From the IMG/VR virus record IMGVR_UViG_3300009285_001996: a stretch of 64,000 bases of DNA; one strand, 5' to 3'. Positions 1 to 64,000 of this stretch are shown here, piece by piece (positions within the stretch are counted from its first letter, which is position 1; the number at the start of each line of letters is the position of its first letter). Origin of the DNA: a virus. The notes under the pieces were generated by a model. The model was not told the origin of the DNA. It saw nothing but the letters and a program-made list of their open reading frames with translations, and did no database searches. Position numbers and translations under genes: made by a program.

Positions 1-104
1 ATTGAGCCAGGAATGGCGGATAAAATTCGCACATTAGTAGAGAGTATGTCTAAAGAAAAAGTCAAGAAATAGACGGAATTGCGTGCGGGTGGGCGCACGA
101 CACC

Positions 105-136
105 ACGGGCGGGGCTTAATCTTGCCCGTTTTTTTT
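105..136 (+). terminator. Rho-independent terminator
   Basis: ACGGGCGGG-gcttaat-CTTGCCCGT hairpin followed by a T run, after an ORF ending near 72. Confidence 0.75.
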
Positions 137-157
137 GTTAAAATTTACAAAGTCCAC

Positions 158-186
158 TTGACAGTTCTAAATCAATCGTCTATAAT
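158..186 (+). promoter_or_regulatory. sigma70-type promoter
   Basis: Perfect TTGACA (158-163), 17-bp spacer, TATAAT (181-186) upstream of ORF 230. Confidence 0.85.
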
Positions 187-229
187 AGGGGCGGAATATA
201 AGTTTTGACTAATTTGCAGGAGAATTATT

Positions 230-469
230 ATGTTAGTAAGTTATGTGCGTAATAAAAAGCGCGAGAAGATTGGGGTGGTGGTTGCAATTTATCGAGATCA
301 GGTTGGGTGGTCACTTTGTCGTACTAAATTAGATAGGTTTGATAAAGATTTAGGGCTGAGGATTGCATATGGGCGAGCAATAACGGGTAGTGCTACAAAG
401 CCGCCAACGACAGTAATGAAGACGTATAACGATATGATGGATAGGTCTAAAGCATATTACAAGTTTTAG
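230..469 (+). CDS. hypothetical phage protein
   Basis: ORF with AGGAG RBS downstream of the consensus promoter. Confidence 0.7.
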   Translation: MLVSYVRNKKREKIGVVVAIYRDQVGWSLCRTKLDRFDKDLGLRIAYGRAITGSATKPPTTVMKTYNDMMDRSKAYYKF

Positions 470-479
470 GAGTTTGACC

Positions 480-875
480 ATGAAAACCTATTATAAAATT
501 GTTAGTAAAGATTTGAAGTCTATTGTGTCTATTAATTTGGACACTCCAGATGAGTATGTCGTACAATATTGTGTCAATAGATTTGTTGAGCCAAAACTAA
601 AAGGCACAAGTCTATTTGTTTTTGACACATTAAAAAATGTAAAACGTTTTTTTAGCCCCCCTTGGGTACATGGAGAACGGTATATTATTTATGAGGCTGA
701 AGTAAAAAATCCGAAGCAAATAGGTTTATTTAGTTCCTATTGTAATTGGGTATATTTAGCAGAATTATTAGAACTTAAAAGAAGTAAAAAGAAGTGGTCA
801 CATAAAACCAGCGTTCCACCAACAGGAACGGTATTTTGTAGTTCAGTAAAGTTACTTAAAAAAGTGGATATATAA
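480..875 (+). CDS. hypothetical protein
   Basis: ORF with AGGAG RBS, tightly packed with neighbours. Confidence 0.65.
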   Translation: MKTYYKIVSKDLKSIVSINLDTPDEYVVQYCVNRFVEPKLKGTSLFVFDTLKNVKRFFSPPWVHGERYIIYEAEVKNPKQIGLFSSYCNWVYLAELLELKRSKKKWSHKTSVPPTGTVFCSSVKLLKKVDI

Positions 876-877
876 TT

Positions 878-1174
878 ATGAAGGGTAATCTAACTAATAC
901 TCTGAATGGTTTAGCGTTTATAATTGGTGTGGTGTTAATGATATTTAAAGTGGGAGGCATAGAAAGTATATCGTGGTGGCTTATCTCTGCTCTAATTTTT
1001 GGACCTTGGGTATTGGTATTTTTGAGTATAGTATTTTTGACGGGGGCGGCGGCGGTTGGGTCAGTTGTAGATGCGAACCCCGAATCCCATTTGGATAGGG
1101 GAGAGATCAAAATTACGGTTGGTGGCAAAGATGTAAGTTTAGAGGAATTGTTGGAAATGTTAAATAACAAGTAA
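878..1174 (+). CDS. hypothetical membrane protein
   Basis: Two hydrophobic segments at the N-terminus. Confidence 0.65.
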   Translation: MKGNLTNTLNGLAFIIGVVLMIFKVGGIESISWWLISALIFGPWVLVFLSIVFLTGAAAVGSVVDANPESHLDRGEIKITVGGKDVSLEELLEMLNNK

Positions 1175-1191
1175 ACGTTGGAGTTACTGCA

Positions 1192-1707
1192 ATGGAAGTT
1201 CTAGGATTTGTGTTGGCTATATTTTTGATTGTATTGTACATTCACAAAGTCGATCAATGCGACCGTCTAAAAGTAAAGTTAGATCGTAATGAGTTTAGTT
1301 ATTTTGTGGTTCGTTTAGTCGAGAGTTTTAGTAAACCGAAAATTATCGGTAATTTACAATGGAGGTTAGAAATGTTATCAGGTAAAATCAAGTTAACTTG
1401 GGTTAAGAGCGTTAGTGCTAATGTCGTTGGGCAACCATTGGTTGTTGGCGTAGATGGTGTAGAGGTAACTATGCCAGCCGAAGTGTTGGCTCCTGAAGTG
1501 GAGTCCTATGAGTTTTTCGCAAAGGAGGGCGCAGCCGTAGAAGTTTCTCTCTGTGCGGATAATGGCTCATTTAAATCAGACCCCGTAACGCTATCATTTG
1601 TAGTTCCCGTACTTGCCCCACCCCAACCCCAAACCAATCTGGTTTATGAGGTTGTGGAGGTTGTAGAGACACCAGACGATCCAGTTCCACCAGCGGAGCC
1701 AGTATAA
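1192..1707 (+). CDS. hypothetical protein (possible internal start at 1372)
   Basis: ORF with N-terminal TM segment; a second GGAGG RBS precedes ATG 1372. Confidence 0.55.
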   Translation: MEVLGFVLAIFLIVLYIHKVDQCDRLKVKLDRNEFSYFVVRLVESFSKPKIIGNLQWRLEMLSGKIKLTWVKSVSANVVGQPLVVGVDGVEVTMPAEVLAPEVESYEFFAKEGAAVEVSLCADNGSFKSDPVTLSFVVPVLAPPQPQTNLVYEVVEVVETPDDPVPPAEPV

Positions 1708-1708
1708 T

Positions 1709-1978
1709 ATGGAACCATTATCTAATGTAGTCTACGACTGTGGGTTATTTGTAGATGAACCAAAACCAAAAGGAATGGCTAAAATAGGAATGAAGATGAG
1801 GGGGGTGGCTAATCTGTCGGTGACTTCTAAATATGATGTTGAGTTGGGCGACGGATTATCGGTTAAACAAGTGGGTGATTCTATAGCTAACTCTCCTGCT
1901 GAACAGATTGCGCTCTTAGTAGAATATCTTAAAGTTAAAAAGGGGGTTGATATTGTTAATTTATTTGTTGTGTATTAG
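1709..1978 (+). CDS. hypothetical protein
   Basis: ORF abutting the previous gene. Confidence 0.55.
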   Translation: MEPLSNVVYDCGLFVDEPKPKGMAKIGMKMRGVANLSVTSKYDVELGDGLSVKQVGDSIANSPAEQIALLVEYLKVKKGVDIVNLFVVY

Positions 1979-1981
1979 AAA

Positions 1982-2062
1982 AGTAAAGTTGATGTAATGT
2001 ATAGTAATGTTACGTTTAGTCGAGTATTGTTTAGTGGAGTGAAGTATATCTGAAAAAGATGT
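1982..2062 (+). repeat. Array A: 5-nt periodic (A/T/C)GT-NN array with 3' hairpin; putative guide ncRNA (orphan copy)
   Basis: agtaa agttga tgtaa tgtat agtaa tgtta cgttt agtcg agtat tgttt agtgg agtga, then agtat-ATCT-gaaaa-AGAT-gt. Confidence 0.85.
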
Positions 2063-2087
2063 TTTGTTTTATGAAAGAAGGTGGTGT

Positions 2088-2402
2088 ATGGACGATATAA
2101 GGTATATAAGAATTGTCGGCGAGGGGGTTGACATTATCTCCAAGGTAGAGTATGATGACCATCAACAGGCGTGGCGGTTGACAAAACCGATGGGTATAAT
2201 AGTTACGGAACAGGGTGTTGGGTTTATGAAATATCCAATGTTTGGTTCTATGCTAATGGTTAGTGGTGGCGATTCAATTTTGATTAAAGATGAGCATATT
2301 TTGTGGATAGAGACTCCTACTACAGAGTTAGAAAATGCTTACAGGGTAAACGTCTTACATGGTATTAGCGTTCCTACTCAGGGATTAGTATTACCAAATT
2401 AA
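2088..2402 (+). CDS. Sm-like-fold phage hypothetical protein
   Basis: MDDIRYIRIVGEGVDIISKV...ILIKDEHILWIETPTTELENAY resembles the small Sm-like proteins common in large myoviruses (recognition only). Confidence 0.55.
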   Translation: MDDIRYIRIVGEGVDIISKVEYDDHQQAWRLTKPMGIIVTEQGVGFMKYPMFGSMLMVSGGDSILIKDEHILWIETPTTELENAYRVNVLHGISVPTQGLVLPN

Positions 2403-2404
2403 GG

Positions 2405-2986
2405 ATGTTGATTGTGTTTGATAAAATCCAAGATTTGTATTGGCAAATTGTGCCCTATGATTGGCGGCTTCGCCAGATCGTTTACCGCTTGCGGTGTTTT
2501 TTCTGGTGTCGGTATACCACAGTAAAACCCAGAACTCTTCCTTACCACACATGGACGGATCGAGATAATTTGCTTGCGCACTGTTCATTTGAGATATTAT
2601 CACGCTTTATTGAAAACGAGTGTTCTCCCGGTAATGTAGATTGGTACTCGGATGATTGTCCGCATAAGATAGTGGTAAACGGAGTTGAGAAATGGGTTAG
2701 GGACGAAATGCAGGAGATTTATGAATGGTGGCATAACAAATATATTAAGGGTCAAAATGACGAAAATGAACGATTGCATAAGGAAATAGAGAAAGTAGAA
2801 CCTATTACATATACTGGTGAAAAAGATGGTCAGTGGTATTGGGAGCCTCAATTTAAGTGTGAGGAAGACGCGGTGGAGTGGAAAGGGTATATGCGGGCAT
2901 TAAGTGATTTAGAGCGTAATATTGAGAGCGAGCTACAGTTAATGCTTCACAGACTCGTTGATATACGACAATATATGTGGACCTAA
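2405..2986 (+). CDS. hypothetical phage protein
   Basis: 193-aa Trp-rich ORF ending LVDIRQYMWT. Confidence 0.7.
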   Translation: MLIVFDKIQDLYWQIVPYDWRLRQIVYRLRCFFWCRYTTVKPRTLPYHTWTDRDNLLAHCSFEILSRFIENECSPGNVDWYSDDCPHKIVVNGVEKWVRDEMQEIYEWWHNKYIKGQNDENERLHKEIEKVEPITYTGEKDGQWYWEPQFKCEEDAVEWKGYMRALSDLERNIESELQLMLHRLVDIRQYMWT

Positions 2987-3022
2987 CCAATTGCCGCTTT
3001 AGATGACTCAACAAGGAATATA

Positions 3023-4153
3023 GTGGGAAGTATCTCAGTGAAAATTTCGTCAGATATAAAATTCGATTTCGACGATGTTCTTATCAGACCGCAACGATCT
3101 ACTTTGATTAGTAGGGCAGACGTTATTTTGGAGAGAGAATTCCAATTCTATCATAGCCCAAGAATTTGGCAGGGAATTCCAATTGTGTGTTCTAACATGG
3201 CGGCTATAGCTGGATTTGAGATGGCTACCGCTCTCGCAAAACACAAGATGGTAACATGCCTTCATAAGTACATTTCCACAGACGACCTTATCAATTTTTT
3301 TGTGGAACATAAAGATTTAGTGGATTATGTGTGGGTAAGTGTTGGCTATGGCGATGATGAAATAGACAAGTTAATAAGGATCACAAAGGAGGTTGGGTTT
3401 CAACCAAACGTTTGTATAGACATCGCTAATGGACACCTAGAATGCTTTGTCCAATATTGTGCTGATATAAGAAATGATTTTCCAGATTCTATTATTATGG
3501 CAGGAAATGTTTGTATACCAGAATCAACACAAGAGTTAATTTTACATGGGTATGTAGATTTGATTAAGATCGGAACTGGCGGAGGAAGCGCCTGCCTGTC
3601 TAGGATGGTTACTGGAGTGGGATGCCCCCAATTATCAGCATTGGATATTTGTGCAAGCGCTGCCCACGGATTAAAGTCGGCAGAGAAAAGGTTGGGGTTA
3701 GTATGTTCAGATGGTGGGTGTAAAACAGCGGGCGATGTATGCAAGGGATTTGTTGCTGGCGCAGATTTTTTGATGCTGGGAGGAATGCTAGCGGGCACAA
3801 AGGAGTGTTGTGGAGAATGGACTACAGAGTATAAGGATGTGTGGGGTTGTTGGAACGAAGAAACGCATACTGATGAAGAATTAAAAAAGTGGAGAAATAT
3901 AAAGAGTCGTAAAAAGTCATTAAAAGTATATGGTATGTCATCCCATCTTGCGCAGGAAAAGCATGGAGTAGGTAAGAAAGACTATCGAGCATCAGAGGGC
4001 GTGGTTATAGAAGTACCCTACAAGGGGAGCGTTGACGATGTAGTACAGGAAATATTAGGCGGGATTCGGTCATGCGCGACGTACATCGGGGCGTGCTCTC
4101 TGAAAGATTTTTCTAAGTGTGGAGAATTTATTCGGGTTTGTAGACAAAAATAA
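3023..4153 (+). CDS. guaC: GMP reductase (IMPDH/GMPR family)
   Basis: FDFDDVLIRPQRS, CIDIANGH, KIGTGGGSACLSR (catalytic Cys), DGGC, YGMSS, YRASEG motifs; no CBS domains. Confidence 0.88.
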   Translation: MGSISVKISSDIKFDFDDVLIRPQRSTLISRADVILEREFQFYHSPRIWQGIPIVCSNMAAIAGFEMATALAKHKMVTCLHKYISTDDLINFFVEHKDLVDYVWVSVGYGDDEIDKLIRITKEVGFQPNVCIDIANGHLECFVQYCADIRNDFPDSIIMAGNVCIPESTQELILHGYVDLIKIGTGGGSACLSRMVTGVGCPQLSALDICASAAHGLKSAEKRLGLVCSDGGCKTAGDVCKGFVAGADFLMLGGMLAGTKECCGEWTTEYKDVWGCWNEETHTDEELKKWRNIKSRKKSLKVYGMSSHLAQEKHGVGKKDYRASEGVVIEVPYKGSVDDVVQEILGGIRSCATYIGACSLKDFSKCGEFIRVCRQK

Positions 4154-4165
4154 GGGAGTATTTTA

Positions 4166-4930
4166 ATGTGCAAAATTCTAAAATCACTCATTTGCTTAAC
4201 TTTAATATTATATAGTTCTATTTTATTTGCACAAAATCAAGTTATCAAAAATATACGGAATTTAACTGTAGGAATTACTGTTGAAACGCCAATGGGGGGA
4301 GCAAATGGTTCTGGTATCCTGTTTTCCTGTAACAATCAAACTTATGTATTAACTGCGGGACACGTAGTTTCTGTTGCTAGAATTATTGGGTTTAAGCGAA
4401 CTAAAACAGAAAGCCAACAATTAGTAGCCTATGCGCCCATTTTTATAGAGCAAATAGTTGATAGCGGTAAAACTAAAAAACTAAGAAAATTTCCAGCAAC
4501 TATAGTGCGTAATGGACTAATACACGATAATCTTGATGTAGCCGTTTTAATGCTTATAGACGTAGATCAAGAAAACAATCTTAGTTTTGATTTCAATGAA
4601 CCAGACATAGGGACAAACACTTTGGGATGTGGGCAGTTGTTAGATAGTGAGTTATTAACTACGGATGGTATTGTTAGTGAAATATATACGACAACTGATT
4701 ATGGTTTTCATCATCAGGCTACAAATAATGTTCAAGGTGGGTTTTCTGGTGGTGGAATCTTTAATGCCGATAACGGTAAATGTATAGGTATAATTACTCA
4801 AAAAACACTTGTAGGATGTGCTTTTGTACCATCTGGTGAAATTCTTAAATGGCTACAAGATAATGAAATAAATTGGTTAGTTGATAATTCTGAACCGTTG
4901 GACAATGTTTTAACATTAGAATTGGATTAG
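4166..4930 (+). CDS. secreted trypsin-like serine protease
   Basis: Signal peptide; LTAGHV (His), LDVAVL (Asp), GFSGGG (Ser). Confidence 0.8.
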   Translation: MCKILKSLICLTLILYSSILFAQNQVIKNIRNLTVGITVETPMGGANGSGILFSCNNQTYVLTAGHVVSVARIIGFKRTKTESQQLVAYAPIFIEQIVDSGKTKKLRKFPATIVRNGLIHDNLDVAVLMLIDVDQENNLSFDFNEPDIGTNTLGCGQLLDSELLTTDGIVSEIYTTTDYGFHHQATNNVQGGFSGGGIFNADNGKCIGIITQKTLVGCAFVPSGEILKWLQDNEINWLVDNSEPLDNVLTLELD

Positions 4931-4940
4931 GGAGATTTTT

Positions 4941-5441
4941 ATGCGGAAACATGAAGTATTCTTAAAGTGGTGGCTTTTAGTTGTGTTGATGAGTGTCGGA
5001 TTTTATTTTGTTTATGCTTATGGTTTGTTTAATGAATTATGGAATAAAGATTTTACCAAAATTACGCTTATTATACTTGGGGGATTTTTATTAACATCGT
5101 TACAGTGTGGCATTAAAACATTTCGTTTAAGTAGTTCTATAAATAAAAAACAATGGGAAAATGTTGCAGAAATAGAGAAGGAATTATCTATTGGTTATTT
5201 CGCTTGTGCCATATTTGTTTCACTAGGTTTATTAGGTACGTTAATTGGTATGGTATACTCCTTACAAGGTTTCGCCACAATTGATGTTAGTAATTTAACC
5301 ACTATTCAAGGTTTAATTCCCAAATTAACTATGGGTGTATCAACAGCGCTCTATACCACTATTGTTGGTGTTATTTGTTCTATTTTGCTAAAACTACAAT
5401 ATTTCAATTTGGAATATATTATTAGGAAATATCATGGATAA
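4941..5441 (+). CDS. MotA/TolQ/ExbB-family membrane protein
   Basis: Four TM segments; LGLLGTLIGM and GVSTALYTTIVG motifs. Confidence 0.8.
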   Translation: MRKHEVFLKWWLLVVLMSVGFYFVYAYGLFNELWNKDFTKITLIILGGFLLTSLQCGIKTFRLSSSINKKQWENVAEIEKELSIGYFACAIFVSLGLLGTLIGMVYSLQGFATIDVSNLTTIQGLIPKLTMGVSTALYTTIVGVICSILLKLQYFNLEYIIRKYHG

Positions 5442-6045
5442 TGAAAAATATAGTGATGGACTTGTATTTTTCGACCTACTATTTAATCTTTTATGTTGTT
5501 TTATTATACTGTTTTCCCTTGCCTATATATTAGTTAATGAACAAAATAAAAGTGATCGCGCCGTAGAAAATACAGCGGAGTTTCTAATTACCTTCATCTG
5601 GGCTAACGAAATTGGAGACGATGTAGATGCCTATGTTGAAGACCCTCTTGGTAATTTAGTGTTTTTCAGGCGTAGAGAAGAAGGGTTAATGCACCTAGAC
5701 AGGGATGATTTGGGTAAAAGGAACGATGTAGTTAGATTGGCTGACGGTACAACGGTAAAGTCTGATGAAAATAAAGAAATAGTCACCATTCGAGGTATTA
5801 TACCGGGGGAATATGTGGTCAACACCCACATGTATTATAAAACGGAAGATAGCGAACAAACCGAAGTTACAATTAAGTTAGAAAAGATAAACCCTAAATT
5901 AAGACTTATTACTCAAAAAACAGTAATACTTAGTGATAATGGTGATGAAAAAACCGCTTTTAGATTTAATATTGATAAAGAAGGCGATGTAACTGGAGTT
6001 AATGAGTTGAAAAAGGATTTGGCTAATTTAACACATCAGGAGTAA
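5434..6045 (+). CDS. single-TM partner of the MotA/TolQ-like protein
   Basis: N-terminal TM with an Asp (FFDLLFNLL) as in MotB/ExbD/TolR; soluble domain DDVDAYVEDP...LDRDDLG; overlaps the upstream gene. Confidence 0.6.
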   Translation: MDNEKYSDGLVFFDLLFNLLCCFIILFSLAYILVNEQNKSDRAVENTAEFLITFIWANEIGDDVDAYVEDPLGNLVFFRRREEGLMHLDRDDLGKRNDVVRLADGTTVKSDENKEIVTIRGIIPGEYVVNTHMYYKTEDSEQTEVTIKLEKINPKLRLITQKTVILSDNGDEKTAFRFNIDKEGDVTGVNELKKDLANLTHQE

Positions 6046-6048
6046 ACC

Positions 6049-6657
6049 GTGGAAACTCTATGGATTCCCCTTGCGTACATTTTATCGTTGACAATCGCTC
6101 TGTGGTTTATTATTGGGTGTCGTGGATTCTGGCTATTAAAAACCGCTATTATTGGTGTGGTAGCATATATAGGAATTTGTATTTGGATTACATTACCAAC
6201 ATTTGAGGGATGGTCAACTAAATCGCCATTACCAGTTAAATTTGAGATTAAATGGGCTGATGTTAAGGAGCCAAACAAAAAAACTGGTGATAATGGCGTT
6301 ATATTTGTTTGGATACAATCTTTGTGTGTTGCAGAAACTAAAACTTTTACTATTGATTCATTGAAACCGTTTTTTGTGGTATTACACCAAAGAGATCAAA
6401 TAAAAGAGCCTCGTTTACATCAGTTGCCTTATTCCAGGTCGGGGCATCAACAAGCGAATGAAATCCAAAACATTATTAAGGATGGTGGAAAGTTTTTTGG
6501 TACGACCAATAAGGGCGGAACGGGGAAAGAAGGACAAAACGGTAATGGAGATGGGAGTAATAGTGGTGATGGTGGTAGTTTAAGCCAAGAGCAAGTCCCT
6601 ATGTTTTATCAATTACCCCCCCCACATTTTCCTGCTAAAGATGAGCACTCAATCTGA
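6049..6657 (+). CDS. membrane protein, third gene of the MotA/TolQ-like module
   Basis: Two N-terminal TM segments, Gly-rich C-terminal tail, AGGAG RBS. Confidence 0.6.
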   Translation: METLWIPLAYILSLTIALWFIIGCRGFWLLKTAIIGVVAYIGICIWITLPTFEGWSTKSPLPVKFEIKWADVKEPNKKTGDNGVIFVWIQSLCVAETKTFTIDSLKPFFVVLHQRDQIKEPRLHQLPYSRSGHQQANEIQNIIKDGGKFFGTTNKGGTGKEGQNGNGDGSNSGDGGSLSQEQVPMFYQLPPPHFPAKDEHSI

Positions 6658-7303
6658 CTTTATATTAGATAAATTTAATGGTCAAACTGGTTATTTTGTG
6701 GATGTTGGTGCAAGCGACGGCTTTAACGATTCCAATACTCTAGACTTAGAGAAAAACGGTTGGAGCGGTATTTGTATTGACGGACTAGAGCGTAATTACC
6801 AATCACTGTTGCAAACTCGCTCGTGTTATTGTGTAAACGCTGTTATTGCAGGAGAGAATAGGAAAGCCGAATTTGTCTGTCAGGGGAAATCTGGTAGTAA
6901 TGGATTGGGTGGTAGTGGTCTAACCGAATTTATGGACAAACCACACCTAGATTTTATCATTCATCATTTAGGCGGTCGTCTTACAACGGTAAAAACTAGA
7001 ACACTGGAATCCGTCCTTCGGGAATACTTCGCCCCTCTCACTATAGATTTTCTGGATGTGGATGTGGAAGGTGCCGCCTGGGAGATTCTGAGAAATTTTC
7101 CGTTTACCAAGTGGCGGTTTTCGTATATTAATGTTGAGGTATCAGCAGAATTGACACCACCACTAACTTCCCTGCTAAATAGATATGGGTATGTAGAATG
7201 TGGTCGTTTTGGTCAGGACGTAATGTTTAAGTATAATAAGGTTAGCACAACCAAAAAAAGGATAAAGTGGAATATGTTCTTTGGTAAGTATATAATAAAA
7301 TAA
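6641..7303 (+). CDS. FkbM-family SAM methyltransferase
   Basis: YFVDVGASDG...SNT, GWSGICID, IDFLDVDVEGA motifs. Confidence 0.85.
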   Translation: MSTQSDFILDKFNGQTGYFVDVGASDGFNDSNTLDLEKNGWSGICIDGLERNYQSLLQTRSCYCVNAVIAGENRKAEFVCQGKSGSNGLGGSGLTEFMDKPHLDFIIHHLGGRLTTVKTRTLESVLREYFAPLTIDFLDVDVEGAAWEILRNFPFTKWRFSYINVEVSAELTPPLTSLLNRYGYVECGRFGQDVMFKYNKVSTTKKRIKWNMFFGKYIIK

Positions 7304-7315
7304 ACCTTATAATTT

Positions 7316-7390
7316 AGTTACGTCAAGTGATGTATAGCGATGTGGCGTGGAGTATTGTATAGTGAAGTTAAGAATAACCGAAAAGGTTGT
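7316..7390 (+). repeat. Array B: 5-nt periodic array with 3' hairpin; putative guide ncRNA
   Basis: agtta cgtca agtga tgtat agcga tgtgg cgtgg agtat tgtat agtga agtta, then agaat-AACC-gaaaa-GGTT-gt. Confidence 0.9.
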
Positions 7391-7392
7391 AT

Positions 7393-7569
7393 ATGATAAA
7401 TGATTTTGTTATCCTATTTCAAGATTTAGAATCAAATATTATTGAATATGAGTGTAGTGTGTGTGGTGAAGTATTTATTGCAGATTACGCATTAGGAATA
7501 AATTTGGATATAAGTTCTGGCGATAGAGCAAGATGTCCCAATTGTGATAGTGTAGATAATTCATTTTAG
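7393..7569 (+). CDS. small Zn-ribbon protein
   Basis: CSVC...CPNC; fills the gap between arrays B and C. Confidence 0.65.
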   Translation: MINDFVILFQDLESNIIEYECSVCGEVFIADYALGINLDISSGDRARCPNCDSVDNSF

Positions 7570-7627
7570 TGATGTAGAGCGATGTGATGCAGAGTGCTGT
7601 TGTGTTGAGAACATCTGAAAAAGATGT
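7568..7627 (+). repeat. Array C: 5-nt periodic array with 3' hairpin; putative guide ncRNA
   Basis: agtga tgtag agcga tgtga tgcag agtgc tgttg tgttg, then agaac-ATCT-gaaaa-AGAT-gt. Confidence 0.85.
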
Positions 7628-7674
7628 ATTGTTTTTTATGTAATGCTTTTAATTTTAATTTAAGGAGTTGTATT

Positions 7675-8205
7675 ATGAAGAAAATTGTGAGTGTAACTAT
7701 TAAGGGAGTTGCTCCACTTTTACTAAATCGCCCATTAACGGACGAGGAAAGTGGTGGTGGTAGCAAAAAGAAAACCGAAATCTTAGCACCAGAACAGAAA
7801 GCTAACTCCGTCAATTATTTTGATGAGGAAGTTGGTTGTTATGTCCCCAATTCAATGATTAAGGCATCACTGCGAGACGCTAGTAAGAATTTTAAGCGTG
7901 GTCGTGGTAATTATGCCAAGACCCTAAAGGCTAAGTTATTCGTGACTCCAGAAAAGATTCCTCTAAACAAACAAACTTTTGATCTAATCGACCGTCGAGC
8001 GGCTAAGCTACCAACTAACGGAGCAATGATTACAGCTTCTCGCCCAAGATATGAAAATTGGGAGTTGAGTTTTAAGGTTGAATATGATGATACAACTATT
8101 GATGACAAAACTTTGAGGGAAATTTTTGATGAGGCTGGTAGTTCAACATGTATCGGGAGTTATAGACCGGAGTTTGGAAGGTTTGAAGTTGTTAAGTTTG
8201 AGTAA
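7675..8205 (+). CDS. stand-alone Cas7/RAMP-like RNA-binding protein
   Basis: N-terminal VTIKGVAPLLL strand, YVPNSMIKASLRDA helix motif, RPRYENWELSFKV, C-terminal Gly-rich loop IGSYRPEFGRFEV typical of RAMP/Cas7-group folds; AAGGAG RBS before ATG 7675. Confidence 0.75.
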   Translation: MKKIVSVTIKGVAPLLLNRPLTDEESGGGSKKKTEILAPEQKANSVNYFDEEVGCYVPNSMIKASLRDASKNFKRGRGNYAKTLKAKLFVTPEKIPLNKQTFDLIDRRAAKLPTNGAMITASRPRYENWELSFKVEYDDTTIDDKTLREIFDEAGSSTCIGSYRPEFGRFEVVKFE

Positions 8206-8224
8206 TATATTAATTTTACCATAA

Positions 8225-8290
8225 TGTCAAGTTAAGTTAAGTGCGGTGTAGTACAGTCTCAGTATAGTCTAGTATACCACAATATGGTGT
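8225..8290 (+). repeat. Array D: 5-nt periodic array with 3' hairpin; putative guide ncRNA
   Basis: tgtca agtta agtta agtgc ggtgt agtac agtctc agtat agtct, then agtat-ACCA-caata-TGGT-gt. Confidence 0.85.
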
Positions 8291-8327
8291 ATGTTTTTAA
8301 CAATATAAAATATTAAATAACAATAAA

Positions 8328-8397
8328 TGTACATCGAAGTCAAGTACAGTATAGTCAATTAAAGTGAAGTTTAGTCTAGAATAACCGAAAGGGTTGT
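8328..8397 (+). repeat. Array E: 5-nt periodic array with 3' hairpin; putative guide ncRNA
   Basis: tgtac atcga agtca agtac agtat agtca attaa agtga agttt agtct, then agaat-AACC-gaaag-GGTT-gt. Confidence 0.85.
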
Positions 8398-8399
8398 AT

Positions 8400-8795
8400 G
8401 TGTCTGATTTAATCACTCCATCAATCTTAGATATTAAAGCTGATATAGAGTATTGGTGGAAACAATTTACTATTAAGTTAGAGGTTCCGTTATCTGAATT
8501 ATTCCCAGAACCAGAAAAGGGGTGGGTAAAACACATTTGGAAACATGGGTCCGCTGATTTATGCGTCTTTCATAGTAATAAGTTAATATGTATTATCGAG
8601 GCGCATGGACACCACCATTTTAGTAATAAAAAACAAATAATGAACGATAAAAGAAAAGCTAAATTATGTCAAATTAACAATATTGGATGTTTACAAGTCG
8701 CAAACAGTGTAAGAGATACAATAGCAAGGAGAAAATGGAGAAGGTTATTGGGTAAATATATATGGAACGATTGTGTGAAGTGTAGTACAGTCTAG
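8400..8795 (+). CDS. PD-(D/E)XK / Vsr-like (DUF2726/DUF559-type) nuclease
   Basis: ADLCVF...IIEAHGHHH...DKRKAKLCQINNIGCLQV pattern; start uncertain (GTG 8400 or TTG 8394); 3' end overlaps array F. Confidence 0.65.
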   Translation: MSDLITPSILDIKADIEYWWKQFTIKLEVPLSELFPEPEKGWVKHIWKHGSADLCVFHSNKLICIIEAHGHHHFSNKKQIMNDKRKAKLCQINNIGCLQVANSVRDTIARRKWRRLLGKYIWNDCVKCSTV

Positions 8796-8848
8796 TTGTG
8801 TATAGTCGATTACTGTGCTGTGATGTGTAGAATAGCGGAAAATGCTGT
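8774..8848 (+). repeat. Array F: 5-nt periodic array with 3' hairpin; putative guide ncRNA
   Basis: tgtga agtgt agtac agtct agttg tgtat agtcg attac tgtgc tgtga tgtgt, then agaat-AGCG-gaaaa-TGCT-gt. Confidence 0.9.
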
Positions 8849-8883
8849 AATTATTTTCTTACTTTTAACAATGGAGATTTCTA

Positions 8884-9270
8884 ATGGCAAGTTTTAACAA
8901 GGTTATTTTGATGGGTAATGCCACTCGTGATGTAGAACTACGGTATATCCCAAGCGGTAAAGCCGTGGCTGACTTATCACTGGCGGTTAATAATCGTCGT
9001 AAGAGTGGTGACGAATGGGTAGAAGACGTAGTGTTTGTAGATTGTACAGTTTGGGGTCGCACTGCGGAAGTTGCTGCGGAATATGTAAAAAAGGGTAAGC
9101 CTGTTTTAGTAGAAGGCAAACTTATTCAAGATAGCTGGGAAACACCAGATGGACAGCGACGTACAAAGTTAAAGGTTGTTGTTGATTCTATGCAATTATT
9201 GGGCGGTAAGCCTCAAGATAACGAAGGCGATACACCAGCAGTTGGTGATGACGACGATTTACCAATCTAG
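8884..9270 (+). CDS. ssb: single-stranded DNA-binding protein
   Basis: [36 protein letters not shown], acidic tail DDDDLPI. Confidence 0.95.
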
Positions 9271-9451
9271 CAGGAGAATAATAAGTGAAGGACTTCGCTT
9301 TACTTATACTAGCGTTAATAGTTATAGTATTGGCATTTAATGCTGGTAAACAACAATCTACCAATAAAGCCGTTATCGAGGCTATACACCAACACAACAT
9401 AGCCATTTGTGATATGAATAGTTCAATAGAAATGTTGGGGGGGTTGAAAAA

Positions 9452-10246
9452 GTGACGCTAAGGCCGGTAGTTAAAATTATGGGCGGGAAAAAACATCTTT
9501 GGAAATGGATAGTCCAAAGTTTTCCGCCCGACTACGAAAACATGGTATATGGAGAATTGTTTATTGGTGGAGGCTCTGTTTTTCTCAATAAAAAGCCTTC
9601 TGGGTTAGAATATATTAACGATATAGACGAAGGACTGATTTCAATTTGGCGAACTATTTTTTATCCAGAGTTCTTGCAACAATTACATTCACTGTCCTAT
9701 AGTGAAAACACATTCAAAGCCGCCTTAATTTATTTATTACACAAGAATAAGGGTTTAATTGAGTGGGCAGTTGCCGAATATGTAAAACGAAGGATGTCTA
9801 GGGGCGGTCTAGGTAAGACATTCGCCTGGTCCGACCGACTGAGGGGCGGCGAACCCGGCGATGTTCATGGGTGGAATACCGCATTGGCTCAATTATCGTC
9901 TATCGCAGACCGCACACAACACGCCCATATCTCCTGCAAAAACGCTCTCGATTTAATTCACGAACTTGATAGTCCGCAAACACTTCTTTATCTTGATCCA
10001 CCATACTTAAAGGAAACTAGAACAGCAAAGAACACCTACCAATATGATTTTACAAATGAAGACCATATAGAATTACTGGAAATTATAATCGGTTTTAAGG
10101 GGAAGGTTTTGATTAGTGGGTACGAGTCAAGTTTGTACGCTAAATACCTATCGGGATGGAGATTAGAGAAAAAAGAAATGCCGAATCACTCTGGACAGGG
10201 AAAGACTAAACAGAGAAGAGTGGAGTGTTTATGGTGTAATTTTTAA
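9452..10246 (+). CDS. Dam-like DNA adenine methyltransferase (D12 class)
   Basis: MGGK, ELFIGGGSV, INDID, YLDPPY motifs. Confidence 0.9.
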   Translation: MTLRPVVKIMGGKKHLWKWIVQSFPPDYENMVYGELFIGGGSVFLNKKPSGLEYINDIDEGLISIWRTIFYPEFLQQLHSLSYSENTFKAALIYLLHKNKGLIEWAVAEYVKRRMSRGGLGKTFAWSDRLRGGEPGDVHGWNTALAQLSSIADRTQHAHISCKNALDLIHELDSPQTLLYLDPPYLKETRTAKNTYQYDFTNEDHIELLEIIIGFKGKVLISGYESSLYAKYLSGWRLEKKEMPNHSGQGKTKQRRVECLWCNF

Positions 10247-10270
10247 TGTTGTGTAGAACGGAGTTGGGTA

Positions 10271-10525
10271 ATGTACATACAATCAATAATAGAGAAATGC
10301 GGTGTCTGCAATGTTGTATTTGACCGCTCTCATAAAACAGCCACCCCAGAGGTAGCCATTGGTTTGTGCGATAATTGTGTTGGTTCTCTTGCCGATAAAT
10401 CTCTTATTGGTAGGTTTATAGCTGAAAAAGTAATTTTTACTACAGAAATTGGTGTTAACGAAGAAATCACGGTAAAGGCAACCTTAGATGGTGAAGTAAT
10501 ATATCAGGTGGTAGTCTATAAATAA
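10271..10525 (+). CDS. hypothetical protein with two CxxC motifs
   Basis: CGVC...CDNC. Confidence 0.55.
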   Translation: MYIQSIIEKCGVCNVVFDRSHKTATPEVAIGLCDNCVGSLADKSLIGRFIAEKVIFTTEIGVNEEITVKATLDGEVIYQVVVYK

Positions 10526-11616
10526 TGTCAGAAATAAAAAGTATTAATTTACGTGCCCCCATCAATGACTTGGGTTATGGTATAGTTGGGCAAAACATAT
10601 TACTAGAGCTATGCAAACGCGGTGTAGAAGTCGCCTACTTTCCCATTGGGCAGCCCCGACCATCTTCTAAACTAGAAGCCGATGTAATTTCTCAATCTAT
10701 CGGTCGTCAGCCCCTCTATAACTGGGAATCTCCCTGCCTAAATATATGGCACCAGTTTAATATGGCAGAGAGTATAGGTAGGGGTATGAGATGTGGGTAT
10801 CCAATTTTTGAAATCAATAAATTTACTGGGGTAGAACGTCACCAACTGGCTAGTTTAGACGTGGTGTTTGTGACAAGTAAATGGGCGAAAGAAGTGGTAG
10901 AGCAGGAGGTTAGCAATGTAAAAGTGGTGGTTGCACCATTAGGCGTAGATACCTCGATCTTTTATCCACAAAAGATATCTCCGAATAAAAAAACAGTATT
11001 TTTGAATATAGGAAAATGGTCTATAAATAAAGGACATGACATATTAATAGATATATTTAATGAAGCATTTCCTAATGGCGAAGCTGTCTGTTTATGGATG
11101 ATGAACGATAATCCCTTCTTAACCGAACAAGAAACCGCAGAATGGCAGTCTTTATATAAAAATAAGTTGGGAGATAAGGTTGAGTTTTTACCACGGGTGA
11201 GAACACAAGCGGAAGTCGCCAATGTGATGAATTCGGTAGATTGCGGCATATTCCCAAGTCGAGCGGAAGGGGCAAATCTCGAAATTATCGAAATGATGGC
11301 TTGTGGAAAGCATGTAATAGCCACCAACTATAGTGGACATACCGAGTTTTGTACATTTGATAACTCCCTGCTAATACAAGTTGATAAGTTGGAAGAGGCT
11401 TACGATGGAAAATGGTTTTTGGGTTGTGGAATCGCTAATGTGGGCGAATGGGCGTATTTGGGTGATAGTCAGGTTGAACAAGCTGTGTGCCACCTACGCA
11501 CTATCCATCAACAGAAATTGGCAGGAAGGTTAGGTATAAATAAAGAGGGAGTGGAAACTGCTAAGAAGTTTTCTTGGTCAAACTGTGTAGATAATATCGT
11601 TAATAATATTAATTAG
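10525..11616 (+). CDS. glycosyltransferase family 4 (GT-B)
   Basis: PLGVDTSIF, NKGHDIL, PSRAEGANLEIIEMMACGKHVIAT. Confidence 0.9.
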   Translation: MSEIKSINLRAPINDLGYGIVGQNILLELCKRGVEVAYFPIGQPRPSSKLEADVISQSIGRQPLYNWESPCLNIWHQFNMAESIGRGMRCGYPIFEINKFTGVERHQLASLDVVFVTSKWAKEVVEQEVSNVKVVVAPLGVDTSIFYPQKISPNKKTVFLNIGKWSINKGHDILIDIFNEAFPNGEAVCLWMMNDNPFLTEQETAEWQSLYKNKLGDKVEFLPRVRTQAEVANVMNSVDCGIFPSRAEGANLEIIEMMACGKHVIATNYSGHTEFCTFDNSLLIQVDKLEEAYDGKWFLGCGIANVGEWAYLGDSQVEQAVCHLRTIHQQKLAGRLGINKEGVETAKKFSWSNCVDNIVNNIN

Positions 11617-11626
11617 GGAGGTTGTT

Positions 11627-12265
11627 ATGGTCGAACGAAAATTTGGACGATTTTATGTAGAAGATAATCGAGATAAGAAGTTTAGAATTCAAAAGGTGGC
11701 ACCCATACGAACAAGCCGAACATATAGTAGTCGGTGGTTTGGAGATCAAAAAAATACCAGCGAATGCGTTGGGTATAGTTTATCCCACCTTTTAGAATGT
11801 TCTCCATATAAACAGTGGCTTAATCCTAGCGGTATTTATGATTTCGCTCAACTAATAGACGAGTGGGATGGCGAGTACGATGGTACTAGTGTACGGGCTG
11901 GCCTAAAAGTATTACAAAAGTTAGGTTTTATTAAAGAATACCGTTGGGGTAAGACATTGAATGACGCCGTAAATAGCGTATTAGAGGTTGGTCCAATTAT
12001 TATTGGGGTCAACTGGTATGTAGACATGATGGAAACCGATGGTAAAGGGTTTATTCATGTCGGTGGAGAAAATTTGGGCGGACACGCAATTTTAGTGGAT
12101 GGCGTATATGTCAAAACCGAGAAGTTTAGGTTGAAGAACAGTTGGAGCGACGAATGGGGTAAGGAAGGGCGTTGCTATCTGTCATTTAAGGATTTCTCCA
12201 GATTGATGAAAGAGGAGGGTGAAATTGGATTGGTTATTGAACAAACGGCTAAACCAACATACTAA
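11627..12265 (+). CDS. papain-like (C1) cysteine peptidase
   Basis: DQ..SECVGYS (Cys), GGHAIL (His), KNSWSDEWGKEG. Confidence 0.85.
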   Translation: MVERKFGRFYVEDNRDKKFRIQKVAPIRTSRTYSSRWFGDQKNTSECVGYSLSHLLECSPYKQWLNPSGIYDFAQLIDEWDGEYDGTSVRAGLKVLQKLGFIKEYRWGKTLNDAVNSVLEVGPIIIGVNWYVDMMETDGKGFIHVGGENLGGHAILVDGVYVKTEKFRLKNSWSDEWGKEGRCYLSFKDFSRLMKEEGEIGLVIEQTAKPTY

Positions 12266-12289
12266 CAAATAAACATAGGGAGCATTTAC

Positions 12290-12808
12290 ATGTTAACTAG
12301 ACGACAATTTTTACCAGCACTAGCATCACCGTTCTGTTTTTATCCCGCCCCATCACACCAATCACAATTAAGGGGAAGTGTATTATCTGATATTGATGCA
12401 CCGTCTAAGAAAATAAAGTTTCCTGGAATTAATAATATCTATTGTGTAACTACCGATAGTCAATATTCGTACTTAATAAAAAAAGACGGCGAAGAAATGA
12501 TGATTGTATCATACGGCGAATATAAAGGTAAAATGCCAGATAGAGAAAGCGATATTTTGAAACTAACGCAATGTTCGCATAGGTGTTATCCGTTAGAAAT
12601 GTGCGACCTATGGTTATTCCACATCATACATAATGACGCTATTAAATGTGGAATTATGAGTTTACCAACTAGTTTTAATGCTACACTAAAAGTACATGAT
12701 TTTTTCGTAAACGCAAAGGTTGCTACAGATGCGGATATTAAAAACTTTATCAACTATCAAATGTGTGGTAATATTATTATGAAGGAGGGGCGGCGTGAGC
12801 AAAGGTAG
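12290..12808 (+). CDS. hypothetical protein with Tat-like N-terminus
   Basis: MLTRRQFL start; GGGAG RBS. Confidence 0.5.
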   Translation: MLTRRQFLPALASPFCFYPAPSHQSQLRGSVLSDIDAPSKKIKFPGINNIYCVTTDSQYSYLIKKDGEEMMIVSYGEYKGKMPDRESDILKLTQCSHRCYPLEMCDLWLFHIIHNDAIKCGIMSLPTSFNATLKVHDFFVNAKVATDADIKNFINYQMCGNIIMKEGRREQR

Positions 12809-12922
12809 TAATCGTCGTCCAGAAAAAATTTCGGGTTCTTATCGACGTAACTGGACAAAAATCTTTCGTAAACAATGTAAATGCAATGGAAATGGTAACT
12901 GTAAAAGTTGTGGAGCGGGCAA

Positions 12923-13396
12923 ATGCCAAAACCATTAAAGAAACCAAATAGAGGGGCGGATTTACAGTGGTTATTTTGGGATGACTATTATTATTTACTA
13001 TATAAATTAATCAACGAAATTCAGCATGATATTTCGGTTGGTATAATCTCTATTGATAAGGTTGTGGGGATTGCGAATGGTGGCTTGAACATTTCGATTC
13101 CGATAGCCGCTACCCTAAGAGTCCCCCATGAGAGAGTGTTGATTAGCCATAGCAATAATGTTATGGAAAACATAGATTTTATGGATGGTCCAGAACGCAT
13201 TTTAGTGGTGGACGACATTGTAGACAGTGGTGCAACTATTACTGATTTTTGCAAAATACTTGCCCCACACCACACTCTTTCAGAGAACATGTGGGTTGCC
13301 GCCCTCTATAAACAAGAAAAATTTGCAGGAGAGTTCCCCCATTATTATGCCGACACTAACAGTAAATGGGTAGTTTTTCCATACGAGTTAGATTAA
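12923..13396 (+). CDS. purine phosphoribosyltransferase (type I PRTase, Gpt-like)
   Basis: VVGIANGG, ILVVDDIVDSGAT PRPP-binding motif, WVVFPYE. Confidence 0.85.
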   Translation: MPKPLKKPNRGADLQWLFWDDYYYLLYKLINEIQHDISVGIISIDKVVGIANGGLNISIPIAATLRVPHERVLISHSNNVMENIDFMDGPERILVVDDIVDSGATITDFCKILAPHHTLSENMWVAALYKQEKFAGEFPHYYADTNSKWVVFPYELD

Positions 13397-13411
13397 CAAA
13401 AGGAGTGTGCC

Positions 13412-13756
13412 GTGAAATATTTATTTTTATCTATGTTTTCTCTGCTAATTTTATGTTTGGGTTGTTCTAAGGTATATTCGCAATACCCCACATTTAATTC
13501 TCCATTTCATAGTTATGATCCATACTACACAGACCAGTCGCCAGACCACGGCTATTTACGTGTAGACCCCCAATTTGGTAGACGATACAGTCGTCCAATT
13601 CCGCCAAGGCATTATTACCAGCCATATCCTCCATATTACTATCAGCCATATTCGCCACCCTATTATTATAGCCCTCCTTATTATCCACCACAACCTCAAC
13701 CGCCGTTGCAACCCCAACCACTACCCCCACACTTTTATTTTTATTTGTGGCACTAA
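13412..13756 (+). CDS. secreted Tyr/Pro-rich protein
   Basis: Signal peptide followed by YYQPYPPYYYQPY low-complexity repeats. Confidence 0.55.
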   Translation: MKYLFLSMFSLLILCLGCSKVYSQYPTFNSPFHSYDPYYTDQSPDHGYLRVDPQFGRRYSRPIPPRHYYQPYPPYYYQPYSPPYYYSPPYYPPQPQPPLQPQPLPPHFYFYLWH

Positions 13757-13760
13757 TCAT

Positions 13761-13988
13761 ATGACCATTGTAAAATCGTGGCGTGGTCGAGATGGCGTTT
13801 TGATAGTTAGAAGAGATGGTTATGTTATCGAAATTAACGCTGGTACTACTAAATGGACGTATTCAGAATTCTTAGATCAAACTAATAAGAGAGCGGTGAA
13901 AAAATTACTCACAGCAGTATACGGTAAAGCTATTATAGATGATGTTATCTTATTAGTACAATCATTAGTGGGAGAAAATTGTGGGTAA
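13761..13988 (+). CDS. hypothetical protein
   Basis: ATG 13761 within the longer listed ORF. Confidence 0.5.
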   Translation: MTIVKSWRGRDGVLIVRRDGYVIEINAGTTKWTYSEFLDQTNKRAVKKLLTAVYGKAIIDDVILLVQSLVGENCG

Positions 13989-14232
13989 ACAGAATAAGGA
14001 AGTAGAAGAGTTAAAAAGTGTGACATTGCAAAAAAGGAGAAACGAAGCAAGTATCATAGAATGGCTGGGCGGCAAACTGAATAAAACCAATAAAGTAAGT
14101 ATTAATTATTTATATGATGGATTTTACAGGGTTAATATAAGACTGCGTAGTTCTACGATTATTAGTGATAGTTATTTTCTGATGGTTAAAGATGGTGTGG
14201 TTACACATAGGAAAACCCATAACAATGTTTGA
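13981..14232 (+). CDS. hypothetical protein
   Basis: ORF overlapping both neighbours. Confidence 0.5.
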   Translation: MGKQNKEVEELKSVTLQKRRNEASIIEWLGGKLNKTNKVSINYLYDGFYRVNIRLRSSTIISDSYFLMVKDGVVTHRKTHNNV

Positions 14233-15166
14233 ATTAAACGACATAATTACCACAAAAAATTGGCAGTCCTTGTGCGACCATATTTATGACGCTCCCAATT
14301 TAGACAATGTGCCAGAAGGGGGATCGTGCTGGTGTGCTTGCGACCAAATTCACGAATTTTTCAAGAGGATAGATGGTACTGGACGTTCTTACATATTGGT
14401 AAGTTCACACTCTGACTATGGATTGGCATTACAAGTTGAATATCCCATCATCAATGATGTTATAACGACCGCTCGTAAAATTGTTCGAGGCACTAAACCA
14501 GAAGTTGGCTACCGCCCCATCACCATACAACCTTCCTGCAATCTAACCAGATGCCACCCCTCTCATAAGTACAGCGTTCGATGTTATTCGTACACCAACG
14601 CTACTCTACCTAGAATCCCCGACGAAGTAAAACATTGGTTTTTGGTCAACAATATGGTGAAGGATGAGCCACGAATTACCAATATACCATTTGGTGTACC
14701 AGAAGATAGAGTAGAAAAGTTCGCCAACCTACCTAAACGAGATAAAAAAGGTTTATTGTATGTGAATTTTGGTGATTATACATTTGAGAGGATAGAGTTG
14801 AAAAATTTTTATAGAGAGCAGTCTTGGGTAACATTCAAAGAAAATATATCATTTGATGAATATTTAGACGATATTTCCACACATCATTTCACTCTCTGTC
14901 CTAACGGTAATGGTGTTGATTGTTACAAAACCCTTGAGGTTATTTATGCAGGAGGTATCCCCCTTGTCGAAAGAAGCGTAACCACTGAAGGGTTAAAGTT
15001 GCCGTTTATTATTGCGTATAATATGTTTGGAATATTTATGAAAGATCATTTGAGAGAACTTGTAAAAAGCGATAATGAAATCATCAATACTATTGGTGAG
15101 TACAATTATTGTAAACTGTCATTTTGGCAGGAAATTATCCGTAAGACGAAGGAGGCTATATGTTAA
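14225..15166 (+). CDS. exostosin-like (GT47-type) glycosyltransferase-related protein
   Basis: IPFG, LLYVNF, HFTLCPNGNGVDCYKTLEVIYAGGIPLV motif. Confidence 0.65.
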   Translation: MFELNDIITTKNWQSLCDHIYDAPNLDNVPEGGSCWCACDQIHEFFKRIDGTGRSYILVSSHSDYGLALQVEYPIINDVITTARKIVRGTKPEVGYRPITIQPSCNLTRCHPSHKYSVRCYSYTNATLPRIPDEVKHWFLVNNMVKDEPRITNIPFGVPEDRVEKFANLPKRDKKGLLYVNFGDYTFERIELKNFYREQSWVTFKENISFDEYLDDISTHHFTLCPNGNGVDCYKTLEVIYAGGIPLVERSVTTEGLKLPFIIAYNMFGIFMKDHLRELVKSDNEIINTIGEYNYCKLSFWQEIIRKTKEAIC

Positions 15167-15246
15167 CTTTTCTAGTGGCTTTTGGGATTTTCGCCGTAGG
15201 ATGGCTACTTTTCAAAGTGATACTCTAAAAATTTTGAAATCTCACC

Positions 15247-15274
15247 TTGACAATTTCCACATTTTTCATATAAT
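15247..15274 (+). promoter_or_regulatory. sigma70-type promoter
   Basis: TTGACA, 16-bp spacer, TATAAT directly upstream of the sigma factor gene. Confidence 0.7.
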
Positions 15275-15291
15275 ATGTAGAGAACGCCACC

Positions 15292-15840
15292 GTGGCAGGA
15301 AAGCGACCCATGATACCGAACACTGCAAAGTTGGACGATCTATCATTATCTGATTACTTATCTATAGCGAAATATTGTATATTACATTATGTTCATGGAC
15401 CAATGAAGTATAAAATGGTTGGTGATGATGACGCGGTTGGCGGTGTAGCTACAGAAATAATGTTGGGAATAGGTAAATATAATCCAGAAAGAGGTATGAG
15501 CCTGAATACCTATGCTAATATGCGGGCTAAAACTGCTATTTATAGGTGGTTAAATAATTATACTAGAAATAGTAGGGTCCGCACTAATTGTAGGTTGGAG
15601 AGGCGTTACGAGCATACTGGATTAAGTGCGATGTTAGAAATAGAGCAGGGAAGGTTGTTAAATGAGGCAGTAAATGATCGGTTGACAGAATATCAGCGGT
15701 TGTGCTTAGAAATGTACTATTTTAAGAATATGTTATTGAAAGATATAGCAGATATTTATGGGGTAAGTAAACAGGCTATTAGTCAGAATATAAGAAGGGC
15801 GGAAAAGAAGTTGGGTGGGGCAGTGACTCTTAAAACATAA
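15292..15840 (+). CDS. RNA polymerase sigma-70 family factor
   Basis: Region 2 (GKYNPERGMSLNTYANMRAK) and region 4 HTH (LTEYQRLCLEMYY...LKDIADIYGVSKQAISQNIRRAEKKL). Confidence 0.85.
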   Translation: MAGKRPMIPNTAKLDDLSLSDYLSIAKYCILHYVHGPMKYKMVGDDDAVGGVATEIMLGIGKYNPERGMSLNTYANMRAKTAIYRWLNNYTRNSRVRTNCRLERRYEHTGLSAMLEIEQGRLLNEAVNDRLTEYQRLCLEMYYFKNMLLKDIADIYGVSKQAISQNIRRAEKKLGGAVTLKT

Positions 15841-15849
15841 GGTGGTAGC

Positions 15850-16188
15850 GTGTTTTGGAATAAAAAGAAAAAAGTGGCGTTGGAGTTTATACGTTTTTCA
15901 TTCGACGAAGAAAACAACATTATTATAGATTTTAATTTTCCTGCTTTTGACACCGAAGTTACTCGAAATAGGACAGCATTACTACTAGATAGTGCTACAT
16001 CACAAACTGCCGCTCTAAAATTACAAGAATTTCTTTTAGATTGGGCAAACCAGAATAATAAAAGAGAGTATGTAGAAGGGATAATAAATAAATGGATGTT
16101 ATTAAAGAACAACTATATGGGAGATTCAAACATTGGTGGTCCATGCGTTAGACCTAGTGAAGTGTTCAACTATCAACAAGCAAAGTAA
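15850..16188 (+). CDS. hypothetical protein
   Basis: ORF with RBS. Confidence 0.6.
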   Translation: MFWNKKKKVALEFIRFSFDEENNIIIDFNFPAFDTEVTRNRTALLLDSATSQTAALKLQEFLLDWANQNNKREYVEGIINKWMLLKNNYMGDSNIGGPCVRPSEVFNYQQAK

Positions 16189-16196
16189 ATAAATAG

Positions 16197-17084
16197 ATGC
16201 CCGAATTAGTCAATAAGTATTTCCCAGTTTTAGATCATGGTTTTGTTGCCCTAAAAGATTATATGGGTAGCGACCAAGATATTGAAGAGGCGGCTAGGGT
16301 CAGCTATGGTGGTGGTAATAGGAAGGCTTCAGATACCCGTAATTTATTGCGTTATTTAATGAGAATGAGGCATACAAGCCCGTTCGAGATGGCAGAAATA
16401 AAATTACATATGGGATTACCCATCTTTGTAGCCCGCCAAGCCATCAGGCATCGTGTTTTCTCAACTAATGAATTTAGCGGTCGTTATTCAGTAATGCCAT
16501 CTATTTTTTATGAGCCATCAAGAGATAGATATGTAGAACAAAGTAAAACTAATAAACAGGGTAGCAATTTCGATTCTCTAATTTTTGATAATGATGATGA
16601 TTGGGAGGATTTTGAGCAATCTCGTTGTATATCTAGGGAGATATCCGAAATACACTACAACTGGTGTATTAAAAAGGGAATTAGCAGGGAAATAGCCAGA
16701 ATAGATTTACCACTCTCTACTTATACTTATTGGTATTGGAAGGTCGATCTACACAATCTACTCCATTTCCTTGAACTAAGACTAGATGAACACGCCCAAT
16801 GGGAAATTCGTCAATACGCCAAAATAATTGCTGGAATTGTTGGGCAACTTTTCCCATTAACTTGGGAAGCGTTCTGTGATTATAGGTTATATGGGGCAAA
16901 ATTTAGCTATCAAGAAATGAAGGGGTTAATAGATGATAAAGACCCAGAAGGCTTATCTCGTCGGGAATATGGCGAATTTAAGAGAAAGATAAGTGAATTA
17001 CCAATATATAATACTTACCCATTAGATATTTCCTCTGCTAAAGACCATAAGTATTTTGAGGATATGATTGCAAAATCGTTGTAA
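16197..17084 (+). CDS. thyX: FAD-dependent thymidylate synthase
   Basis: AARVSY, HTSPFE, RHRVFSTNEFSGRY ThyX signature, HAQWEIR. Confidence 0.95.
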   Translation: MPELVNKYFPVLDHGFVALKDYMGSDQDIEEAARVSYGGGNRKASDTRNLLRYLMRMRHTSPFEMAEIKLHMGLPIFVARQAIRHRVFSTNEFSGRYSVMPSIFYEPSRDRYVEQSKTNKQGSNFDSLIFDNDDDWEDFEQSRCISREISEIHYNWCIKKGISREIARIDLPLSTYTYWYWKVDLHNLLHFLELRLDEHAQWEIRQYAKIIAGIVGQLFPLTWEAFCDYRLYGAKFSYQEMKGLIDDKDPEGLSRREYGEFKRKISELPIYNTYPLDISSAKDHKYFEDMIAKSL

Positions 17085-17096
17085 TGGAGTGCTGGT

Positions 17097-17714
17097 GTGG
17101 AGATTAAAATTGTAAAAACATTGGATGAATTAGCCAAAATATGGGAATTGACATATAGTGAGTATTTACGAGAGGGTTATTGTTCTCCGCGTCCATGTAA
17201 TAAACTATGTCACTATAAGCATTTAGATATTACAGACAATGGTGAGTTATACCCTCAAACAACCGTGTATTATGTAGAAGAATATGGAGAGGTGGTGGGG
17301 ACAAACAGTATTACATTGGATGGACTAGGGGGACTGCACGTTGATGGCTCATTTCGAGAAGCTGTAGATGAAATCAGATTAGAGGCAAAAGAAGCGAAAA
17401 AGGTGTTGGCGTCATCATGGAGAATTGTAACAAGTTATAAGTTGCGCAATACTATATCTGTATTAACAGAGTTAGTTAATGTTGTATATAACCAAATTGT
17501 AAAAAATAATATTGATATTACTTTATTTATTTTCCACCCAAAACACGCACAATTTTACGAACGAATGGTGGGATTAAAGACGATTGCTGGACCACTCTCA
17601 GAACTTGCGGTTACTGGTCATCCAGCCGTGTTAATGAGGGGCGACATAGAAGATGTTGATATATGGCGTAATACATACGCTAGACTTAAAAGAAGAGGTA
17701 GAAAAAATGCGTGA
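17097..17714 (+). CDS. GNAT-fold N-acyl amino acid synthase (FeeM-like)
   Basis: YSEYLREGY, VGTNSITLDGLGGLHVD, HPKHAQFYERMVG, HPAVLM resemble FeeM/NAS acyltransferases. Confidence 0.6.
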   Translation: MEIKIVKTLDELAKIWELTYSEYLREGYCSPRPCNKLCHYKHLDITDNGELYPQTTVYYVEEYGEVVGTNSITLDGLGGLHVDGSFREAVDEIRLEAKEAKKVLASSWRIVTSYKLRNTISVLTELVNVVYNQIVKNNIDITLFIFHPKHAQFYERMVGLKTIAGPLSELAVTGHPAVLMRGDIEDVDIWRNTYARLKRRGRKNA

Positions 17715-18189
17715 TACAATAGGACAATTTAAGTATAATGTAACGACAGAGATTTCTAGGTTAAAACTTTGTAAATCAGACCGTGATAGTTTAATTATTA
17801 ACCATATCCCACTAGTAATAAAATTAGCATCGGTGTATGGTAAACGTAAGCATAACACAGAAGAGTTAATAGGTGTTGGTTGTTTGCGGTTGCTTGAGGT
17901 CGTAGATAAATACTTTGATAAAAAAAGAGGTAATTTAACAACATTGTTATATAGGGCAATTCCACAGTCGTTTAGACAACACGCTAGAGAAAATGAGTAT
18001 CTGGTTAAATTTCCGAGAAGGACATGGAAACAAATGGGTAAAATTAGAGTGTTTTGTAATGAGCATGGGGGAAATTTTCCGTCTAAAACTGAAATGAAAA
18101 GTCTTTTAGGATATCAAAGATTTTCACAGAAAAGGTATGGTGAATTATTTTGTGCGTGGACGTGCTTAAATAAGGAGGCGGTTGAGTGA
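17707..18189 (+). CDS. sigma-70 region 2 protein (FliA/SigB-like, apparently lacking region 4)
   Basis: RDSLIINHIPLVIKLA, EELIGVGCLRLLEVVDKY, ENEYLVKFPR. Confidence 0.65.
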   Translation: MRDTIGQFKYNVTTEISRLKLCKSDRDSLIINHIPLVIKLASVYGKRKHNTEELIGVGCLRLLEVVDKYFDKKRGNLTTLLYRAIPQSFRQHARENEYLVKFPRRTWKQMGKIRVFCNEHGGNFPSKTEMKSLLGYQRFSQKRYGELFCAWTCLNKEAVE

Positions 18190-18845
18190 AAAAAAAGATT
18201 ACCTGGATGAAGTTCGTGGACCCTTTGGGCAGCAACCTAGATGACGTGGAAATGCCAGGCTTTGAAGATGACGAAGAATCTGAAATTATGTCTGACATGG
18301 AAGATGAAGGAATGTTTGCCAAACAAAACCTACAGGTCATGCAAACTCCATTTGGTGTGATGACTGTGGGAGATCATTCCGTGGTATCTCGCCAATTCGA
18401 TTTTTGGTGGTTATTCAGCAATTTCTCCATAACATCAGAAATCTTAAATATGATCGAGGCAGTTCCAGGCGTGGAGATTATCGACAAATACTGCTTAACT
18501 CGCTATCGCATGAAAATAGGGTTTCCTATATCTGGGTTGTTCGATTCTGCCAAAGTGAAAGCTAATATTCAAGCTATTATTGATAATATTGACGCAGAAG
18601 TGGACACGATAAAAGATGATGAATTAGCTAATTTTTTACCACAAGAGATAATAGAGGAGGTGGGGGTAGTACGAAATCAAATACGAGAATATAATTATTG
18701 GTCAATAGCAGTATTACCAAACGGACGAATCTCCCATGTCGAAGACAACGATCTTAGTGATAACTTTTTACACAATACATTTATTTATAAATTAGCAACT
18801 CAGTTAGTGGACGGATATTTATTATCAAGTAGTGATTATCAATAG
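18186..18845 (+). CDS. hypothetical protein
   Basis: 219-aa acidic ORF with GGAGG RBS. Confidence 0.65.
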   Translation: MKKKITWMKFVDPLGSNLDDVEMPGFEDDEESEIMSDMEDEGMFAKQNLQVMQTPFGVMTVGDHSVVSRQFDFWWLFSNFSITSEILNMIEAVPGVEIIDKYCLTRYRMKIGFPISGLFDSAKVKANIQAIIDNIDAEVDTIKDDELANFLPQEIIEEVGVVRNQIREYNYWSIAVLPNGRISHVEDNDLSDNFLHNTFIYKLATQLVDGYLLSSSDYQ

Positions 18846-19554
18846 TCAATTATCCACCAATTTGAAGTTTCTTATGGGCAATAAAAAAACCGAAATTACC
18901 GATAGGATTACTAACTTACAGTATTATGGAATTGATGTAGATACTAGAGAATTATGGTTACATAGTTATCCAGATTCCACCCTACCAGAGGAGGATGAAG
19001 AGCCAGGAATTTGTTATAGGATAACCGCTACTTTTATTAAAAATTTATTCTTACTTGACCATCTTGGTAATGATTCAATACTTATACACGTAATGTTATG
19101 TGGGGGGTCGTGGAATTTCGGCATAGCAATTTATGATGCCATTAGGGCGGTCAAGAGTAATACGATAGTGGTTGCCCATGCTTATGCGAGATCAATGTCC
19201 ACGGTTATACCTCAAGCTGCCAACTTACGCCTAATTATGCCGAATGCCGATGTTCTAATTCATTTTGGTAGCGAACACTATTCGGGAAATTACATGACGG
19301 TACAGGCAGGGGTTGAGTGGGACAAATTACAAACAGAGACAATGCTGGATATCTACCAAGGGCGCTGCTCCAACGGTCGATTTTGGCAGGAAAATAATAT
19401 AGGTAATATAAAAGAGTGGCTAAGACAGAAAATGGTGGAGAAACAGGACTACTATATGACGGCGGAAGAGGCGGTCAGAATGGGGTTCTTCGATGGGGTG
19501 GTCGGAGACAAAGGTATAGAAAATATAGGGAAGATTAGGAGGGTATTATCGTGA
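18832..19554 (+). CDS. clpP: ClpP-family protease subunit
   Basis: GG...GIAIYDAI, ARSM (Ser), LIMPNADVLIH (His), DYYMTAEEAVRMGFFDGV. Confidence 0.8.
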   Translation: MIINSQLSTNLKFLMGNKKTEITDRITNLQYYGIDVDTRELWLHSYPDSTLPEEDEEPGICYRITATFIKNLFLLDHLGNDSILIHVMLCGGSWNFGIAIYDAIRAVKSNTIVVAHAYARSMSTVIPQAANLRLIMPNADVLIHFGSEHYSGNYMTVQAGVEWDKLQTETMLDIYQGRCSNGRFWQENNIGNIKEWLRQKMVEKQDYYMTAEEAVRMGFFDGVVGDKGIENIGKIRRVLS

Positions 19555-19727
19555 GTGAAATACAACGTGGGGATTAACCAAACGACTAGTTTTCCCCCTA
19601 CTTCCTCCTGCTAAAACCCTCTTTGTGGTGTATATTAAGGTGGAATTGGACAGTTGAGGCAGCTTACGTTGCTCCAACACAACATCTGGACAACAGGATT
19701 GAATCTCAAAAGTGGAGATTTCATAAT

Positions 19728-20261
19728 ATGGCTACGACAACTGTAAAGGCTGGGGCGGTAAAGCAAAATTGTGGGGTGGCGGCGCTTGCCAATGTGCCAG
19801 CAGACTCCCCAATTACCGATGGTCTAAACTTAACGGAAATGACTGGCAATAAAACCGTTGGTGGTGTAAAGGGTCCAGAGACCGATGCTACTATTGCGGC
19901 GGGAACTGATAGTAAAGGTGTTTATCAACCCCTAACGGGTGATTACGCAAAAACTAGAGCGGAACAATACGTTGTGCAAGGGGCTACTACCAAAATTGCT
20001 GGACAAGCCTATGCGAATGGTGTTTTTACGAATGCCGATAAGGGGTTTGGGCGGTATCCACAACCAATCGAGTCCCGTAGAACTATACATATTAGTGATT
20101 GGTCTTACATTACGGGTGCGGCTACTATTACTGGAGTTACCAACGATAGTTTTGGCTCAGACAATGCGGCTCGACCAACTCGCTCTATTCCTGGCGAGCT
20201 AGTAGTTATGCGTACTGGTAAAACCCCGACTCAAAGCGATTACGCTGAGAAAACGGGCTAA
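19728..20261 (+). CDS. hypothetical protein (possible virion protein)
   Basis: Thr/Gly/Ala-rich composition, GGAG RBS, followed by a GC hairpin. Confidence 0.55.
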   Translation: MATTTVKAGAVKQNCGVAALANVPADSPITDGLNLTEMTGNKTVGGVKGPETDATIAAGTDSKGVYQPLTGDYAKTRAEQYVVQGATTKIAGQAYANGVFTNADKGFGRYPQPIESRRTIHISDWSYITGAATITGVTNDSFGSDNAARPTRSIPGELVVMRTGKTPTQSDYAEKTG

Positions 20262-20322
20262 CCATTACAATTAACAATGGGGGCTGGTAATAGTGCCACG
20301 CCCCCCTAGCGGAGATAGAGCA

Positions 20323-20775
20323 ATGCAAGAGAACATCGGGCTAGGCGAGTTAATTGGAGTAATGTTGGCTGTTTTAGCAGTATTTGAAATATTAGCTAGA
20401 GTTATAGTATCACTAATTGACAAATTTATTGGTAAAGGACCAGAATCTCACAAAAAATGCGTGTTTAACGATGCTGAAAGTCAAATAGAAGCAAGGAAGG
20501 GCATTGATGAAATAAGGGTAAAAATTAACGAAGTTCACAGTGTTATTGGGGCGGTTGATGAGGCGGGCACTCGATTAGTATATTTCCCGAGAGCTTTTTT
20601 ACAACAACAATATCAATACCAAGAACGTCAAATAGACGTACAACTTGGTCTACAATCTAAGTTGTTAGATAGAATAGAAGAAATTAACCGTGGACAAGAA
20701 AGGTTGGCTAATCTACTGGATATAATGGGAAAGACGATAGAAAAATTAGTAGACAGGGTAGAAAAACTATTATAG
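20323..20775 (+). CDS. membrane-anchored coiled-coil protein
   Basis: One N-terminal TM segment, Gln/Glu-rich coiled-coil. Confidence 0.55.
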   Translation: MQENIGLGELIGVMLAVLAVFEILARVIVSLIDKFIGKGPESHKKCVFNDAESQIEARKGIDEIRVKINEVHSVIGAVDEAGTRLVYFPRAFLQQQYQYQERQIDVQLGLQSKLLDRIEEINRGQERLANLLDIMGKTIEKLVDRVEKLL

Positions 20776-20786
20776 AGAGGTGAAAA

Positions 20787-21323
20787 ATGTTCAGGACAAT
20801 GCTTGTAATTTTGATGGCTTTGGTTTTAGTAGGCGTAGCATGGGGAGATGGATTACCCACTACTCCCAGTCAAACAATTATCAATAATGGAATTAAACCA
20901 TTGGCGGAACCAACGCCTTTAGCTATACGAAAAGGACTTGTAGATCAACATAACCTTATTTATGAACAACACAAGGTTTTATACAGTCACGAAGACGCGA
21001 TGAAAATGGGGCTCAAAGAAAATAAGTATGTCTTTATTTATTTTCATTCTGAATATTGTTCTCCCTGTAGGAGAATAGAACAAACATTTAATAACCCGCA
21101 AGTTAAACAAGCATTACAAACCTATATTATTTACATAGTAGACGTAGATCGAGAGCCCGGTATACTTGAGATGTATAGACAAGCATTTCAAAATCATCCA
21201 TTTAAGATTACAGGAATTCCCTTTTACGCATTAGTAAATCCGTACACCCGAAAATGCGAGAGATGGGGCGTCGGTTTTCGTTCAAGTTCGGAATTTTTGT
21301 ACTGGCTCGCGTATAACAGATAA
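20787..21323 (+). CDS. exported thioredoxin-fold protein
   Basis: Signal peptide; YFHSEYCSPC; ITGIPF cis-Pro motif. Confidence 0.8.
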   Translation: MFRTMLVILMALVLVGVAWGDGLPTTPSQTIINNGIKPLAEPTPLAIRKGLVDQHNLIYEQHKVLYSHEDAMKMGLKENKYVFIYFHSEYCSPCRRIEQTFNNPQVKQALQTYIIYIVDVDREPGILEMYRQAFQNHPFKITGIPFYALVNPYTRKCERWGVGFRSSSEFLYWLAYNR

Positions 21324-21462
21324 TGTGCCACTCCCCCATAAATAAAGACTGTGTACCCAGACAACGGTACGAGTAAAGGCGACAGCGGGGGACGCAAGTG
21401 ACACGACCCTTAGTGGCAAATTAAAACTGTCGCCTCTTTTATTAAATTATTACCTTATAGTT

Positions 21463-21669
21463 ATGCCTATTAAATATACAAAAACAGAAGCCAAAAATAA
21501 ATCTCTACTATGTGGAATTGAGATGATTGGAGATTATTTTTTAGGTAACACTAAAACAGACTTTAAATGTTCAAAATGCGGGAAGATATTCAAAACGAGA
21601 CCTAATAGTGTTTGGCAGGGGAAAGTATTATCATGTGGACATTGTAATGATCCACAAACTTATTATTGA
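21463..21669 (+). pseudogene. truncated Zn-ribbon endonuclease-like remnant
   Basis: GIEMIGDY..KCSKCG..SCGHC; paralogous to 30656-30943; no nuclease domain. Confidence 0.5.
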
Positions 21670-21822
21670 TTTTTTTATCGTTAAAACAAATCAGTATGGA
21701 CAATTAACTAAAACAATGTTAAATTATCCAGAAAAATATGAAGAATATATTTGCAATTTTGACCCTCCCAAAATGTATAATGGACAATTAAACGAAAAAA
21801 TAAAAAATATTGTATAATAAAT

Positions 21823-22107
21823 ATGGCATCCATTCGCTTCCTAGTTGATAAACAGGTCAGAATTTTAGAAATGTCGATTAAAAACGGCAGTCTAACTTTA
21901 GATGAACGGGTAGCGGCTGTAAGAACCGGACAGATTTATCAAATAGATAGTTACGATAATGGTCCAGAAAATACTATAAATGTAGTTTTCGGTCAAAACT
22001 CACCATTAAGAGGTATAGTTTTAGGCATTTCTAAAGCGGATATAACATTAAATCCAGACGTTCAACCTGAACTAGCACAAAATCAAGGTGGATGTAAATC
22101 TTGCTAA
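21823..22107 (+). CDS. hypothetical protein
   Basis: ORF; weak similarity to the next ORF. Confidence 0.55.
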   Translation: MASIRFLVDKQVRILEMSIKNGSLTLDERVAAVRTGQIYQIDSYDNGPENTINVVFGQNSPLRGIVLGISKADITLNPDVQPELAQNQGGCKSC

Positions 22108-22130
22108 CCAATAATAGAGGTATTATATAG

Positions 22131-22496
22131 ATGAATCACATCAGATTATTAACAAATGCCGTAATTCATGCCCAGTACAAAACGGGCGATAAACACTTGA
22201 AGGTTCCCTCTGGTAGATTTCTCCCTGTACAAAAACTAGTCGAAAATCCCGATAACACGGTTACGGCATACTTACAAGATGGGGGAATCGTGCATTCTTT
22301 AGATAAGTCTTGTTTTTCCGTTCAAGGACAATTAGTATATGAGAAAGCGACAACCCATGAAGGGGCACAACGGGAACCGCCAACTCCAGTTCTTACCCAC
22401 AACGAACCCGCCCTCTCTATTCCGGATGAATTACCCGCCCCCTTTTCTCCCGCCTTATCAGATGAAGATTTTGAACAAACTGTAGATGATGAATAA
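22131..22496 (+). CDS. hypothetical protein
   Basis: ORF with GAGG RBS; Pro/acidic tail. Confidence 0.6.
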   Translation: MNHIRLLTNAVIHAQYKTGDKHLKVPSGRFLPVQKLVENPDNTVTAYLQDGGIVHSLDKSCFSVQGQLVYEKATTHEGAQREPPTPVLTHNEPALSIPDELPAPFSPALSDEDFEQTVDDE

Positions 22497-22514
22497 AGGC
22501 TAGGAGTATCTAAA

Positions 22515-22766
22515 GTGGAATCTTTGGGGTGGATAGGATCAGTTTTGTTGGGTATATGCGGGATTTTTCAACTATGGCGGATACACACAACCAAGAGTGC
22601 GTCAGACCTATCTTATCTTTTCCTGCTATCATGGCTTTTGGGTGAAGTTTTTCTATTTTGGTATGTCATATCTATGCAGGAAGTTAGTATATCGCTATTA
22701 TTCAACTATTCATTTAATATAGTGATAGTAATACTCTTAATTATGGGAAGAATAATATATGAATGA
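22515..22766 (+). CDS. PQ-loop / SemiSWEET-like small membrane protein
   Basis: Three TM segments; LGWIG...QLWRIHTTKSASDLSYLF motif. Confidence 0.7.
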   Translation: MESLGWIGSVLLGICGIFQLWRIHTTKSASDLSYLFLLSWLLGEVFLFWYVISMQEVSISLLFNYSFNIVIVILLIMGRIIYE

Positions 22767-22992
22767 TGTACAAGAGACGTTGAGAGCCATTTATGAAAAC
22801 CCTAAAGAATTAGCCTCTAGGTATGCGGGCAAAATCAGTGGAAAGCGGGTGCGGCTGTGCAAAAAGTGTAACAATCGGGGATATTTAGAGTTTACCGCGC
22901 CCGCTGGAAAGACTATTATAGAACATACTATTGTGTGTGAATGCGTGTTGGCCAACATCAAAAGTGAGGCGTTGGAGTGTGGACATGGGTAA
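22759..22992 (+). CDS. hypothetical Zn-finger protein
   Basis: CKKCNNRG...CEC. Confidence 0.55.
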   Translation: MNDVQETLRAIYENPKELASRYAGKISGKRVRLCKKCNNRGYLEFTAPAGKTIIEHTIVCECVLANIKSEALECGHG

Positions 22993-23108
22993 GACGGTGC
23001 GGCGGCGGGATAAGCAAACCCGCAAATTTCTGAAAGAGCGTAAGTTAAGCAGGAAAAAGCGCAGTGGACAGTTTGAAGATTTATTCGTGAAACACAGGGA
23101 TAGAAACA

Positions 23109-23714
23109 ATGGTGGATAGTATACTTTTTGGAGATTATCTAAGAGAATGGAGAAAATATCTTAGTGAAGAAGAAATTGTAAAATATACACCAGTCCTGAA
23201 AGAGTGGTTCGAGCATATACAACCAGTAGAAAGACCGTCTTGGGATGAATATTTTATGTCGTTGGCGATTTTGGCTAGCTCAAGGTCGATGGATGCCCAA
23301 AGCAAATTTGGGTGTGTGCTAGTGAAAGATAAGAGAGTTTTAAGTATAGGATATAATTCTTCACCTGGGAAAATGGATGATTCACTACTGCCGAACCTAA
23401 GACCAACTAAATATAAATTTATGGTACACGCTGAATTAAACGCGCTCAATCTATGTAATAATAGACCAGATGGAGCAACGGCATATGTAACAGGAATTCC
23501 CTGCTCTGTTTGTTTGCGTAGCTTATATCAATCGGGAGTGCGAGAAATAGTTTGTTTGAATGTCCTAGCTAATATGCAGAAGGATGACCCAGAGGAAGAA
23601 TTAACATTTAATACAATAGTTAAGATGGGCAAAATGAGCGTTAGATTTATTAGGTTGGATAAAGAGAAGTTATTAGGTGTTTTTACTAATTCTCTAAATA
23701 GGTTGGGAGTATAA
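23109..23714 (+). CDS. dCMP deaminase
   Basis: RPSWDEYFM, GYNS, HAELNA, PCSVC. Confidence 0.9.
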   Translation: MVDSILFGDYLREWRKYLSEEEIVKYTPVLKEWFEHIQPVERPSWDEYFMSLAILASSRSMDAQSKFGCVLVKDKRVLSIGYNSSPGKMDDSLLPNLRPTKYKFMVHAELNALNLCNNRPDGATAYVTGIPCSVCLRSLYQSGVREIVCLNVLANMQKDDPEEELTFNTIVKMGKMSVRFIRLDKEKLLGVFTNSLNRLGV

Positions 23715-23919
23715 TATGATTAGTTTTGATAATCCCCAGTTCTGCACATACGCCATCTCGCTTTGGGTGCGTGACGCCAACGGTAATGGTATTAGGAAGA
23801 TCAGTTGTGAGAGCAATTCAGCAGATGAGATTTGCGGATTTTTTCAAAAGCATGGCGGCAGCTATTACCGAAAAAGTAAGAAAAAGACTGACAAAAAAAT
23901 AGAGAATAATTAAACAGCA

Positions 23920-26094
23920 ATGTCAATGAAGGCACTACAAAGCTATACCTATTATTCTAGGTATGCTTGTTATAACAAAGAAAATAAGAGACGGGAAACT
24001 TGGTTTGAAGCTGTTGACAGAATGATGGATATGCACCTACGAAAGTATCCAATTATAAAGGATGAAATAGAATGGATTAGACCACTAATAAAAGAAAAAA
24101 GATTATTGGGATCACAAAGAGCTTTACAATACGGCGGTGCGCCAATAGAGAAAAAGAACGCTAGATTATATAATTGCTCCTTTTCATATTGCGATAGACC
24201 TAGATTCTTTCAAGAAGCATTATGGATGTTATTATGTGGCTCTGGTGTCGGATTTTCTGTACAGAAGCACCACATAGATAAACTACCAAAAATTAAAGAC
24301 CCAGCTACAAACATTGTAGAAACTTTTATTATTCCAGACTCTATAGAAGGATGGGCTGATGCTTTAGGTATACTTATTGCCACATATATGGAAAGCAAAG
24401 AATATACAGAGTGGTATGGTAAAACCGTAAAATTTGATTATTCTCAAATACGATCATTAGGGTCTAAGTTATCTTCTGGTGTTGGCAAAGCTCCAGGTCC
24501 AGAACCGCTACACAGATCATTAAATAAAATACGTGAATTATTAAATAAATGTATTTTGGAAGGACAAAAAAAATTAAAACCCATCAATGCTTACGATATA
24601 GTAATGCACTCTGCCGACGCAGTTTTAAGCGGTGGTGTTCGTAGGTCCGCCACTATTTGTTTATTTAGTATTGACGATCAGGAAATGATGTCGGCAAAAA
24701 CAGGGAACTGGTTTTATGATAATCCACAAAGGAGTAGATCGAATAATTCAGTAATGCTATTGAGGCAGAATACTTCTAAAGAGGATTTTTTAAACATTAT
24801 TGATAAGGTTAGAGAGTTTGGAGAACCAGGATTTATTTGGGTAGAAGATTTAGAATGCGGATTTAACCCATGCGTCGAGGTTGGGTTATATGCGTATGAT
24901 AGTGAAAATAGGTCGGGTTGGCAAGTTTGCAATTTATCTGAGATTAATGGGGGAAAAATAAAGTGCGAAGAAGATTTTGCGTTAGCCGCTAGAGGAGCAG
25001 CTATTTTAGGTACTTTACAAGCTGGATATACTAATTTTGAATACCTTGGAAGTATTTCGGAAGAAATAATACGTAGAGAAGCATTATTGGGTGTGTCGAT
25101 AACTGGTATGATGGATAATCCAGATATTATTTTTGACCCAGAAATTCAAAAACGAATGGCTAAATTGGTTGTTAAAACAAATAAGTGGGTGGCAAATAAG
25201 ATAGGGATAAATCAGGCGGCGAGAACAACCTGTATTAAACCGGCGGGATCAACGTCTTGTGTATTGGGAACTTCCAGTGGTATACATCCACATCATGCCA
25301 GGCGTTATTTTAGAAGAGTGCAAGCTAATGCAATAGAGCCAGTTTTATCTTTTTTTAAGAAATACAATTCCTATGCTGTAAGTAAGAGTGTGTGGTCGGC
25401 TAATAACACGGACGAAATTATTACTTTTTGTATCGAGGTTCCAGATGGAGCAAAAATAAAAAACCAAATTTCTGCTATAGAATTACTGGAATACGTCAAG
25501 GAAACACAGAAAAATTGGGTATGCAATGGAAAAGTTCAAGAACTTTGCGCTAATGAAAATTTATCACATAACGTATCTAATACTATAAATGTAAGAGATG
25601 ACGAATGGGATATCGTAGCAGATTATATATATAAAAATAGAAAGTGGTTTGCTGGAATATCTTTATTGCCATCATCTGGAGACCTTGATTACCCACAAGC
25701 GCCAATGGTAAAGGTTAAGCTACCAACAGAAATTTTGCGAATATATGGGGATTGCGCTTTGGTTGCATCTGGATTAGTGGTTGATGGAATGCACTCGTTT
25801 GATAATAATTTATGGGCTGGTTGTGACGCAATATTAGGATTAGGTAGCGAACAAACCACAGAAGATAAATTAGATTGGATAAGGCGTGTCAAACGGTTTG
25901 CAGAAAGATATTTAGGTGGTGACACAAGAAAGGCAACCTATTTACTAAAAGATGTTAATAATTGGAAAACTTGGATGGATTTAAATAGAGAATACAAGGA
26001 TGTGCCATATGAAGAATTTATTGAACAAGAGAATACCGTTGATTTACATGACACAATAGCGTGTGCCAACGGAGCTTGTGAGATACATATATAG
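23920..26094 (+). CDS. nrdJ: class II (adenosylcobalamin-dependent) ribonucleotide reductase
   Basis: YNCSF, GSGVGFS, GGVRRSA, FNPCVE, CNLSE, TCIKPAGS, C-terminal CANGAC; no R2 gene nearby. Confidence 0.88.
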   Translation: MSMKALQSYTYYSRYACYNKENKRRETWFEAVDRMMDMHLRKYPIIKDEIEWIRPLIKEKRLLGSQRALQYGGAPIEKKNARLYNCSFSYCDRPRFFQEALWMLLCGSGVGFSVQKHHIDKLPKIKDPATNIVETFIIPDSIEGWADALGILIATYMESKEYTEWYGKTVKFDYSQIRSLGSKLSSGVGKAPGPEPLHRSLNKIRELLNKCILEGQKKLKPINAYDIVMHSADAVLSGGVRRSATICLFSIDDQEMMSAKTGNWFYDNPQRSRSNNSVMLLRQNTSKEDFLNIIDKVREFGEPGFIWVEDLECGFNPCVEVGLYAYDSENRSGWQVCNLSEINGGKIKCEEDFALAARGAAILGTLQAGYTNFEYLGSISEEIIRREALLGVSITGMMDNPDIIFDPEIQKRMAKLVVKTNKWVANKIGINQAARTTCIKPAGSTSCVLGTSSGIHPHHARRYFRRVQANAIEPVLSFFKKYNSYAVSKSVWSANNTDEIITFCIEVPDGAKIKNQISAIELLEYVKETQKNWVCNGKVQELCANENLSHNVSNTINVRDDEWDIVADYIYKNRKWFAGISLLPSSGDLDYPQAPMVKVKLPTEILRIYGDCALVASGLVVDGMHSFDNNLWAGCDAILGLGSEQTTEDKLDWIRRVKRFAERYLGGDTRKATYLLKDVNNWKTWMDLNREYKDVPYEEFIEQENTVDLHDTIACANGACEIHI

Positions 26095-26105
26095 GATATT
26101 ATCAT

Positions 26106-26951
26106 TTGTGCACCCTTTACACTGGCAACTGCCTAGATATTTTTCCTGCTATACCAGATAAGTCAATAAACGCCGTAATTACGGACCCACCCTATCCTGG
26201 CATAGTACGAAAATACGGTTGTATGGACGAAGCCGAATGGATGGAAATGATGAGGGGGGTAGTCCAACAATGTAGGCGAGTTTTGACCGACAATGGTAGT
26301 GCAGTATTCATTTTACAACCAAATCAATCACACGTAGGAACAGTCCGAACTTGGCTCTGGGATTTTATGGCGTGGACATCTAGGGAGTGGAACATGGTAC
26401 AGGATGTATACTGGCACAACCCATCCCCTTTCCCAACCGTCCATTGTCAACGTAAATACGGTCTAATGAGACAATCTATTAAGGTTTGTGTATGGTTAGG
26501 TCCACCAACTTGTTATAGAGATCAAGACGCCATCCTATTGCCTATTGCTGAAGCCACACTAAACGATAAGAGGGTCAATAATAATAATTTAAAGTATTCT
26601 CCCCAAGGCGGAAGTATGAGATATGCCAGAGGATTAGCCACATGTAAAGAAAGGGGTGGCTCCACACCAATCAATCTATTAACTATTTCTAACTCACAAC
26701 CGCACCACGAGGGATGTAAAGGTCACGGCGCAAGTACGCCTCTTAAATTGTGTGAATGGTGGGTGAAATACATAACCAAAAATGAAGATACTGTACTCGA
26801 CCCATTTTCTGGGAGTGGTAGTGTTGGGGTTGCCGCCCTAAATTTGGGCAGGAAGTATATAGGTATAGATAGTTGTGTGGAATATACGGAAATAGCGGAA
26901 AATAGATTATCACTAACCCTCTTATCTTTAACTGGTGCCCACCCAAAATAG
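26106..26951 (+). CDS. N4/N6 DNA methyltransferase (beta class)
   Basis: ITDPPY followed by VLDPFSGSGS. Confidence 0.9.
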   Translation: MCTLYTGNCLDIFPAIPDKSINAVITDPPYPGIVRKYGCMDEAEWMEMMRGVVQQCRRVLTDNGSAVFILQPNQSHVGTVRTWLWDFMAWTSREWNMVQDVYWHNPSPFPTVHCQRKYGLMRQSIKVCVWLGPPTCYRDQDAILLPIAEATLNDKRVNNNNLKYSPQGGSMRYARGLATCKERGGSTPINLLTISNSQPHHEGCKGHGASTPLKLCEWWVKYITKNEDTVLDPFSGSGSVGVAALNLGRKYIGIDSCVEYTEIAENRLSLTLLSLTGAHPK

Positions 26952-26967
26952 CAAAACATATCTAGCC

Positions 26968-27378
26968 ATGCCAACCTATTGTTATCAATGTTCGCTATGT
27001 GGACACTACCTAGAGGAATTTCAGTGGATGTGTGACCCCCCACTTATTTCCTGCCCATCCTGTCAAAAACAATCATTAGAGAGAGTTTTAACTATTCCCT
27101 ATGTAGCCATTAAAAAGAGTGATGGCGAGATTACCATTGGACATTTAGCCAATAGAAATTCTCAAAGATTTTCTGATGACCAGAAAGGCCACTTATTGAA
27201 TAAAGACAAGTCGGATAAATCTGTCCCCGATAGGGAGTTACCAACTGGAATGTCGTGGGCGGAAAAACAAACACTACAACCTACCCTTTTGGACAAATAC
27301 CAAACGGCTTCGCATAAAGAAATAAATAAAATGACAGATAAGCAGAAGGATACCTATATTAAGACGGGAAATAAATAG
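26968..27378 (+). CDS. FmdB-family Zn-ribbon protein
   Basis: MPTYCYQCSLCG...CPSC...LERV. Confidence 0.75.
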   Translation: MPTYCYQCSLCGHYLEEFQWMCDPPLISCPSCQKQSLERVLTIPYVAIKKSDGEITIGHLANRNSQRFSDDQKGHLLNKDKSDKSVPDRELPTGMSWAEKQTLQPTLLDKYQTASHKEINKMTDKQKDTYIKTGNK

Positions 27379-27419
27379 ATAGAAACATAACCTTTATCAT
27401 TAATTTAGGAGGATGTACT

Positions 27420-27809
27420 ATGGACGTTTCTGAACTATCACTATCAGAGTTGATTTTACTACAAGGTCAAATTGATAATACGATTCAGGTGTTAGTGGCG
27501 AATGACGGTCTTGAGGAGGAAATCGAATCACTACATGATGGGCTATTAGAAAACCAATACCTAACCATTAAAGTGACCATTCCTGTTGATATTGTGGTAT
27601 ATGATACTAATGGCTGTTGTATTGACATTGTTGAAGACGTCGAAGTTATGGATAGTGTGATTGAGCAAGCTGAAAAACACAAGGACGTGAAAGCTGCAAT
27701 TAGAAAAATAGTCCAACAAGAAAGCGGTTTAGACAAGAGTGTTGCTAAATTGGCTAAAAAGTATAGGGTTAGTGAAGAGTTTATTCTAAACAGAGTATAT
27801 AGAGAATAA
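27420..27809 (+). CDS. hypothetical protein
   Basis: Strong AGGAGG RBS. Confidence 0.65.
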   Translation: MDVSELSLSELILLQGQIDNTIQVLVANDGLEEEIESLHDGLLENQYLTIKVTIPVDIVVYDTNGCCIDIVEDVEVMDSVIEQAEKHKDVKAAIRKIVQQESGLDKSVAKLAKKYRVSEEFILNRVYRE

Positions 27810-28007
27810 ATGTGAGGTTTTTTATGAAATTCATAGTGAATATAGGTATTGCCGCCTACACAGAAACAGAGGGGCGGCACCCAAACTCCGCTAAAATTAC
27901 GATTCCAGTGTGCGCGGATAAAACTGGTTTCACTATCGAGGTTGATTGTGGTGAAAAAGACACCGTTTCACAAATCCAAACTTTATTAGAAAAAATGAGG
28001 TTAGCCT

Positions 28008-28316
28008 GTGAATAACAACCGTGGGATTGGTTGGCAGAGCGCATTTGACGACGTTATATTCGCCGTACAAAATGACGTGCCAGAGCCAGAATTAACCGTA
28101 ATTAAATGTTCGGCGTGTGGACAAAAATTAATAGAGTTATTTGTGGTGGGAGACGGTCCCACTTCACAGTTAATCGTGGAATGCCCATTCTGTGGGGACA
28201 GGTCTTTTAAAGTTAGTGTACGAGGAGCATTCAAGTTTGCCGCTTGCGATAACGTAGAGATTACAAATATTCAGTATGGCGACAGTATAATTTTTAGTAC
28301 AAAAACATCAAGTTAA
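28008..28316 (+). CDS. hypothetical Zn-ribbon protein
   Basis: CSAC...CPFC. Confidence 0.6.
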   Translation: MNNNRGIGWQSAFDDVIFAVQNDVPEPELTVIKCSACGQKLIELFVVGDGPTSQLIVECPFCGDRSFKVSVRGAFKFAACDNVEITNIQYGDSIIFSTKTSS

Positions 28317-28325
28317 GGAGTTATT

Positions 28326-28724
28326 ATGGGCGAACTAGGTTTACATATTATTGATAGCGGTAAACATAATGGGGAAGTTACACAAGAATTAGTGGGATAT
28401 TCTCCTGCTCAAATGGTAGGATTACCACCAGAACGGGTAGACGTTGACGATAGGGGGTGTTTTGCCAAGGAATTGACCACAATGAGTGATGGAGTAGTAA
28501 AATCATCGGTCTATTATTTGCGAATGGGAGTTGGCGGACACTTATTGGACCCTTGGAATATGCTTAATAGTGGTTCTGAGCGTAGTTATGCTAAACATGC
28601 AGGAAAGGATAGTGATAAATTTGTTAAGGTAAATGAGCGGTGTTTTAAGTTTTATATGAGATATTTAACTACTCGTAATAGTGCTAACTACTTAAATGCT
28701 GATAGAGAACTATTTACTGGTTAA
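28326..28724 (+). CDS. hypothetical protein
   Basis: AAGGAG RBS. Confidence 0.65.
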   Translation: MGELGLHIIDSGKHNGEVTQELVGYSPAQMVGLPPERVDVDDRGCFAKELTTMSDGVVKSSVYYLRMGVGGHLLDPWNMLNSGSERSYAKHAGKDSDKFVKVNERCFKFYMRYLTTRNSANYLNADRELFTG

Positions 28725-28761
28725 CCACTAACATAAGTAATTAACTATAGGAGATATAATA

Positions 28762-29241
28762 ATGCGTAAACTAAGTAAGATCGAACAATTTTGGCTAGAT
28801 GAAAACACTGGTAAACTAACCGCAGAGGAAATAGCAGGGGAATTAAAGGGGGTAAGTACAAAGAGTGTGGAAAAGTATTTGGAAAAGTTAGGTTTACAGA
28901 ATTTGGAGGTCGAGACCCCAACACCTCAACCAGTGGTGGTGAAAAACGACCAATTTGACCTATCTCCAGGTGATGAACTTATCATAGAGGATAATTACAA
29001 GAATGGTTTGCCGATTCCCACTATTGCCAAACAAATAAATAAAGCAGAAGAAGCCGTTAAAATGTTTATTGCTAGTAAACTTAGGGGGGCTGGTCGTGAG
29101 TTTTATGGGGGAAAAGGACAAATCTCTAATCGACGAGTCGCTACCGTGATGACCGAAAGAGGAAGTGAACATTCGGATATAGTGGGAGATAGCGGCGGTC
29201 CCCAAAAGACAAGTAATCGTATTCATAAAATTAGAGGATAA
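28762..29241 (+). CDS. putative HTH DNA-binding protein
   Basis: Two HTH-like repeats (LTAEEIAGEL...SVEKY; PIPTIAKQINK...AVKMF). Confidence 0.55.
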   Translation: MRKLSKIEQFWLDENTGKLTAEEIAGELKGVSTKSVEKYLEKLGLQNLEVETPTPQPVVVKNDQFDLSPGDELIIEDNYKNGLPIPTIAKQINKAEEAVKMFIASKLRGAGREFYGGKGQISNRRVATVMTERGSEHSDIVGDSGGPQKTSNRIHKIRG

Positions 29242-29558
29242 ATTATGCCAGTAGATAACCATTTACCAGTTAATGACGGTACATGGGCACCAACTGTTAA
29301 TATACCTATACCACCCATTTTTGTGTCCTATCCAAGTGAAGAAATCACAAAATTGGACACCATTATTCAATTATTGAACAGGATTATCGAGTTAATGCAA
29401 ATGGGAAAGTAATATAATATGTATAAGATTATTGAAATAGTATTACTTATCTTAGCTTGCATATGTACTTTTTTATCTGGCTATATGGGTCATACCAATT
29501 TATTTGTGGGCGGTTTAATTTTATCAATTCCATATATCGTTAATATGAACAATAAATA

Positions 29559-30026
29559 ATGATAATATGCACTAATCCAAATGACCCCTTCTTACTAGAT
29601 AAGGACACCACAATATGGATAGCCACTCTTTCAGATAACACTCAAATTTTCCAGGATGACAATCGACCAGAGTTAAACGAGCCCTCAGCTTGGCGCAGAC
29701 TCAAAACCTATTTAGGGCAGGAAGGTTTACATATAGTGGGGGTTCACTTTAGGTTTCGCTCACATGTGGTTTCCCTGCCATCATCTCCCCAAAATGAATA
29801 TTATTGGAGTAAGGGGGTCGGGGCGGCGTGTGGAGGTCGATCTTCTAACTTCTTTATTTATGGAAGGCGAGAGGGGGACGTACTAATACGCGACTGGTAT
29901 TCCGTGCCCGCTATTGTACGATCCCCCCATCTACAACAAACTAATCCTATTGCCGACTTTATCAATCACCCAAACTACATACCAATAATACCGATAAGGA
30001 TATCTTTATGCCAGTCAAATCAATGA
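29559..30026 (+). CDS. hypothetical phage protein
   Basis: 155-aa ORF. Confidence 0.65.
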   Translation: MIICTNPNDPFLLDKDTTIWIATLSDNTQIFQDDNRPELNEPSAWRRLKTYLGQEGLHIVGVHFRFRSHVVSLPSSPQNEYYWSKGVGAACGGRSSNFFIYGRREGDVLIRDWYSVPAIVRSPHLQQTNPIADFINHPNYIPIIPIRISLCQSNQ

Positions 30027-30236
30027 TAGATAAAATATGTGAAACTCAAAATAAATTAGCTGCTGGGGTTGACGATGATGATACCAGAGTGCAAAAATTA
30101 GGTAGACTTATTCAACAGTACAGAGAAATTACAGATAATGATTACAGCGTTGTAATAGAAGGATTGTCAAATCGGGAAACTTGGCTTTTCGACCACATTT
30201 TAACACTATTCAAAGTTCCACTGTACTAGGGTTGAA

Positions 30237-30656
30237 ATGGCGGATCATCGTACCGATAAATGCTGTTATCGTAGTTCGTATAGTGATTCCGACCTATATA
30301 TCACTCCCTTGCAATATATTACAGAGATTTTCTTTGAGCGTACAGCTAAGGGGGCGTTACCTAATGAGTTCTGGCGGTTGCCGCAATACAAAAAAGAGTG
30401 GGGTAGGAGAGCTAAGGAGGTAGCAGCACTACTGAAGAAATATATACCAGAGGCTATCATTCAAGGCTTGAGAGACCCACGCCTAAAAAATCTACAGAGC
30501 CTCCACGCCAAGGCTAGTTTTTCGTACAAAAAAGTGTTCGACGAGTATGAGAATAGATTAAAAGTGCAGGAAAAGTTAGATGTGGAAGAGGTTAAGCCAG
30601 TCAGCGGGGAAACTAGACAGCCGTTTAGACAAAGTTCAGTATTTGATTTATTATAA
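30237..30656 (+). CDS. hypothetical phage protein
   Basis: 139-aa ORF upstream of recA. Confidence 0.6.
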   Translation: MADHRTDKCCYRSSYSDSDLYITPLQYITEIFFERTAKGALPNEFWRLPQYKKEWGRRAKEVAALLKKYIPEAIIQGLRDPRLKNLQSLHAKASFSYKKVFDEYENRLKVQEKLDVEEVKPVSGETRQPFRQSSVFDLL

Positions 30657-30943
30657 TGCCTAAAAAATTAACCCAAGAAGAAGCAGAAAAAAGGAGTTTA
30701 GGGGTTGGAATTGAGATGGTGGGAGAGTATACTAACAGTAGTACAAATTGTAAATTTCGATGCCCATGTGGAAAATTGTTTCTCGCCCAACCAAGTAATA
30801 TATGGAACAAACACACTAAGTCATGCGGGTGTAATATAACCTGTAAGGGTAAAAATAATTTCAATTTTAAAGGATATGAAGAAATACGCGGTAGTCAAAT
30901 TAGGATGATAAAACAACACGCGAAAGGAAGAATTAGGAAATAA
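30656..30943 (+). pseudogene. truncated Zn-ribbon/HNH-type endonuclease remnant
   Basis: CKFRCPCG...KSCGC...FKGYEEI resembles the region preceding the nuclease domain in ORF 43061-44257, then stops. Confidence 0.5.
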
Positions 30944-30949
30944 CAAATA

Positions 30950-31957
30950 ATGAAAAAGCAAAAAGCTGAAGAAAATATGCCAAGTCAAGAAGTAGATAAT
31001 ACGCAGAGAGTATTAGACACCATTACAAAAACATACGGTGATGACGTATTATATTCTGGTAGTCATTTAATAGAAAATCCACCACCGATTTTAAGCTGGT
31101 CGCCAGCCCTTGATATAGCTCTTGGGGGAGGGGTGCCGCCAGGGATTGTTTGTCTCTGTTCCCGGCCAAAATTAGGCAAAACTTCTAGTGCGATTTCCCT
31201 AGCTCGCAACGCACAAAAGGCTGGGTTATTTGTGTTAATTTGTGATATTGAAGGGCGGTTAGCCCCAAGAGATTTAGATATAGATGGTTTAGATCATTCA
31301 AAACTACAAATTATTAGTTCGTCTGCTACAAATATGTTATCGGACGAAAGTTTTTTGGGTGCAGCTAGAGAAGTAATTTTTTCGATACCAAAGTCTTTTA
31401 TTATATTAGATTCAATAAGTCAGTTATTAAGTAACGCTCGTCGTGATAATAATTTATCAGATAAGTTTAGGGCACCCGAGGCGATGGTTTTAGCTGCCTT
31501 TTTTAGACAAATTACACCAATACTTAATAAGCAAAATAGTTATGTTGTTGCTATTACACACCAAATTGCCAATCTTGGTAACAGTCAAGCCATTTGGGCG
31601 GAATCGGGCGGTACAAAGGTTCAGTATTGTCTCTCCACGAAAATTAAGGGGATTTCTAGCGAAGCCTTTCCAAAGAATGATAAACCACTAGGACTCAAGA
31701 TTAAATGGCAGGTAATGGCGTCTCCGCTCGGACCTCCTGGTATTATAACGGAATCATTCCTGCGGTTTGGACATGGGCTTGACAAAGTTTTAGAGATACT
31801 AGATTTGGGATTGAACGTAGGTGTCATTCAGGCTAGCGGTAGCTGGTATGTGTATGACGACATTAAAGCCCAGGGGCAAGAAAAATTCAGAACGGCACTT
31901 ATTGAAAGCGGTAGGGTTGACGAATTACATAGTAAAATAAAAGAAATTCTATTATAA
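30950..31957 (+). CDS. recA: RecA-like recombinase
   Basis: LDIALGGG, Walker A PKLGKTS, IILDSIS, ESGG, GSWY C-terminal domain. Confidence 0.88.
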   Translation: MKKQKAEENMPSQEVDNTQRVLDTITKTYGDDVLYSGSHLIENPPPILSWSPALDIALGGGVPPGIVCLCSRPKLGKTSSAISLARNAQKAGLFVLICDIEGRLAPRDLDIDGLDHSKLQIISSSATNMLSDESFLGAAREVIFSIPKSFIILDSISQLLSNARRDNNLSDKFRAPEAMVLAAFFRQITPILNKQNSYVVAITHQIANLGNSQAIWAESGGTKVQYCLSTKIKGISSEAFPKNDKPLGLKIKWQVMASPLGPPGIITESFLRFGHGLDKVLEILDLGLNVGVIQASGSWYVYDDIKAQGQEKFRTALIESGRVDELHSKIKEILL

Positions 31958-32358
31958 TGCAAGTTATAGATTTTGATGGTGTAGCCTATAAATTCCCCCC
32001 ACTGGGACATACTAGCGATAAATATGTAAACAAACACAAGTCGGAATTACACACAAAATGCCGCACACTCCTACAAACCATTTTCCCCGCCCGAGTCTTT
32101 TTGGAAGAGGTTCCGATACCGGGTCTGAAATTGTACGTTGATTTTTTCCTAATTTTCAGTAGTACAGTAATAGAAGTTCAGGGGCGGCAACATCTTGAGT
32201 ACACCCCTCACTTTCACGCTAACAAACTTGAATTTTATAGGGCTAGGCAGAGAGACGAATTGAAGCGCCGCTGGTGTGAGTTAAATAACATCGGAATGGT
32301 CGAACTATTATATAATGAAGATATTAGTGTTTGGAAGTCTAAAATATTGGGATCGTGA
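31957..32358 (+). CDS. PD-(D/E)XK / Vsr-like endonuclease
   Basis: EEVPIP..YVDFF..VIEVQGRQH..RDELKRRWC. Confidence 0.75.
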   Translation: MQVIDFDGVAYKFPPLGHTSDKYVNKHKSELHTKCRTLLQTIFPARVFLEEVPIPGLKLYVDFFLIFSSTVIEVQGRQHLEYTPHFHANKLEFYRARQRDELKRRWCELNNIGMVELLYNEDISVWKSKILGS

Positions 32359-32549
32359 TGGATGAAATTATAATTTGCAAGCGTGAAGGTAAATTTGTAG
32401 TTGAATGTTATAATGGTGGTAAAAAGGTAGCTGAAAAATCGTTCTTTGAAGTTGATTTTGATAATTATGAAGTTATTAATTTTAAGGGGTTTACTGCTGA
32501 ATTACCGTTAACGGTTTGGCATTACAAATATTAGGGGTATTAATAAATT

Positions 32550-33020
32550 ATGAGCCTAGAAGATCGTCTACTAGAATTAGAGAATATACGAGCCGCCCTA
32601 TTTGCGCAGTTAGGTATTGGTGAGTTAAAGCCCAAATCAGAGGTTCAAAAATATTTAACTTTAGGCGAGTCTGAGTTAAAAGCAATAACCCCAGAGTCGT
32701 GTGTTATAGGAGCGCACTTATTAGCGTCAGAATCTACCTACATACAAACCCAAATAAACCGCCACCAAAGAATATATAATTGGGCGAACCGCAACCTATC
32801 TCAAATAATAGCCAAAGTAGTAGACAATTACGGCACCCAATACACGCCATACGAGATAAAAAAGGCACGAGCTATAAACGATGATATGGCACTGCATAAA
32901 TTTGCACAATTAGCGTCCGACACTGAACTCGTGTTAGACTCTTTAGCTTTCATACCTCAAAATTTGAAATTTCAGGCTCAAACATTACTATCACTAGCAC
33001 AGTCTAAGCAGAGGCAATAA
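32550..33020 (+). CDS. hypothetical helical protein (possibly a recombination mediator)
   Basis: Helical ORF in recA-dnaB context; function inferred only from context. Confidence 0.45.
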   Translation: MSLEDRLLELENIRAALFAQLGIGELKPKSEVQKYLTLGESELKAITPESCVIGAHLLASESTYIQTQINRHQRIYNWANRNLSQIIAKVVDNYGTQYTPYEIKKARAINDDMALHKFAQLASDTELVLDSLAFIPQNLKFQAQTLLSLAQSKQRQ

Positions 33021-33022
33021 TA

Positions 33023-33229
33023 ATGAACAAAGAACAAATACGAGACAGTCTATATGAATTAGCAAAACATTTTGCTATAGAAATAAATTTTACAGACAGT
33101 TTCGATATAAAAGACGAAAGACTTATTTATATAAATGGGTGGGTAACATCTAGTGAATTATTTTCTTTGGCTAAAAAATTAGAGGAATTAGAATTAGAAC
33201 AAACTATACTGGTAAGTAATAATGAGTAA
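33023..33229 (+). CDS. hypothetical protein
   Basis: Paralogue of 33424-33600. Confidence 0.55.
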   Translation: MNKEQIRDSLYELAKHFAIEINFTDSFDIKDERLIYINGWVTSSELFSLAKKLEELELEQTILVSNNE

Positions 33230-33431
33230 ATATATCGAAATGAATTTAGTTAAAGTGGACGACAATGGTAGTGTTAATTATTATGCCGTATTTGATAAAA
33301 CTTTTGACGGTATGATGATGACTAAATCCGCACTATCATATACCGATGATGAAAAAGTGCGGAATATAAAAATGCAATATATTGGTAATGTTTTGGTTGA
33401 ACAAGCTATATTTGGAGACGATGATGAGTAA
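33222..33431 (+). CDS. hypothetical protein
   Basis: Translationally coupled ORF. Confidence 0.5.
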   Translation: MSKYIEMNLVKVDDNGSVNYYAVFDKTFDGMMMTKSALSYTDDEKVRNIKMQYIGNVLVEQAIFGDDDE

Positions 33432-33600
33432 GAAAAAGCACATACAAAACATTAAAGACATAGCAGAAGATTATAATATATATGTTGGTTTTGGTCCGTA
33501 TAAGGAACTTTTTATTAGTGGATGGTGTACGTCTTTTGAATTACAAATTATATGTGATGAATTACTCCAGTTAGAACAAATTATGCAGGAGAAACAATAA
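33424..33600 (+). CDS. hypothetical protein
   Basis: Paralogue of 33023-33229. Confidence 0.5.
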   Translation: MSKKKHIQNIKDIAEDYNIYVGFGPYKELFISGWCTSFELQIICDELLQLEQIMQEKQ

Positions 33601-34097
33601 TGAAATTACCAGATGTTTTAGAACAAGCCATTTTAACCACAAATTGGCAACTAGTAAGCGATGTTTTATTTGCGGTTAATGGTAAGCGTGTTTTGCCCCC
33701 AAAGCCTAAGAGCGAAGCTGAAGAATTAGCCGATTTAGACATCCCCAATACTATAGTAGAGGTGGAAGACGATGATGAAGACGACAGTGTTCTTCCCATT
33801 AGGCGCGCCCCCATGAAGAAAAAACGTGGTAGGAATAGTTTTGTTGATGATTTCTCCCTTGCTACTAAAGACCTAACGGAAAACGACCCCCAATTAGTCA
33901 AGATGTACAAACCAGTTCCATCCGAACGTCGCCCAGAGACTCAATTGTTAGAATTACAATGTACACAATGTCATCAGACCGTCCAAGTTCCACCATCCCT
34001 TGCTTCTAGTCGCTCATTCGACCCCTCCAACGAAAACGATGAGAGGGCGTTATTTAGGTGCGATAAGTGCTCTAAATTAGGTGGTGGTAAAAAGTAA
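33600..34097 (+). CDS. hypothetical protein with C-terminal Zn ribbon
   Basis: CTQC...CDKC; directly upstream of dnaB. Confidence 0.6.
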   Translation: MKLPDVLEQAILTTNWQLVSDVLFAVNGKRVLPPKPKSEAEELADLDIPNTIVEVEDDDEDDSVLPIRRAPMKKKRGRNSFVDDFSLATKDLTENDPQLVKMYKPVPSERRPETQLLELQCTQCHQTVQVPPSLASSRSFDPSNENDERALFRCDKCSKLGGGKK

Positions 34098-34098
34098 T

Positions 34099-35487
34099 AT
34101 GGACAAACTAAGTGACGTTAGCGCTGAAGGCGCGGTGTTAGCTGGTACTTTTAAGTATGGGTCTGACATATATTACGACATTTGTGATGTACTACAACCA
34201 GACACCTTCACCGACGAAACGAACGTAGTTCTGTGGAAATGTTTTGTATACCTATTGGACGAACAGAAGTTAGAGAGATTAGATCAAGCCTCTGTAATGA
34301 CGACATTGTCTAGTTTGGGCTATCAGTGGGTAGTGGACCGCGATATCAACCATTTGCGTAGCGTATTCCAACGTGATATATTGGCGGAAAATGTCAAAAG
34401 ACTTGCTATTAGAATACGCAAATTACATATTACGAGATTGCTATTATCACAAGTTAGGGGAGTTAGTAAAGAGTTAGAATTAGTCACTGGTGAAGAAAGC
34501 ATTGAAGACATATTAAATATTCCAGAGTTAGTAGTGTTTTCCTTTAATCAGGAATTATATGGTAATATAAGTAATGAACCAATAAAAATTGGCGATAAAG
34601 CTAAAGATTATATAGAATATGTGGTAAACAACCCAGTGCCGATGGTCGGCTTAGATATAGGATTACCTAAATATAACTATGCTATAGGGTCTGGAGTTAG
34701 AAGGGGGGGGATCACATTAATTGGTGCCCGTCCCGGAATCGGAAAAAGTATGCTATGTGCCAATGTAGCTATAAACGTGGCATTAAAAGGAACTCCAGTT
34801 TTAATCGTTGACACGGAAATGTCGTATGTAGACATCTTACCAAGAATGTTGGCTAATCTTACATTTGATTGTCCCATGCGGGCTACAATTACGGAAATCG
34901 AGCAAGGGTCATTTACTGATCTTCCTGCTAAAAATAAATCTGTTAATGAAGCCTCTGCTAAACTACAAGAACTGCCAATTAAGTTTATGTCTGTAGTAGG
35001 ACAATCGTTTCAAAATGTTCTTAGTATTATTAGAAGGTGGATTTATAAAGAGGTTGGATTTACCAACGGTATTACTAATCAGTGTTTAATTATATATGAT
35101 TATTTTCACCTGACGGATACTGAGAAATTAGATAGTGGAGTTCAAGAACACCAACTTCTAGGATATTACATTGATAAATTACATATTTTAGCTGCTAAAT
35201 ATAGTGTACCGATATTCTGTACTACTCAATTGAATAGGGATGGTATTAAAGAATTACATGGCGGGATTATAGCGTCTAGTGATCGTATCCTGAATACAGT
35301 ACAGTCGTTTAGTGTTTTAAGAATGAAGAGTGATGATGAATTAGCACTAGAGGATAAAGATAGCGATGGAGCGTACACGAGTGGTAATGCACAAATTGTT
35401 ATATTAAAAAGTAGATATTCGGATGGATGTGACGGTAAAATAAGTATACAAAAATATGGTAAATATGGGAAAATAGTGGAGGTATAA
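34099..35487 (+). CDS. dnaB: replicative DNA helicase
   Basis: N-terminal AEGAVLA, GARPGIGKS Walker A, DTEM, IYDY, TQLNR, KSRY. Confidence 0.92.
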   Translation: MDKLSDVSAEGAVLAGTFKYGSDIYYDICDVLQPDTFTDETNVVLWKCFVYLLDEQKLERLDQASVMTTLSSLGYQWVVDRDINHLRSVFQRDILAENVKRLAIRIRKLHITRLLLSQVRGVSKELELVTGEESIEDILNIPELVVFSFNQELYGNISNEPIKIGDKAKDYIEYVVNNPVPMVGLDIGLPKYNYAIGSGVRRGGITLIGARPGIGKSMLCANVAINVALKGTPVLIVDTEMSYVDILPRMLANLTFDCPMRATITEIEQGSFTDLPAKNKSVNEASAKLQELPIKFMSVVGQSFQNVLSIIRRWIYKEVGFTNGITNQCLIIYDYFHLTDTEKLDSGVQEHQLLGYYIDKLHILAAKYSVPIFCTTQLNRDGIKELHGGIIASSDRILNTVQSFSVLRMKSDDELALEDKDSDGAYTSGNAQIVILKSRYSDGCDGKISIQKYGKYGKIVEV

Positions 35488-35493
35488 TAATGT

Positions 35494-36444
35494 ATGCGTA
35501 AAAGACGCAATTCCATTGCTGAAAATACTGAAATGATGAAGTTTTGGGATAATGAATTGAATACAAAAAACCCAAACACGGTATTACAATGTAGTAATCT
35601 AAAGATGAATTGGAAATGTGAACTAGGACACCGTTGGGTCAGTCCACCATCAAGCGTGTTCAGTGGGCATTACTGCCCATATTGTTCAAATCAAAAGGTT
35701 TTAATTGGATTCAATGATTTATCTACTACACATCCACATTTAGCTGAATTGTTTTCGAGAGACAGCAAATTACGACCAGAAGACGTAACACATGGAAGTA
35801 ATAAGTTTATAATATGTGTCTGTGAAAATGGACACGAATATAAAACAACACCGAATAGTTTAACACAAGGCAGAAGATGTGGTGTTTGTACTGGTAAACA
35901 AATTATCATTGGCGTTAATGACTTGACTACGACTTATCCCGAATTATGCAAAGAATGGTCTTCTAAAAATAAATTTGGTCCAGAAACAGTAACAGCGGGG
36001 TCAAATAAGAAAGTTATATGGGAAGATGAATTTGGGCATGAGTGGATATCAATCGTATTAAATAGGATCAATGGTAGATCGTGCCCAAAGTGTTCTTGTA
36101 GTAAAATGGAAAAAATTACATATAGTTTACTAGATGCTAAATCAGCGGAATATATATTTCAACATAAGTTTTCAGATTGTAAAGATCAAGCTTTATTAGT
36201 ATTCGATTTTTATCTTCCAAAATATAACTGTTGTATTGAATGTCAAGGTATTCAGCATTACGAGGATGAGTTTGTCAAAAAATTTAATCAAACAACTTAC
36301 TACAGTGAAAAATTATCTAATATTAGAAGGAAATATAACATCAAAAGAGAATATTGTGTAAAAAATGGAATCAAACTTATAGAAATAAAATATACAGAAA
36401 TTAACAATATCGAAGAAATATTAAAAAGAGAGATTGGAATTTAA
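35494..36444 (+). CDS. repeated Zn-ribbon (DUF4379-type) plus PD-(D/E)XK endonuclease, homing-endonuclease-like
   Basis: Three WKCELGH..W/CPYC..GFNDL repeats; C-terminal FDFYLP..IECQGIQH..KREYC..GIKLIEI. Confidence 0.8.
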   Translation: MRKRRNSIAENTEMMKFWDNELNTKNPNTVLQCSNLKMNWKCELGHRWVSPPSSVFSGHYCPYCSNQKVLIGFNDLSTTHPHLAELFSRDSKLRPEDVTHGSNKFIICVCENGHEYKTTPNSLTQGRRCGVCTGKQIIIGVNDLTTTYPELCKEWSSKNKFGPETVTAGSNKKVIWEDEFGHEWISIVLNRINGRSCPKCSCSKMEKITYSLLDAKSAEYIFQHKFSDCKDQALLVFDFYLPKYNCCIECQGIQHYEDEFVKKFNQTTYYSEKLSNIRRKYNIKREYCVKNGIKLIEIKYTEINNIEEILKREIGI

Positions 36445-36445
36445 T

Positions 36446-37105
36446 ATGGACATTAAACTGTGGCAGGGCGACTGTTTGGTACAAATGAAAAAAATACCAG
36501 ATAAAAGTATTAACTTAATCCTAACAGACATTCCTTACAACGAAGTAAATAGAAAATCTAATGGGCTACGCAATTTAGACAAAGGTGCGGCTGACGTTTT
36601 AACATTTAACTTACATGATTTTTTAGTACAGTGCAACAGGGTTTGTAGCGGCACTATATATATATTTTGTGGAACAGAGCAAGTAAGTGAGATTAGAAAA
36701 ACGCTAGCGCAATTTGGATTATCTACTCGACATTGCGTGTGGGAAAAAATTTCGCCTTCGCCAATGAATGGACAATATATTTGGTTATCATCTATCGAGA
36801 ATTGTATATTTGCTAAAAACAAGGGGGCAACATTCAACGAGCATTGTAAAAGTAGTGTGTGGAGATTTTCTAGTAGTAGGAATAAACAACACCCTACAGA
36901 AAAACCAATTAAATTATTTGAGTATTTAGTTAGTACATCTAGTAATAGTGGTGATTTAGTTTTAGACCCATGTATGGGTGGAGGTACTAGTGGGGTAGCT
37001 TGCAAAAAATTAGGCAGGAGGTTTATAGGGGTTGAACTAGATCAAGCATACTTTGATGCCGCAAAACAAAGAATAGACAACACACAATACAATAACGGGA
37101 ATTGA
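36446..37105 (+). CDS. N4/N6 DNA methyltransferase (beta class)
   Basis: ILTDIPY, HPTEKP, VLDPCMGGGT. Confidence 0.9.
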   Translation: MDIKLWQGDCLVQMKKIPDKSINLILTDIPYNEVNRKSNGLRNLDKGAADVLTFNLHDFLVQCNRVCSGTIYIFCGTEQVSEIRKTLAQFGLSTRHCVWEKISPSPMNGQYIWLSSIENCIFAKNKGATFNEHCKSSVWRFSSSRNKQHPTEKPIKLFEYLVSTSSNSGDLVLDPCMGGGTSGVACKKLGRRFIGVELDQAYFDAAKQRIDNTQYNNGN

Positions 37106-37138
37106 CTTTTAGTTAAATTAGGATGGGAATTAAATAAT

Positions 37139-38221
37139 GTGGATTACTTCCAGGAAAGACTTAACGAATTAAACGAATTATGTTGTGATAGAATTGATGA
37201 TTTGCTTATTAGGTTGGGAGTAGAGTATAAAAGAATAGGTAGAAGAATAGTAGGATGTTGCCCACTTCATAATAGTGATAATAATTCTGGATGGAATTTA
37301 TATGACTCAGGCAATAGTCGTCGCGGGAACTATGTATGCTATTCCGCGCAATGTGAAAAAAAGTTCGGAAATAACATAATAGGATTAACTAGGGGTATTT
37401 TAACAAGAAAAAGTCGAGGCGATATATCATTTAATACGTCGGTATTATATCTGTGTGAATTTCTCGGCTATAAATCCCTACAGGAAATTCCCCTACCAGA
37501 TAAACAAACATTAAAACGACGAAAAGATGACTCTATATATACAAGGTTAAATGTGGTGCCAGAACATGAAGTCAAGGGGTGGGCGAGGTCACAAATACGC
37601 TCCAAGTTAGAAATTCCAGCCCCCTATTATCTAGCGCGGGGATATAGCAGGGAAATCCTAGATAAGTATGATATTGGGTATTCCGCGAAATTGAATAAAG
37701 TTATCGTGCCGTGTTATGATAATGATTACAAAAGGTGTATCGGTTGGATGGAGCGGGCGATAGATGGTGGCCTACCAAAATGGAAGTGTTCGGACGGATT
37801 TGAGAAAAGTAATTATTTGTATAACTATTGGTTCGCCCGTGAGAGACTTTATAGTAAATCTAATAGAGAGGACACCATTGTCATCGTGGAAGGAATAGGG
37901 GATGTTTTACGACTAGAGCAGTGTGGAATACATAATAGTATTGCATTACTTGGTATAAATCTTAGTAATTGTCAACAATCTATAATTGAAATGAGTAGGG
38001 CTCTGAATTTAATTATGCTTTTAGATAATGACGCGGCTGGAATTATTGCGTCTGAGCAAATAAAGAAAAAACTTGGAAGACAATTTAGATTATATTTTTT
38101 GAATGAGAAAATACAAGGTGGTAAAGACATAGGTGAGTGCTTAAATACAGACGAGATCACAAATGAAATTAAACAAATTATTATAACTATTAAAAATAAA
38201 TACAACTATGACAAAACATGA
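37139..38221 (+). CDS. dnaG: DNA primase
   Basis: CPLH..C..C zinc finger; TOPRIM IVEGIGD, LDNDAAG, KDIGE. Confidence 0.88.
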   Translation: MDYFQERLNELNELCCDRIDDLLIRLGVEYKRIGRRIVGCCPLHNSDNNSGWNLYDSGNSRRGNYVCYSAQCEKKFGNNIIGLTRGILTRKSRGDISFNTSVLYLCEFLGYKSLQEIPLPDKQTLKRRKDDSIYTRLNVVPEHEVKGWARSQIRSKLEIPAPYYLARGYSREILDKYDIGYSAKLNKVIVPCYDNDYKRCIGWMERAIDGGLPKWKCSDGFEKSNYLYNYWFARERLYSKSNREDTIVIVEGIGDVLRLEQCGIHNSIALLGINLSNCQQSIIEMSRALNLIMLLDNDAAGIIASEQIKKKLGRQFRLYFLNEKIQGGKDIGECLNTDEITNEIKQIIITIKNKYNYDKT

Positions 38222-39455
38222 ACAAATAATAAAAAATAATAAAATAATGTCATTTTGGGATTTTGAAAGAAATACATTAGACCCAAATACTACAACGTGT
38301 CGCAGTAGAAAAATAATGTGTTGTAAATGCCGCTTAGGGCATATATGGGATGCTCCTGTATATAGTGTGGCAAGATATAAAGGTATTGGTTGTCCATATT
38401 GTTTAAATCATAAAGTTTTAAAAGGGTTCAACGATTTACAAACAACACATCCGGACATAGCTTCAGAATTTCATCCGGTAAAAAACATTGGTAAATCACC
38501 AGATATGTTTACACGCAACTCTAGAGAGAAAATATGGTGGCTTGGTAAATGTGGACATGAATGGCTAGCATCAATATATACAAGAACTCATGGACGTAAT
38601 TGTCATTATTGTAACTCACACAAAATTTTAATTGGCTTCAACGATTTACCAACGGTAAGACATGATATAGTTTTACAATGGCACCCAACGAAAAATGGTG
38701 ATTTAAAACCAGAGAATTTTGCACAATTTAGTTGCTCAAGAATATGGTGGATGGATGAATTTATGCACGAGTGGGTTGCGACAATTCAGTCTAGAAGTCG
38801 TGGTAAGAAATGCCCATATTGTTCCAATAAAAAAATATTGATTGGTTTTAATGACTTAGCTACAACACACCCTAAACTTGCCGATGAATGGTCAGATAAA
38901 AACACAATTAAATCAACAGATGTTACATATGGATACTCTAAAGACATTATATGGGAATGTCATTTGTGTGGATTTGGGTGGATTACAACAGTAAATAGTA
39001 GAACAAATAACTACAAACCAACCGGGTGCCCACGGTGTAATGCAAGTAAATTAGAAAAAGAAACGTCTAATATCTTGCAACGTTGTGGATATATATTAAT
39101 AGATAGAAATGATTATGAACCACATAAATATTCTAAATTAAAAATATATATGCAAGAAAAGGGTTTTGATAATTGCAAAAACAAGAAACGGTTGCGATTT
39201 GATTTTTGGCTGCCAAACGAAAATACACTTATAGAATGTCAGGGCATACAGCATTATAAAAAAGAATGTTTGAGAAAAATTGGTGAGAATGACACCATAT
39301 TTAACGTAGAAAAATTGGATAAAATTATTAAACACGATAAAATAAAAAAGCGTTTTTGTAAAAAAGAAAGAATAAAACTTATAGAGATAAAATACGATCA
39401 AATTGACCGCATTGAAGAAATACTAATTAAAGAACTAGGTTTAACTGAAAGGTAA
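38208..39455 (+). CDS. repeated Zn-ribbon (DUF4379-type) plus PD-(D/E)XK endonuclease, homing-endonuclease-like
   Basis: Four CGHEW/CPYC..GFNDL repeats; FDFWLP..IECQGIQHY; paralogue of 35494-36444. Confidence 0.8.
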   Translation: MTKHEQIIKNNKIMSFWDFERNTLDPNTTTCRSRKIMCCKCRLGHIWDAPVYSVARYKGIGCPYCLNHKVLKGFNDLQTTHPDIASEFHPVKNIGKSPDMFTRNSREKIWWLGKCGHEWLASIYTRTHGRNCHYCNSHKILIGFNDLPTVRHDIVLQWHPTKNGDLKPENFAQFSCSRIWWMDEFMHEWVATIQSRSRGKKCPYCSNKKILIGFNDLATTHPKLADEWSDKNTIKSTDVTYGYSKDIIWECHLCGFGWITTVNSRTNNYKPTGCPRCNASKLEKETSNILQRCGYILIDRNDYEPHKYSKLKIYMQEKGFDNCKNKKRLRFDFWLPNENTLIECQGIQHYKKECLRKIGENDTIFNVEKLDKIIKHDKIKKRFCKKERIKLIEIKYDQIDRIEEILIKELGLTER

Positions 39456-39459
39456 AATA

Positions 39460-40254
39460 ATGACTAAGATTCTTGGTCTAAGTGGAAGGAAACAAGCCGG
39501 TAAGTCATCGGCATCATCATGTTTGGTGGCCGCCTCCCTCGGTGGGGTTGGCTTTGACTGTAAAGTAGACGAACAAGGTAAATTATTAGTATACAGCGAT
39601 GATATTCAAGGATATGGAATGCTCGACTTAGATAGTAGAAGGGCTGATGTCAAAGGGTTTCTTGAGCAGGAAGTGTGGGGTATGATTAAGTTGTATAGTT
39701 TTGCCGATTCTCTCAAAGAATTTTGTGTGAATATGTTTAATTTAAGCGAACGACAGGCGTGGGGGACAGATGCCCAAAAGAACTCGCTCACTAATGTTCG
39801 TTGGGAAAATATACCTGGAGTTATTTGTGATAAAAAGTTATACGAACAATTAAAAGAGGTTAATACAGATGTAGATAATTATCTGTATTACCATATTAGA
39901 GGTAAGATGACGGGGAGGGAGGTGCTTCAATTTTTCGGCACAAATGTATGCAGGAAAATCTATGGGGATTGTTGGGTAAATGCCACACTAAAGCGCATTA
40001 TGGTTGAGCAACCCGCGTTTGCCGTCATTATTGATTTGCGATTTCCCAACGAGGTAGATGGTGTAAAGGTGGCTGGTGGAAAAGTCATTAGATTAACTCG
40101 GGCACCATTTACTGATGATGAACATGAAAGTGAAAAAGCATTAGATCACTATACTGGATTTGATTTTGTGCTTGATAATTCTAATATGGACATATGTACC
40201 CAAGCAAAAGAAATAGAAGAATTATTACTAGAATGGGGATGGATTACCAAATGA
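39460..40254 (+). CDS. deoxynucleoside monophosphate kinase
   Basis: GRKQAGKS P-loop, SFADSLK, REVLQFFGT, DLRFPNE, HESE. Confidence 0.88.
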   Translation: MTKILGLSGRKQAGKSSASSCLVAASLGGVGFDCKVDEQGKLLVYSDDIQGYGMLDLDSRRADVKGFLEQEVWGMIKLYSFADSLKEFCVNMFNLSERQAWGTDAQKNSLTNVRWENIPGVICDKKLYEQLKEVNTDVDNYLYYHIRGKMTGREVLQFFGTNVCRKIYGDCWVNATLKRIMVEQPAFAVIIDLRFPNEVDGVKVAGGKVIRLTRAPFTDDEHESEKALDHYTGFDFVLDNSNMDICTQAKEIEELLLEWGWITK

Positions 40255-40493
40255 GAATATTTTATAAATTAAGGGTTATTATTAAAAAATTAGCATGTAA
40301 ACACATGTTATTAATAGAATTTTGTCATACTTGTGGTAGAAAACAACCGTTAGTTTGGACATCTTCAGATGAATTATGGGAAGAATTGACTGGTGGACCT
40401 AATGGTATATTGTGTCCAGAGTGTTTTGATAAATTAGCAACAAGTAAAAAGGTTTTTATATACTGGAAAGCCGAGTTTAGATATAGGTTTTAA
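40251..40493 (+). CDS. hypothetical Zn-binding protein
   Basis: CHTC...LW...LCPEC. Confidence 0.55.
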   Translation: MRIFYKLRVIIKKLACKHMLLIEFCHTCGRKQPLVWTSSDELWEELTGGPNGILCPECFDKLATSKKVFIYWKAEFRYRF

Positions 40494-40670
40494 TAGTGCG
40501 CAAGTTTTGGTTATCATGTAATAAGTTCACTATTTTTATAAACATTGACGATAATAATATAATCACAGATGCCTCGCCTATCGTGAAAAATTTGTTGGGC
40601 AAAACGCTACGAATTTGCGGAAGTGGATGGAAAAGATAGGGGGCTTAATAATAAAAGAGTTAAAATAATA

Positions 40671-41657
40671 ATGGATATAAACTATTTTCGCTCGTCTAGC
40701 TATAATTGTTATGAAATGTGTCCACAGCAATACTTTCTTAGCTATGTATTGGCTGTGCCACAAGACACGAACCACAAAGCAAGTTTAGGAAGCTGTACGC
40801 ATAAGATACTGGAGTGTTTAGGGAATATAAAGTTAGAATTACAGCATGAAAAACATAGTGGGGAAATTACCGATGATAGTTTAGGTATTATATCATGGAG
40901 TGAAGACGCATTTTATACCGATGATTTTACCTATATGTTAGTGGATAAATCGTTCGATTACTTTTCTACTCACTCTGAAAACATATGGACGGAAACCGAC
41001 AAAAAGGACATTTGGAATTGGTGTAAGATTGTCCTTAATGATAAAAACTTTGACCCCAGATATCGCACTATTGTTGAAGCCGAACAGTATTTTGATGTGC
41101 CACTAGAGTTACCGTGGGCTAAATTACCCAATGGAGATTACCTACGTCTAAAAGGCACAATTGATCTAGTGACACAAGTAGATAAAACTATCGAAGTTAT
41201 AGATTGGAAGACCTCACAAAAAAGGATGAATTGGTCAAACTTTACCGAAAAAACATATGCTGATTTCCAAAAAGACCCACAATTATTATTGTATTTTCGT
41301 GCGATTAGTAAATTATATCCAGACAAAACTATACTAATAACAGTGTATTATATTAGGCACGGGGGCGGATTTACTTTAGCATTTACCGACAAAGATATAG
41401 GGTTGATTGAGCATTTATTAGAACAGCAATTCCTCAACATAACTTCCTGCCAAAATCCCAGCCTGAAAGATGGCGGAAACGGTCGATTTTGTAAATACAT
41501 ATGTTCATATGGGAAGAACCGATCTAAATACGACCCATCCATGAGTGAATGTCAATTTTTCCATAGGGAAGTAAACACGGTTGGGATTGACGCCGTGGTT
41601 AGACGCTACACAGATAATTCCCATTCGCTAGATCATTACGAAGAACCAGGAAAGTAG
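40671..41657 (+). CDS. Cas4/RecB-like PD-(D/E)XK exonuclease
   Basis: SSYNCYEMCP, GSCTH, LKGTIDL..VIDWKT, QLLLY, C-terminal Cys cluster. Confidence 0.85.
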   Translation: MDINYFRSSSYNCYEMCPQQYFLSYVLAVPQDTNHKASLGSCTHKILECLGNIKLELQHEKHSGEITDDSLGIISWSEDAFYTDDFTYMLVDKSFDYFSTHSENIWTETDKKDIWNWCKIVLNDKNFDPRYRTIVEAEQYFDVPLELPWAKLPNGDYLRLKGTIDLVTQVDKTIEVIDWKTSQKRMNWSNFTEKTYADFQKDPQLLLYFRAISKLYPDKTILITVYYIRHGGGFTLAFTDKDIGLIEHLLEQQFLNITSCQNPSLKDGGNGRFCKYICSYGKNRSKYDPSMSECQFFHREVNTVGIDAVVRRYTDNSHSLDHYEEPGK

Positions 41658-41691
41658 TGTGAGATAGCAAAGGAAAGGTTGGAGAAAGAAA

Positions 41692-42240
41692 ATGCCATAT
41701 AAAAAATGTAAAAGTTGTGGTAAAGAAAATGGAGTTCGCACCAAAATGTGTGAATGTGGTAAACCATTCCATATACCACTTCCCACTGGAGATAAGGGCG
41801 TAGCTGGTCATATAGGATATCCGCCAGAGGGAACGGTTAAGCCACCACCACCACCACCACCTCCACCATTTGAATTACAAATTATATGTAATGACAAGAC
41901 GATAAATTCTGGTAAGATAGTAGGGGGCAGAAAACCGCCGAAACCAGATAGAGAAGTAGGTGGGGGCAAGCCTCCAAAACCCGACAAAATAGTGATAGGT
42001 GTTGGGTCTTCGACCTGGGAACGTCCTAAAGGGATGCCCGAACCATTCGAGCCAGAACCAATCCCACGAGACAGACAGCTTTCCAAAGAGGAAGTGTGTC
42101 GGTATGTAGAATTTGAGGGGTTGGGTTTTTGCATATATACATTAGTGCCAGCCTCTAAAATTGAGGACGAAAAGTTACGCTCACTATGGATGTTAGCGCG
42201 AAAGTCAATGCAGGAAATAATAGGGTATTTGTATGACTGA
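41692..42240 (+). CDS. Zn-finger, Pro-rich hypothetical protein
   Basis: CKSC..CECG, poly-Pro, duplicated GG(R/G)KPPKPD. Confidence 0.6.
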   Translation: MPYKKCKSCGKENGVRTKMCECGKPFHIPLPTGDKGVAGHIGYPPEGTVKPPPPPPPPPFELQIICNDKTINSGKIVGGRKPPKPDREVGGGKPPKPDKIVIGVGSSTWERPKGMPEPFEPEPIPRDRQLSKEEVCRYVEFEGLGFCIYTLVPASKIEDEKLRSLWMLARKSMQEIIGYLYD

Positions 42241-42521
42241 ACAGCAACAACAACCAGAAGCGGTCATTGCTGTTAAGCATGAAGATTGTGGTGGGTGTGG
42301 AATTATGATCTGGTTTATACTATTTGTTATATAAGTTAATCGCGCATATTGAGCCAGAATTTGAAGATGCCAAGGGGTTATGCACAATTTTATGGCTGGG
42401 TGCTCCAGTTACGATTTTTGTATTAGTATTTATGTTAATAATAGTAATTTTAGGGAATTATGTATTACCAGTAGTGGAGAACTTACTATAACCCAACGCT
42501 AGCTAAGGAGGTGGTAACATA

Positions 42522-42830
42522 ATGTTTGGTAAAGACTACATTATCGACTATCAAGATGGGGAAATCAGCGTTCTTAAAGATATAATAAAAAGACTAGAAA
42601 AGAAAATTAGAGAACTTAATCTAACACTAAACCCCATATATTGTCCAATGTGTGGGTCGTGCGGCGAAGAGGGGTGTTGTGGAAAAGATCGTTGTTTATA
42701 TCCACAAGATAAGCCTGAGACGATTAGAGAGTTGGATAGGTGTAGAGCTAAATTGGATGGCAGGAAAAATACTATTAAAAGATTGTTGAAACATAGGTGT
42801 TGTCTAATAGGCAAAAGGCGGTTAGTATGA
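42522..42830 (+). CDS. hypothetical Cys-rich protein
   Basis: YCPMCGSCGEEGCC; GGAGG RBS. Confidence 0.6.
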   Translation: MFGKDYIIDYQDGEISVLKDIIKRLEKKIRELNLTLNPIYCPMCGSCGEEGCCGKDRCLYPQDKPETIRELDRCRAKLDGRKNTIKRLLKHRCCLIGKRRLV

Positions 42831-43027
42831 AGTACGACATTTATTTTACACTGCAATCTCCAGTAAAGACAATCGAATTACCAAATGTTGAAAATCCGGT
42901 GGAATCAGAAAATCTACTTACCGTACTGCAAACGATAACGGAAAATTTCCCCCAGATTGGTTTCGGCGTGGAGGTTGTTGGAATAAGGGTGGCGGTTTAC
43001 AGGACAAACGACAGTTATGCGCACTAG
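42827..43027 (+). CDS. hypothetical protein
   Basis: ATGA overlap with the previous gene. Confidence 0.5.
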   Translation: MKYDIYFTLQSPVKTIELPNVENPVESENLLTVLQTITENFPQIGFGVEVVGIRVAVYRTNDSYAH

Positions 43028-43060
43028 CTATTACAATAACATTTTCCGAGTGGCTTGGTG

Positions 43061-44257
43061 ATGGGTAAATCAAAATACGACGATATATTAACAAAGGAGT
43101 TTTTGGAAGAAGAATATATCAATAAAAATCTAGCAGCTAAAACCGTTGGGTTAAATATAGGATGCTCTGCCGGCATCGTGCTAAAATTTGTAAAAAAATT
43201 CAAGCTAAAAAAGACACATTGTAAACAATATTGCAAGCACTGTGACAAAATAACAAAAGAATATTTGCACAAAGAATATATTACAAATTGTAGGAGTCCA
43301 CACGACATAGCTAAAGAAATGGATGTTGATGCGCACATAATTTATACTTATTTAAAAATATACGGCATCAAACAACAAGATAGAACCGGGCAGATTGGAC
43401 CAAATCAACGGTTTAATAATTTGGTTACAATTGAAGTAGTTGGTAAAACAAAAAATGGGACATTCGTTTGGCTTTGCAGGTGCGATTGCGGGAATTTGAC
43501 AAAAGTATCCACATCACAATTAAAAAATGGAACTATTAAATCGTGTGGATGTAATCGTCACAAAAAGGGGGAACAACACCATAAATGGAAGGGGTATGGC
43601 GAAATTTCTGGGGATCAATGGTCAGGTATTAAATTTTGTGCTAAAAATAGAAACATAAATTTTGATATTAAAATTGAAGATTGCTGGGAATTATATTTGT
43701 CGCAAAACAAAACATGCGCCATTTCTGGATTAGAAATAGGTTTTGCTGATAACACAGCCTCTCTCGATAGAATAAATAGTGACTATAGTTATATGGAGTC
43801 TAATATTCAATGGGTCCACAAAGATATTAACAAAATAAAATTCAATTTACAACAAGACAAATTTATTGGTATGTGTGCATTAGTAACAAATCCAATAAAA
43901 ACACGATATAATATACCAGACAATATATACATACACAAGTCGTTTATTAAAAGTATTAAGCATAACGCCAAAAAGCGAGATTTAGAATACTCTATTAACA
44001 CGGACTATTTAATATCCTTATACAAACAACAAGGTGGAGCGTGTGCGTATACTGGTATATGTATTACGCTACCAATTAGTGGTACAATGTATCGTAGTAG
44101 ACTATTTACGGCTTCATTGGATAGAATTGATAGTAAAAATGGATACGTGGAAAATAATTTACAGTGGGTTTACAGATATATTAATGTGAGTAAAAGAGAT
44201 TTTTCGGAATATAGGTATTTAGAATTATGTAAAATGGTAGCCGAATACAATAAATAA
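43061..44257 (+). CDS. free-standing HNH-type homing endonuclease-like protein with two nuclease modules
   Basis: Two HTH-like repeats, WLCRCDCG..KSCGC, and two CA(I/Y)(S/T)G...SLDRI(N/D)S...N(I/L)QWV..IN..K modules. Confidence 0.75.
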   Translation: MGKSKYDDILTKEFLEEEYINKNLAAKTVGLNIGCSAGIVLKFVKKFKLKKTHCKQYCKHCDKITKEYLHKEYITNCRSPHDIAKEMDVDAHIIYTYLKIYGIKQQDRTGQIGPNQRFNNLVTIEVVGKTKNGTFVWLCRCDCGNLTKVSTSQLKNGTIKSCGCNRHKKGEQHHKWKGYGEISGDQWSGIKFCAKNRNINFDIKIEDCWELYLSQNKTCAISGLEIGFADNTASLDRINSDYSYMESNIQWVHKDINKIKFNLQQDKFIGMCALVTNPIKTRYNIPDNIYIHKSFIKSIKHNAKKRDLEYSINTDYLISLYKQQGGACAYTGICITLPISGTMYRSRLFTASLDRIDSKNGYVENNLQWVYRYINVSKRDFSEYRYLELCKMVAEYNK

Positions 44258-44274
44258 ATAGTGTTAATATAATA

Positions 44275-46200
44275 ATGAAACAAATAGCTATTTTGCATGC
44301 TCATAGTGATTTTAGTTTGCTAGATTCTATCGCCAAACCCAAACAAATCTACAAGCGATGCCAAGAAATTGGAGCTTCAGCTTGTGCGATAACCGACCAC
44401 GGCACCATCTGTGGCAGCGTTCAGTTTAATACTATATTCAAAGATATTAAACCCATAATTGGTGTGGAGGCATATTGTTGTAATAATGTTAGTAACAAAG
44501 ACAATAGGGATTTCGCCCATCTGGTTGTGTTAGCCAAAAATTACGATGGATATATAGACCTATGTAAACTTACTTCAGCATCTAACTTACCAGAAAATTT
44601 CTACTATAAGCCAAGGGTTGATCTAAATTTACTGAGAGCGTATTGTAGGGGAAACTGGATAGCGTTTTCGGGACACGCTGGCTCCCACCTATTTAATTCC
44701 ATATTTGATAATCTTCCTGCCGTTTACAATGCTAGCCTGGAAAGTTCAATCAAAAAGTTGGTATCACCAGATGCGGTTGCTCGCACATCAAAATTAGCGT
44801 TAGAACTACAGGACATTTTCGGCGTTGGCAATTTCTACATTGAAATCCAACTTATCGACGAGTGTAATATAGCAGGGAAAGTAGGGGTAGAAGTATTGAG
44901 AGAGGTTTCCCGCAAGGTTGGCATTCCATGTGTGGCGACCCCAGATTCCCATTATTGTTATAGAAAAGACGCCGTTAACCAGCGTGTACTATTATGCACC
45001 AACATGCACACCACCCTACGGGAAGTCCAAAATAAGATGGTGCGGGGCGAAGATGTGGGAATGGGGGCTTTTTTTCGCACCGACTCTTACCACATTCCAG
45101 AATATAGCGAAATGGTGGCGGCTGGAAATACAGAGGGGGAACTAGAAAACACATTAAGGATAGCGGACGCCTGTGAGCGGTACGACTTAACTCGCCCCCC
45201 TTCTCCTGCTAAATTTCCCACACCGAACGGCATTTCTCCCGAAGAATATTTAACCGAGTTATGTAGGCAAGGTTACAAGGATAAATTACCACTAATTAAA
45301 AAGGTAATGGAAAAGAAGGGATTAACTAAGGAGGATTACGGAAATAGGTTTAGGCATGAATTAGAAGTAATTAAGGAGGCTGGTTTAAGTGACTACTTTC
45401 TAACAGTTAGAGATATTGTACAATATGCTATTAATGATGGACAACTTGTTGGTCCAGCTAGAGGATCATCAGCAGGAAGTCTAATAGCTTATTTGTGTGG
45501 AATTACAAAACTTTGTCCGTTAGAATATAATTTATTGTTTGAGAGGTTCTACAATAAAGCTCGTAAGGGGGCGATGCCGGACATCGACTCAGACTACATG
45601 ACTGGAGAGCATGGTCGGGATAAAGTAATACAATATATTAGATATAGATATGGTAGGGATAAAGTAAGCAATATTGCGACATATGGTAGGATGCAAGGTA
45701 GATCGGTATTAAAAGATGTCCTAAGATCATTTGAGGCTTGTTCGTTCGAGGAGATGGGGAGAATTACGGAATTTATTAGCGATGAGGGCAGTATATCAGA
45801 AAAACTTTTGGAAATGAGGGAGGCAGACAAAGAAAGCGGCGGCGACGGCGAAGCTAGTATTATTGATTACTGTTTAGATACTTATCCAAAAGAGTTAAGT
45901 GAGTGGTGCTATAAAGACGATGATGGTAATTTACAAGGTCCATTAGCTAAAAAATTCCAAGTCGCAGTATCTTTAGAGGGGACTAAACGATCTCAAGGGA
46001 AACATGCTGGTGGAGTTGTTATTTCAGATCATCCACTATCTGAACTAGTTCCAATGATTAGAGACAAGGATGGTAATGAACTAATAGCTGGACTAGAAAT
46101 GTCAGATATTGAAAAAAGAGGTTTAATAAAGCTAGATATCCTTGGTGTTAACGCCCTTAATAAACTTAGGTCTATAGAAAGGTTGGTTAATGAATTATAA
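44275..46200 (+). CDS. dnaE: DNA polymerase III alpha, N-terminal part (PHP plus palm)
   Basis: HAHSDFSLLD, ITDHG, DSHY, GPARGSSAGS, PDIDSD, HAGGVVIS, KLDILG. Confidence 0.92.
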   Translation: MKQIAILHAHSDFSLLDSIAKPKQIYKRCQEIGASACAITDHGTICGSVQFNTIFKDIKPIIGVEAYCCNNVSNKDNRDFAHLVVLAKNYDGYIDLCKLTSASNLPENFYYKPRVDLNLLRAYCRGNWIAFSGHAGSHLFNSIFDNLPAVYNASLESSIKKLVSPDAVARTSKLALELQDIFGVGNFYIEIQLIDECNIAGKVGVEVLREVSRKVGIPCVATPDSHYCYRKDAVNQRVLLCTNMHTTLREVQNKMVRGEDVGMGAFFRTDSYHIPEYSEMVAAGNTEGELENTLRIADACERYDLTRPPSPAKFPTPNGISPEEYLTELCRQGYKDKLPLIKKVMEKKGLTKEDYGNRFRHELEVIKEAGLSDYFLTVRDIVQYAINDGQLVGPARGSSAGSLIAYLCGITKLCPLEYNLLFERFYNKARKGAMPDIDSDYMTGEHGRDKVIQYIRYRYGRDKVSNIATYGRMQGRSVLKDVLRSFEACSFEEMGRITEFISDEGSISEKLLEMREADKESGGDGEASIIDYCLDTYPKELSEWCYKDDDGNLQGPLAKKFQVAVSLEGTKRSQGKHAGGVVISDHPLSELVPMIRDKDGNELIAGLEMSDIEKRGLIKLDILGVNALNKLRSIERLVNEL

Positions 46201-46879
46201 TACATTTTGCGTTTTTGATTTCGAGACAGGTGGAAGAAACCCACATACCTGCGAAATATTACAAATTGGGGCAATTATGGTTTGTGAGCGAACACTAACC
46301 AGACTGTCTAGTTTTACATCATTTGTTAAACCTCATAATATGGACACTGTAGAGGATGACGCTCTAAAAGTAAATGGTATAAGCAGGGAAATGCTGGATG
46401 GATTGAGTGAAGCCTTTTATCCAGAGGTTATTTGGGCAAAGTTTTCAGCGTGGGTAAATAAATACAATAAGAGTAAGGGGGCTCCATCTCCATATAATGC
46501 CCCTATTCAGTGTGGATTTAATACAATAAATTTCGATATGACAATTTTGCGACGTTATTGTAAACTATATGGACCTTGGGATTTAAAAAATGAAGACCAA
46601 AAATTGTTTAATCAAGTGTATAAAATAGACGTTATGGATTTGGTATGGTTGTGGTTCGAGCATTCTAATGCAGTGGAGAATTTGCGATTGACGACCATCG
46701 CCAAACATTTGGGGGTGGAAGAACGGCGATTAGAAAAAGCCCACGACGCTTTAGTAGATTGTGAATACTGCGCTGACATTATAATTGAGTATTTACGCAG
46801 AAGTAGGCTTAAATTACCAAGTATGAATTATATGAAGGATATGTTGAAGCCTAAATCAAACGAGGTTGTCAATGAGTAA
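46190..46879 (+). CDS. DEDDh 3'-5' exonuclease (DnaQ/epsilon-like)
   Basis: VFDFETGG, GFNTINFD, AHDALVD. Confidence 0.88.
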   Translation: MNYNTFCVFDFETGGRNPHTCEILQIGAIMVCERTLTRLSSFTSFVKPHNMDTVEDDALKVNGISREMLDGLSEAFYPEVIWAKFSAWVNKYNKSKGAPSPYNAPIQCGFNTINFDMTILRRYCKLYGPWDLKNEDQKLFNQVYKIDVMDLVWLWFEHSNAVENLRLTTIAKHLGVEERRLEKAHDALVDCEYCADIIIEYLRRSRLKLPSMNYMKDMLKPKSNEVVNE

Positions 46880-48617
46880 ATTTTGTATTGAAAATATTCC
46901 ATTAGATGATACAGATACCTACAAACTGTTAGGTGAAGGTAGAACATATGGAATTTTTCAGTTAGAGTCGCCATTAGGTCGCCACTGGTCAAAACAATTG
47001 TTACCAACTAGCATAAGTGATTTAGGCGCTTTAATCGCCATCTTACGCCCTGGTGCATTAAAGGCTTTATCAACAGATTTTCAAGGAAAAGATATAAATA
47101 ATGATAGAGATTTAGTAGAAATGGCTGTCTGTAAAGACATAGTAAAACGCAATGGTAATAATTATATTTTTGATAGAAAAACATTTGATGATGAAAATTC
47201 TTTATTGGAAGATAGTGGCAGACGAGAAAAAATTACTAAAAAAGTAACGACAGCCTACACCAAAAGTATGACTCAAAGGTTTTGTGACCGCAAGAATAAT
47301 AGGGAAGAAACAACGTATATAGATAAGTCTCTTGAACCAATATTAAAAGATACTTATGGTCAATTGATATATCAAGAGGGTGCTTTACAAATAGCTAGAG
47401 ATATTGCTGGGTTTACATTAGAGGACGGAGAATTGCTTAGAAAAAGTATTGGAAAAAAGCTGCCTAAATTAATGGCTGAATTAAAGGATAAATTTATTGA
47501 AGGTTGTTTGCGTGTTAATAAAGTTAATAAAGAAATAGCAGAAGAAATATTTGGATGGATACAAGAGTCTCAAAAATATTCGTTCAACCAATCACATAGT
47601 ATATCATATTCAATAACCACATATCATACAGCATATTGTAAAACACATTACCCCTTGCAATTCTATTGCGCATACCTCCAAGGTTCCGCTGGTAAAATCG
47701 ACAAGCACGAAGAAGTAAAGGCTTTATATGCGGACGCTAAACAATCGGGAATCGAGGTTAAATTACCAGATTTACGCCACAAACAGGTACTAGCCTATAT
47801 TAAGAACGACAAAGTATATTTTGGGCTATCTGATATAAAATTCGTGGGCGTTTCCGCCCTAAATAGTATTTTACAATCAATAACCGAAATAGAAAATAAA
47901 TTAGAGCAGGAAGTGTGCAACTGGTCGTGGACAAATTATTTAATACACTTTTCCGACAATATAGCCAGTGACACAAATAAAGCCCTAATTAGTGCGGGCG
48001 CTCTTGACTACCTTGGCGTACAACGTCAACAAATGCTCTACGAATATGACACTTGGAATTTGCTGACTAAAAAAGAGAAACAATACATTAAAGAGGGCAG
48101 ACAATATACCGATTTGTCAAATGCCCTTTTATTTTGTTCCCCCACTAAGAAAAATGGCGGTGGGTGCAACGGACAATCTAGGTCTAGCAAATTAACTGGA
48201 TTTATTCAGCAGTTAGCCCACCCTGAACATTCCTTGCAAGATACTCCTGATAAACTAGCATGGTTAGAAGAGAAATATTTAGGAGTGTCGTTAAGTTTTC
48301 GTAGATCGGACGTTGGTGCCCCCGAGAGTAACTTTAGTTGTGCCGAGTTCAACGACGGCGGCGGGAAAGAGTACGTTGTAATGGCGGTTGAAGTGGAAAA
48401 TGTTAAAAAAATTAAGACAAAGAATGGGGATAATCCAGGGGAGGACATGGCGATCTACACGGTTTCCGACAAAAGCGGTCAATTAGAGGGATGTGTCTGT
48501 TTTCCCGATGCCTGGCGAGAATTTGGGGCCATCATCTATGTTGGCAATTCATTGAAAATGCAGGGAAATAGGGGGCGGAAGGGGGGGTTTATTCTGGAAA
48601 AATGCTGGGAAATCTAG
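46872..48617 (+). CDS. dnaE: DNA polymerase III alpha, C-terminal part (fingers, HhH, OB)
   Basis: IPLDD..GIFQLES, LRPG, TYGQLIYQE, YSFNQSHS, FGLSDIKFVG, C-terminal OB fold. Confidence 0.9.
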   Translation: MSKFCIENIPLDDTDTYKLLGEGRTYGIFQLESPLGRHWSKQLLPTSISDLGALIAILRPGALKALSTDFQGKDINNDRDLVEMAVCKDIVKRNGNNYIFDRKTFDDENSLLEDSGRREKITKKVTTAYTKSMTQRFCDRKNNREETTYIDKSLEPILKDTYGQLIYQEGALQIARDIAGFTLEDGELLRKSIGKKLPKLMAELKDKFIEGCLRVNKVNKEIAEEIFGWIQESQKYSFNQSHSISYSITTYHTAYCKTHYPLQFYCAYLQGSAGKIDKHEEVKALYADAKQSGIEVKLPDLRHKQVLAYIKNDKVYFGLSDIKFVGVSALNSILQSITEIENKLEQEVCNWSWTNYLIHFSDNIASDTNKALISAGALDYLGVQRQQMLYEYDTWNLLTKKEKQYIKEGRQYTDLSNALLFCSPTKKNGGGCNGQSRSSKLTGFIQQLAHPEHSLQDTPDKLAWLEEKYLGVSLSFRRSDVGAPESNFSCAEFNDGGGKEYVVMAVEVENVKKIKTKNGDNPGEDMAIYTVSDKSGQLEGCVCFPDAWREFGAIIYVGNSLKMQGNRGRKGGFILEKCWEI

Positions 48618-48647
48618 CCCAACGGGGGGTTTTCCGCAAAATCCACA

Positions 48648-48676
48648 TTGACTATACCGTCCGCAAACGCTATAAT
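48648..48676 (+). promoter_or_regulatory. sigma70-type promoter
   Basis: TTGACT, 17-bp spacer, TATAAT; upstream AAAATCCAC resembles AAAGTCCAC at the 158 promoter. Confidence 0.75.
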
Positions 48677-48687
48677 ACTGGTAGATT

Positions 48688-49182
48688 GTGGTGAATAATA
48701 CTGATATATTGGAAGTGCCAATGGACGAACTATTATTAGTGCGGGAATTTCTTAAAGAAAATGACTATTGTATTATAGCAGAGATTACCGATCACGGTTG
48801 TATAGTTGTTTTTCCAGTTAGCTTGGATATGGACGATGAATTTTATGAATATGTAATTGAGGACGGCAAGTTAAATGGAGTGGAATACCCAAAGTACGCA
48901 ATCCGCCCATTTATTCTCTCTGCCATATTCCGCCGTGCTACCCTAATGATGTATGACCCCGACGCCATATCTTTTAATGTTGACGATGATGAAGTGTGTG
49001 AGGGGCGTTTTATGGACTCTATTCTTATTGATTTAACCGATGAAGAATTAACTAAGGAAGCCTCTCTGGTTTGGTTAATAACAGAATGTGTACGGGATGG
49101 TTTTACTAGAGCTAACTATAAAACTGCTAAGAAGCGTAAAATTGTAGAGGGGTACAACATAATAAAAGAATTGTTCGTCTAG
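48688..49182 (+). CDS. hypothetical acidic protein
   Basis: ORF downstream of the promoter. Confidence 0.55.
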   Translation: MVNNTDILEVPMDELLLVREFLKENDYCIIAEITDHGCIVVFPVSLDMDDEFYEYVIEDGKLNGVEYPKYAIRPFILSAIFRRATLMMYDPDAISFNVDDDEVCEGRFMDSILIDLTDEELTKEASLVWLITECVRDGFTRANYKTAKKRKIVEGYNIIKELFV

Positions 49183-49236
49183 TTCATATCGTAGAGTTTG
49201 GCATTATTTATTTATTATAACTTGGGAGGCTTGATA

Positions 49237-49590
49237 ATGAACAAATGTCATTTTATTGGTCGTTTTACACTGGACCCAGAAGTAGAGAAGATCGTCAACG
49301 ATAATGATAGGGAAACCTCAGTGGTGAACTTCACGTTGGCAATAAACAGGCGGTTTCGCAAAAATAATGGTGAAATTGGTAAAAACGTTGTATATCTAGA
49401 CTTTGAGGCTTGGGATAGTGGGGCCGAGGTAATATGTAAAAACTTTAGGGCTGGTGACGCTATTATAGTCCATGCGTCCGCCAGAAGTACCCCCATTGAA
49501 GCATACGACGGCAGTAATGTTAATAAGGTGACTTTCAGAGTAGAAGAATTTAGTTTTCCCAGTGAACAAAATCTTGTTACAAGAGATTAG
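49237..49590 (+). CDS. ssb: second single-stranded DNA-binding protein (no acidic tail)
   Basis: MNKCHFIGRFTLDPE..NFTLAINR..DFEAWDSGAE OB fold. Confidence 0.8.
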   Translation: MNKCHFIGRFTLDPEVEKIVNDNDRETSVVNFTLAINRRFRKNNGEIGKNVVYLDFEAWDSGAEVICKNFRAGDAIIVHASARSTPIEAYDGSNVNKVTFRVEEFSFPSEQNLVTRD

Positions 49591-49610
49591 TTATAGATAA
49601 ATCTATTATT

Positions 49611-51314
49611 ATGGGCGATAAATTAAATATACTTTGGGTGGGCGAATTCTCGTTATTGAACACGGGCTACTCGGTCTACGCGAGAGAATTATTATCCAGA
49701 TTATATCAAACAAACAAGTTTCACCTAAATGAACTAGCATGTTACGGCGAGCCAGGCGACCCTAAACAATTTGATGTACCGTGGACTGTTTACGGCAATT
49801 TACCACCAAGATATTTTTTACCACCAAACGAGCAAGAAGAACAAACATATAAAAGTAATCCAATAAATCAATTCGGAGAATGGAGGTTTAATGAGGTGGC
49901 GTTAGACTGTAGGGCAGATGTAGTTATTTCTGTAACTGATCCGTGGATGAATTCATATCAGGGTCTTTCACCCTACCGTCGTCTTTTCCATCAAGTTATG
50001 ATGCCCACACTGGATTCCGTACACCAATCTGAGCATATGTTAGCTCAATATATACAAGCTGATGGTTTGCTGGCTTATGAGAATTTTGGCAGGGAGGTTA
50101 TAGAAAATGAGAGCGGAGGAACCTGTAAAGTGTTTGATATTGCTCCTATGGGCGCAAACGAACTTTTTAAGCCAGTGTTAAATAAGAGGGAGCATAAACA
50201 GATACTTGGACTAGACCCCACCAGTATTGTAATTGGCACGACAATGAGGAACCAGAAGAGGAAACTCTTCCCTGACCTTATACAAAGTTTTGCTGTATTA
50301 GTTGATAAAAATAAGGATATAGCCAATAATTTATATTTATACTTACACACTTCATATCCAGACCTTTCCTGCTTTAATATTCCACAGTTAATAAGAGAAA
50401 GTGGGGTCGGAAATAAGATATACTTTACTTATATATGTAAACATTGTGGATATTTTCAACCGACACTCTGGAGAGATTGTCGTGCGTATTGTCCAAGATG
50501 TGGTAAATTTGCGTTAGGAATGGCAGACACGCAGAAGGGAGCGACAACCGAACAGTTAGCCGCTGTATATAATTTGTTTGATGTTTATGTACAATATAGT
50601 TTAGTAGAAGGCTTTGGTGCCCCGATGGTCGAGGCGGCATCTTGCGGAGTTCCTGTTTTTGGTCCAAACTATTCCGCCACAGCAAGCGTTGTTAGCAGGT
50701 TAGGAGGAACGCTTATTGACATCGACAGATATTTCTATGAACCAGAAACGTCATTTACCAGAAGTTATCCATCGAATAATAACTTAATTGCTAAACTATC
50801 AGATTTTATCCATCTCCCAGAGCAAATTCGTTTGCGTAAAGGTCGCCAATCCCACCTTCTTGCTAAACAACACTATGACTGGGATAAGACGGCGGAAACG
50901 TGGATGAGATACCTAGATAATGTAAAAGTGGAAAATAAATGGGGTTTACCCCCCCGTTTACACCAACCCAATCTTAACGTCCCACAATTACCCTCTATCG
51001 AAATGTTCTTACAATGGTGTATAGCTAATGTGTTGGGAGAACCCGAAAAGGGCGACTCGTATTTTGCAACAAAACTAGCCCGCGATCTCAACTATGGAGC
51101 CACAATATATAACGCGGGCGGTCCCTGTGCCGATGATATGTCTCACACAAGCGAAATACCCACCTATAAACCATTCGGACCCAAAGAGCTAGTTAATTAT
51201 TTAGCATTTTTGTGCGAACGCCGTAATAGATATGAACTTATGAGGGTGAATTACGACAAAGTGGAAAAGCCAGCGTTTATTCAGTTGAAAAAGGTTGACG
51301 ATAAAAACCTATAA
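49611..51314 (+). CDS. GT-B glycosyltransferase with Zn-ribbon insertion
   Basis: TGYSVY, RNQKRK, CKHC..CPRC, EGFGAPMVEAASCGVP. Confidence 0.85.
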   Translation: MGDKLNILWVGEFSLLNTGYSVYARELLSRLYQTNKFHLNELACYGEPGDPKQFDVPWTVYGNLPPRYFLPPNEQEEQTYKSNPINQFGEWRFNEVALDCRADVVISVTDPWMNSYQGLSPYRRLFHQVMMPTLDSVHQSEHMLAQYIQADGLLAYENFGREVIENESGGTCKVFDIAPMGANELFKPVLNKREHKQILGLDPTSIVIGTTMRNQKRKLFPDLIQSFAVLVDKNKDIANNLYLYLHTSYPDLSCFNIPQLIRESGVGNKIYFTYICKHCGYFQPTLWRDCRAYCPRCGKFALGMADTQKGATTEQLAAVYNLFDVYVQYSLVEGFGAPMVEAASCGVPVFGPNYSATASVVSRLGGTLIDIDRYFYEPETSFTRSYPSNNNLIAKLSDFIHLPEQIRLRKGRQSHLLAKQHYDWDKTAETWMRYLDNVKVENKWGLPPRLHQPNLNVPQLPSIEMFLQWCIANVLGEPEKGDSYFATKLARDLNYGATIYNAGGPCADDMSHTSEIPTYKPFGPKELVNYLAFLCERRNRYELMRVNYDKVEKPAFIQLKKVDDKNL

Positions 51315-51537
51315 AAAAGGAGAGTGTTTATGCTTATTCAGTGGTACAAATTTGATGAAACAGCCCGTATTTTTGAGCACGATAACTCAATGATGTTGTG
51401 TGAATTTCCTTATGTAAAATCAGTAGATGTTCTCAATAATAAAATACTACAGTTGGGGGTCCGTCGTCGTGGAAAGTGGCAAAAGACCGAATGGGGTTAC
51501 GAGGCTAAATTGCGCAAGAAATAAGTAGGAGATATAT

Positions 51538-51921
51538 ATGGGAATTGTTAATAAGTTGAAAACTCTAGTTTTCCGCACAACCAAACCCCAAAACCCGACT
51601 ACCTTAACCGAGTGTTTCCCTGCTTTACTAACCCTACTAGACGACAGCACCGTCAACCAAATAAGGGATTGTACAGAGGACGAAATGCCCTCGTGGCACT
51701 TTTCTTTGGGAATGTGGTTAAGAAATAATTGGGGGTTGTGGCAAGATTCTCCGCTTAAACGGTGGTTTGAGTCAAAAGGAATTTATCACGCAGACGATAT
51801 GAGTGGGATTATTTTAGACTCATTTTGGCGTCACTTACATGGAAAACCAATCGAGTTAGAATCACAAATTAAGTATTATCAAGATTATTGGGATAGGCAG
51901 GAGAAGTCTAGTGCTGACTAA
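51538..51921 (+). CDS. conserved hypothetical protein (DUF6794-like)
   Basis: HFSLGMWLRNNWGLW..GIYHADDMSGIIL. Confidence 0.65.
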   Translation: MGIVNKLKTLVFRTTKPQNPTTLTECFPALLTLLDDSTVNQIRDCTEDEMPSWHFSLGMWLRNNWGLWQDSPLKRWFESKGIYHADDMSGIILDSFWRHLHGKPIELESQIKYYQDYWDRQEKSSAD

Positions 51922-52114
51922 AGAGGAAGCCGAAAACTGGGTGTGGGATAAAATCGAAAACGGAATGTCGTCGGTGAGGAAAGAGTATAGGGAAAAATTT
52001 GGAATAGGCGAAATAGCCGAAGATATGTGGGACAAAAACACAACATTTCAATACGGCATTGAGTACGGTATGTTAATCGCTATAGCTAAAATTTATGGAG
52101 AACTAATTAAATGA
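51911..52114 (+). CDS. hypothetical protein
   Basis: AGGAG RBS. Confidence 0.5.
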   Translation: MLTKEEAENWVWDKIENGMSSVRKEYREKFGIGEIAEDMWDKNTTFQYGIEYGMLIAIAKIYGELIK

Positions 52115-52368
52115 AAAAAATTAGTATTGTGCTACTCGAACGCGATATTCACCCAAAAGGGTACACCCTATTATCTCTTCCGACAGAAAAAGACATATGG
52201 GAAAAGATATTTGAGGTGTGTGTTAAAGAAAATTACCAATATTTACATCATTTTGTATTAGAGGGGTGGGAAGAAGACGAGTCTTTACCAAAATACGAAT
52301 CCCCAAGCGGACCTATACCTTGTGGTAAATACACTTATTATGTTGAAATTTATGCGCAGGAGAAATAA
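52111..52368 (+). CDS. hypothetical protein
   Basis: Coupled ORF. Confidence 0.5.
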   Translation: MKKISIVLLERDIHPKGYTLLSLPTEKDIWEKIFEVCVKENYQYLHHFVLEGWEEDESLPKYESPSGPIPCGKYTYYVEIYAQEK

Positions 52369-52369
52369 G

Positions 52370-52738
52370 ATGAGTAATAAAAAGAGAATTTATACCTGCT
52401 GCCCACATGAAGGTTGTGGCGGCTTTCAAGAAACCCTATCTTTTCTACATAGATTTGGCATTGAGGCGGCTCCACAACTAGATGATGACGGACACTACCT
52501 AGAGTTTTCCCTGCCAAAAAAGTGGTCGTTAGCCAAACGGCGTAATTTTAATATAAAACTAAACGACCGTATTAAGATAGGGGATGATGATGGACTTTTG
52601 TGTGATATGTGTAAAACATATATGTTTAATGGTTTAATAACCTTTAAATGTGAATGTGGTAATGAGTTCACGGCCTGTAATGAATGTTTTGAAAAGAAAA
52701 CCGTTCGTTGTATAAATTGTGGTGGAGGAATGGAATGA
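52370..52738 (+). CDS. hypothetical Cys-rich protein
   Basis: Multiple CxxC motifs. Confidence 0.55.
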   Translation: MSNKKRIYTCCPHEGCGGFQETLSFLHRFGIEAAPQLDDDGHYLEFSLPKKWSLAKRRNFNIKLNDRIKIGDDDGLLCDMCKTYMFNGLITFKCECGNEFTACNECFEKKTVRCINCGGGME

Positions 52739-53880
52739 AGGTTCTATTTATTGGTGTCTATAGAGATAATACGGGCTACGCACACGCATCCCAGAGCTAT
52801 CTATTGGCTATGGACGCGGCTGGTATTGAGGTAGTGCCACGATGCCTTAAACTTAACAATGTACAAGGTGAAGTGCCAGCCCGTATACTTGAATTAGAAA
52901 AACAGTCAGATAAAGACTGTAATGTGTGTATTCAATGTTGTTTGCCCCATCAATGGGATTATAGTGGACACTTCTCCAAAAATGTTGGCATCTTCTTTTG
53001 GGAAACTAGCCATTTCAGAAATTCACCGTGGGCAGAACATATCAACTTAATGGACGAGGTTTGGGTGTGTTGTGAGCAAAACGTGTTCGCCGCCCGCAAT
53101 AGTAATGTAAATGTACCAACACACATAATTCCCATTCCTTGCGACATAAATAAGTACCACCAACAATATGAGCGGTTAAACATACCAGAGTCAAACGACA
53201 AATTTGTCTTTTATTATATAGGTGAGGCCAACACTCGTAAAAACCTTCCTGCTTTACTAAAGGCTTTCCATTCAGAATTTCACCCGCACGAGAATGTAGT
53301 ATTGTGTTTAAAGGTTAATATGCCCGGAATGTCGCCACAGGACTGTGCAAAAAATGTGCAGGAAATGTGTATGAGGGTGAAGTCTGGATTAAAAATTTAT
53401 TCCAATCTAGAAAACTATCATAAAGATGTAATCATTACCGCGAACATGACAGAATTGGAAATTATGAGATTACACCATACTTGTGATTGTTATGTACAGC
53501 CATCATTCGGGGAAGCATGGGGTCAACCCTCGTTTGACGCAATGGCAATGGGTAAGACTCCACTCATTACCTCCAAAACTGGAATGTGCGACTGGGTGGA
53601 GAAAATAGATGATGATCCAGACCAAACCCCAATAACTGGCGGAATTGTAGTACCATCCCACGAAGTGCCCGTATTTGGTATGGTAGACACCTTTGATAAT
53701 CTTTACTGCGGAAATGAAAAATGGCAGGAGATTTCAGTGGTTGAATTACGACGGCATATGCGTAGTATATATGAAAAACCTGAATACAGAGAGCAGCTAT
53801 CCAATAATGGCGTAGATTTAGCACATGATTATAGTTATGAGAAGATTGGACAGAAAATCAAGGATATACTAACGGTGTAG
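52735..53880 (+). CDS. glycosyltransferase family 4
   Basis: TGYAHA, RKNLPALLKAF, PSFGEAWGQPSFDAMAMGK. Confidence 0.88.
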   Translation: MKVLFIGVYRDNTGYAHASQSYLLAMDAAGIEVVPRCLKLNNVQGEVPARILELEKQSDKDCNVCIQCCLPHQWDYSGHFSKNVGIFFWETSHFRNSPWAEHINLMDEVWVCCEQNVFAARNSNVNVPTHIIPIPCDINKYHQQYERLNIPESNDKFVFYYIGEANTRKNLPALLKAFHSEFHPHENVVLCLKVNMPGMSPQDCAKNVQEMCMRVKSGLKIYSNLENYHKDVIITANMTELEIMRLHHTCDCYVQPSFGEAWGQPSFDAMAMGKTPLITSKTGMCDWVEKIDDDPDQTPITGGIVVPSHEVPVFGMVDTFDNLYCGNEKWQEISVVELRRHMRSIYEKPEYREQLSNNGVDLAHDYSYEKIGQKIKDILTV

Positions 53881-53883
53881 AAT

Positions 53884-54213
53884 ATGAAAAAGATATATTT
53901 AGCTACCCCTTATTCTGATTCAGACCCAGCCGTAATGGAGGCTAGATTTGAAGCCGTAACCCGCAAGGCTGGACAAATTATAAACTGGGGCTATATAGTT
54001 TATTCCCCAGTTACTTCTTGCCATCCAGTAGCGGTTAGGTGTTCGCTCCCAAGAGGATTTGATTATTGGCAACAATTTGACGAAACATTTATCGAATGGT
54101 GCGACGAATTATGGGTATTACAATTAGATGGTTGGCGAGAATCGGTTGGGGTAAAGGCGGAAGTAAAAATAGCAGAAAAACTACACAAACCAGCGGTATA
54201 CATAAATGTGTGA
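53884..54213 (+). CDS. DUF1937 / nucleoside 2-deoxyribosyltransferase-like protein
   Basis: IYLATPYS, VYSPV..H, CDELWVL..W.ES.GV..E. Confidence 0.75.
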   Translation: MKKIYLATPYSDSDPAVMEARFEAVTRKAGQIINWGYIVYSPVTSCHPVAVRCSLPRGFDYWQQFDETFIEWCDELWVLQLDGWRESVGVKAEVKIAEKLHKPAVYINV

Positions 54214-54787
54214 TAATTTGTTGAATATTTTTTCCGAAGGCTGGGAAAGTGGCATTTCGGACGGAACGGCTTGCGGATATGGCTCTACTAAAGAACACAC
54301 TCGTAATATAGTGGCTAAATTAGATAAATTATTTAGTATATATGAAGAATGTGGAGAAGTATTAGTTATAAATGATGCTGGAGCGGGAGATTGCCATTGG
54401 ATAAAGGAATTAGTAGATAAATACGATAAATATGTAGACTATTTGGGTTATGATTATCACCCAAGATTGCCCAATATAATTAAATTGGATTTTTGCACTG
54501 AGTTAATGAGGCCGTGTAATGTTATTTTATGTCGAGATGTTTTTCAGCACTTACCAAATAGTATGATTATTTCGGCATTAAAAAACTTTAGACAAACCGC
54601 TAAATGGTTAATATCTACAACCTTTACTAATGATGATATAAATAACTATGATAGACCATATACCCCAGTAATGAAACACTCTAAGATGGATTTAAGACTG
54701 TTGCCGTTCGGGTTGGGCGAACCGCAAGGGTGGATTGAGGAAACCTACACATCGAAGTTTTTGGCCGTATGGGTGTTACAACCATGA
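54206..54787 (+). CDS. class I SAM-dependent methyltransferase
   Basis: CGYGS, INDAGAGDCHW, ILCRDVFQHL. Confidence 0.8.
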   Translation: MCDNLLNIFSEGWESGISDGTACGYGSTKEHTRNIVAKLDKLFSIYEECGEVLVINDAGAGDCHWIKELVDKYDKYVDYLGYDYHPRLPNIIKLDFCTELMRPCNVILCRDVFQHLPNSMIISALKNFRQTAKWLISTTFTNDDINNYDRPYTPVMKHSKMDLRLLPFGLGEPQGWIEETYTSKFLAVWVLQP

Positions 54788-55185
54788 AAAATTATACGCA
54801 AGAAGAACTAGACCATATTAAAAAAGAATTGTCACAAGGCTTAAACCCTTGGGGATTCGACCAATTAGCCCGAGTTCAATTTTATTTAGAAGTCCAGTGC
54901 GGGATGTTGGATGATCCAGAAGATAAAAAGCCAGAATGGTCAAAACTGCCAGAAGAATACTTGTGTTATGGGGATAGAGTAAAGATAATTTGGCAGGGAA
55001 GTTATGAAGGTATGGAAGATTACGGATATATAACGGCAATTCCTAGTTATGAAGATTCTTGGGACATGGCTGGTTTGATACACATACCGCAGCCTTGGTG
55101 CGAAAAGGGCGGGGCGGAACCAGAGTGGATAACATTATGGGAGTTGGTCACTAATTCTTATGTACAAAAGATTGTGAAGTTATGA
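54784..55185 (+). CDS. hypothetical protein
   Basis: ATGA coupling. Confidence 0.55.
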   Translation: MKNYTQEELDHIKKELSQGLNPWGFDQLARVQFYLEVQCGMLDDPEDKKPEWSKLPEEYLCYGDRVKIIWQGSYEGMEDYGYITAIPSYEDSWDMAGLIHIPQPWCEKGGAEPEWITLWELVTNSYVQKIVKL

Positions 55186-55493
55186 CAGACCACCTTAAAA
55201 TTTGTGCAGACAAATCTTGTAGAATAAAAAGCGTAGATGTTATTCCACCCCCTCTTCGTTGGGAGTATGGCAACAAGGGCGAGTATCCAGAATATCCGCT
55301 ATTCCCAGTGGTGACAGATATTATTGTAAGATACTTGTGTGGCTTAGTTAGAATATATAATGGTTTTAATGCCAATATAACAATGATAGCCGCTACGCCC
55401 CCTTTTGATTGGGAAAAACTTTTAGAAAAAGAAGAATTTGTTCTACAAAAAACAAAATTTGTACTATCACAAGAATATTATAAATCAGCATAA
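55182..55493 (+). CDS. hypothetical protein
   Basis: Coupled ORF. Confidence 0.45.
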   Translation: MTDHLKICADKSCRIKSVDVIPPPLRWEYGNKGEYPEYPLFPVVTDIIVRYLCGLVRIYNGFNANITMIAATPPFDWEKLLEKEEFVLQKTKFVLSQEYYKSA

Positions 55494-56512
55494 TGGCTAA
55501 TTCACTACAAACAATAATTAGAGGGGCTACCCGTAAAGACGATGCCCCACTCAATATAATAAGTTTTTGTACTCACGAGGCTTACCAAAATAACCTAGCT
55601 TATACAAACTCTCGGTTTTATCTTTTTAGAGCCCCAGACCAAGGAGTCAAGGAATGGGATAGTACATATAGACCAGTTCCAAACGGAACCATTCTCTTGA
55701 ACCCAACCCTCAAGGGTAAACAGTTATTGGATTATGTAGACTACGACTTGGTTTTGGAACAAAATAAGGGGTGTCAATATAATATTGCAAAACAAATTTC
55801 CACCCAATTACAAATCCCCCTAATTTCCCTAACTCACTTCCTGCCTCCTCCGACATACAAACCATCAAACTTCCGCCAATATAAACTAGCCAAAGCGGAT
55901 TACAACGTATTTATTACGGATTATAATAGGAGAGCGTGGGGTTATAAGCAGGAAGAATCGGTGGTAATATATCACGGTATCGACACTGAATTTTTCAAAC
56001 CAGATGAAAGTATAGAGAGACAGGACCACGCCTTAGTAGTAGTGAACGATTTTATTGGACGAGGCACATTTGTAGGGTTTGAGCCGTTCTGTCAAATTAC
56101 TGGCTATCCTAATAATAGTTTTGTTAAATTTAAGGCTTTGGGGAATACACCTGGATTTTCCACACCAGCTAAAGATCACAACGAGTTATTGATGAGTTAT
56201 AGACAATGCGGCGTCTTTCTGAATACGTCGTTAATTTCGCCAATTCCAATGGTTCTTTTAGAGTCAGCCTCTTGTGGATGCCCCATAGTGTCCAGCCTAA
56301 ATTGTGCAATCCCAAATATTTTTACGCACAAACATGATGCTCTACTATCAAATAATCCAGACGAATTACGCTCTTATTGTCAACAGTTATTACAAGATAA
56401 GGATATGGCAAGGGAATTAGGGGAGAATGCTAGAAAGACCATATTGGAGAAATTTACGCTAGAACGATTTGTTAATGACTGGAATAGCTTATTTAGGAGG
56501 GCGGTTTCCTAA
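55493..56512 (+). CDS. glycosyltransferase family 4
   Basis: HGIDTEFF, PMVLLESASCGCPIVS, LGENARKTI..F..ERF. Confidence 0.85.
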   Translation: MANSLQTIIRGATRKDDAPLNIISFCTHEAYQNNLAYTNSRFYLFRAPDQGVKEWDSTYRPVPNGTILLNPTLKGKQLLDYVDYDLVLEQNKGCQYNIAKQISTQLQIPLISLTHFLPPPTYKPSNFRQYKLAKADYNVFITDYNRRAWGYKQEESVVIYHGIDTEFFKPDESIERQDHALVVVNDFIGRGTFVGFEPFCQITGYPNNSFVKFKALGNTPGFSTPAKDHNELLMSYRQCGVFLNTSLISPIPMVLLESASCGCPIVSSLNCAIPNIFTHKHDALLSNNPDELRSYCQQLLQDKDMARELGENARKTILEKFTLERFVNDWNSLFRRAVS

Positions 56513-56775
56513 TGGGAAGTTTTGTATATGACTATTACTACATTACTAATTACAAGGAATATAATATGAGCGTAGCCGAAAAACTAGCCCAATTGAAAGA
56601 AATTCTGGAGTTTTATGCTAACGGAGATAATCTAAAGGTGTTTAGTGGTATATTCCCGTTCACCAAAGTTATCGAAGATATTGATGAGGGAGAGGCGGCG
56701 GAAGATGGTTTATTGTTAGTGGAAGAGATTATAGAAATGTTAGGCGTAGACCAAGTTGATGATCCTGATTATTAG
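56512..56775 (+). CDS. hypothetical acidic protein
   Basis: ORF; the start may be ATG 56566. Confidence 0.5.
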   Translation: MGSFVYDYYYITNYKEYNMSVAEKLAQLKEILEFYANGDNLKVFSGIFPFTKVIEDIDEGEAAEDGLLLVEEIIEMLGVDQVDDPDY

Positions 56776-56800
56776 TGGAATTTGCGGACTATTAGTATGA

Positions 56801-57073
56801 AACCATATCTTAGCCGCTGGTAAAAATTTCGCCTCATTCGACAGACCATTTTTGCTTAAATTACCAAAATTTAGTGAGTATATTACATTTAACCACAGAT
56901 CAATCGACCCAGCAATGTTCTATTATAATCCAGCCGTTGATAAGGATGGACCGCCATCGACTAAGGTTTGTATGGAAAGAACGGGAATTGCAGGAGAAGT
57001 AGCCCATAATGCAATAGACGATGCGTTAGTTGTGTGTAAACTAATCAGACACCACTTTAATATACCATTTTAG
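56801..57073 (+). pseudogene. C-terminal fragment of a DEDDh exonuclease
   Basis: Frame reads AAGKNFASFDRPFL...HNAIDDA (Exo II/III) but follows an in-frame TGA and lacks Exo I. Confidence 0.6.
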
Positions 57074-57209
57074 GGGTTTAAAATATGAAATTATACATAA
57101 ATCAATACATAATAGATGTGAACGAAAATGACGAAGAAGCACTACTAGAAATACATGATGAATTACAAACTTCTATAGAGGAAGTAGAAGACGCATTGGA
57201 GTATCTAAG

Positions 57210-57689
57210 ATGAAAATTAACCTTATGTATGGCGTAGCGGGTTTTCCACTTGATAACTACCTTAATATTAGTCCGTTTGGAGAGGCGTCGGAATCACTCA
57301 CTATTGGTAGCGTTCAAAATTTGGACGAATTTGTAGATAACGGCGAAGCTACAGAAATAATTGCAGATAATGTCCTAGAGTATGTACCCACCCCTAATGT
57401 TCCTACCACCCTATCTAATTGGGTGTCAAAACTAAAAATAGGTGGAAAACTGGTGATTTCATTTATGGATGCTACCTTGACCGCCAAAGATTTCGCAAAT
57501 TATCGCGTCTCACTTGAGGAATTTAATAACCGCATTCACGGCTCACAGGAAAAGCCATATTTGATTAAACGGTCTTCTATTACGGTTGTTGACCTATGCA
57601 AGCATGTAGTAGAAACCCATAATATGCGGATTATAAAAAAGCGAATAAACGATGGTAAAGGAACAGTAGAATTTGAGAGGGTAGCATAA
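57210..57689 (+). CDS. methyltransferase-like protein
   Basis: EIIADNVLEY..LSNWVSKLKIGGKL resembles the type 11 MTase core; the SAM motif is degenerate. Confidence 0.6.
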   Translation: MKINLMYGVAGFPLDNYLNISPFGEASESLTIGSVQNLDEFVDNGEATEIIADNVLEYVPTPNVPTTLSNWVSKLKIGGKLVISFMDATLTAKDFANYRVSLEEFNNRIHGSQEKPYLIKRSSITVVDLCKHVVETHNMRIIKKRINDGKGTVEFERVA

Positions 57690-57964
57690 TGCCATATAAG
57701 CAAGTTTGTATTGATCCCCCAAAAGTTTTAGAAGAACTACCCAAAAAAGCGGATTGGGTAAGTTCTGATAAGACAAAGGCGTACTTTAAGGAAAACAACA
57801 AGATAGTGTATTACTATTATTGCCAATATTGTAAGGGGTGGATAAATGGAGTGCCAAATAAATATGAAGAAAATACGCTTGCTCCACTAGCTGGAAGAAT
57901 TGGTATAGTTGAACACTGTATTAGGTGTGGTGTGGAAATAGATTTTTCAGGAATGTGCTCTTAG
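57689..57964 (+). CDS. hypothetical Zn-binding protein
   Basis: CQYC...CIRC. Confidence 0.55.
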   Translation: MPYKQVCIDPPKVLEELPKKADWVSSDKTKAYFKENNKIVYYYYCQYCKGWINGVPNKYEENTLAPLAGRIGIVEHCIRCGVEIDFSGMCS

Positions 57965-57974
57965 AGAGAATAAT

Positions 57975-58802
57975 ATGAAAAGGCAAACTTCGTGCAAAAG
58001 TTGTGTATGGGCACTGTATGAAAATAATACACAAACCTCCTGCCAAATGTCCATGCTAGATAAGTTTAAGGACGCTGGCATCAGCATTGTTGAGGCTTAC
58101 GACAACGACGAAAATAAGAACGAATTTTACGTCATTGACGGTATATGTATGTTTGGGCGAGGTAAGAGATGGTTGGAAAAGAATGGGCAGGGAAAGTCAG
58201 TGAGGGAGATATGGGCGATTATCAGGCGGGAAATCACATTATCTATAGAAGTTGTGGTTTATGTGAGCAAAACGGCTAGTTTTTCCGATATAGTTCAAAC
58301 GGTAAACTCACTATATTGGCAAACTTTACACCCAACCAGCTTAATATTTGTTCATCATCCACCCTGCAAAATTAAACCACATGAATACCGCAACTATTTC
58401 ATTGGCAGACCGTCAGAAAACGGCAATAAACCCATACCCTATTACATGGAATTTCCCTTGGAAATAGACGCCAGCGAGGGGGGCTACCCTAAAATGGTAG
58501 ATCGTAATAGGTGTGTGGATATTGCCGTGAAAAAGTGTAGAACCCAAAATATAGTGGTGGTTAATGCGGGGTATGTTCTTCCGCCTCACTACCTAGCGAA
58601 AATAGACTCAATTATAAATGACAATTTGAAAGACATTTTAGTGGTTAAACCCGTAGATGGAGAAAACGGTCTCTTTTTAAGAAAGGCTTTGCACGAACTA
58701 ATAGGTGGTAGCCGAGAAAAACCCTTTTTGCAGAAGGTGACTGATACGATAGAAGGAGATGAGGAGAGTAAAAAGTTTGTTGTAGAGGGGGCTAATCTGT
58801 GA
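57975..58802 (+). CDS. hypothetical protein with degenerate GT-A-like region
   Basis: Cys-rich N-terminus; TVNSLYWQTLHPTSLIFV resembles a GT2 N-terminus; lies in the glyco cluster. Confidence 0.45.
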   Translation: MKRQTSCKSCVWALYENNTQTSCQMSMLDKFKDAGISIVEAYDNDENKNEFYVIDGICMFGRGKRWLEKNGQGKSVREIWAIIRREITLSIEVVVYVSKTASFSDIVQTVNSLYWQTLHPTSLIFVHHPPCKIKPHEYRNYFIGRPSENGNKPIPYYMEFPLEIDASEGGYPKMVDRNRCVDIAVKKCRTQNIVVVNAGYVLPPHYLAKIDSIINDNLKDILVVKPVDGENGLFLRKALHELIGGSREKPFLQKVTDTIEGDEESKKFVVEGANL

Positions 58803-59569
58803 GCGAAAAACAATTACCAGTGGTTGCGGTTATAGTGCCATTGCACAATCACGAAAATTTTATCGAACGGGCAATTCGTAGTGCCGCCGAACAAGATTAT
58901 CCAGCTAAATTTATTGTGGTTATAGACGACGGCTCTACTGATAATTCATATTCTGTAGTATATAGTTTATTGGAAAATAGGCAGGAGAAAAGTAATGAAG
59001 GGGGCGTTATAATAAGTGGAGACGTCTCTAATACTAGAGTTTTCCTGCTAAAACACGACTTGGCACTAGGACCGTCAGCGGCTCGCAATTCTGCTATTGA
59101 GTTTGCGTGGAAAACAGCACATCTTTTTTCGATGATGGATGCAGACGACTATTATCTACCCACAAAAATTAGCAAGTCAGTAGCTAAATTCTTGGAATAC
59201 CCAAATGAAATAGGTATAGTATATACAAACGCAATTATTCATAGTGAGATAACTGGCGTAGATATCGAAGAGTTTCGTGAAGCATATGATGACCGCAGAT
59301 TATGCCAGGAGTGTATTATCTCGAATACTGCAATGATCTCTAGGTTGGCATTCGAGCGATGTGGGTTATATGACAAAACTTATCGCACTGCTGAAGATTG
59401 GAATCTATATTTAAGGATATGCGAAAAATTTATAGCGGTTAATATACCAGAATGTTTACACGTATATTCTGTGACTGGTGTTAACGCGAGTAATATTGTT
59501 AATCAGGAAGTATGGCAAAAGAATTGGGCTAGAATAGGACAATATTTACAACAAAGAGGCAGACATTAA
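58799..59569 (+). CDS. glycosyltransferase family 2
   Basis: VIVPLHN, VIDDGSTD, GPSAARN, MDADD, EDW. Confidence 0.92.
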   Translation: MSEKQLPVVAVIVPLHNHENFIERAIRSAAEQDYPAKFIVVIDDGSTDNSYSVVYSLLENRQEKSNEGGVIISGDVSNTRVFLLKHDLALGPSAARNSAIEFAWKTAHLFSMMDADDYYLPTKISKSVAKFLEYPNEIGIVYTNAIIHSEITGVDIEEFREAYDDRRLCQECIISNTAMISRLAFERCGLYDKTYRTAEDWNLYLRICEKFIAVNIPECLHVYSVTGVNASNIVNQEVWQKNWARIGQYLQQRGRH

Positions 59570-59681
59570 TTTAAGGGATGTAAACATGGACTGCCTCAGC
59601 CGTTAGCTTTAGTTGTATTCGGTAGGGGGTGCGGAATTATGAGTTTGTTTTATTTATCTGAATAAAGGTTGGTATCGCCAA

Positions 59682-60071
59682 ATGAGAGTCATAATCGCTG
59701 GTTCCCGCACGATCAACAATTATAATACAGTTAAAAGGGCTATCTCAGATAGCGGCTTTGACATTACCACTGTTATATCAGGTGGAGCAAATGGTGTAGA
59801 TAAAATAGGTGAAATATGGGCAGAAGAAAATGAAATACCGATTGTGGAGAAACTAGCTAGATGGGATGACGTGGGTGTGAAAGGTGCGGTTATTAAGACT
59901 AACAAATATGGGAAAAAATACAATGCTAAAGCTGGTATTACCCGCAATGAAGAAATGGCTAAAGTTGCCGATGCCTTAATAGCGGTTTGGGATGGAGAAA
60001 GTGTAGGAACCGCCAACATGATAGAGACGGCGCAAAAATACGACCTACAAATCTATATTCATTATGTATAG
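59682..60071 (+). CDS. SLOG-family protein (YspA/DUF2493-like)
   Basis: RVIIAGSR, ISGGANGVD, AGITRNEEM, WDGES.GT.NMI. Confidence 0.8.
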   Translation: MRVIIAGSRTINNYNTVKRAISDSGFDITTVISGGANGVDKIGEIWAEENEIPIVEKLARWDDVGVKGAVIKTNKYGKKYNAKAGITRNEEMAKVADALIAVWDGESVGTANMIETAQKYDLQIYIHYV

Positions 60072-60074
60072 CGT

Positions 60075-60800
60075 GTGTATCGCCCAATGACCAGTTTAGC
60101 TAAACGCAATATAACTAGCACAAGAAAACAGAAGGTTATAGATGAACATGTCGCGTTCGTTATTCCATCGGCTGGTATTGGATATAGACTCAAAGCTGTG
60201 GGTCCAAAGTCCCTTATTAGGTTAGATGGTGGTTTAACAATATTAGAACACCAACTATTAACTATATTAAGGGTGTACCCCAATTCGGAAATTTTGTATG
60301 TGGTAGGTTTTGAGAACTATAAATTTAACGAATATAAGAAAAAGTATCCAATACGACTAATTTATAATTCATTATATGATAAGACTAATGTACTATATAG
60401 TATTGGGTTGGGAGTACAGGCGACCACGTTAAGAAAAATAGTGGTGGTGTACGGTGACTTAGTGTTTAATTCGCCCACTATTACTAATATTCACGCTGGC
60501 GGCTCTAAAGTCGTTATAGACACTAGACAACAAATTAGCAAGGAAAAGGTGGGGGTAGTATTAAATAAGGGGGTGGTGACTAATTTCGCCTATGGGGTGG
60601 AGCCAAAGTGGGCGCAAATTGCTTATTTAACTGGATTAGAGTTAGATTTGTTTGAAGAAACCGCTCTCGATAACAAAAAACGGGGATGGTATGGACATGA
60701 AAGCCTGAATTACGTCATAGATAATGGTGGAAAATTAACAATATTTGAGTCGCCAGATATAGAAATAAGTGAAATTCGATCTAAAAAGGATATACCTTGA
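60075..60800 (+). CDS. nucleotidyltransferase (LicC/NTP-transferase family)
   Basis: IPSAGIGYRL..GPKSL, YNSLYDKTN, YGDLVF. Confidence 0.8.
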   Translation: MYRPMTSLAKRNITSTRKQKVIDEHVAFVIPSAGIGYRLKAVGPKSLIRLDGGLTILEHQLLTILRVYPNSEILYVVGFENYKFNEYKKKYPIRLIYNSLYDKTNVLYSIGLGVQATTLRKIVVVYGDLVFNSPTITNIHAGGSKVVIDTRQQISKEKVGVVLNKGVVTNFAYGVEPKWAQIAYLTGLELDLFEETALDNKKRGWYGHESLNYVIDNGGKLTIFESPDIEISEIRSKKDIP

Positions 60801-61786
60801 AAGTCCTCATCCGACATGAAACCAACGCGAGCCATTATATTTATTCTGGAATAGCGGCTGAACTGCAAAAACGTGGTAATACAGTAGCGTTTTGGTGTCC
60901 AGAACAAAAGTCTTGTTTTGACATCTTTAATGAGTTTAACCCAGACGTTTATTTAGGACAAGGCTATAATCTTGATAGGGCTCAAATAAAAAATCTCAAC
61001 ACTAGACCTTCCTGCAAAATATTCTTAAAGTGTGGGAATTATGGATCGTTAGATAGTGAAATCGACACCAAAGAATATCCAGTTTTGATGGCGACAGATA
61101 ACGAGAGAAAGGCGGTCGATAGTATTGTCAATAAAGACCGTATCTGTATATTCAACTTTAACCCGAATACCGATAAGTGGAATGACGCGGTAATCGGAAA
61201 GTGGAGGGGGTTAGTGCCAACGATTTTTGGTTTAGCCCCAGCCGCCGATACTTCGGTTTTCTACCCAGAACCCAAGAACGACAAATTAAGGTGTGATCTT
61301 GTAATTTGTTCAGCTATATGGGAATATAAACAAAGAACTATAAGTAAGTATATTTTCCCACTGTGTTATCCACTAGGCAAATACAACATAAGAATATTTG
61401 GAAGTTCACATTGGTCACAACCACAATATATAGGAGCAATATCGGATAGTACATTAAGAGGAGTCCTAAGTAGTGCAAAATTAGGATTACATGTAAGCGA
61501 ACCTCATCTACAAAGATGGGGTTATGAGGTAATTTCCCGAATCCCCAATACGCTCGCTTGTGGAACCCTCTGTATTTCTGATTACGTCGCCGCCTTAGAC
61601 GACTATTATCCCAACCTAAACTTCCCTGCCGCAAAAACTCCCGAAGAATATAAAGACATGATCGATTATTATTTAGTACACGATGAGGAAAGGATTAAAT
61701 TGGCAGGAGAATTACATAAGTATACTTTAGAGCATCACACATACGAAAATCGGGTTGACGAAATTTTCACAATATTGGAGATTTAA
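60797..61786 (+). CDS. CgeB/YkvP-type glycosyltransferase
   Basis: PAADTSVFYP, SR..LACGTLCISD, YYL.HDEER..LA..HHTYENR. Confidence 0.75.
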   Translation: MKVLIRHETNASHYIYSGIAAELQKRGNTVAFWCPEQKSCFDIFNEFNPDVYLGQGYNLDRAQIKNLNTRPSCKIFLKCGNYGSLDSEIDTKEYPVLMATDNERKAVDSIVNKDRICIFNFNPNTDKWNDAVIGKWRGLVPTIFGLAPAADTSVFYPEPKNDKLRCDLVICSAIWEYKQRTISKYIFPLCYPLGKYNIRIFGSSHWSQPQYIGAISDSTLRGVLSSAKLGLHVSEPHLQRWGYEVISRIPNTLACGTLCISDYVAALDDYYPNLNFPAAKTPEEYKDMIDYYLVHDEERIKLAGELHKYTLEHHTYENRVDEIFTILEI

Positions 61787-61794
61787 GAGATCGA

Positions 61795-62034
61795 ATGAAT
61801 AATAAACCAACACTATACGATTTAGAGCAAACAATTGCCCGCTTAAAGATTGAGAATCAGTTATTAGCCGATGAGGTAATACATTTGAGACCACTTAAAG
61901 AAAAGTGGATTGATTCCTGTGGTAAAATTCAGGATTCTATTCAGCAATACGGGTTTGGTAAGTGGGGGGCTGATATTTTCGATATTGCGTGCGACATTAT
62001 GAAAAGATACGCCGATTTGGAGAATAGAGTATGA
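61795..62034 (+). CDS. hypothetical protein
   Basis: Coiled-coil N-terminus; ATGA overlap with the next gene. Confidence 0.5.
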   Translation: MNNKPTLYDLEQTIARLKIENQLLADEVIHLRPLKEKWIDSCGKIQDSIQQYGFGKWGADIFDIACDIMKRYADLENRV

Positions 62035-63023
62035 AAACCGTCGTAGTAACAGGCTCGGAAGGATTCTTGGGCAAGTACGTTTGTCAAGCATTTTTAGATG
62101 CTGGATGGGACACTATTGGAATAGATAATAGGTTTAAATATGGACATAATGAAGATAGATGTGTTAGAGGGGTTAGTTATGAATATAAGGACGTAAGATA
62201 TACAGGGTTTGAGTGGTTAGTTAGAAATAGAAAACCAAATGTAGTAGTAGACCTAGCCTCAATAGTGGGAGGCGCTCAATTTTTATATGGTAATCATCTG
62301 AATGGTCGGCATAGCGTTTATTGGGATTTATCTAATAACATAGATATGCACAAAAGGGTAATCGAGGCGTGTATACTGGCAGGGAGCTGTGTGTTTGAGG
62401 GAAAGCCGAATTCTCACCCTCGTCTTATTACCATTTCTTCCTCTGCTATATACGAAAGAGTAAATGTATATTCAACTCCAGAATATAAAATCGACGACAT
62501 TCCAACTCCTACTCATTGGTATGGATTATATAAATATATGTGTGAGAGACTAACCACGATGTCTGGGTTGGATTATACTATATTGAGACTATTTAATTGT
62601 GCTGGATTGGGCGACGACGATTTACGTAGCTCACACGTTATTCCACAACTAATTCGCAATTTTAAAGCGGGGGATTTTACTGTTTATGGAGATGGTAGCG
62701 AAACCCGTACATTTACACATTGTACGGATGTGGCAAACGCAATAGTAAAAGTAGCTGACGACGATAGCTTTATCAGTAAGGTGGTTAATATAGCGAACTC
62801 GCAAAACATAACTAGTATAGGCGATTTAGCAGTAAAAATATTGCAGAAAGTATTAAGAAATAAATCCCCGAAGGTTGCTAATCAATTAACCTACATAGCA
62901 GACAGACGACTTTCACCAATTATCAGGAGTGAAGCAAATAATACAATGTCTGTTAGTTTAGGTATAGAATATAAGGTTGGGTTAGACGAAATTATTAAAG
63001 AATCCGTCCCGTACTATAATTAG
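62031..63023 (+). CDS. NAD-dependent epimerase/dehydratase
   Basis: VTGSEGFLG, ISSSAIY, YGLYK, GDGSETRTF. Confidence 0.9.
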   Translation: MKTVVVTGSEGFLGKYVCQAFLDAGWDTIGIDNRFKYGHNEDRCVRGVSYEYKDVRYTGFEWLVRNRKPNVVVDLASIVGGAQFLYGNHLNGRHSVYWDLSNNIDMHKRVIEACILAGSCVFEGKPNSHPRLITISSSAIYERVNVYSTPEYKIDDIPTPTHWYGLYKYMCERLTTMSGLDYTILRLFNCAGLGDDDLRSSHVIPQLIRNFKAGDFTVYGDGSETRTFTHCTDVANAIVKVADDDSFISKVVNIANSQNITSIGDLAVKILQKVLRNKSPKVANQLTYIADRRLSPIIRSEANNTMSVSLGIEYKVGLDEIIKESVPYYN

Positions 63024-63033
63024 GAGTCTATTC

Positions 63034-64000
63034 ATGGTTGAAATTCAAAAATCCGATCTAATTATGATTACTGGCGGAACTGGATTTCTAGGTCATGCTG
63101 TCTGTAAAACCCTTCGCAATGATGGATACACTAACCTATTACCATTGGATTCTCGCCAATACGATCTAAGATTTACTGAGGATGCGTCTCTATGTATGAA
63201 AGCATTTCAAGAAACAAAAATTGTAGCACATCTTGGGGCAGTCGTAGGCGGCATAAACGGAAATCGTATGTCTCCAGGGCGTTTTTTCCACGATAATATG
63301 ATTATGGGATTAAATGTTATAGAACAAGCTAGACTATCATGTAAAGACTTAAAAAAGTTTATATTGATTAGTACAACATGTGCCTACCCCAGAGATTGTC
63401 CTACGCCGTTTATTGAAGAAAATCTGTGGAATGGGCGACCAGAATTTACGAACTGGGGATACGCGGAAAGTAAGCGCGCTTTAATGTGTATGTTGGAAAT
63501 GTATAGATTACAGTATGGATTTCCTGGTATCACACTTATACCGACAAATTTGTATGGAAATGGTGATTCGTTAAATGTTGAAACTAATCACGTAATTCCT
63601 GCCATAATCATTAAATTTCTTAAAGCAAAAAGGGATGAATCGCCAACCGTAGAATTATGGGGTGACGGTTCCCCCACTAGAGAATTCCTTTATGTGGATG
63701 ATTGTGCTCGTGGAATAGTGGAAGCCATGAAGTATTACGATAAGCCAGAGCCAGTAAATCTTGGAAATGGTATTGAAATCTCTATCTATGATTTAGCCCA
63801 CATGATAAAGTATAAGATTGGTTATGCGGGAGAAATAGTGTGGAATAAGGATATGCCTAATGGACAACCAAGACGATGTTTAGATGTCCATAGGGCGTTT
63901 AACGAATTTGGGTTCACAGCGGAAACCAGCCTAAGTGAAGGCTTGGATATTACTATTGAGGATATTAAAGATAGATTAACACTTCAAGAGGTGGTATTAT
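63034..64000 (+). CDS. fcl: GDP-L-fucose synthase-like epimerase/reductase (runs off the window end)
   Basis: Manual translation: MITGGTGFLG, HLGAVVGGI, TCAYP, YAESK, PTNLYG, HVIPA, WGDGSPTREFLYVDD, PNGQPRR. Confidence 0.85.
   Translation, partial: MVEIQKSDLIMITGGTGFLGHAVCKTLRNDGYTNLLPLDSRQYDLRFTEDASLCMKAFQETKIVAHLGAVVGGINGNRMSPGRFFHDNMIMGLNVIEQARLSCKDLKKFILISTTCAYPRDCPTPFIEENLWNGRPEFTNWGYAESKRALMCMLEMYRLQYGFPGITLIPTNLYGNGDSLNVETNHVIPAIIIKFLKAKRDESPTVELWGDGSPTREFLYVDDCARGIVEAMKYYDKPEPVNLGNGIEISIYDLAHMIKYKIGYAGEIVWNKDMPNGQPRRCLDVHRAFNEFGFTAETSLSEGLDITIEDIKDRLTLQEVVL

Follow-up and report, generated by a model that had tools for sequence, protein, structure and literature searches.

Among systems known from phages, the closest to the locus reported here is VIPR, a CRISPR-like phage system described in 2026 (10.64898/2026.04.26.720920). 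According to the published text, VIPR guides consist of 5-nt repeats whose variable dinucleotides pair with DNA, every third target base being skipped, usually at the wobble position (10.64898/2026.04.26.720920); the system binds double-stranded DNA and represses it (10.64898/2026.04.26.720920, 10.64898/2026.04.26.720927), and the SUSP1 filament assembles and engages DNA from the tail end (10.64898/2026.04.26.720927). The targets named there are rival mobile elements, including satellites, prophages, and other VIPR systems; predicted nucleases are listed only in types III and V, which are antiviral and enriched in defence islands; and self-targets are checked against a cut-off of 80% (10.64898/2026.04.26.720920). 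A further text reports that vrRNA-targeting guides score lower on self and defines a solo vrRNA as one with no vipr on its contig or none within 20 kb (10.64898/2026.10.15.759431). Two further precedents concern weapons that adjoin the gene they act upon: the free-standing T4 endonucleases SegG and SegF adjoin and cut the neighbouring gene of relatives (PMC2988022), and in prophage TldR-fliC_P an RNA-guided repressor adjoins an immune copy of the gene it silences (10.1101/2023.11.30.569447).

The present locus shares with the VIPR systems of SUSP1 and of the P. fulva prophage (type II) a phage-borne single RAMP, 5-nt repeats with a variable dinucleotide, a structured 3′ tail, the wobble skip, and an accessory gene beside vipr. 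Its repeat, [ACT]G[TC]NN, differs from GGYNN and its tail is a simple hairpin; a degenerate first position also occurs in the WGT/NN and TGH/NN arrays, which likewise lie beside Vipr-like folds, and the passages on these arrays name no targets or neighbour relation (10.64898/2026.10.21.760802). Unlike VIPR as set out in the published text, six separate guides are interleaved with genes here, and three of them spell homologues of the directly downstream gene at 73–77%, just below the 80% cut-off of the published self check. The accessory protein here has a predicted Vsr-type fold, whereas predicted nucleases are published for types III and V alone; the present system is not placed among the seven published types. 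Solo vrRNAs of F5 satellites and vipr-null SUSP1-like phages are similar in that effector-distant guides act in trans, relatives are targeted, and self scores are lower, but their reported targets are vipr, vrRNAs, satellites, and REP elements, not the homologue of an adjacent ordinary gene (10.64898/2026.10.15.759431). T4 SegF, SegG, and MobE also place a weapon beside a conserved gene and act on the co-infecting relative’s copy, excluding the rival allele (PMC2988022), although by protein-only recognition and proven cleavage, whereas recognition here would be RNA-guided and cleavage is at most possible. TldR is TnpB-derived, reads a contiguous guide, and targets a host promoter (10.1101/2023.11.30.569447); the present system is predicted to use a RAMP filament and a gapped code against a coding sequence that is likely viral. 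Literature searches and the VIPR preprint text consulted gave no account of a neighbour-allele layout or of a link between VIPR and homing, though figures and supplements may hold one.

Genomic setting and repeat arrays

The window, a stretch of 64,000 nucleotides, corresponds to bases 8772–72771 of a 90,938-base virus record that is rated 61% complete; proteins identical to the record’s own are present on a 171-kb contig, and the runs carrying the record’s DNA are labelled as groundwater or soil metagenomes, with no RNA run listed among them. Gene families in the record include DNA polymerase, helicase, primase, recombinase, ribonucleotide reductase, and thymidylate synthase, a replication and nucleotide gene set that, by family assignment, is as in a large phage. 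At 44275–48617 of the window, the DNA polymerase family match is broken across two ORFs with a 229-aa ORF in between, and several homing-endonuclease-like ORFs (35494, 38208, 43055) lie near the split polymerase.

The whole 91-kb contig was scanned on both strands for period-5 runs of xG[TC]NN. Six arrays were found, all on the plus strand and all within 1993–8828 of the window; the scan returned none elsewhere in the contig, and dispersal in this contig therefore spans less than 7 kb. The search for further [ACT]G[TC]NN arrays with AG[AT]A hairpin tails that the initial annotation had proposed thus yields these six. Array A scored 11, whereas no score exceeded 6 on either strand when the contig was replaced by 20 first-order Markov copies. 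The arrays are as follows.

1982–1992, plus strand: possible 5′ extension of guide A, units AGTAA AGTTG (1982–1991) with an extra A at 1992
1993–2042, plus strand: array A, ten in-phase [ACT]G[TC]NN units, predicted vrRNA guide
2043–2062, plus strand: tail of array A, with AG[AT]A start, 6-bp stem, and 5-nt loop
7316–7390, plus strand: array B, 11 units and tail
7568–7627, plus strand: array C, 8 units and tail, no neighbour match
8225–8290, plus strand: array D, about 9 units, one with an extra base, and tail, no neighbour match
8328–8397, plus strand: array E, 8–10 units, two of them irregular, and tail, no neighbour match
8774–8848, plus strand: array F, 11 units and tail

The two AGT-NN units at the 5′ end of array A are offset by one base from the phase of its ten main units. 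Single extra bases in arrays A (1992) and D (8260) shift the 5-nt phase, and consensus-breaking units are present in arrays E and F. All six arrays share the same tail hairpin in one register, with the start, stem, and loop lengths listed for array A. The 36 stem cells are all paired, and the covariation score was reached by none of 500 shuffles, for six sequences from one genome; single hairpins are individually weak (z −1.5 for A), so support for the structure comes from the register shared across the six arrays and not from the stability of any one hairpin. With the tail start as the boundary, guide A is 10 units long, and guides B and F are 11 units long each. Arrays A and C had been said to share one architecture and one hairpin, and this was borne out: their 20-nt tails (7608–7627 in C) differ at two positions, and the ATCT-GAAAA-AGAT core is present in both. 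Contigs from two runs that are not flagged as possible sources of this DNA cover array A without listed differences. A convincing promoter of array A’s own was not found.

The Vipr protein and its accessory gene

The effector and accessory genes lie among arrays C to F.

7675–8205, plus strand: vipr, encoding a 176-aa RAMP, homologue of SUSP1 Vipr
8394–8795, plus strand: vap, accessory gene, 133-aa ORF with a predicted Vsr-type PD-(D/E)XK endonuclease fold

A profile built from the 176-aa protein and six homologues matches the SUSP1 Vipr structure 36pp_D (E 1.5e-23), and in model-versus-structure comparisons by VIA-align, the protein model (pLDDT 84) aligns 138 residues with Csm3 (Z 10.9, rmsd 2.9). 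By profile homology and predicted structure, the Cas7-like gene is a Vipr, and array A thus has the form of a VIPR guide, specifically that of a vrRNA guide of a known repeat variant as judged from its repeats. Other features by which VIPR is recognized are also present. The 176-aa protein is a single RAMP outside a CRISPR locus; array A falls within the range of about 9–16 tandem 5-nt units of GGY/NN or a related consensus; the 3′ tail is structured, in the form of a hairpin and not the SUSP1 pseudoknot; the one-base skip on the wobble position is seen in guide F and in the in-frame self matches of A, B, and F; and the accessory gene vap accompanies vipr. Features of CRISPR-Cas were absent: positions 1–10000 of the window gave no Rfam CRISPR repeat, and indeed no Rfam hit at all, and the nine neighbouring proteins scanned contained no other Cas family and only the one RAMP. 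Since vipr starts 5.6 kb downstream of array A on the same contig, array A is dispersed and not solo under the published 20-kb rule; the term orphan, which had been applied to it, is loose given a vipr at this distance.

Homologues of vap occur in 44 of 160 loci found through vipr, mainly the closest ones. Seven residues, Asp55, Glu69, His75, Gln81, Asn84, Arg87, and Lys88, are invariant in all 25 aligned copies, 16 of which match DUF2726 below its cut-off; DUF2726 has been grouped with Vsr and DUF559 among the PD-(D/E)XK nucleases (PMC3424549). The vap model (pLDDT 88) is nearest to Vsr 1cw0 (Z 11.6, rmsd 3.1, 111 residues), followed by a mitoribosomal chain (Z 9.2), probably not a nuclease, and by the I-Bth0305I homing endonuclease domain 3r3p (Z 9.1). 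Sequence searches against solved structures and a profile comparison with one of the phage’s own endonucleases gave nothing useful. On this structural model, cutting and homing by the vap product are possible.

Likeness of guide A to the adjoining gene

The gene directly downstream of array A carries the site to which the guide was compared.

2088–2402, plus strand: gene for a 104-aa phage protein with an Sm-like/DUF6561-like predicted fold (Atlas leads, homologues), single copy in the contig
2094–2123, plus strand: own allele of the guide A site, codons 3–12, matching 15/20 with mismatches in units 1, 3, 5, 6, and 8

The variable dinucleotides of array A run AA AT AA TA TT CG AT TT GG GA, as first read. 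The 15/20 match reported at 2094–2123 was reproduced, with five exact units and five that are one base off, including AGA against CG. It lies on the sense strand and in frame under a one-base skip. The peptide N-I-K-Y-L-R-I-L-G-E that had been assigned to the guide is a valid reading, but only one of those permitted by an ambiguous code; the full reading is N/K-I/M-N/K-Y-F/L-R-I/M-F/L-G-D/E. Relative to the own protein, the guide would specify Asp to Asn/Lys, Arg to Lys/Asn, Ile to Leu/Phe, and Val to Leu/Phe, together with a silent Arg codon swap; random changes are seldom as conservative as these five (p 0.007). Two of the five tail-proximal units of the guide mismatch the own gene.

Taken over the whole contig, a score of 15/20 is ordinary for this guide: shuffling its units gives that score in 289 of 300 cases, and the contig has a second 15/20 site, at 42328. 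For a match within 500 nt on either strand, p = 0.029 (144/5000), and for an in-frame match in the next gene, p = 0.0017 (unit shuffle) or 0.0033 (letter shuffle). The Sm-like gene ranks first of 155 plus-strand genes, holding the sole site of at least 15 among 27,899 in-frame positions, and when skips of 0, 2, or 3 bases were used in place of one, the top guide A matches included no neighbour match. As a sequence likeness, the resemblance of guide A to the neighbouring gene survives composition correction.

The N-termini of the protein family were compared with the guide using 31 distinct 11-mers from 43 of 49 Sm-like homologues, six homologues not being anchorable. Guide-type residues outnumber own-type ones at position 3 (N/K in 22, R in 3), position 5 (F/L in 12, I in 6), and position 1 (N/K in 12, D in 9), and the first four residues of the guide open two of the homologues. 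The short spacing to Gly-Glu that is common to guide A and the own gene is absent in all 49. No known homologue exceeds about 43% identity, and the protein look-alike clusters with taxa for this gene are 91–100% viral (Atlas leads).

Inside the Sm-like gene, a sigma-70-like site matching 11/12 is found at 2128–2156, starting 5 nt past the guide A site. It was set aside as no better than chance, the contig having six sites of at least 11/12, which is about the number that a hand estimate gives for chance.

Arrays B to F and their neighbours

Two of the sister guides also resemble a downstream gene.

7387–7569, plus strand: gene for a small zinc-ribbon protein, whose codons at 7417–7449 match guide B 16/22 in frame
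8884–9270, plus strand: ssb gene, whose codons at 9040–9072 match guide F 17/22 (foreign viral ssb, 20/22)

For guide B, the zinc-ribbon gene ties in the top two of 155, and without its last unit, the guide scores 14/20 (p about 0.01); its exact pattern had no match in viral contigs. Guide B also has an 18/22 antisense self match at 6606–6637, near the end of a 202-aa ORF, a score reached by 9 of 300 shuffles. The own ssb ranks first of 155 for guide F. A 20-base pattern of guide F, in which unit 6 was left free after its self mismatch had been seen, matched eight viral contigs, and all eight matches are ssb genes, in frame, at 20/22 against 17/22 on self, two of the eight encoding identical proteins and two more near-identical ones. 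Unit 6 mismatches these eight foreign genes as well, and with them every ssb seen. Among the 80 loci found with the phage’s ssb, only 3 of 55 distinct best sites beat the own score; given these figures and the unit 6 mismatches, the foreign ssb genes need not be the true target of guide F, which may be phage or host.

The self scores of A, B, and F are thus 75, 73, and 77%, respectively, and each partial match lies 47–212 nt downstream of its array. Four tail-proximal units are perfect on self in guide B and five in guide F. The test for conservative changes that was significant for A gave a weak result for B (p 0.074), no effect for F (p 0.55), and p 0.0055 for the three guides combined. When neighbour matches are combined over all six arrays by Fisher’s method, C, D, and E included, p is 1.3e-4, and within this genome, the sequence likeness of guides to neighbouring alleles has firm statistical support.

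Search for the target of guide A

The exact guide A pattern had no matches in viral contigs and none in metagenome contigs. Genome contigs gave two antisense matches, in unrelated genes and not in any Sm-like homologue, and these were rejected because they fall within the 1–13 matches expected by chance at 30–50% GC. A pattern mixing self and guide A bases gave two viral matches (16/20 and 17/20), and a 9-unit pattern gave 15 hits that reduce to two independent 18/20 sites off the wobble register; none of these is Sm-like. The best score that the peptides of the 49 Sm-like homologues allow is 15/20, so that none can exceed the own gene. Close relatives of the Sm-like gene were found neither by word search, viral peptide scan, and a search of GenBank phages, nor among 24 virus records to which vipr and ssb loci had led; the word search, the peptide scan, and the 24 records likewise yielded no sister genome of the record. 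The contigs of eight runs, several of which may be the source of this DNA, held no variant allele at the guide A site.

An Sm-like homologue carrying the predicted peptide, which the initial annotation had suggested seeking, was accordingly not recovered from viral, metagenome, or genome contigs. That annotation had taken the joint lack of a better-matching homologue and of significance after composition correction as refuting its reading; no such homologue was found, but the likeness is significant. Its wider proposal, that guides are dispersed beside the gene whose homologue they specify, is partly supported for array A, which lies away from the effector and has a significant likeness to the neighbour; B and F behave alike and F fits foreign ssb genes better, whereas the homologue specified by A was not found. 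Because the known homologues are too distant, lack the Gly-Glu spacing, and are capped at 15/20, the target of guide A, as predicted from its sequence, must be a close relative that is absent from the collections searched or extinct.

Interpretation

We consider it probable that array A is a VIPR guide directed against the Sm-like gene of a rival, the owner’s neighbouring copy being immune. The repeat-tail anatomy, the homology of Vipr, the partial matches of A, B, and F, and the better foreign match of F support this joint reading. From these, we infer that array A is a guide gene. Its vrRNA would be transcribed as part of the plus-strand gene run and taken up in trans by the Vipr whose gene lies 5.6 kb away, and the two together would bind the first codons of the Sm-like gene in a co-infecting rival relative. 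The own copy would escape because it differs at 5 of the 20 bases read, and if the filament starts from the tail end as in SUSP1, the two tail-proximal self mismatches would favour immunity. Guide and immune allele may stay adjacent because a phage in which recombination had parted the two would attack itself. Silencing is the least that would follow at the target, and cutting by the Vsr-fold accessory protein is possible.

A stronger version of this explanation is RNA-guided homing, in which the Vsr-fold protein would cut or nick the rival allele where Vipr is bound, and the immune allele together with the guide would be copied in from this genome upon repair. Consistent with it are the presence of vap in 44 of 160 vipr loci, the invariance of its acidic and His residues, a fold nearest to Vsr with a homing endonuclease in third place, partial matches that lie close downstream of the arrays, and the T4 precedent of SegG and SegF, which adjoin and cut the gene of relatives (PMC2988022). 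However, likeness of fold is no demonstration of activity, vap is also found in many loci without neighbour-matching guides, and the searches yielded no sister genome in which conversion tracts could be sought; we regard homing as possible but doubtful. The same tentative standing applies to its full form, a lytic phage whose Vipr brings a Vsr-type nuclease to the target and whose cassettes beside the Sm-like, zinc-ribbon, and ssb alleles are copied on repair. It is rather unlikely that array A is a relic of local guide birth, templated from an earlier adjacent allele after which the gene changed or was replaced and the target perhaps disappeared. Such a history would fit the spacing that guide A shares with its own gene and with none of the 49 homologues, the family-common residues that the guide has where self does not, and the failure to find a present-day target in the collections searched, but the intact repeat scaffold and tail suggest current selection and no acquisition machinery is apparent. 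Relic and active guide are indistinguishable without sister genomes, and both can hold.

The partial self matches could instead mean that the guide damps down the phage’s copy of the gene next to it, or else a promoter close to the matched site. In the case of guide A, self is the best in-frame match among the homologues and lies at the very start of the gene, the near-consensus sigma-70-like site follows at 5 nt, and guides B and F keep their tail-proximal units perfect on self. Guide A itself does not, its differences resemble a protein homologue and not random detuning, guide F fits foreign genes better, and the sigma-70-like sites of the contig are about as frequent as chance would have it; we judge such self-regulation unlikely. 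That guide A aims elsewhere and matches its neighbour by accident is favoured by 15/20 being the usual best score anywhere in the contig and by the finding having been picked after the fact, yet the first rank among 155 genes, the sense orientation, the reading frame, the conservative changes, and the repetition by B and F make chance already a very unlikely reading. Finally, guides might shut down a host homologue while the phage supplies its own, as TldR does with flagellin (10.1101/2023.11.30.569447). This is plausible for guide F, ssb being also a cellular gene family, but for guide A, the predominantly viral look-alike clusters and an exact genome scan without a homologue leave it an extremely improbable explanation.

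If array A is a guide against a rival’s Sm-like gene as we propose, guides placed beside the owner’s slightly recoded copy of the target gene would suggest that close relatives are in conflict at the level of alleles and that guide and immunity are linked as a rule, and the layout makes the origin and spread of VIPR guides testable. If only repression occurs, the unit would work like TldR-fliC_P, but against a phage; if the accessory protein cuts, it would be a unit like the free-standing homing endonucleases of T4. Paired with a Vsr-fold protein, a phage-borne VIPR could also serve as a compact RNA-guided nuclease that reads a new code. Were homing true, phages would possess in this locus a programmable gene drive that uses a pre-CRISPR effector, and the spread of new guides would be explained as well.

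Occurrence in other VIPR loci

Neighbour matches were sought in two partly overlapping sets of other VIPR loci found with Vipr profiles. In the first set (188 unique arrays), 4 of 645 tests gave p < 0.01, and in the second set (137 unique arrays) 4 of 417, both at the level of chance; in addition, neighbour-matching guides are absent in many loci carrying the same accessory gene. As other loci are at null level, the neighbour layout appears to be a trait of some lineages and not general in VIPR. Of five other VIPR virus records, two (G005 and G002) have dispersed arrays, lying about 12 and 35 kb from vipr, whereas a further five records were without any; the three dispersed arrays of G005 and G002 have no neighbour match (p 0.09–0.6). 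A Vipr 72% identical to the present one (P0003) is encoded on a 5-kb contig.

In G005, a 14-unit GGY array without neighbour match (C1:15435–15504; L201:2436–2505) lies among structural-looking genes 12 kb from vipr. In G002, two [ACT]GT-type arrays follow a 291-aa ORF on the minus strand (C1:124006–124351; L202:2506–2851), about 35 kb from a vipr with GGT-type arrays, and possibly belong to a second, divergent system. A further virus record (L211) holds a relative of ssb (6511–6876) about 6 kb from a Vipr homologue near 12174 (E 1e-15). Long back-to-back runs of AGT-NN arrays with little or no tail between them were seen at L144:5653–6303 and L154:1803–2619, and these resemble the staggered arrays of the VIPR paper.

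Follow-up and report, generated by a model that had tools for sequence, protein, structure and literature searches.

The DNA studied here, a window of 64,000 nucleotides within a viral record of 90,938 nt (IMG/VR record IMGVR_UViG_3300009285_001996), carries a guide (array F, 8774–8828, plus strand) whose specificity against ssb, an essential gene, is well supported, and which fits foreign alleles of this gene better than the allele of the phage itself, found beside it (8884–9270, plus strand). The guide is real and the VIPR system to which it belongs is already known; a role directed at the host is unproven but plausible.

The locus is a VIPR system, because six WGT-NN arrays surround a Vipr gene; this family was published in 2026, as were its skip-one code and its WGT scaffold. 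The vipr gene (7675–8205, plus strand) encodes a RAMP/Cas7-like protein of 176 aa that matches the Vipr of SUSP1 (E 8.1e-12, and 7.6e-25 in a profile search) and has no Pfam match; its structure model (pLDDT 85) has a fold that matches Csm3/Cas7-type chains, and no cas family was found among the 78 window proteins scanned. The traits of the family recur here: (i) a small RAMP, with an RRM core, a thumb and a G-loop, outside a CRISPR locus, together with tandem 5-nt units and a structured 3′ tail; (ii) the skip-one rule, all 128 database sites of guide F being in codon register; (iii) and finally, for guide F, a self site of 17/22, or 77%, which is under 80%. As far as the available parts of the literature describe them, the systems of SUSP1 and of P. 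fulva (type II VIPR, PDB 36pp) are similar in their Vipr RAMP, their guides of 5-nt repeats, their 3′ tail, their wobble skip-one code and a self match lower than the non-self match. The present system differs from them in its WGT scaffold and G-loop Ser, where they have GGY and Asp, in its short hairpin tail, in a DUF2726-like accessory gene carried on a phage, and in a predicted cellular housekeeping target.

The six tracts of 5-nt units all lie on the plus strand between 1993 and 8828, and none is found elsewhere in the 90,938-nt record. Each unit is made of a fixed triplet and two variable bases; AGT (29) and TGT (18) account for 47/57 triplets, within the YNNNG and WGT/NN variants of the published papers, and the canonical SUSP1-like GGY scaffold is not found, with one triplet in 57 starting with G and Ser162 in place of Asp. 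Array A (1993–2063), which stands alone 5.6 kb upstream of vipr, has 10 units and a tail nearly identical to that of array C; array B (7306–7391) has two degenerate 5′ units, 11 clear units from 7316 and a tail, and resembles a dCTP deaminase motif; array C (7568–7628) has 8 units and a tail; array D (8225–8291) has 7 units, a register break of 1 nt, 2 further units and a tail; array E (8328–8398) has 10 units and a tail; and array F has 11 units of a WGT-type triplet and NN, the first 22 nt of which (8774–8795) overlap the last codons of the accessory gene. The VIPR locus also contains a small zinc-ribbon ORF (7387–7569), which separates array B from array C and whose stop (7553–7569) adjoins the latter. 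Arrays D and F have the run GT-AC-CT in common, plus a later AT unit, and they may have a common origin, which could account for the odd unit 6 of F.

The tail, which in array F occupies 8829–8849 (plus strand), is a 4-bp stem with a 5-nt loop common to all six arrays; in this structure, derived from the six paralogous arrays themselves, 24/24 cells of the stem are paired, with 8 compensatory changes, and 0/500 shuffles are as good. Related Vipr loci have GGY arrays and a similar tail. Rfam gave no match within 1800–9400, and no variants of array F were found in the one of four sequencing runs that covers it.

The ORF at 8394–8795 (plus strand, start at 8394 or 8400) can be considered the accessory (vap) gene of the system because of its recurrent place beside vipr, where its relatives are found in 35/80 metagenome and 4/79 viral Vipr loci. 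It is DUF2726-like (Pfam DUF2726, E 4e-4, below the cut-off; Atlas 0.93) with a predicted nuclease fold, and keeps Asp, Glu and His invariant in 32/32 relatives. A nuclease activity of its protein is predicted, DUF2726 being a nuclease-like family. In a VIPR paper, predicted nucleases are attributed to the host-defence types III and V alone.

In SUSP1 the first G of the scaffold is read by Asp177 of the G-loop (10.64898/2026.04.26.720920; 10.64898/2026.04.26.720927; 10.64898/2026.10.15.759431), and Ser162 (8158–8160) is found here at that position. In each of the 69/69 metagenome loci that combine Asp with an array, scaffold position 1 is G in 23–100% of the units (median 90%), many TGT units being tolerated in some loci with Asp; the other Ser loci for which there is DNA, L211 and L212, have 0%. 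Over 149 representatives the residue is D in 80, S in 9, T in 8, A in 6, another in 6, and unparsed in 40. A quick tree of 88 Vipr proteins groups the window with P0002, a Vipr 72% identical to it, and L211 (support 94), beside L209 (Asp, 43% G), which amounts to one evolutionary contrast and not to several. Within this one contrast the change from Asp to Ser appears to track the loss of the scaffold G, a one-residue hypothesis for scaffold specificity; if true, the scaffold would through this change no longer be bound to GGY, and the system would be orthogonal to those that use GGY.

The variable bases of array F, which read GA GT AC CT TG AT CG AC GC GA GT over 11 units, have their best skip-one site in the whole 90,938-nt record, both strands considered, at 9040–9071 (plus strand) within the ssb of the phage, a gene of Planctomycete type (Pfam SSB, E 7e-33; 47–68% identity to cellular matches; tree). 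The preliminary description had already seen this resemblance to the adjacent gene, at 8/11 dinucleotides and 17/22 nt, with every third base skipped, and it was reproduced in full: the mismatches are in units 2, 4 and 6, the last five units are perfect, the skipped base is the wobble (third codon) position, and a skip of one is the best, which is the published VIPR rule. The range it gave, 8774–9072, mixes the guide, its tail and part of ssb. As the NN string reads as the ssb sense strand, the guide would pair with template-strand DNA, a point of that description that also holds computationally. Other readings of the array were rejected, since skips of 0 or 2 reach at most 15/22 in the record, no better than shuffles, and the reversed order of units scores at shuffle level. 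A second, divergent ssb of the phage (49198–49590, plus strand), found in the replication module and 27% identical to the first, offers guide F a best site of 15/22; at 44275–48617 the DNA polymerase III alpha is split in two ORFs around an exonuclease gene.

Taken alone across the whole genome the match is modest, as at least 17 is reached by 35/1500 unit shuffles and by 46/1500 base shuffles of the guide. With p at 0.02–0.03 and six arrays available, with a register break in array D, and with simple arithmetic expecting a random guide to reach 20/22 somewhere in GTDB, the resemblance could be attributed to chance, or the array to a decayed and inactive relic. This we find very hard to believe, because within 8829–9300 only 3/20,000 shuffles reach at least 17, so that the match to the adjacent gene is rare locally, if weaker genome-wide, and because the register is that of the wobble position, vipr is intact and the tails covary. 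Precisely because any guide would be expected to find 20/22 somewhere in GTDB, the decisive test is one in which the guide takes no part in choosing the targets. To this end 119 SSB homologues were found with the phage SSB protein and compared with the guide at the amino-acid level, where the unit fit is an upper bound on base matches: 42 fit 10 units, 37 fit 9, 32 fit 8 and 8 fit fewer, with 8 for the phage's own protein, and 10,000 guide shuffles on the same homologues gave a best of 8 units and none higher (0/10,000). A chance origin of the match is thus largely refuted. The earlier proposal of a better fit to a foreign Planctomycete-type ssb is borne out by 79/119 of these homologues, and the contrary outcome, in which none would match better than self, was not found. 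The motif given in support of it, DVTLWGRTAEV, is real among SSBs, but it is still mismatched at unit 6, where the guide has AT and the target mostly GG.

The foreign targets can also be sought directly. No exact target (22/22 over 11 units) was found in IMG/VR viral contigs, GTDB or JGI metagenomes, the best being 21/22, and no other guides in viral contigs have the same NN string under any scaffold. With unit 6 freed, a choice made after seeing the self mismatch, the database search gave ssb in every case: 8/8 loci in viral contigs, about five of them independent, at 20/22, and 120/120 GTDB loci returned from 19/64 parts scanned, at 20–21/22, for an estimated total of about 420. Unit 6 of the 120 GTDB sites is GG in 108, GC in 7, GA in 3, AA in 1 and TC in 1, and it is never AT, the letters of the guide, in the 128 sites; among 286 other guides, not one converged on these loci. 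By record title the GTDB loci are 98 Planctomycetota, 16 Verrucomicrobiota and 6 other, and rpsF is upstream in 76/80 and rplI downstream in 51/80 of those with flanks, which identifies the sites as chromosomal housekeeping genes. When up to three mismatches are allowed over the whole pattern (at least 19/22), 67/101 genomes of the order of Rhodopirellula, the Pirellulales of GTDB, match (control 2), and in a phylum-wide sample only 12/301 (control 3). In one sample that holds the phage, one GC-rich ssb contig matches at about 19/22 (a single contig, depth 3.5); in three of four sequencing runs nothing was assigned to a host ssb, which does not show it to be absent.

An alternative use of the guide would be autoregulatory, in that it would dampen its own ssb 200 nt downstream by partial pairing, or would have drifted from a full match to it, taking advantage of a self site in cis that no other site in the record surpasses and that is perfect in the five tail-proximal units, at the end where, in the available descriptions of the SUSP1 structures, unwinding starts. 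This is improbable in our view, because the residues encoded by units 2 and 4 of the guide are those of most homologues (V in 93/119, L in 84/119) and not the C and V of the phage, a pair present in 0/119 homologues, because this Cys is common to 5/6 rows of the small clade of the phage SSB in the tree, and because a VIPR paper found no self match of at least 80%. Of the conserved positions, 19/91 differ from the family majority in the phage SSB, and 2 in 11 at the guide site is therefore no excess. Of the “diverged allele” of the preliminary description there thus remains that the phage's own ssb differs from the guide; a recent escape of this allele is rejected, since there is no excess divergence and the Cys is shared within the clade, and guide F seems to exploit an older allele difference. 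In the related 160-kb phage of locus L209 (6579–8016) the order is ssb, vipr, guide and accessory gene, with a half-TGT scaffold, and its guide does not fit ssb despite ssb being directly before vipr; the adjacency of ssb and vipr therefore predates guide F or is independent of it.

According to the VIPR papers, as far as available, in SUSP1 one Vipr covers each unit, the NN bases pair with one strand of dsDNA, the target strand, and skip every third base, unwinding and pairing start at the tail end and advance from there, with completion possible one position at a time, targeting either strand represses, and the guides match the satellite target at an average of 89.2%, with an authors' cut-off of 80% (10.64898/2026.04.26.720920; 10.64898/2026.04.26.720927; 10.64898/2026.10.15.759431). 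The foreign site at 20/22, or 91%, is near that average, and the self site is under the cut-off. From the observed Vipr homology, arrays, covarying tail and codon-register match to ssb, a mechanism can be proposed, about which we are evenly divided: a Vipr-RNA filament would bind ssb on the chromosome of a host presumed to be of Pirellulales type, silencing or cutting this gene, and the phage copy would probably escape. This supposes that the RNA of array F is expressed, that the host is of that type, as the SSB suggests with weak tree support, and that the two alleles are discriminated, all of which we infer. At a foreign site, units 11–7 would pair, unit 6 would fail and units 5–1 would pair, whereas at the self site units 11–7 would pair and failures would follow at 6, 4 and 2, in the distal half; binding would thus be stable on foreign alleles and weak on self, which may still be bound through the five perfect tail-proximal units where unwinding starts. 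The foreign ssb would be silenced by the filament, or cut via the predicted accessory nuclease, a block inside the host gene would be polar on the downstream rplI, and SSB for the phage would come from the two genes that it carries.

A second guide offers a lead in the same direction. The peptide decoded from guide B (7306–7370) is similar to the dCTP deaminase motif found in genomes of Pirellulales type; the match is in codon register, at 18–23 of 26 nt over 30 orthologues, and the two degenerate upstream units of the guide, outside the search pattern, match Ile-Phe in 30/30 of them. The chromosomal dCTP deaminase is no more than a candidate target, because the gene was chosen post hoc, after a first match in 2/61 genomes that is at chance level, and because 0/151 genomes of the phylum sample reach at least 23/26; dcd was not found in the record, which is 61% complete. 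For the host targets of the others the results were negative: guide A matched 9/61 genomes (control 2) at sites that are not orthologous, guide C 12/51 (control 10), guide E 1/101 and 1/61, and guide D is too short for a genome search. As raw scores, A, C and E reach 70–78% within the record, and guide B has an 18/22 site on the minus strand (6606–6637), which lies shortly before the start of an FkbM methyltransferase. A three-gene MotA/ExbB-like membrane module lies at 4941–6657, and a FeeM-like N-acyl amino acid synthase adjoining a sigma-factor-like gene at 17097–17714. The more complete picture, of a VIPR turned on host housekeeping genes, with F on ssb in the rpsF-ssb-rplI operon and B on dCTP deaminase, made order-wide by a wobble-blind code, possibly with nuclease cutting, and with a spared ssb behind the guide and the Asp-to-Ser change of scaffold, is one that we advance tentatively, at somewhat less than even confidence.

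It could be, on the other hand, that selection directed guide F at the ssb of rival phages or prophages of Planctomycetes, and that it fits host chromosomes because the ssb of those phages is derived from the host. All 8/8 viral matches are ssb at 20/22, with neighbours of phage type (RecT, RusA, portal, resolvase); the mismatch at unit 6 may point to an unsampled virus as the true target; the host is called from SSB alone; no host target was found for guides A, C and E; and in the available text of the VIPR papers the targets are mostly mobile elements (satellites, prophages) and a self match lower than non-self is already described (10.64898/2026.04.26.720920; 10.64898/2026.04.26.720927; 10.64898/2026.10.15.759431). 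However, the 8 viral loci, about five of them independent, stand against about 420 estimated cellular ones, even if the sampling of viruses is poorer, patterns made for close relatives confirmed no dCTP deaminase relative in viruses, and the order-wide chromosomal sites, the ssb contig at about 19/22 in a sample with the phage, the spare SSB and guide B all point to the cell, so that, while this explanation is possible, we would sooner doubt it than accept it. Moreover, to the complex a site in the host and an identical one in a rival phage would be indistinguishable, and both would be hit; a host carrying the ssb site would be struck anyway.

Several known systems come close to the one proposed here. 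The skip-one code and the WGT/NN arrays are already published and are not new here: non-canonical VIPR arrays likewise have a WGT/NN repeat beside a Vipr-like fold, and the available passages on them name neither their targets nor a residue to which the scaffold could be attributed (10.64898/2026.10.21.760802). The solo vrRNAs of satellites likewise point Vipr at the host chromosome, at REP elements, but they are decoys at non-coding repeats, whereas here a full system would be directed at a single-copy coding gene (10.64898/2026.10.15.759431). Silencing and replacing a host gene has two precedents, in the parts of those reports available. The prophage TldR-gRNA with FliC-P likewise serves a phage to repress a host gene by means of a guide RNA, with the phage isoform adjoining; unlike the present case it is TnpB-derived, has a contiguous guide, a promoter target and a non-essential flagellin, and was shown experimentally (PMC13418256). 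Among huge-phage CRISPR systems, one phage targets the host sigma70 and encodes its own, with CRISPR arrays and contiguous spacers, and this is likewise only a prediction (PMC7162821). No report came up in a literature search on phages that repress an essential host gene by RNA guidance and carry a copy of their own, and “ssb” is absent from two VIPR papers searched for it and from the supplement PDF (PMC13142463) of the VIPR paper 10.64898/2026.04.26.720920, whose Data S1–S4 may list such targets or the accessory gene.

In the available text of the VIPR papers, phage-borne guides are weapons against other mobile elements (10.64898/2026.04.26.720920; 10.64898/2026.04.26.720927; 10.64898/2026.10.15.759431), and the words mismatch tolerance were not found in that of the structure paper. 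The two natural sites described here, at 20/22 and 17/22, share their five tail-proximal units and lend themselves directly to a test of this tolerance in VIPR. If the proposed reading is true, the guides would name the host order of an uncultured phage, and a guide on an essential host gene, together with a spared adjoining copy of that gene, would extend VIPR to the takeover of the host.
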